Program-made: the position numbers and the translations under genes
Source of the DNA: Candidatus Wukongarchaeum yapensis
Lineage (GTDB): Archaea; Asgardarchaeota; Wukongarchaeia; Wukongarchaeales; Wukongarchaeaceae
Assembly: GCA_016840425.1 (NCBI GenBank)
Contig: JAEOSI010000044.1
Location: 1-12,369, forward strand
Direction: 5' to 3'
DNA: 12,369 nucleotides
Part shown: positions 1-12,369 of the stretch, piece after piece
How positions within the stretch are numbered: position 1 is the stretch's first letter
Layout of the letters: every line of letters begins with the position of its first letter
Notes under the pieces: generated by a model
Databases searched by the model: none
The model's input: the letters and a program-made list of their open reading frames with translations, nothing else
Told to the model about the DNA's origin: nothing

Positions 1-184
1 CGACAAAGTGAATACTTATAGTGCTAAAAGCTATAAGGATTATGAACATGGCGAAAGTTCGAAAAAATCGTGGCTTAACTTTTACTTCTAGGCCTAGAAA
101 TCGGAGGATTCTGTTCGTTATTCTTCCTAGGAAGTTCCATAAGGCCTCACCGTGTTTTCTAAGCGTTTTTTTCTCAGCGGTCAT
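1..184 (-). CDS. 5' end of a probable membrane protein (runs off the window edge)
   Basis: Not in the ORF track. ATG at 184-182 is preceded by AGAGGGG (SD-like). The frame is open to base 1: MTAEKKTLRKHGEALWNFLGRITNRILRFLGLEVKVKPRFFRTFAMFIILIAFSTISIHFV. A basic N-terminus is followed by a hydrophobic TM-like segment. Family not identifiable. Confidence 0.6.
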   Translation of the reverse strand, partial: MTAEKKTLRKHGEALWNFLGRITNRILRFLGLEVKVKPRFFRTFAMFIILIAFSTISIHFV

Positions 185-347
185 CTTTTTTCCCCTCTAA
201 AACAGCATAGCCATAGAAAGCTTTGTGTGTTTTAATTCGATTATTAAGTTCTTTTATTTTTCTATATTATTATATGATTTTTTTTGTGTTATTGGTTTTT
301 GTTTTAGTTTATCAGATAGTTTTTTAGTGGCTTTTTTATAAGCTTTG

Positions 348-362
348 ATTAAAGTTTTAAAT
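348..362 (+). promoter_or_regulatory. Putative BRE/TATA for the DUF54-rnp3-rnp2 operon
   Basis: ATTAAAG-TTTTAAAT about 40 nt upstream of ATG 400. An alternative TTTTATAA lies at ~334-341. Confidence 0.35.
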
Positions 363-399
363 GTGCCTGAAATCTTTTGTCTGAGCGAGCGTTTAGAAA

Positions 400-876
400 A
401 TGCAAGAAAAGCCAAAGTATTATAGTTTGTTTTTCGAGGTTTTTGTCCACGCTACTGAAGATTTAGAGAAGGTGAGAGAAGCTCTTCTCTTTATTTTGCC
501 TGAGGAGTACAGGGAAAGAGTTTCTATTAAAAATGAAATATTAGTCGGAAGTTGGGGTAACCAGATCATTGTTCTGAAATTGAAAGTTAAAGGCGAAGAC
601 CTTGTAAAAGAGACACTTTCTCGCATTTTTTCCAGTTTAAGCGCGGTAGAAAGGAAGGATATTCTATCAAGTCTTTTTAAACAAGTGGACGAAAAAGGTT
701 GTTTTTATTTACGTATAAGTAAGCAAAATGCTTGTTTGCAAAGAGTTTCCCTAGATCAGGAGGGAGGAATTATCCGGTGTATTTTTAAATTTAAAACCGG
801 TGTAGGTGAGAAAAAGTCAGAAGCTATAAGGTATTTAAAAGAAATGATTTCAACCATTGAGAATGAAATGTTATAA
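400..876 (+). CDS. DUF54/COG1325-family RNA-binding protein (exosome-superoperon associated)
   Basis: Motifs VFVHATEDLEKV, GSWGNQI and FYLRISKQ match the family HATED / GxxGNxI / YLRxxKQ pattern. It sits in its usual position immediately upstream of rnp3-rnp2. Confidence 0.85.
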   Translation: MQEKPKYYSLFFEVFVHATEDLEKVREALLFILPEEYRERVSIKNEILVGSWGNQIIVLKLKVKGEDLVKETLSRIFSSLSAVERKDILSSLFKQVDEKGCFYLRISKQNACLQRVSLDQEGGIIRCIFKFKTGVGEKKSEAIRYLKEMISTIENEML

Positions 877-929
877 AATAAGGTTTGGTTAAGTTTTTGT
901 GCAAGTAGTTCATGGGGCGGTCTTGTTTT

Positions 930-1649
930 ATGGGGAAGACTTTTATCGATCTTGGGATTTATCCTGGCGGGATGGAAAAGCCAGAAGTTGAAAAAGTTGT
1001 TATGCATGCTCGTAAGTTGGGCTATAGGAAGGTTTGTTTGGTTTTAAAGAGTTTTAAAGGTTTTAATTTTAGAGTGTTTGAGGGGTTAGGGATTGAGGTA
1101 ATACCGCGATTGGAGGTGGGTGGTAGTACTGTTAACGTGGTAAAAAAACAAGTGCTTAAGCGTGGTAATTTATGGCGTTCGGCTGTGTTTTCTGTTTTCG
1201 CGGAGAGTAAAAGGGTGGCTATGTGGGCTGCTCGTAATCGGTGGATTGATATTATTCGTGTGCCTGAATATTCTTTTAACAAGGTTATTGATTGGTCTGT
1301 GGCGAGATTGTTGACGAGTAATAATAAGGCTTTTGAACTTCAAACAGCCCCTATGCTGAGGGTTAGGGGGGTGGTCAGGTCTAAATTGTTGAAAAGTTTT
1401 TATGTTATGGTTAGACGCCTATTAAGAGCGAAAACTCCTGTAGTAGTTAGTAGTGGTGCAAATAGCGTTTTTGAGATGCGAACACCACAGGATACGGTGG
1501 CACTAGCAACGTTGGTAGGGTTACCTTTAGAAGAGGGCTTGAAAGGCGTGTCTATTACCCCTGAGAACATAGTTTTAAAAGTCTTTCAAAGAAAAATGTT
1601 AGCTGGTATTCCTGAAGGCGTAAAAATTGTTCAAAAAGAGGATGTTTAG
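930..1649 (+). CDS. rnp3: Ribonuclease P protein component 3 (Rpp30)
   Basis: MGKTFIDL start, WAARNRWIDII, PVVVSSGANSVFEMRTPQD and C-terminal IPEGVKIV are typical of archaeal Rpp30, and synteny agrees. ATG 930 has GGGGCGG 8 nt upstream; ATG 912 is the alternative start. Stop is TAG. Confidence 0.9.
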   Translation: MGKTFIDLGIYPGGMEKPEVEKVVMHARKLGYRKVCLVLKSFKGFNFRVFEGLGIEVIPRLEVGGSTVNVVKKQVLKRGNLWRSAVFSVFAESKRVAMWAARNRWIDIIRVPEYSFNKVIDWSVARLLTSNNKAFELQTAPMLRVRGVVRSKLLKSFYVMVRRLLRAKTPVVVSSGANSVFEMRTPQDTVALATLVGLPLEEGLKGVSITPENIVLKVFQRKMLAGIPEGVKIVQKEDV

Positions 1650-1673
1650 AGTATAAAAGGGTTTGAGATAGAA

Positions 1674-2039
1674 ATGGTTAAGGTTTTTAGGAACCGTTAC
1701 TTGGTTTTCAAGGTTTACACGGAAAAAGAGCCGGCATTGGATGAAGAAGATATCAAACAAACGCTTTTCAACACAGCAAGAACACTTTTTGGGGAGGCAT
1801 GGATGGCAAAACTTGACCTTCAACTAATAAATTTTAATCCCTCTACCCTTGAAGGCATTCTTAAATGCGGGCACAAAACAGTGACGGAGACCAGGGCAAT
1901 AATCGCCACAATAACTTCCCTTAAAAAAGAACCAGTAAGTCTCTATGTAAAAGGCGTTTCAGGAACATTAAAACGTGCAAGAAAAAAGTTCACAGAGAAA
2001 GAAGCAAGAGAAGACAACAACAGAAAGAAAGAAGCTTAA
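1674..2039 (+). CDS. rnp2: Ribonuclease P protein component 2 (Pop5/Rpp14 family)
   Basis: N-terminal RNRYLVFKV, LFGE, and C-terminal GVSGTLKRARKKF are Pop5 hallmarks; it follows rnp3. Confidence 0.92.
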   Translation: MVKVFRNRYLVFKVYTEKEPALDEEDIKQTLFNTARTLFGEAWMAKLDLQLINFNPSTLEGILKCGHKTVTETRAIIATITSLKKEPVSLYVKGVSGTLKRARKKFTEKEAREDNNRKKEA

Positions 2040-2048
2040 AAGTTTCAT

Positions 2049-2080
2049 AAAAAATCCTTTTCCCTCTTTTAAACAAGGGA
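2049..2080 (-). terminator. Possible hairpin + U6 terminator for minus-strand transcripts (GTPase mRNA or the small RNA)
   Basis: On the - strand: UCCCU-(10 nt)-AGGGA stem, then AAAGGAUUUUUU. Confidence 0.3.
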
Positions 2081-2095
2081 GTAGAGTTTTTAAAT

Positions 2096-2172
2096 GGGAG
2101 GATCATTTTGTCGCGATCATGGCATCGCCCTCCAGGAAGGGCTTCATCTGGAGCGGCAAAATCATATCCCCC
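2096..2172 (-). ncRNA. Candidate structured small RNA with a kink-turn (unknown class)
   Basis: GC-rich 77 nt in an AT-rich convergent intergenic gap. Stem GGGGGA/UCCUCC, 3-nt bulge UAU, tandem G.A pairs, U.U, then UUUUG/CAAAA, with inner stems CUCCAG/CUGGAG and GCGAU/AUCGC. A TATA-like element lies ~28 nt upstream on the - strand. Confidence 0.45.
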
Positions 2173-2192
2173 GACTAATAATGTAAATACAA

Positions 2193-2208
2193 GAATATAA
2201 TCATTTCG
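2193..2208 (-). promoter_or_regulatory. Putative BRE/TATA for the candidate small RNA
   Basis: - strand CGAAATGA-TTATATTC. The first T of the TATA is 28 nt upstream of G2172, the 5' end of the terminal stem. Confidence 0.35.
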
Positions 2209-2233
2209 TTTTAGGTTTGTTTGAAGTCTAGTT

Positions 2234-2968
2234 TTAAAATGTTACAGCGGGGGGAGTTCTTTCCTCTCTTAAACGTTCTATTTCGAGAAGGATTTCTGTT
2301 GCTTGCTTTGCAAAAGGTTTTAGTTCAAAAGTTTGTGCATACCAGTCTGCAGATAAAACTCTCCTCCACTCTAACCATCTAAGCATCAACCTTGCTTTTT
2401 GAAGGGGAACGTTTAACTTTTGAGATATCTTTTCAAGAGAGTTTGGATTACCCCCTTCCTCTAAAATTACGCGTAAGACAGGAAGCATTCTTCTCAAAAT
2501 GGCAAGAGTTAACACTTTGAGCGCGCGTTCTATACCTTTACCTGTGGTTGCGCTTGTACCTATAATGAAGTAATCTTCTTTGGAGAAACCTGCGAGGCGA
2601 GCTGCTTCCTCTGGCGGTAGAGCTGAAGGGATATCTTGTTTGTTTGCCGCGATTATTATCGGCACGTTAGGTAGTGTGTTTTTTATCTCTGCAAACAAGG
2701 CTTGGGATTCATTTGCATAGGGTTTTGTAGAGTCTATTAGGAATAAAACGCCGTCTGCTCCTGTTGATAAAACCCTCCTCACCATATCGAACCGTTTTAA
2801 GCCAGGGGTCCCGAAAAGGAAAACACTCATGCTAAAAACTTCTGCGACTGCATAATCTAAAGCGACTGTGGTTCCTGCACGGTCTATTGATATACTTGAT
2901 CCTTCACTTACTTTACTTACAAAGGTTGATTTTCCTGAGTTGAAGGGCCCCATTACCAAGATCTTCAA
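2234..2968 (-). CDS. MglA/CvnD (COG2229)-like small GTPase with a C-terminal winged helix-turn-helix domain
   Basis: G1 GPFNSGKS, G2 TTVALDY, G3 FGTPG(L), G4 NKQD, G5 SAT. Residues ~163-220 (VLRVILEE...SLEKISQKLNVPLQKARLMLRWLEWRRVL) have a wHTH pattern. TTG start with AAGGAG 9 nt upstream. Confidence 0.88.
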   Translation of the reverse strand: MKILVMGPFNSGKSTFVSKVSEGSSISIDRAGTTVALDYAVAEVFSMSVFLFGTPGLKRFDMVRRVLSTGADGVLFLIDSTKPYANESQALFAEIKNTLPNVPIIIAANKQDIPSALPPEEAARLAGFSKEDYFIIGTSATTGKGIERALKVLTLAILRRMLPVLRVILEEGGNPNSLEKISQKLNVPLQKARLMLRWLEWRRVLSADWYAQTFELKPFAKQATEILLEIERLREERTPPAVTF

Positions 2969-3020
2969 TCCATCTTTCTCCTTTTCTTTTCATCACTTGA
3001 TAAGAAAAAAGGACATGACT

Positions 3021-3036
3021 ATTATAAAGTTATCAC
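3021..3036 (-). promoter_or_regulatory. Putative BRE/TATA of the GTPase gene
   Basis: - strand GTGATAAC-TTTATAAT predicts a start near 3000 and a ~30-nt leader containing the SD. Confidence 0.4.
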
Positions 3037-3128
3037 GATTATTATTAATTTTAACGGAAGTTTCGTAAGAATTTTTCTTAAATAAAACTCCTTTCATCTT
3101 AAAAATAAAAAGTTAAAAGAGGGGTTTT

Positions 3129-6100
3129 TTAAGTTTTTATCGCTATTTTAATGGTTTTATCTTCGATTTTCCAGTTTTTTGTGTATGTTGTTTCAGCTGG
3201 TATCCCTACTTGTACACTGGTTGAGAGGGTTTCGTTGGCGACATATTTTTCATGTTTTTTCATGGAGTTTAGGAGTTCTTGGTCTTCTGTTTCATAGAAG
3301 AGGCTTATGGTTTGGGTGTATTCTAGGTCTAATTCTTTCCGCATTACTTGTACCCTTCTTATAAATTCTAGCATTAATCCTTCTTCTCTGAGTTCTGGGG
3401 TCATTTCTGTGTTAAGAATCATTAGCAGACTTCCTATTAAAGAGGCGACATATGGTGGTTTTTCTTTCTTTTCTGTATTCAAGTCTCCTCGTGTAAGTTC
3501 TACTTCTTCCCCGTCTATTTTCAGTTTAGCGCTTCCTTTTTCCTCTATTCTTCTTAGTAGCTCTAGAGAGTCTTGCTGCTGTAAAGTCTTACTTATTTTA
3601 GGTATTTTTTCTTTATATTTTGGTCCTAAGCGTTCATAATTTGGTTTTAAGATTATTTGACAATAGTTTTTATGTTCTTTAGGATCGATATATTTGACCT
3701 TTTTTACGTTTATTTCTTCAAGTAATAGCAATTCAAAAGGTTTTATTCTCGAAGCTTGTTTCTCTGTACACCCTATTATAAGCTCTTTTAACGGTTGTCG
3801 TGTCTTTATTTTTTTACTGGCACGCAGAGATCTTCCCGAGCTATTTACACCGATCACCAACTTCATACTTTCCTCAAGATCTTTATCGATATACTCTTCA
3901 ACAGAAGTCGGATAATCTGTCATATGTACGCTCAAAGGAGCTGTCTCTTCAATATGCCTAACAAGGTTTTGATACATGTCTTCAGTGATAAAGGAGGCGA
4001 AAGGTGCAAGAAGCTTTATTAAAGTAACTAAAACTTCATAAAGAGTCCAGAAAGCTGAAAGTTTATCCTCAGTAACCTCTGACTTCCAAAATCTTCGCCT
4101 AGATCTCCGAACATACCAATTACTCAGTTCATCCACAACAAATTCATCAAGATATCTTGCAGCTTTGTGAACATCGTAGGCATTAAGACCGCTTGTAACA
4201 TCTTTTATAAGAGTGTTTGCACTTGAGATGATCCAGCGGTCAAGAACGTCCCTTTTCTCTACAGGTAAGTATTGATTTTCCCTTGCTTTTACAGGGTTAA
4301 AGTTGTCTACATTAGCGTTTAAGACGAAGAAATGATACACGTTCCACAACGTTAAAAGGAACCGTTTTAAGGCGTCTTCTGAAGCTTTTAAATAGAAACG
4401 CTTATCCAGCCAAGGCGCGTTGGAAGCGAAAAGATACCACCGCATAGCGTCCGCTCCTGTGTTGTTTAAAATAATCCAAGGATCAACGATATTGCCCTTG
4501 CTTTTGCTCATCTTAACCCCTTTTTCATCAGTTACGAGGCCGAGGGTTAAAACGGATGTATAAGCAGGCTTGTTAAAAACTAAAGTACCTATCGCTAATA
4601 GTGTGTAGAACCATCCCCTAGTTTGATCCACTGCCTCCGTTATAAAACTTGCAGGAAACTGGCTTTCAAAAAGCTCCTTGTTCTCAAAGGGATAATGGTG
4701 TTGAGCAAAAGGAGCAGAACCACTATCATACCAACAATCAACGAGATAATTCTCTCTTATCATATCTCCTCCGCATTTTTTACAATCAAGAATTACCTCA
4801 TCTATCCACGGTTTGTGAAGCTCAAGATGGCCTGGAAGCTTTTTCGCTAAACTTTTAAGCTCTGATACACTTCCCAAACAAGTTCTTTCACCGCATTTTT
4901 CACACGTCCATATAGGCAAAGGTGTCCCCCAATACCTCTCCCTTGAAAGGGCCCAATCCCTTAAATTTTCTAAGAAGTTACCAAACCTCCCATGCTTGTA
5001 ATATTCTGGAAACCATTCTACCTGCCCATTGTTGTCGGTTAATTCTTCTTTTATTTTACTCATTTTCAAAAACCATGTCTCCCTCGCGATGTAAAGCAGG
5101 GGAGTGTCACACCTCCAACAAAAAGGATAATCGTGTTTATAAGTCCCGCTTTTGTAGAGGAGGTTTCTTTCTTCAAGCATCTCTATTATTTTCTTGTCCG
5201 CATCTTTTACGTACATGTCCGCAAAAGGTTCTACTTCTCCCACAAAGTTGCCTTTTTCATCCACAAGCTGAAGTAAAGGCAGGTCGTACTCTTGAGCTAG
5301 TTCATAATCTTCAGGACCGAAAGCTGGGGCCGTATGCACTATCCCTGTACCCTCTTCTAAGTCGACAAAATCGGCAAGGCATACGTAGTGGGCACGTTTT
5401 TCTAGCTTTTTAAAGGTGAAGAGGGGCTCATAACTCTTTCCTTCTAAATCTGCACCATAAAGTCTCTGAACAACTTTGTGTTCCCCTTCTATTACTCGGT
5501 CTACTAAAGCGCCAGCAAGTATGTATCGCTCTCCATTTGTTTCAACAACGGCATATAAGAAATCAGGATGTACTGCTAAAGCGACGTTACTTATAAGAGT
5601 CCAAGGCGTCGTTGTCCACGCCAAAAAATAAGTATTTTCTTCTCCCTCGACTTTGAACTTTATAAAGATGCTTGGATCCTCAGTTTCAGCACTACCCAAA
5701 GCAACCTCATGACTACTCAGAGAGGTTCCACATCGGGTACACCAAGGCACCACATAGTGACTCTTTACAAGCAATCCCTTATTCCATGACTGTTTCAAGC
5801 TCCACCAAACACTTTCTATATAATCATCATCCATCGTTATATACGGACCACCATGATAGCCGCTATCATCCCTCTCCATATCAAGCCAAAAACCAACTCT
5901 TTCCGTGGTCTTTTTCCATTCACTCTCATAACGAAGAACGCTTTCCCTACATTTCTCATTAAATTTCTCGATCCCGTACGCTTCTATATCCTTCTTAGTT
6001 TTTAGATTGAGCTCCTTTTCTACCTCAAGCTCAACGGGCAATCCATGACAGTCCCAGCCCCCTTTTCGTGGTACATAGTAGCCTTGCATTGTTTTAAAAC

Positions 6101-6317
6101 GTAGTACCAAGTCTTTGGTTACTCTTGTGAGGATATGACCTGGGTGAGGTAAACCGTTAGCTGTAGGAGGTCCTTCTAAAAACACGAAATTATGCACTGA
6201 GTTTTTTCTCAAGTCTTGAACCCTTTCGAAAACCTTTTCTTTTTCCCAGAACTTTAAGACGTTTTCTTCTAATTCAGGAAACTTTACATTAAGGATAACT
6301 TCTTCAAAAACAGTCAC
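3129..6317 (-). CDS. ileS: Isoleucine--tRNA ligase (type 2, archaeal/eukaryote-like)
   Basis: EGPPTANGLPHPGH (HIGH motif, nt 6135-6146), GWDCHGLPVE, editing-domain WTTTPWTL and GTGIVHTAPAFG, DWALSRERYWGTPLP, KMSKS (nt 4500-4514), LSNWYVRRSRRRFW; 1062 aa. GTG start with GGAGG at 6330-6326. Confidence 0.99.
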   Translation of the reverse strand: MTVFEEVILNVKFPELEENVLKFWEKEKVFERVQDLRKNSVHNFVFLEGPPTANGLPHPGHILTRVTKDLVLRFKTMQGYYVPRKGGWDCHGLPVELEVEKELNLKTKKDIEAYGIEKFNEKCRESVLRYESEWKKTTERVGFWLDMERDDSGYHGGPYITMDDDYIESVWWSLKQSWNKGLLVKSHYVVPWCTRCGTSLSSHEVALGSAETEDPSIFIKFKVEGEENTYFLAWTTTPWTLISNVALAVHPDFLYAVVETNGERYILAGALVDRVIEGEHKVVQRLYGADLEGKSYEPLFTFKKLEKRAHYVCLADFVDLEEGTGIVHTAPAFGPEDYELAQEYDLPLLQLVDEKGNFVGEVEPFADMYVKDADKKIIEMLEERNLLYKSGTYKHDYPFCWRCDTPLLYIARETWFLKMSKIKEELTDNNGQVEWFPEYYKHGRFGNFLENLRDWALSRERYWGTPLPIWTCEKCGERTCLGSVSELKSLAKKLPGHLELHKPWIDEVILDCKKCGGDMIRENYLVDCWYDSGSAPFAQHHYPFENKELFESQFPASFITEAVDQTRGWFYTLLAIGTLVFNKPAYTSVLTLGLVTDEKGVKMSKSKGNIVDPWIILNNTGADAMRWYLFASNAPWLDKRFYLKASEDALKRFLLTLWNVYHFFVLNANVDNFNPVKARENQYLPVEKRDVLDRWIISSANTLIKDVTSGLNAYDVHKAARYLDEFVVDELSNWYVRRSRRRFWKSEVTEDKLSAFWTLYEVLVTLIKLLAPFASFITEDMYQNLVRHIEETAPLSVHMTDYPTSVEEYIDKDLEESMKLVIGVNSSGRSLRASKKIKTRQPLKELIIGCTEKQASRIKPFELLLLEEINVKKVKYIDPKEHKNYCQIILKPNYERLGPKYKEKIPKISKTLQQQDSLELLRRIEEKGSAKLKIDGEEVELTRGDLNTEKKEKPPYVASLIGSLLMILNTEMTPELREEGLMLEFIRRVQVMRKELDLEYTQTISLFYETEDQELLNSMKKHEKYVANETLSTSVQVGIPAETTYTKNWKIEDKTIKIAIKT

Positions 6318-6325
6318 TGCAAAAG

Positions 6326-6420
6326 CCTCCTTAAGGGGGACGGTCTGCCATTTCCATGAAATAGACTGAGATCACATCTTCACCGATGAATTTGTAAATC
6401 CCTCATTCCAGACCATCCTT
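6326..6420 (-). promoter_or_regulatory. Structured 5' leader of ileS (candidate cis-regulatory RNA) ending at the SD
   Basis: GGAUGGUCUG (6418-6409) pairs with CAGACCGUCC (6347-6338): 10 bp with one G-U, enclosing 61 nt that contain short hairpins. It is followed by CCC-UUAA-GGAGG (SD). Confidence 0.4.
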
Positions 6421-6654
6421 CTTTTTCTGTTTATTAAAATGAGATAAAGTAATTATCTAAACGGTTTTTATTTTTTCTCGTTTTATTATTTATGTTTTAT
6501 GTTTTTATTTTTTAAATGTGTTATTTTTTAAAAAGCTTTTAAAATAGCAAAATGGCGTATTAACAATTGTTTTAAATCTTGAAAGTTTTACTCTACCTTT
6601 GTGTCAAATCTTTCTTAAGTAACGGTTTTATCGATAAAGGTGGTGTGAGGGTTT

Positions 6655-7281
6655 TTGAGGGGGCATGCTTGTAACTATGCTTTAAAGAAAAGCATTCGAA
6701 AAAGTTCCAAGGGTGTAAAAAAGAAAAGTATCTATATATGCAAGCCTGAAGGGGTAGAGTGTGGTGTTAAATCTTTTGATTATGAGGAAATTATACGTTG
6801 TCGGCTTTGGCGGATTGTTAGAGTTTACCAGCGTTTAAAAGCTAATAAAGATAAGGATTTGGAGGATTCCGATTATCTTTTGAAAAACCTTTTAAAAGAG
6901 CAAAGAGGAGTAAGATCTTTTATCAAACGTCTTTTCCAGGCAAATAGCGCCTATTTAGGAAAAAAGAGTCTATGCACTGACCTTCCAAAGTGCTGTGGGC
7001 GCCTCACGAAAGGTCTTCAGCCAACCATGAACTTTTTGTTAAATTATCCATTGCTTTGCTTAGCCTGTGTAAAGTTTTTAAAACCAGTACCCAGAGGCGA
7101 AAGATCAGCGTCATTTGAGAGAAATTATCTAAGAAACACTAATTCAGAATATTATTCTGATTCTGAAAATTGCGTGTTTAAAATCAACAACAAAACTTTT
7201 GATATATTTAGAGGATGCAACTATAAAGCCAGATCTAGAACCGCTTTAGAAATGCTTGTAGAAGCACTAGAAAACGTTTAA
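6655..7281 (+). CDS. Hypothetical basic, Cys-rich protein (208 aa)
   Basis: Long ORF that overlaps no other gene. TTG start behind a strong SD-like AAAGGTGGTGTGAGG, T-tract after the stop, and the same 5' GT / 3' AC compositional gradient as real genes here. No recognisable family. Confidence 0.6.
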   Translation: MRGHACNYALKKSIRKSSKGVKKKSIYICKPEGVECGVKSFDYEEIIRCRLWRIVRVYQRLKANKDKDLEDSDYLLKNLLKEQRGVRSFIKRLFQANSAYLGKKSLCTDLPKCCGRLTKGLQPTMNFLLNYPLLCLACVKFLKPVPRGERSASFERNYLRNTNSEYYSDSENCVFKINNKTFDIFRGCNYKARSRTALEMLVEALENV

Positions 7282-7288
7282 AAATCTT

Positions 7289-7359
7289 AAAAAATCCCTT
7301 CGTGTCCAGTCTTGACGGTTTATGAACACTCTATCTCGTCACGTCTTTTTTTTATTTTT
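7289..7359. terminator. Opposed U-tract terminators between convergent genes
   Basis: T8-A-T5 on + at 7346-7359, and A6 at 7289-7294 (U6 on -). Confidence 0.35.
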
Positions 7360-7362
7360 GGA

Positions 7363-7881
7363 TTATTGTTTTATTTGGTATCCGTTATTTTCACTTAAAA
7401 AGGGGACTAGTCCGCCTGCGTTTAATATTTGAGTCATCATTAGTGGGAGTGGTTTAAAGTGGTACTCTTCATTTTTTGTCAAATTTTTTATTGTTCCTTT
7501 TTCTAGGTTTATCTCGACCTCATCGCCCTCCTCGATTTTTTCAGAAGCTTCTTTACATTCGACTATTGATAGTCCTATGTTTATCGCGTTTCTGTAGAAT
7601 ATCCTGGCAAAACTTTCAGCTATTATCGCGCTTATACCTAACGCTTTGATCACTAGTGGTGCGTGTTCCCTACTTGAGCCGCACCCGAAATTGGCACCGG
7701 CTACTATAACATCGCCGTCTTTAACCTTTTTTGAGAAATCATGGTTTATGGCTTCAAAAGCATATTTTGCAATCTCTTTTATGTCTAAAGTGTCATATTT
7801 CCGCTTTCCAGCAATTATTATATCCGTGTTTATATCCCTACCAAACTTCCAAACCTTACCTTTAAAAACCGTTTTCAACAA
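7363..7881 (-). CDS. leuD: 3-isopropylmalate dehydratase/homoaconitase family, small subunit
   Basis: GKVWKFGRDINTDIII, GANFGCGSSREHAP and SFARIFYRNAINIGL. TTG start 7 nt after GGGGTG. The symbol denotes the family; substrate (LeuD/HacB/DmdB) is unresolved. Confidence 0.92.
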   Translation of the reverse strand: MLKTVFKGKVWKFGRDINTDIIIAGKRKYDTLDIKEIAKYAFEAINHDFSKKVKDGDVIVAGANFGCGSSREHAPLVIKALGISAIIAESFARIFYRNAINIGLSIVECKEASEKIEEGDEVEINLEKGTIKNLTKNEEYHFKPLPLMMTQILNAGGLVPFLSENNGYQIKQ

Positions 7882-7895
7882 ACACTAACACCCCT

Positions 7896-9155
7896 TCAAT
7901 GATAGAAATCTCGAGGATCAGTTATTCTCCCAGTTATAGCCGATGCAGCTGCAGTAGCTGGCGACGAGAGGTATATGTAAGCTTTTTCATTGCCCATCCT
8001 CCCCTTAAAGTTCCTGTTTTGCGTCGAAAGACAAACCTCGCCGTCTCCAAGAATGCCCAAATGCCGTCCGATGCAAGGACCACACCCAGGGGGATTTATG
8101 CTCGCTCCTGCCTCGATAAGGGTTGCAGCGATTCCCCGCTCTATAATTTTTAGGTAAACACGCCATGATGCCGGCTGTACAAGTAGCCTTGTATCGTTTG
8201 CCACTTTTTTACCTTTAAGTATCTTTGCTACTATCTCAAAATCTTCAAATCTTCCATTAGTACAGGTTCCAATAAAAACTTGGTCTACATCGAGTTCCCC
8301 AACTTCGCTTACCGCTTTAACGTTATCTACTGTATGCGGTAACGCGATCATCGGCTCCAATTCTGCCGCGTTTATCGCTATTTCTTTGGAGAAATAAGCA
8401 TCTTGATCGGGTTTTAAATTTTTAAAGAATCCTTTTCTTCTGTGTTCTGCCAAAAATTTAATAGTTTTTCCGTCTACAGGGCATAAACCAGTTTTCCCCC
8501 CAGCTTCAACTGCCATGTTTGAAAGTGTCAACCTTTCACTTATCCCCATACTATTAACAGTCTCGCCGAAGAATTCCATAGCCATATAAGTAGCTCCATC
8601 CGCCCCTATAACCCCAATAATTTTAAGTATAACGTCTTTTGCAGAAACAGGAGATTTCAGTTCTCCTTCCACCAAAATTTTAAAGGATTCTGGAACTTTC
8701 AACCATGTTTTTCCAAAGGCCATAGCGCCAGCAATATCTGTGGAGCCCATACCGGTAGCAAAAGCACCTAAAGCCCCATGAGTACAAGTGTGACTGTCCG
8801 CTCCTAAAACAACAGTCCAAGGCTTTACAAACTCTTCAATGAGCAACTGATGACCTATCCCCCTACCTACTCCTCGAAAATTACACCCATTTTCCCTGCA
8901 GTAATTTCTAAGAAAAGCGTGTATGTTACTAATCTTCTCGCTGGGACTTGGAGTAGTATGATCTGTTACAATAACCACTTTATTCGGATCAAAGAAGGTG
9001 TCTACTCCCATCTTTTTCATCTCTTCGAATGCCAAAGGAGCCGTGCCATCATGGGCAAAAACCGTTTCCACATCTACAATAATGATATCCCCAGCTTCAA
9101 CATCCTTTTTCGCTACATGAGACAGAATCTTCTCAGCCATAGTTTTTCCTGCCAT
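7896..9155 (-). CDS. leuC: 3-isopropylmalate dehydratase/homoaconitase family, large [4Fe-4S] subunit
   Basis: KTMAEKIL, AHDGT, GADSHTCTHGALGAFATGMGSTD, cluster ligands GTCTNGR and GCGPCIG, STQNRNFKGRMG. ATG 9155 is 7 nt after GGTG (the ORF track uses TTG 9158). Substrate unresolved. Confidence 0.95.
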   Translation of the reverse strand: MAGKTMAEKILSHVAKKDVEAGDIIIVDVETVFAHDGTAPLAFEEMKKMGVDTFFDPNKVVIVTDHTTPSPSEKISNIHAFLRNYCRENGCNFRGVGRGIGHQLLIEEFVKPWTVVLGADSHTCTHGALGAFATGMGSTDIAGAMAFGKTWLKVPESFKILVEGELKSPVSAKDVILKIIGVIGADGATYMAMEFFGETVNSMGISERLTLSNMAVEAGGKTGLCPVDGKTIKFLAEHRRKGFFKNLKPDQDAYFSKEIAINAAELEPMIALPHTVDNVKAVSEVGELDVDQVFIGTCTNGRFEDFEIVAKILKGKKVANDTRLLVQPASWRVYLKIIERGIAATLIEAGASINPPGCGPCIGRHLGILGDGEVCLSTQNRNFKGRMGNEKAYIYLSSPATAAASAITGRITDPRDFYH

Positions 9156-9344
9156 CAAGAAACACCACTCTTAAACCACAAAAAACCACTAAAAAAAGCA
9201 TATTAAACAAAAATGAAATATTTTTTGCGCTAATAACGATTTAAAAGATGCAAGAGATAAAACACATGTGCTTATTTTAATCTTACTCTTTGGAATAATC
9301 AAAAGCCCAAACTCTGAGCTTAAATCATCAAAAAATAGCTTAAT

Positions 9345-9722
9345 TTAGTTTCGAAACAGATTTAGCGATGGCCCTCCCATTCCCATGTAAAAAGCGTCTG
9401 CCCGATTTAATTTTAACCCTATCCGTTCAATAATCCCAATAGATCCTTCCCTTATTTTGTTTTCGTGCATCACGCGAAAAGGCAATCCTATAGTGGTTTC
9501 ATCCAAAATATTTTCATCAACTTCCCCCTCATGGACACACCAAAAGGTTTTTGTCTTCGTCCTCAAAGAGAACGGTCGATCTATAAAATTATCCAAAATA
9601 GATTTCTCTGCAGTAAAAACCACTAGGAATTTCTGCTCTATTATCCTTGAAGACGTTACCTTCGTAGTGAAGCATACGAATGTTTCGTCTTTCTTTACCT
9701 TATATAGTTGAACTCCCATCAT
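9345..9722 (-). CDS. Hypothetical protein (125 aa, beta-rich pattern), probably leaderless
   Basis: Fills the gap with no overlap. TTTAAATA lies 25-32 nt upstream of the ATG and there is no SD. No recognisable family. Confidence 0.6.
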   Translation of the reverse strand: MMGVQLYKVKKDETFVCFTTKVTSSRIIEQKFLVVFTAEKSILDNFIDRPFSLRTKTKTFWCVHEGEVDENILDETTIGLPFRVMHENKIREGSIGIIERIGLKLNRADAFYMGMGGPSLNLFRN

Positions 9723-9746
9723 ACAAATTATAATATACTTTACAAA

Positions 9747-9754
9747 TATTTAAA
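9747..9754 (-). promoter_or_regulatory. TATA box for leaderless ORF 9722-9345
   Basis: - strand TTTAAATA at -32..-25 from the ATG. Confidence 0.4.
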
Positions 9755-9807
9755 AATTCATTTATGTGATTCTGTCAATTTATTGTTGGTTTAACGTTTC
9801 CTGTTTA

Positions 9808-9935
9808 TAAGATATTGTCCATACGGAGTGAACTACTCCCAGCTTTTGCAGGGAGCTTCCTGTTTCAACGACAGGCTCATCATCATTCATCCATCTCCAC
9901 AGGCGTAAATTCGGACAGTCCCTGTCCTACTCTTC
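9808..9935 (-). ncRNA. Putative TnpB omega/reRNA: ~107-nt scaffold plus a guide taken from flanking DNA
   Basis: Scaffold hairpins GGACAG-GGA-CUGUCC, CCUGU-(7)-ACAGG and the right-end hairpin. TnpB guides are known to be the ~16-20 nt beyond the right end: here UCCGUAUGGACAAUAUCUUA (9827-9808). Expression is inferred. Confidence 0.6.
9883..9930 (-). pseudogene. tnpB: C-terminal remnant of tnpB (VGQGLSEFTPVEMDE*)
   Basis: The translation matches the characteristic TnpB tail that overlaps the omegaRNA. An in-frame TAA lies 5 codons upstream and there is no start codon. Confidence 0.7.
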
Positions 9936-9954
9936 TATATTGTTATTCTTATGA

Positions 9955-9970
9955 CTATAAATAGTTTATT
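9955..9970 (-). promoter_or_regulatory. BRE/TATA inside the mini-element, positioned to transcribe the omegaRNA
   Basis: - strand AATAAACT-ATTTATAG predicts a start at ~9932-9936, a few nt before the first scaffold hairpin. Confidence 0.45.
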
Positions 9971-10232
9971 ATTATCGTTCGGCTTTCATCCCCCAGCTTT
10001 CCGGTCTACCCGCGTGTTAACTGTTTTTTTATTTTTTTAGACGGTTGTTTTTGGAAAAAATTGAAATGAGTGGAGACGTTCCTCATAAAAGCCTACGCCA
10101 AGCACAGAAACCTCATTAGAATAGAAACGAACCAAGCCCTCCTCCTCCGCTTGCTAACACGGACAATAGACCACAAAGACAAACCACCACGCTGAGAAAT
10201 CCTCGAAAAAACTTACTTCATAAAGAGGCGAT

Positions 10233-11450
10233 CTATTTAATCAAGCAATCATCTAACATGCGCGTAGACTGTTTCGCAAGGGGACTTCTCGCCGAAGAAG
10301 TTAAATCACGCAATTGGTTCTGAATACTTTCTAACTTCGGGTCCGCCTCTTCGCCTAGTTTTTTTCGTATCCCGTAAAGTTCCTGAAAAATTGGGATAAC
10401 TTCCTTTTCAGAGTTTAAGTCAAGCAATATGGTCGTTTCGATAAGATAAACAAGATCCACAAAAGCCTTGGAAGATTCTTGCGGTAATGGTTCTGATAAA
10501 ATTCGTCTTATGGAGGATTTCTGCTCTCTCTCTAACCATTCCTCTTCCTGTTTGAAGAATATTTCCAGTTCTTCAAGATCTTCTGAAGAAATAAACCATC
10601 CGCTTCCTCCAACATTTTCTTCGAGATGGGCAACGGTTGATGGTCCTGTAAGCGTGCAAATTATTTCTGCTTGGGATAAAACCCAAGCAATAGCCGTCTA
10701 TACCGGCGTCTTTCCATAACTTCTCCCCACTTTTGCCAGCTTTTCCCCTACCCTAAGGCTGGACTGAAAACTCTCGCGCTGAAACAAGGGATCTAAATTT
10801 CGGATATCTCCAGGTTCAAACTTTTTTCCTTTCTGAAACCTTCCTGTAAGTAATCCCCGTCCCGTAGCACTAAAACCTATTGAAGCCATACCGTATTTCT
10901 CACACGATGGCAGAAGTTTTTCCCGTGAGCTACGAGCAACCGCGCTAAGTTCCATCAGAACCGAAAAAACATCACCAATTTTACAATAAATCTCTATTCT
11001 CTCCTTGGAAAGATGTCCCGCCCCATAACGCCGTATCTTTCCTTCGCTCACAAGCTCTTCAAGCGCACCAATAGTCTCTTCTACAGGCGTGTTCGGATCA
11101 TCAAAATGCAATTGATACAGATCAATATAGTCCGTCTGTAACCTCTCAAGACTTTTCTCACATGCAGATTTTACATACTTGGTTGAAAGATTAGGCTTAA
11201 CATCTCCTGTCATTCCCATCTTTGTAGCGATATAAAAATCATGACGATAAGGCTTAACAACTTCACCGAGAATCTGCTCAGCATCCCCGTAAACATCAGC
11301 AGTATCAAAAAAGTTAACACCCAACTCATAAGCACGGTTAAGCATCCGCATAAACTCTTTTACATCCTTCCCCCCGTATACACCACTTAAAGCATAACAA
11401 CCCACACCAACTTCAGATACATTAAAGTCATTATGCTTTCGATATTTCAT
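10233..11450 (-). pseudogene. Aldo/keto reductase with a ~90-aa C-terminal helical extension, interrupted by one in-frame TAG (nonsense allele or readthrough gene)
   Basis: Catalytic tetrad motifs FFDTADVY, IATK and YQLH. The track ORFs 10698-11480 and 10233-10460 are the same frame: GKTPV-TAG-TAIAWVLSQAEIICTLTGPSTVAHLEENVGGSGW...AFVDLVYLIETT...LIK*. ATG 11450 has GAGGAG 7 nt upstream; GTG 11480 overlapping the upstream stop is the alternative start. Confidence 0.88.
10668..10689 (-). other. Perfect 8-bp RNA hairpin 8 nt downstream of the internal amber codon
   Basis: UAG-ACGGCUAU-UGCUUGGG-UUUUAU-CCCAAGCA. Confidence 0.7.
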
Positions 11451-11479
11451 CCCCAGTCTCCTCTTTGATAACCAACTCA

Positions 11480-12082
11480 CTATTTTTCAACATATTTCTT
11501 AACCACTTCAAGAACTTGCTCTATATTTTTCCAAGAATAAACATCGTTTTTATATTCAGGATGTTTTCTTAACATTTTAATTAAAGAGGAGGCTGCTGCT
11601 CTCCAAACAAACTTTTTTTTATCTTTAGCGAGAATTTTTAGCAATTTCAAAGATTCTTCGGGAAAAGATAAACCAAACCTAACACCCAAACACATAGCCA
11701 CGTTCCATCGAACATTAACATCATCGATTTTCATCCATTTTTTTAGTTGCTTAAACGTTAAATCAGGATCTTTACTACAAACAGCACTTAAAGCAAAAGG
11801 ACCACAATTTTTTCGAACATAATTATCACTATCATATAAGAGAGGTTCAAGGAGATCTAATACTTCTTTTACATATTTTTTGTTTATTCTTAGCAATCCT
11901 ACTTCAACAGCTCTTCTTATATTCGGTTCTGGATCTCTCACCCATTCTTTCCAAACTGGATAATATTCTTCAAAATGTTTACCGTTAATTTTTTTTATTT
12001 CACTGGCAGCATCTTCTCTTACTTTCCAGTCCTCGTCGTTTGCAAGTTTCCTGATCTTTTCAAGCAGCTTTTTATCTACCAT
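11480..12082 (-). CDS. HEAT-repeat protein (possibly DNA alkylation repair AlkD-like family)
   Basis: Repeated D-x-x-x-x-VR units (DEDWKVR, DPEPNIRR, DSDNYVR, DDVNVRW, DKKKFVWR). ATG 12082 is probably leaderless (the track start is TTG 12091). Ends in tandem stops TAG TGA. Confidence 0.8.
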   Translation of the reverse strand: MVDKKLLEKIRKLANDEDWKVREDAASEIKKINGKHFEEYYPVWKEWVRDPEPNIRRAVEVGLLRINKKYVKEVLDLLEPLLYDSDNYVRKNCGPFALSAVCSKDPDLTFKQLKKWMKIDDVNVRWNVAMCLGVRFGLSFPEESLKLLKILAKDKKKFVWRAAASSLIKMLRKHPEYKNDVYSWKNIEQVLEVVKKYVEK

Positions 12083-12106
12083 AATAACCAAATGAAGTTG
12101 GAAATC

Positions 12107-12114
12107 TTTTATAT
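12107..12114 (-). promoter_or_regulatory. TATA box for a leaderless HEAT-AKR transcript
   Basis: - strand AGATAA-ATATAAAA at -32..-25 from ATG 12082. Confidence 0.4.
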
Positions 12115-12137
12115 TTATCTAAGAAAAAGTAGCTGGA

Positions 12138-12368
12138 TCATTTCTCAGAATAAAGGCACATTTTGTTTCCTTGTGGATCTTCAAACATTGTGTAGTATCC
12201 GTATTTTGCATCTTTGCCAATGGGTGTCTTATCTTGTAGTTTCTTGCCGCCAAACTCTTCGATTAGTTTAAGTTTTTCTTCGATGTTGGGCATATAGATC
12301 GAAGGAACTACGATTTCTGCTTCCGAGTTCAATTCAGCGCTTGATCCTTTGTTTGATGGTGGCAGAAC
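12138..12368 (-). CDS. C-terminal part of a VOC (glyoxalase/bleomycin-resistance) family protein; starts beyond the window
   Basis: The frame is open to the window edge: VLPPSNKGSSAELNSEAEIVVPSIYMPNIEEKLKLIEEFGGKKLQDKTPIGKDAKYGYYTMFEDPQGNKMCLYSEK. GGK...FEDPQGN..LY is the VOC C-terminal motif. Confidence 0.85.
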   Translation of the reverse strand, partial: VLPPSNKGSSAELNSEAEIVVPSIYMPNIEEKLKLIEEFGGKKLQDKTPIGKDAKYGYYTMFEDPQGNKMCLYSEK

Positions 12369-12369
12369 A

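Follow-up and report, generated by a model that had tools for sequence, protein, structure and literature searches.

A candidate dual-guide box C/D sRNA gene next to the RNase P protein operon of Candidatus Wukongarchaeum yapensis

In the stretch of DNA analyzed here (the window, 12,369 nt), an unannotated interval lies between the gene of an MglA-like GTPase-winged helix protein (2234–2968, minus strand) and the 3' end of the PF01877-Rpp30-Pop5 operon (400–2039, plus strand). The question raised by this locus is whether the interval encodes an RNA and, if so, of which kind. A first-pass annotation had placed a 77-nt kink-turn RNA candidate with its own promoter there, and considered a C/D-like guide, a new class of sRNA, or an element in the 3'-UTR of the GTPase mRNA. 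The comparisons described below indicate that the locus is very probably an independent gene encoding a dual-guide box C/D sRNA, with the C/D-like guide as the local copy of a conserved RNA of this type. It is an RNA of a known kind in a new and somewhat aberrant copy, not a new RNA class.

The 77-nt sequence was found exactly at window positions 2172 to 2096 on the minus strand, as annotated (RNA position i corresponds to window position 2173 - i; table 1). The terminal kink-turn is also present as described, with a C-stem of 6 bp (RNA positions 1–6 with 71–76, one G.U), a 3-nt bulge, tandem G.A/A.G pairs and a U.U pair. The U-A pairs that had been thought to extend its non-canonical stem are lost in both relatives from the genus. 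Two G.U pairs, 3:74 and 36:41, are replaced by A-U and U-A in relatives; read from the plus strand, both would turn into A.C mismatches, so that the RNA is assigned to the minus strand. The plus-strand reading, which folds slightly better (z -2.8), was ruled out by the G.U pairs, the boxes and strand-specific model hits. Among the competing interior stems that had been proposed, the hairpin of RNA positions 31–46 stood, on the folds of the congeners and on compensation, and the other two turned out to consist of guide or box sequence. Within the hairpin a U.G pair changes to U-A among the congeners, and helix 2 has four pairs changed on both sides; other families have a short stem there, closing the C'/D' kink-turn, of which the hairpin is a longer version. 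A helix that would join the two spacers (RNA positions 16–20 with 59–63) was dropped, as a G-to-A change in the guide of family f4 breaks this helix and fits the rRNA target.

Table 1. Features of the sRNA locus (window coordinates).
Feature	Position	Strand	Evidence
Whole box C/D sRNA, 77 nt	2096..2172	-	covariance-model matches, including R2 at 81.5 bits (copy itself among the R2 input)
Terminal stem, 5' strand	2167..2172	-	pairs with 2097-2102; changes on both sides at 6/6 pairs; G.U to A-U in G001
Terminal stem, 3' strand	2097..2102	-	same pairwise covariation test
C box AUGAUUU, bulge before it	2159..2165	-	5/7 consensus positions, GA core intact
D' spacer, putative guide for the 23S P-loop (helix 80)	2147..2158	-	11 contiguous pairs, own LSU 2368-2378
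D'-like box	2144..2147	-	GA one base nearer the guide than in the family; aligned column UGAA; absent in G001
Internal hairpin between D' and C', 6 bp, 4-nt loop	2127..2142	-	minimum-energy fold of 3/3 congeners
C' box remnant, homologous position	2119..2125	-	GC in place of the family kink-turn GA (alignment A6); 12-nt spacer next
D spacer, putative guide for the 5' strand of 23S helix 89	2107..2118	-	9 contiguous pairs, own LSU 2580-2588
D box AUGA, GA core intact	2103..2106	-	3/4 consensus positions; family D box is NNGA
Promoter-like region	2194..2212	-	A-rich BRE-like block 2212-2204 and TATA-like box 2201-2194 (-29..-22)

An Rfam search, one of the checks proposed in the first-pass annotation, yielded no family at gathering score; nothing was found at this threshold on the window, and a permissive search gave hits at chance level only. 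The 16S and 23S rRNA of the same genome hold no Watson-Crick complement of at least 10 nt to the element, and rRNA targets emerged only when G.U pairs were allowed. A whole-genome target search with one mismatch gave a perfect 11-mer on contig C98, which lies antisense inside a coding ORF and was treated as a chance match. The proteins of a C/D RNP are encoded in the genome: fibrillarin (321 bits) and Nop (Nop5, 228 bits) are adjacent on contig C172, and there are two genes of the L7Ae family.

The element occurs in the same context in two further sequences of the genus, G001 and a contig labelled SMTZ1. Compared with SMTZ1, 74 of the 77 positions of the RNA are identical, while the flanks show 70/87 and 43/57 identities; this excess of the RNA over its flanks was counted as a sign of selection. 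Against G001 the values are 62/77 for the RNA and 71/87 and 44/57 for the flanks, the RNA being no better conserved than its surroundings. None of the 15 differences from G001 affects the hairpin stem, either spacer or the terminal GA cores, and the GA cores are invariant in both congeners. AUGA is found four times in the RNA (positions 8–11, 26–29, 53–56 and 67–70), as had been noted in reading these words as boxes C, D', C' and D. That reading is only half right, since the inner two do not stand at the homologous box positions, are at most partly homologous to the real boxes and are abolished by the differences in G001. Upstream, the DNA that separates the GTPase stop codon from the TATA-like box includes a 20-nt block rich in A and C (window 2204–2223, minus strand, -51..-32), which is invariant in all three congeners amid varying surroundings. 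It may serve as a BRE, as a promoter-proximal element or as a 3' signal of the GTPase gene.

Relatives outside the genus were collected with covariance models. A first model (R1), built from the three congeners only, found the RNA at full length in other Asgard families, once per genome (E values of 3e-5 to 6e-4 per genome). A second model (R2) was built from ten sequences found with R1, the window copy being among its input, and matched 82 of the 151 sampled Asgard genomes at E <= 0.01, with one match in each and 22 of the 27 families represented. In family f6 the RNA was not found with the model; with laxer filters its 31 genomes gave weak hits only (best E 0.008). An alignment of 40 homologues (A6) has a uniform order of parts: terminal stem, C box of RAUGAUG type, conserved spacer, D' box (CUGA in 22 of the 40), short loop or stem, C' box of RAUGAUGA type, second conserved spacer, NNGA D box and terminal stem. 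The Asgard homologues are textbook archaeal dual-guide box C/D sRNAs. The conservation and covariation in relatives that had been named as a check are both present, in these homologues and at the terminal stem, which covaries at 6/6 pairs among 25 distinct homologues; paired cells amount to 95%, compared with 35–55% when the partner strand is slid, in an alignment that was fitted to the model and is biased toward the structure. The deviating AUGAUUU-type C box of the window copy is also seen in homologues of family f4, whose other boxes are canonical. The window copy carries both guides in the order of the family, with the P-loop guide before D' and the helix 89 guide before D. A weaker model hit in family f9 (L182:1502–1579, genome G131) has the guides apparently swapped, with the P-loop guide before the D box and a helix-89-like guide ending in the D' position; there is no Pop5 gene within 1.5 kb of this hit.

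For the first spacer, a search of the rRNA for its complement had been suggested, and this leads to the P-loop of 23S rRNA once one G.U pair is allowed. The spacer forms 11 contiguous pairs with positions 2368–2378 of the 23S rRNA of the same genome (10 Watson-Crick and one G.U), a length that was reached anywhere in the 16S and 23S rRNA by 1 of 300 shuffled spacers. Across the family, the nucleotide that we take to be E. coli G2251 stands at N+5 in 37 of the 40 homologues, of which 33 have an NNGA box. This numbering is independently supported by the Rfam consensus sequences of SNORD31 and GlsR4, in which an identical guide precedes CUGA in the same register. For U31 and snR67 it is documented that they guide methylation of the counterpart of E. 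coli Gm2251, which is Gm2619 in yeast and Gm4166/4196 in human (PMC11121408; PMC3511168). In archaea, methylation of the G2251 equivalent was predicted in three of seven species (PMC4644070; alignment position G2520), and Gm was observed at this position in the M. acetivorans ribosome (PMC12605026). A review also equates Gm1950 of H. marismortui with Gm2251 (PMC11542601, Table 1); this equivalence was set aside, since Gm1950 corresponds to E. coli position 1909, in helix 69, according to the primary paper (PMC2584109).

The second spacer (12 nt) forms 9 contiguous pairs with LSU positions 2580–2588 of the same genome, on the 5' strand of helix 89, with LSU 2583 (E. coli U2460) at N+5. In this genome alone the match is not significant, as 31 of 300 shuffles reach 9 bp. 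Support for helix 89 as the probable target is comparative, and comes from guide-target compensation across genomes. Opposite E. coli position 2458, the guide has A in the nine genomes whose rRNA has U and G in the seven whose rRNA has C, with two wobble pairs and one mismatch completing the 19 genomes, which are related, so that the counts do not represent independent events. Further compensation, which involves helix 89 only, was found in G122 and G007.

The second guide had initially been assigned to the 5' strand of helix 93 (E. coli U2593), which has the GUCGYG core in common with that of helix 89. The commonest form of the guide makes 9–10 pairs with helix 93, U2593 stands at N+5 in 28 of the 40 homologues when these are scored against the helix 93 consensus, and helices 90–93 are a known methylation hotspot (PMC4644070). 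The assignment was replaced by helix 89 (U2460) after both sites had been compared in the 23S rRNA of each genome: among 14 related, and hence not independent, genomes the helix 89 pairing is longer in ten, equal in three (G023, G033 and G008) and shorter in one, so that it at least equals helix 93 in 13 of the 14. Moreover, C2591, the helix 93 partner of guide position N+3, never varies, and the A found at this guide position in nine genomes fits helix 89 only, as does the further compensation in G122 and G007. In the window genome helix 93, whose site lies at about LSU 2715, offers just seven pairs. Targeting of helix 93 in place of helix 89 is therefore improbable.

The neighborhood of the gene was compared across Asgard families. 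The proximity to RNase P protein genes that the first-pass annotation had pointed out recurs in many of these families, where Pop5 is adjacent; in most families the RNA comes immediately after Pop5, both being on one strand. In family f4 it lies behind IleRS, which is also the next gene beyond the GTPase gene in the window. In the order to which the genome belongs (own genome, G001, SMTZ1 and G002), the RNA gene lies in inverted orientation behind the GTPase gene, converging with Pop5. Linkage of the RNA to the PF01877-Rpp30-Pop5 operon was observed at window 400–2172 and at loci L116, L118, L143, L145, L148, L165, L166, L168, L170, L172 and L173.

The promoter that had been proposed for the RNA gained comparative support. 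In 29 of the 40 homologues a TATA-like hexamer starts at -36 to -24, and such hexamers peak in the -30..-25 bin across the family (28, compared with 1–9 in any other bin). The placement of the BRE/TATA-like elements is conserved in the three congeners. A run of at least four T within 20 nt downstream is found in 25 of the 40 homologues, and none was found within this distance in the genus. Between the 3' end of the RNA and the Pop5 stop codon, the window holds a 6-bp hairpin (2061–2080) and then a T6 run on the minus strand (about 2050–2055). The hairpin is kept in G001 and not in SMTZ1, and may be a terminator region common to both converging units.

Two of the readings first considered can be weighed against this evidence. 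The RNA lies 61 nt behind the GTPase stop codon, on the same strand and with no strong T-run in between, which would suit a structured 3'-UTR or terminator element of the GTPase-winged helix gene without a function in trans. Archaeal C/D sRNAs can also be excised from longer transcripts. Against such an element, the GTPase link is confined to this order: in most families the RNA exists without the GTPase gene, behind Pop5 or IleRS. A promoter-like box is conserved at -26, and the conserved parts are the guides complementary to rRNA, all of which makes a 3'-UTR element highly unlikely. That the RNA represents a new sRNA class, with a kink-turn bound by L7Ae and no relation to methylation guides, was suggested by boxes that depart from the consensus and by the missing Rfam match. 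This reading is scarcely credible, as the RNA is clearly homologous to dual-guide C/D sRNAs of canonical form whose rRNA targets are conserved; one of their relatives, Sac-sR110, has already been published.

The reading that best competes with an intact dual guide concerns the inner motif, which is degenerate in this genus. In its homologues the inner boxes are CUGA and RAUGAUGA, and the window copy deviates in both: at the position homologous to C', all three congeners have GC in place of the kink-turn GA, and the GA of D' lies one base nearer the guide than in the family. Neither inner box is present in G001. In the register aligned with the family, G2251 is at N+5 in the window copy, whereas reading the box as AUGA moves it to N+4; owing to the displaced GA, a strict count of N+5 from AUGA falls on G2252, across a U.G wobble. 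In the 23S rRNA of this genome the two guanosines are LSU 2371 and 2372. The predicted P-loop methylation may be reduced in this genus, may have moved to G2252, or may have given way to pairing alone. It is conceivable, though somewhat unlikely, that the RNA is a partly decayed guide which keeps the terminal C/D RNP and both rRNA pairings and has lost P-loop methylation with the broken C'/D' motif, acting as a single guide (U2460) and/or as a chaperone of rRNA folding independent of methylation. The state of both inner boxes in the three congeners is consistent with such decay, as is the confinement of the 15 G001 differences to regions outside the guides and terminal GA cores; a mismatch or wobble at the target position has also been treated as disabling (Sac sR13, PMC4644070). 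On the other hand, the P-loop guide is invariant over 10 nt in the three congeners, which argues that it is still used, and eukaryotic snoRNAs function with degenerate C'/D' boxes. With three close sequences, drift and selection are inseparable. Because the internal kink-turn is degenerate, methylation of U2460 by the D guide is the more secure of the two predictions. The degenerate C'/D' motif, the one-base shift of the D' GA and the inversion of the gene relative to the Pop5 operon are, in the sequences compared, peculiar to the genus.

Taking the dual-guide sRNA as the preferred interpretation, the following course of events is proposed. A BRE/TATA promoter of its own would drive minus-strand transcription of the RNA from position 2172 or close to it. 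The ends of the RNA would pair, and the C and D boxes would form a kink-turn that could be bound by L7Ae, then by Nop5 and fibrillarin. The spacer after the C box would pair with the 23S P-loop, where the register of the family would place G2251 under the methyltransferase, and the spacer before the D box would pair with the 5' strand of helix 89, presumably targeting U2460.

The closest published relative is Sac-sR110 of Sulfolobus acidocaldarius, which was detected by RNA-seq (Dennis et al. 2015, PMC4644070, supplementary file 1). Like the RNA described here, it is a dual guide, with a P-loop guide after the C box and the guide ...CGCGACGA... before the D box, in the same order. It differs in being shorter, at about 56 nt, in its canonical C and C' boxes and in the lack of an internal hairpin; it is listed without a predicted target (PMC4644070, supplement 1). 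Since Sac-sR110 belongs to a different archaeal phylum, the pair of guides is old. Other archaeal C/D sRNAs with a G2251 target share the class and the P-loop target, and have second guides directed elsewhere, e.g. to U2544, G2546 and G2490 (PMC4644070 and its numbering). A P-loop guide combined with a different second guide was also found in MAGs of Nitrososphaerota and Thermoplasmatota. One Nitrososphaerota MAG holds two near-identical C/D sRNAs (L194:1501–1565 and L195:1501–1565), each with a P-loop D' guide and an unrelated D guide. In Rfam, the canonical Asgard homologues align with sR38 (RF01121), sR44 (RF01129) and snoPyro_CD (RF00095) through the four boxes and their spacing (E down to 2e-4 in a short search, all below the gathering cut-off), and the guides are unlike. 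The window copy gave no hit to these three families.

In eukaryotes, SNORD31/U31, snR67 and AtsnoR35 (Rfam clan CL00053) and GlsR4 of Giardia (RF02473) have the same target nucleotide. The guide in the SNORD31 group directly follows the C box, with CUGA next, in the same register as in the Asgard homologues. The second guide of snR67 differs and targets U2724, and the RNAs of this group are often encoded in introns. With the SNORD31 model, a canonical Asgard homologue scored 12.7 bits against a cut-off of 40, and the window copy was not among the matches listed at E <= 10. At the P-loop, the RNA of the window would work like SNORD31/snR67, and these scores do not place it in that family. This likeness does not show common descent, since a shared guide is forced by a shared target. 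That the family of Sac-sR110 and the Asgard RNAs is the direct ancestor of the U31/snR67/GlsR4 clan, with the P-loop guide inherited vertically through Asgard archaea to the last eukaryotic common ancestor, is a speculative and rather unlikely proposition. If it were true, the copy in this genus, with its worn C'/D' motif, one dominant terminal kink-turn and internal hairpin, would show drift toward the asymmetric architecture of eukaryotes.

The results give a name and a predicted function to an unannotated gene that recurs beside the RNase P protein operon in Asgard genomes. The predicted targets, a guanosine of the P-loop and a uridine of helix 89, lie beside the peptidyl-transferase center, and methylation of the P-loop guanosine is known from bacteria and eukaryotes as well as from at least some archaea (M. 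acetivorans). The turnover of guide RNAs in archaea is usually rapid, with only about 17% of predicted sites common to the species studied (PMC4644070), and a guide RNA that retains both guides across phyla, and its neighborhood within Asgard archaea, is uncommon. The copy in the window is a natural experiment, with intact guides and a broken inner kink-turn, and could show whether an archaeal C/D RNP works asymmetrically, as eukaryotic ones do. None of these findings involves a new principle.

Further C/D sRNAs were sought in the genome by pattern. A strict double-guide C/D pattern gave no hits, a relaxed pattern gave 16 hits compared with 8 in a shuffled control, and a snoPyro_CD search of the genome found nothing; these scans say little about the number of C/D sRNAs in the genome. 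The best canonical-looking candidate in the crude pattern scan lies on contig C113 of G000 (3964–4037, minus strand), and combines the C box ATGATGA with the D box CTGA and a terminal stem of 10 bp.

Follow-up and report, generated by a model that had tools for sequence, protein, structure and literature searches.

The stretch of DNA analysed here (the window) is the whole of a 12.4-kb contig of Candidatus Wukongarchaeum yapensis (12,369 nucleotides; C253 in our numbering). It carries on its minus strand, at 2234–2968, a gene that is stop-free over 244 codons and, from the list of open reading frames and its translation, encodes a small GTPase of 244 aa; the product consists of a G domain, a winged helix and a C-terminal helix. 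The other genes of the window encode the RNase P proteins Rpp30 and Pop5, a PF01877 RNA-binding protein, IleRS, a LeuC/LeuD-like pair, an aldo-keto reductase and a HEAT-repeat protein. The GTPase gene adjoins the Pop5-Rpp30-PF01877 genes, which belong to the archaeal exosome/RNase P cluster, and is convergent with them. What looked like a conserved 117-aa neighbour was discarded, as it is an antisense shadow ORF within the GTPase gene itself.

The start codon is TTG at 2968, and the N-terminus that it sets, MKILV, is that of the homologues and forms strand beta1. Some database entries of close relatives begin at Met6, by which strand beta1 would be lost. A Shine–Dalgarno-like AAGGAG (2978–2983, minus strand) can be read 9 nt ahead of the TTG and is kept in four close relatives. 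Further upstream, a 53-nt block at 3030–3082 is nearly invariant in a four-sequence alignment and includes the palindrome TAAGAAAAATTCTTA (3066–3080), while a TATA-like TTTATAAT (3021–3028) continues from it on the side of the gene. The flanks of the block show indels and substitutions among the four close relatives, and the palindrome is broken in one of them. The region 3021–3082 is thus described here as a candidate promoter or operator, as judged from four closely related sequences.

The G domain (residues 1–160; 2489–2968) was delimited by Pfam and NCBIfam, Foldseek and profile searches. The original prediction had described a GTPase with intact G1, G2, G4 and G5, and this agrees with the conservation in 102 relatives, in which the motif positions vary little or not at all. 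In the G1 P-loop GPFNSGKS (residues 7–14; 2927–2950), G7, G12 and K13 are invariant; in G2/switch I, which runs from T33–T34 to D38 (2855–2872) and has no arginine finger, T34 and D38 are invariant and T33 is present in 101 of the 102. The guanine-specificity motif G4, NKQD (residues 109–112; 2633–2644), has invariant K110 and D112, with N109 and Q111 kept in 101/102, and G5, SAT (residues 139–141; 2546–2554), has S139 in 92/102 and A140 in 96/102. G3 reads FGTPGL (residues 52–57; 2798–2815): FGTPG is invariant, and the last position, where the catalytic Gln would stand, is Leu in 101 relatives and His in one. The Leu57 codon is TTA (2800–2798, minus strand), two changes away from CAA. One member of the protein’s 90% cluster is annotated merely as ‘ADP-ribosylation factor-like protein, partial’ (Asgard group archaeon).

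The G domain and the Gln-to-Leu change

With the whole protein as query, Pfam and NCBIfam yield small-GTPase matches alone. In Foldseek searches, Rho, Arf, Rab and MglA structures match the G domain about equally (3t1q, TM 0.76 at 28% identity), and the solved structures nearest to its profile are an Asgard ArfR (5e-19) and MglA (1e-17). The defining marks of MglA groups 2–5 are GTPGQ in G3 and, in G2, a Thr where group 1 has its arginine finger (PMC4316618). G3 of the fused protein reads GTPG and lacks the Asp of DxxG, as in MglA groups 2–5, and its G2 has Thr-Thr (T33, T34) rather than the Arg-Thr of group 1; the catalytic Gln that follows GTPG in those groups is absent, and Leu57 occupies its position. 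The MglA-type G domain that had been proposed is therefore of the MglA group 2–5/COG2229 type by TT in G2 and GTPG in G3, and we take the gene’s family to derive from the MglA group 2–5 (COG2229/CvnD-type) GTPases.

Word-indexed and exhaustive HMMER searches recovered about 100–120 Asgard homologues of 220–256 aa that align over 89–97% of the query, tail included. About 100 of them are full-length matches at E values of 1e-30 to 1e-64, and those with names come from Heimdall-, Hod-, Loki-, Thor-, Freya-, Jord-, Borr-, Sif-, Hel- and Hermod-archaeal bins. The next-best matches have no tail and are either stand-alone GTPases of about 170 aa or proteins of 370–410 aa with an N-terminal KaiC-like domain. 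Because the position equivalent to 57 is Gln in 66 of 68 KaiC-fused and 37 of 47 short relatives, Leu cannot be regarded as common in COG2229; Gln is the rule among the tail-less proteins. When 144 G domains, the set left after thinning to 70% identity, were placed in a tree, the tail-bearing proteins formed a single clade (SH-aLRT 98) with the exception of one outlier (P0201). Among the 24 clade representatives in that tree, 19 have Leu, one each has His, Met, Lys and Glu, and none has Gln; over the clade as a whole, about 95% of members have Leu, a few have His, Met, Lys or Glu, and none has Gln. Two clade members without a tail (152 and 159 aa) are probably truncated.

The same picture emerges at the level of codons. 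Of 32 distinct related loci, 30 encode Leu, with CTT, CTC, TTA, CTA or TTG, one encodes Met and one His. The use of five Leu codons across loci indicates that selection keeps Leu at the protein level; together with its presence in 101/102 relatives, this rules out a sequencing miscall or a strain-specific mutation. The original prediction was right that the TTA codon is no single miscall, and its question of whether Leu co-occurs with the winged-helix fusion can be answered with yes, as the alignment and the tree place both in one clade, but its treatment of the change as special to this gene has to be given up, given that the change is fixed across the whole tail-bearing family. The Gln-to-Leu change is thus an ancient character that is fixed in the family, and its origin falls on the branch on which the tail was gained.

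Leu57 is not the only residue that sets the clade apart. A comparison of 118 tail-bearing with 108 Gln-type G domains gave eight internal clade-specific positions, four of which, L57, R64, S68 and D72, belong to the segment formed by switch II and helix alpha2 (residues 57–72; 2753–2800). These four are at least 91% conserved in the tail-bearing proteins and at most 19% in the Gln-type relatives. Since the clade-specific residues gather in switch II/alpha2, the loss of Gln belonged to a broader remodelling of the surface by which such GTPases usually bind their partners.

The consequence of this change for catalysis has to be read with care. That the Q82L change of MglA blocks hydrolysis, which the original prediction had stated, is confirmed by the literature, where both Q82A and Q82L abolish intrinsic as well as MglB-stimulated hydrolysis (PMC3199381). 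On the other side, kappaB-Ras with its natural Leu65 still hydrolyses GTP, and an L65Q variant alters nothing (PMC12314375), while HAS-GTPases have a hydrophobic residue for Gln and achieve hydrolysis via K+ and water networks (PMC2848588). Because both hydrolyse GTP with a hydrophobic residue at this position, the natural Leu is, by analogy, no proof of a hydrolysis block in the fused GTPase. In Rap, the GAP residue is provided in trans (PMC2265111).

KappaB-Ras also suggests that the fused protein could be a constitutively GTP-loaded pseudo-switch, in which the nucleotide would be a structural cofactor and the G domain the scaffold of a winged-helix factor with no regulatory cycle. We consider this highly improbable. 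In its favour, kappaB-Ras is permanently GTP-bound because it exchanges its nucleotide fast, its partner binding does not depend on the nucleotide (PMC12314375), and no GAP or GEF gene is linked to the Wukongarchaeum locus. However, the switch I Thr and the switch II Gly, which both sense the gamma-phosphate, and all motifs for base recognition show no variation within a deep clade, and switch II bears clade-specific selection; this invariance and the selection on switch II suggest that a conformational switch still matters.

The winged-helix tail and the predicted homodimer

The original prediction gave the protein a winged helix-turn-helix-like tail of about 70 aa, and high-confidence models of the last 85 or so residues indeed show a MarR/ArsR/Sso10a-like winged helix with a long helix behind it. 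AlphaFold2, run on the whole protein with the family alignment, gave a pLDDT of 89 and a pTM of 0.85, and the model runs from the last helix of the G domain (146–160) through three helices and a beta hairpin (205–208/213–216) to a long helix (218–237). Modelled by itself, the tail reached a pLDDT of 91.6 with the order H-H-H-beta-beta and then a helix. The winged helix (residues 162–216; 2321–2485, minus strand), as delimited by AlphaFold2 and by structural and profile matches, consists of H1 (162–171), H2 (177–185), H3 (189–201) and the wing (205–216).

Structural comparison is consistent with this fold. VIA-align of the tail against representative structures gave Z scores of 9–11 at an rmsd of 1.9–3.2 Å over 81–85 of 87 residues, and the matches are MarR proteins, the ArsR-type AntR, Sso10a, AspA and other winged-helix regulators; Foldseek put AspA and Sso10a on top at E values of about 0.01. 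Sequence signals are weak but lean in the same direction. The tail profile met IclR, LrpA, TFE and HlyU among solved structures at E values of 0.03–0.3, a language-model search on the tail returned weak MarR/IclR leads with scores of at most 0.77, and weak matches were obtained to ArsR HTH_5 (13 of 66 relatives’ tails, best E 1.7e-5), to the RNase R winged helix HTH_12 (9 of the 66) and to HTH_24 and IclR. The tail of the Wukongarchaeum protein itself has no match in Pfam or NCBIfam, and DUF742, the HTH of CvnC, is absent among the 25 families listed of the 58 matched at E values up to 1 by the 66 tails. Of the HMM and structure checks that had been proposed for the tail, the structural one (pLDDT 91.6, Z 9–11) supports the winged helix, and the Pfam one yields no match for this particular tail.

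In the tail, aromatic positions of H3 and the wing are strongly conserved. R202, D208 and W209 are invariant in the 102 relatives, and most relatives have an aromatic residue at positions 198 and 201 (W198, W201). A basic residue stands at the R193 position in 58% and at position 203 in 71%. The tail is mildly basic: its net charge has a family mean of +2.3 and is +4 in the Wukongarchaeum protein. From this conservation, 2363–2404 (minus strand) can be annotated as a putative recognition helix H3 together with the invariant Arg202. The conserved aromatics of H3 and wing could serve either DNA binding or protein contact. As a set, R202, D208 and W209 with the aromatic 198/201 are atypical for reading DNA; they speak against the DNA-binding reading and could form a protein interface.

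The protein is also predicted to form a homodimer. With GTP, the prediction reached an ipSAE of 0.50 (median of three runs) compared with 0.01 for the best of 3 controls, and so passed the tool’s mark. Of 30 proteins whose solved structures are homodimers, 20 reached that mark, as did 1 of 23 with monomeric structures, a calibration that holds roughly here, where a custom alignment and a ligand were used, unlike in the tool’s own calibration. Contacts agree between the homodimer runs to at least 96%, and the pLDDT of the partner is at least 81. In the predicted interface, the terminal helix (residues 218–237; 2258–2317, minus strand) pairs with itself (222:222, 226:226) and packs on the partner’s alpha5 (148–159) and beta2–beta3 turn, and the switch regions lie outside the interface. 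The models support a homodimer via the C-terminal helix, in an arrangement reminiscent of the way in which MarR and Sso10a dimerise by their terminal helices.

These features bear on whether the winged helix touches nucleic acid at all. It could be a protein-binding or in-cis regulatory module that docks on the remodelled switch II as a nucleotide-dependent latch, with Leu57 in hydrophobic contact, or that recruits a partner, so that the GTPase would belong to a cell-biological pathway with trans regulators such as roadblock or TPR proteins. W198, W201 and W209 on H3 and wing, the invariant R202/D208 pair and the location of the clade-specific changes, largely on the usual partner surface of switch II/alpha2, would all fit such a role. 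We nevertheless regard it as unlikely, as the top structural matches, which extend over the entire domain, are all regulators that bind DNA, the tail has a positive net charge, and the predicted dimer geometry resembles that of MarR/Sso10a-type DNA binders. The gene neighbourhood, considered below, weighs on both sides.

Distribution and gene neighbourhood

The tail profile matched 204 of 301 sampled Asgard genomes, and 68 of the 90 high-quality ones, nearly always once and within a reading frame of 220–260 aa; the Wukongarchaeum genome has one match. Several family-level Asgard groups among the 301 sampled genomes have none. The tail was found only in the GTPase-fused architecture: a search for stand-alone homologues of 37–153 aa returned just two short proteins on small contigs, which are probably fragments, and in a fold search of the ESM Atlas, the only clusters with the complete architecture were those of this family, with the labels Thor- and Promethearchaeota.

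The Pop5-Rpp30-PF01877 adjacency seen in the window recurs in a relative with 50% identity and in the f21 group, and RNA or translation genes lie near the GTPase gene in several lineages (IleRS, Pop5-Rpp30-PF01877, Rrp4, SBDS, L15e, THUMP, CGI-121 and ThrRS). This context raises the question of whether the protein is a HAS-type GTPase associated with RNA or the ribosome, in which hydrolysis would proceed without Gln by means of a monovalent cation, bound RNA or a partner, and in which the winged helix would bind RNA as those of SelB and RNase R do. The hydrophobic residue in place of Gln is what HAS-GTPases have, and these are mostly ribosome or tRNA factors (PMC2848588); the P-loop Asn stands at the MnmE-type K+ position, G2 reads GTT, and the weak HTH_12 matches point the same way. 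However, we consider this explanation decidedly unlikely. The P-loop Asn (Asn10) has about the same frequency in the Leu clade (53%) as in the KaiC-fused Gln-type relatives (43%) and had to be dropped as a marker of a K+ mechanism in the Leu clade; the G domain looks Ras/MglA-like rather than Era/MnmE-like; the neighbouring RNase P genes are convergent with the GTPase gene and therefore not co-transcribed with it; and the absence of detected family members from about one-third of the Asgard genomes, whole family-level groups included, argues against a core role in translation.

Roadblock proteins are the expected partners of MglA-type GTPases, and the original prediction held that none is encoded near this gene. 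The Robl_LC7 profile has no match in the window, and no roadblock gene adjoins the orthologue in most of the loci compared; the claim thus stands for the Wukongarchaeum lineage but fails for families f6, f26 and f12, in which a roadblock gene lies 4–7 kb from the orthologue. In f6 and f26, the orthologue is the first gene of a same-strand run; the genes after it encode a TPR protein, a protein of 1274 aa that weakly matches Peptidase_C25, and the roadblock protein. Elsewhere in the Wukongarchaeum genome, the Robl_LC7 profile has 10 matches, 8 of them above Pfam’s cut-off. The nearest paralogue in this genome, on contig C125, is a textbook MglA with Arg-Thr in G2 and TVAGQ, flanked by a roadblock gene on each side, from which it follows that the organism retains a canonical GTPase–GAP module and that the fused GTPase is separate from it.

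For the view of the winged helix as a protein module, the f6/f26 gene cluster and the f12 roadblock gene are favourable, as are the at least eight roadblock genes of the genome, whose products could act in trans; against it, roadblock linkage is missing in most lineages, Wukongarchaeum included. Clustering of the neighbourhoods of 23 loci gave no operon shared across lineages and no conserved regulon. The nearest Gln-type relatives (P0137 and P0167) lie on contigs of 1–2.5 kb, and their context is uninformative.

Proposed mechanism and comparison with known systems

The reading that we prefer, tentatively and with a likelihood that we put somewhat short of even, is a dimeric, GAP-independent nucleotide-state switch that signals via its fused winged helix, most likely on DNA. 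On the founding branch of the family, the Gln of GTPGQ would have been replaced by Leu, switch II/alpha2 would have been remodelled (R64, S68, D72), and a MarR/ArsR-like winged helix with a terminal helix would have been added at the C-terminus. Given the intact guanine-nucleotide pocket and the switch anchors T34 and G56, the protein is expected still to bind GTP and GDP and to change shape between them. With neither the Gln nor an arginine finger, hydrolysis would be slow and unresponsive to a roadblock/MglB-type GAP. The homodimer would be held by the C-terminal helices, and the nucleotide state of the G domains would set the activity of the paired winged helices, probably their DNA binding, which would result in a GTP-controlled regulator made of one polypeptide. 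The missing shared operon or regulon, the roadblock genes 4–7 kb away in some lineages, the hydrolysis that kappaB-Ras and HAS-GTPases retain and the lack of a Pfam match for this protein’s own tail count against this reading. A narrower form of it, in which a Ras-superfamily GTPase would itself be a transcription factor, that is, a dimeric one-component regulator, conserved in the Asgard archaea, in which GTP/GDP on a hydrolysis-disabled MglA-type domain gates a winged helix on DNA, is possible but rather doubtful.

A full-text search of the literature covered here found no published description of an Asgard GTPase–winged helix fusion. Asgard archaea are under intense study for their expanded small-GTPase repertoire, but surveys have centred on the Arf-, Rab- and Rag-like groups. 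They list an MglA-like or ‘MglA2-5’ group, which has been used as an outgroup, and describe neither the winged-helix fusion nor the fixed Leu. The present analysis defines within this group a distinct, widespread and mostly single-copy Asgard family, and points to an evolutionary coupling of three events: the loss of the catalytic Gln, the remodelling of switch II and the gain of a winged helix that resembles DNA binders. If that coupling is functional, the family would be the first small GTPase to have an effector or DNA-binding output built into the same chain and would offer a natural experiment on the effect of a ‘Q61L’ switch fixed by selection; and if the direct transcription-factor reading were true, gene expression would be tied to the cell’s guanine-nucleotide status in those prokaryotes that are most closely related to eukaryotes. 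As the family members are about as small as the 244-aa protein described here and have a confidently predicted fold, testing in vitro should be easy.

The principle proposed has counterparts among other proteins. Orc1/Cdc6 and the STAND NB-ARC WHD proteins are P-loop NTPases with a C-terminal winged helix, and CodY is a GTP-sensing repressor; in each, a winged helix is governed by the nucleotide state of a P-loop or sensor domain on the same polypeptide. These proteins use AAA+/STAND ATPase or GAF folds and not a Ras-like GTPase, and no homology is implied. The tail, for its part, shares with MarR/ArsR regulators, Sso10a and AspA a winged helix of three helices and two strands that is followed by a long helix, which makes the dimer in those regulators and is predicted to do so in the tail, but those proteins have no NTPase domain, and the sequence similarity of the tail to them is marginal (E of 0.03 and weaker against solved structures).

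Among GTPases, the HAS group (MnmE, YqeH, Era, EngA, FeoB) shares the hydrophobic residue for Gln and, with the protein described here, the P-loop Asn and a GTT-type G2, but it probably represents another GTPase lineage (Era/MnmE), as the best relatives of the fused protein are Ras, Arf and MglA. KappaB-Ras1/2 (NKIRAS) is a Ras-like GTPase that naturally has Leu where the catalytic Gln would be, and the hydrophobic packing of that Leu fixes switch II; it differs in being eukaryotic, single-domain and a RalGAP subunit, and the hydrolysis that it retains is a caution against equating Leu with a hydrolysis lock. MglA of group 1, which works with MglB in Myxococcus and Thermus, has a similar G-domain structure, and its laboratory Q82L variant is the counterpart of the natural Leu57; it differs by its TVPGQ, its Arg finger and its roadblock GAP, and a canonical copy of this module is the one on contig C125 of the Wukongarchaeum genome. 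The closest known systems are the MglA group 2–5/CvnD GTPases (COG2229; Wuichet and Sogaard-Andersen, 2014), with which the family has in common a Ras-superfamily G domain with Gly for the Asp that opens G3, a TT in G2 without an intrinsic arginine finger, and NKxD in G4. The family differs from them in being Asgard-restricted in the searches made, in having no adjoining roadblock/MglB gene in the Wukongarchaeum lineage and in having Leu for the Gln of GTPGQ. The bacterial members of these groups act alongside separate HTH proteins (CvnC, and a winged-helix neighbour in group 3), whereas in the Asgard family the winged helix is fused to the GTPase in cis.

Surroundings of the GTPase gene

The GTPase–winged-helix gene and the Pop5-Rpp30-PF01877 genes (window 400-2039), which belong to the archaeal exosome/RNase P cluster, lie tail to tail, an arrangement that is found in at least three divergent lineages, represented by the window and by loci L048 and L034, and in L048 Rrp4, SBDS and L15e are close by as well. 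This proximity probably reflects old synteny, not co-transcription. Upstream of the GTPase gene, comparison of four close relatives revealed an almost unchanged intergenic block of 53 nt, which contains the palindrome TAAGAAAAATTCTTA and is bordered by the TATA-like element TTTATAAT; this region (window 3021-3082) is a possible promoter or operator. Elsewhere in the window, Pfam and NCBIfam searches returned no match for a 208-aa ORF (6655-7281, plus strand) or a 125-aa ORF (9345-9722, minus strand). The 208-aa ORF is shared with a same-genus genome (cluster c77) and may not be a real gene.

Roadblock genes in other lineages and in the same genome

In Asgard families f6 (L028:1711-7699, L040 and L044) and f26 (L035), an orthologue of the GTPase–winged-helix gene heads a same-strand cluster and is followed by genes for three proteins: a TPR protein of ~290-330 aa, one of 1260-1290 aa that weakly matches Peptidase_C25, and a roadblock protein. 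The genome that harbours the window also carries a canonical MglA group 1 module on another contig (C125:9389-11059, locus L002:1450-3120), in which a GTPase of 196 aa, whose G2 reads Arg-Thr and whose G3 reads TVAGQ, is flanked on both sides by Robl_LC7 genes (123 and 156 aa), and a third roadblock gene lies ~2.3 kb beyond.

Gln-bearing relatives and nucleotide-binding motifs

The nearest relatives that retain the catalytic Gln are 370-410-aa fusions (P0109-P0119, P0129-P0136 and others), in which an N-terminal KaiC-like ATPase domain (PF06745) precedes the same kind of G domain. Their ESM Atlas labels are mainly Thermoplasmatota and Methanobacteriota, and such fusions appear to be uncharacterised. 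About half of the examined COG2229/MglA2-5-type proteins, both Gln- and Leu-type, combine a GxxNxGKS P-loop (window 2927-2950 and relatives) with a GTT G2 motif, a combination reminiscent of cation-dependent GTPases, with their P-loop Asn and GTTRD motifs.

Follow-up and report, generated by a model that had tools for sequence, protein, structure and literature searches.

A probable non-autonomous IS200/IS605-type element with an omegaRNA scaffold and a split left end in a Hodarchaeota-type Asgard genome

We analyzed a window of 12,369 nucleotides from a Hodarchaeota-type Asgard genome (G000; 2.16 Mb in 277 contigs, 38% G+C, 92% complete), which carries about 10 copies of the element family described here. 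On its minus strand, the window holds an aldo/keto-reductase-like ORF (11480..10233), an element of 473 bp (10300..9828) and, starting 105 nt past the right end of this element, a 125-aa ORF (9722-9345). The limits of the element were read from the only other genome of the genus (G001, a sister species, whose sequences are identical to the Candidatus Hodarchaeota archaeon DZ1B.339 records), where the orthologous locus, at 90-93% identity, has window positions 9827 and 10301 adjacent and lacks all 473 bp as a single block. On the minus strand this empty site reads ...GTGATTTAA|TCCATATGGACAATATCTTATAA (also written ...GTGATTTAA|TCCATATGGACAATATC... and ...GTGATTTAA|TCCATATGG). The element thus lies directly 3′ of TTTAA with zero target duplication (TTTAA|TCCATATGG in the sister genome), which is a hallmark of IS200/IS605 transposition. 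An earlier note on this DNA had taken in just 174 of the 473 bp, together with 20 nt of flank, and had considered the TAM unreadable; with the full span in hand, the TAM reads TTTAA. Its view of the locus as a protein-less IS200/IS605 derivative with flanking DNA in the guide position agrees with the empty site and with the coding content, as the element contains no credible ORF (longest 49 aa) and TnpB queries matched C-terminal remnants only. The features of the locus are collected in Table 1.

Table 1. Parts of the element and of the adjoining host DNA, in window coordinates
Feature	Position	Strand	Basis
TTTAA target site / TAM, host DNA immediately 5′ of the element	10301..10305	-	Empty site in the sister genome; alignment of copies
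Outer left end: 17-nt linker CTTCTTCGGCGAGAAGT, outer arm CCCCTTGC (10283-10276), copy of the GAAA loop (10275-10272)	10272..10300	-	Similarity to short copies
270-bp non-coding insert in the left-end hairpin loop	10002..10271	-	Comparison with short copies and with C175
Second GAAA (10001-9998) and inner arm GCTGGGGG (9997-9990)	9990..10001	-	Alignment with short copies
A/T-rich spacer with archaeal TATA-like box TTTATA (9961-9956)	9929..9989	-	Conserved in both subfamilies
omegaRNA scaffold, 101 nt	9828..9928	-	Homology to 3′ ends of full-length tnpB elements; consensus fold
Guide position TCCGTATGGACAATATCTTA, host DNA	9808..9827	-	Contiguous with TTTAA in the empty site of the sister genome

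The element has subterminal imperfect palindromes at both ends and is itself without terminal inverted repeats. Its right end, ...GGGAGTAGTTCAC, stops at 9828, a boundary set by at least nine further copies and by the empty site, so that the complete right end noted earlier is exact; it terminates in GTAGTTCAC and holds the hairpin CTCCCTGC-AAAA-GCTGGGAG, 8 nt from the cut site. This hairpin is mirrored by the left-end hairpin of the short copies, CCCCTTGC-GAAA-GCTGGGGG, which is imperfect and lies 17 nt from the cut site. We conclude that window 10300..9828 is probably a non-autonomous IS200/IS605-type element (PATE/MITE), descended from a tnpB-only transposon whose TnpB is close to that of ISDra2. 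The term PATE (palindrome-associated transposable element) is reportedly also used in a paper on Haloquadratum walsbyi.

A search of the host genome with window 9808-10010 returned 39 matches, among them eight near-full copies with 86-97% identity (two on C77 and one each on C168, C177, C88, C160, C147 and C201), two copies of a diverged subfamily (C175 and C268) and about 15 that cover the last ~100 nt only. The full copies share a 174-bp core (window 10001..9828), and the short copies have 30 further conserved bases before it (the 17-nt linker, CCCCTTGC, the G of the loop and so on), preceded by TTTAA. About eight copies of ~200 bp, with the left end unbroken, sit at other loci, each with a different flank, and the short copies are mutually 93-97% identical. 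At least nine copies in the host genome and one in the sister genome occupy unrelated loci. TTTAA precedes eight of the ten aligned family copies; those on C201 and C268 follow TTTAA(A)/TTTTA variants. The genome search proposed in the earlier note, for copies, parent, TAM and empty site, yielded all four: about 10 copies, the C59-type parents described below, TTTAA and the empty site in the sister species.

Several further arrangements were seen in the same genome. The copy on C177 is flanked by tnpB fragments. At C160:798-844 and C104:5154-5108 we found 47-nt solo elements, TTTAA|CTTATTCGGCGATAAGTTCCCTTGCGAAAGCTGGGAGTAGTTCAC, in which the left-end linker and outer hairpin arm are joined by one loop to the right-end inner arm and tail; these look like products of recombination between the left-end and right-end hairpins, with all else lost, including the scaffold. 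One of them lies within an unusual stretch of C160, where a ~430-bp inverted duplication with 5 mismatches (~365-797 and 2059-~2490) borders the solo element with one arm and a full mini-element with the other, ~1 kb apart. This duplication is either real or an assembly chimera of two alleles.

Between the left end and the scaffold, all copies in both subfamilies have TTTATA, which in the window copy lies 27 nt ahead of the first scaffold nucleotide (9928), and the TATA box described earlier as abutting the scaffold is confirmed as a motif. The mini-element in the sister genome has its TATA box 25 nt upstream of the scaffold, with a different intervening sequence. In the full-length elements a TTTATAAA box occupies the matching place, after the left-end hairpin and upstream of tnpB, which suggests that TTTATA is probably the old tnpB promoter, a candidate recognized by its motif. 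In bacterial gene-less relatives, the left-end hairpin and a TATATAT motif are joined directly to the same first scaffold base. Judged from these sequences, fusion of a promoter-like box to the scaffold is a recurrent design. The internal deletion took tnpB from just past the promoter region to its last ~33 codons, of which tblastn recovered two blocks, 14 codons at 9930-9889 and 16 at 9872-9825, the segment between them being replaced; 15 codons of the second block lie inside the element and the last is read from the flank. The earlier description of "the last 15 tnpB codons" was accordingly right about a C-terminal remnant and wrong about its shape.

The scaffold overlaps these remnants (at 9930-9889 and 9872-9828): the tnpB 3′ end and the right end together give the scaffold, which ends at the transposon boundary, with the guide position in the flank. 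Its parts are P1 (GGACAG-GGA-CUGUCC), a CCUG/CAGG helix, a long-range GAAUU/AGUUC pairing, a terminal hairpin at 9856-9835, which doubles as the right-end DNA hairpin, and the tail AGTTCAC. When genomes were scanned for exact matches to a 25-nt degenerate core, the scaffold turned up in Hodarchaeota, Micrarchaeota and many genomes of Lachnospiraceae/Clostridia; from the scan hits and the local copies, 47 distinct scaffolds were extracted, 37 of which were aligned. The consensus fold of these 37 sequences comprises P1 (GGRCAG-GGA-CUGYCC), the long-range GAAUU/AGUUC pairing, the CCUG/CAGG helix, a variable middle hairpin and the terminal hairpin, and it bears out the intact stems reported earlier. 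On the consensus structure 97.6% of cells were paired, compared with 23-46% in controls with the partners slid, and nine pairs showed two-sided (compensatory) changes. Two of these pairs belong to P1, for which the window copy has GGACAG/CUGUCC, a compensated form, and GGGUAG/CUACCC is also found in mini-element lineages. The predicted fold is thus supported by covariation across Asgard, Micrarchaeota and Clostridia copies, with the qualification that covariation in the terminal hairpin could reflect recognition of the DNA by TnpA and not an RNA function. Across the whole window, Rfam gave no family at the gathering threshold.

We also noted that Lachnospiraceae/Clostridia, Hodarchaeota and a Micrarchaeota genome have almost the same scaffold core and tail GTAGTTCAC (loci L050-L082), a similarity that suggests the spread of one TnpB/omegaRNA lineage between domains. 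The tnpB frame ends ahead of the scaffold in the bacterial copies but continues through it in the archaeal ones.

A less favorable reading of the scaffold is that the element is inert debris, a decaying deletion derivative with no functional omegaRNA, whose scaffold persists through youth and through the need of TnpA for the right end. The 93-97% identity among short copies indicates that they are young, and no tnpA matching the ends was found. Some sister copies have stem-breaking substitutions in the terminal hairpin; in the middle segment of the window copy itself, two private changes give rise to a competing CCUG, and its subfamily has the middle hairpin replaced by a shorter A/G/U-rich stretch. 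The single-sequence fold is modestly better than that of shuffled sequences (z = -1.9). However, ~35 nt of the right end are enough for TnpA, and still all ~100 nt of the scaffold persist in four or more gene-less lineages that arose independently in two domains. In these derivatives, from archaea and Lachnospiraceae, the scaffold is kept starting with its very first nucleotide, and a TATA-like or -10-like box lies just ahead of it. In addition, the spacing of 25-27 nt from TATA box to scaffold is kept even where the sequence between differs, and the compensatory changes in P1 fall within mini-element lineages. We therefore consider the debris explanation unlikely. Retention of the whole scaffold in independent gene-less derivatives supports the published idea that TnpB is exploited in trans.

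In the host genome, the TnpB TNB domain had 31 hits and OrfB_IS605 had 21. Among these genes, the C59-type family has 3′ ends homologous to the mini-element; its members on C59 and C137 are intact, those on C205, C19 and C134 run off the ends of their contigs, and several further members have decayed. The last 45 nt of the right end on C205 are identical to those of the window copy. The TnpB of C59 contains the Pfam domains HTH_OrfB_IS605, OrfB_IS605 and TNB, and its residues 7-370 align with ISDra2 TnpB (8H1J, 8BF8/8EXA; E 1e-43), with the D/E/D triad kept. The RuvC D/E/D residues are kept in the three most complete TnpBs of this family (C59, C137 and C205). With this alignment and these residues, the C59-type TnpB is likely an active nuclease, as predicted from its sequence, and not a TldR. 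The earlier note had named a cognate tnpB in the genome, beforehand, as a test of its proposal, and the genes on C59 and C137 provide one; the TldR partner that it had also considered does not agree with the intact triads of the three most complete TnpBs. A domesticated guide system of the TldR type was rejected on these triads, on a guide that differs from copy to copy and on the lack of a second target.

Two observations on the tnpB genes stand apart from these. At C205:13841-13925 AAA stands in place of the TAA/TAG stop ahead of the right-end hairpin loop, as it does in the mini-elements, and the tnpB frame consequently reads through the right end into flanking DNA. Full-length tnpBs of the same family at C180:~4790-4960, C34:~9090-9260, C109:~40-225 and C19:~965-1140 share another upstream region, with T-rich tracts and a TTTATATA box, and with neither an IS605-type left-end hairpin nor a TTTAA junction. 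The tnpBs with this type of upstream region may perhaps reside in another kind of carrier element.

The transposase side of the system is sparser. The assembly has one full Y1_Tnp gene, on C70, and one fragment; the C70 tnpA is part of another IS605 family, whose ends differ in sequence, and a tnpA matching the ends described here was not found in the 92%-complete assembly.

The 20 nt in the guide position are the last 7 codons and the stop of the aldo/keto-reductase-like ORF. They had no second match of 11 nt or more in the genome, and in IMG/VR (2.9 million contigs) we found five exact 16-mer matches, none of them after TTTAA, a number that we judged consistent with chance for a collection of this size. 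The only TAM-linked target found was the empty donor site, as the published TnpB retention model predicts, and this argues against a selected, fixed guide; moreover, the guide flank differs at every family copy. The earlier note had proposed such a guide, conserved and targeted, within an immobilized, domesticated cassette serving a TnpB or TldR encoded elsewhere, with the sister mini-elements as a dispersed guide repertoire against host or invader targets. A promoter-like box adjoining an intact scaffold, the interrupted left-end hairpin of the window copy and an assembly without a cognate tnpA all speak for this proposal. Against it, however, the window copy still has its entire left end and its TAM, the sister genome lacks all of the element at its empty site, the guide coincides with the end of a gene in decay in both species, and the three most complete C59-family TnpBs keep their catalytic residues; together with the guide data, this makes the proposal very improbable. 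The locus is a selfish element of an already known type, not a host locus with a fixed guide.

Regarding the host gene, the reductase-like ORF has an in-frame TAG at window 10698-10700 on the minus strand where the sister genome has CAG, and the ortholog in the sister genome has TGA where the window genome has TGG, as well as a frameshift. Either the gene is apparently in decay in each species independently, or these are consensus errors in metagenome-assembled genomes. A further reading of the locus starts from this neighborhood, namely that the main effect of the element is transcription outward from its right end into the same-strand 125-aa ORF, or truncation of the reductase-like gene. The TATA-like box does point to that ORF, and the insertion takes the place of the final 8 codons in the upstream ORF. 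But the 125-aa ORF is preceded by an A/T-rich region of its own, with T-tracts separating it from the element, the interrupted gene already has the lesions just described, and the other copies lie in unrelated contexts. This reading is scarcely credible.

The only unusual feature of the window copy is its split left end. At 10305-10272, a 34-nt stretch that includes TTTAA matches the left end of four short copies at 100% identity and that of both C77 copies at 97%. It is separated from the inner hairpin arm by the 270-bp insert, which has imperfect terminal inverted repeats (~18/22 nt by eye) and GAAA on both flanks; without the insert and one of the two GAAA copies, the window copy can be aligned with the short copies over its whole length. 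This accounts for the half hairpin reported earlier: GCTGGGGG is indeed the inner arm, and the window sequence next to it is not the outer arm. The outer arm had not been replaced by unrelated sequence, however, as arm, linker and TTTAA are intact 270 bp away. Nor do a disabled left end, a lost left junction and an immobilized element stand up, since the left end is complete though split, the 473 bp are absent from the empty site as a whole, and a second composite exists.

This second composite, at C175:~3541-4062, has ~78% identity to the window copy and consists of a left end, a homologous insert at the identical loop position, the core and the right end; it sits after TTTAA in unrelated flanks. 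Apart from C175 and, in part, C121, no homologues of the insert were found. No copies of it were found in 300 Asgard genomes or in the 41 nearest relatives; Rfam gave no match to it, with only chance-level hits (E 0.4 or higher) around the element and insert. The insert contains no ORF of more than 41 aa and no conserved ORF, and tblastn detected no TnpB-coding remnant in it. An approximate search of the genome with its inverted repeats returned C175, C121 and a similar motif on C211, and nothing else. The C211 motif is AAACAGTCTACCCGCGTATGAAATAG, which resembles the left inverted repeat of the insert and is held in a 63-nt tandem duplication at C211:~850-980, the only other place in the genome with a left-repeat motif of this type. 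We also considered the insert as a nested classical MITE with a parent IS in the host genome, and rejected this after no parent was found.

In left end and core, the C175 composite belongs to the C268 subfamily and the window copy (C253) to the main subfamily, and the two inserts have diverged about as much as the cores. With two subfamilies and similar divergence of insert and core, either the same loop position was hit twice independently, or an ancestral composite was mobile and gave rise to the short forms by losing the insert precisely, more than once. The empty site in the sister genome is compatible both with insertion of the composite as one unit and with later arrival of the insert. 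In a centroid fold of the DNA, the inverted repeats of the insert pair and stack on the split hairpin arms. According to this model, the base of the split hairpin could still form in single-stranded DNA, which may explain why the composite is present at two loci. Tentatively, then, the insert would be a passenger of the mini-transposon, its paired repeats rebuilding the hairpin base that TnpA recognizes; alternatively, it would be a mobile element that targets this loop specifically. We regard this account as possible, though rather doubtful. If the passenger reading is true, IS200/IS605 ends can carry cargo inside their recognition hairpin. In the literature searched, we found no description of an insert in the loop of a left-end hairpin, and the split left end poses a small puzzle as to what TnpA tolerates.

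For the non-autonomous element itself, the features described here would fit the following sequence of events. The element would be transcribed from the TATA-like box through the right end into the flank, giving an omegaRNA whose guide would be adjacent host DNA. Loaded in trans with this RNA, TnpB from full-length sister elements would cut the TTTAA-plus-guide empty site left by excision, and recombination would then restore the mini-element. By analogy, the element must presumably rely on both TnpB and TnpA supplied in trans. With no cognate full tnpA found in the 92%-complete assembly, present-day mobility of the element is at most putative. The fixed, targeted guide that had been hoped for is absent and no new question is opened by it. 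The locus does provide a well-bounded archaeal mini-transposon made of a promoter-like box and an omegaRNA scaffold, with TAM, scaffold and candidate cognate TnpBs defined, which should be useful for annotation and for tests of Asgard TnpBs.

Three known systems invite comparison. TldRs are nuclease-dead, TnpB-derived RNA-guided repressors (Wiegand et al., PMC10705468), and the likeness is one of concept, in that a TnpB-type guide RNA would be put to a purpose other than transposon homing. In contrast to TldRs, the TnpBs of C59, C137 and C205 are catalytically intact by their residues, the guide is unconserved, with no target beyond the empty site, and the window locus is not fixed between sister species.

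A second counterpart is ISDra2 TnpB with its omegaRNA (PDB 8H1J, 8BF8/8EXA), a homing/retention nuclease that the parental TnpB resembles in both alignment and triad. The scaffold, as in the ISDra2 omegaRNA, overlaps the tnpB 3′ end and stops at the right-end boundary, where a flank-derived guide follows. Unlike ISDra2, the window element has its nuclease gene deleted, and in the archaeal family the tnpB frame runs to ~16 nt from the right end. The TAM of ISDra2 is TTGAT, whereas that of the window element is TTTAA.

The third comparison is with the PATE-like gene-less IS200/IS605 elements of Geobacillus stearothermophilus (Meers et al. 2023, PMC10055086), the Discussion of which states that PATEs often encode omegaRNAs, necessarily used in trans by the TnpB of other elements. 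PATEs that bear omegaRNAs are thus already published. The window element shares with them the lack of a protein gene, end hairpins of the IS200/IS605 type, a short 5′ target motif without duplication, multiple copies and a retained omegaRNA region. It differs in that its host is a Hodarchaeota-type Asgard archaeon and its promoter-like box is archaeal, and the window copy differs further in carrying, within the loop of its left-end hairpin, a 270-bp insert that ends in inverted repeats.
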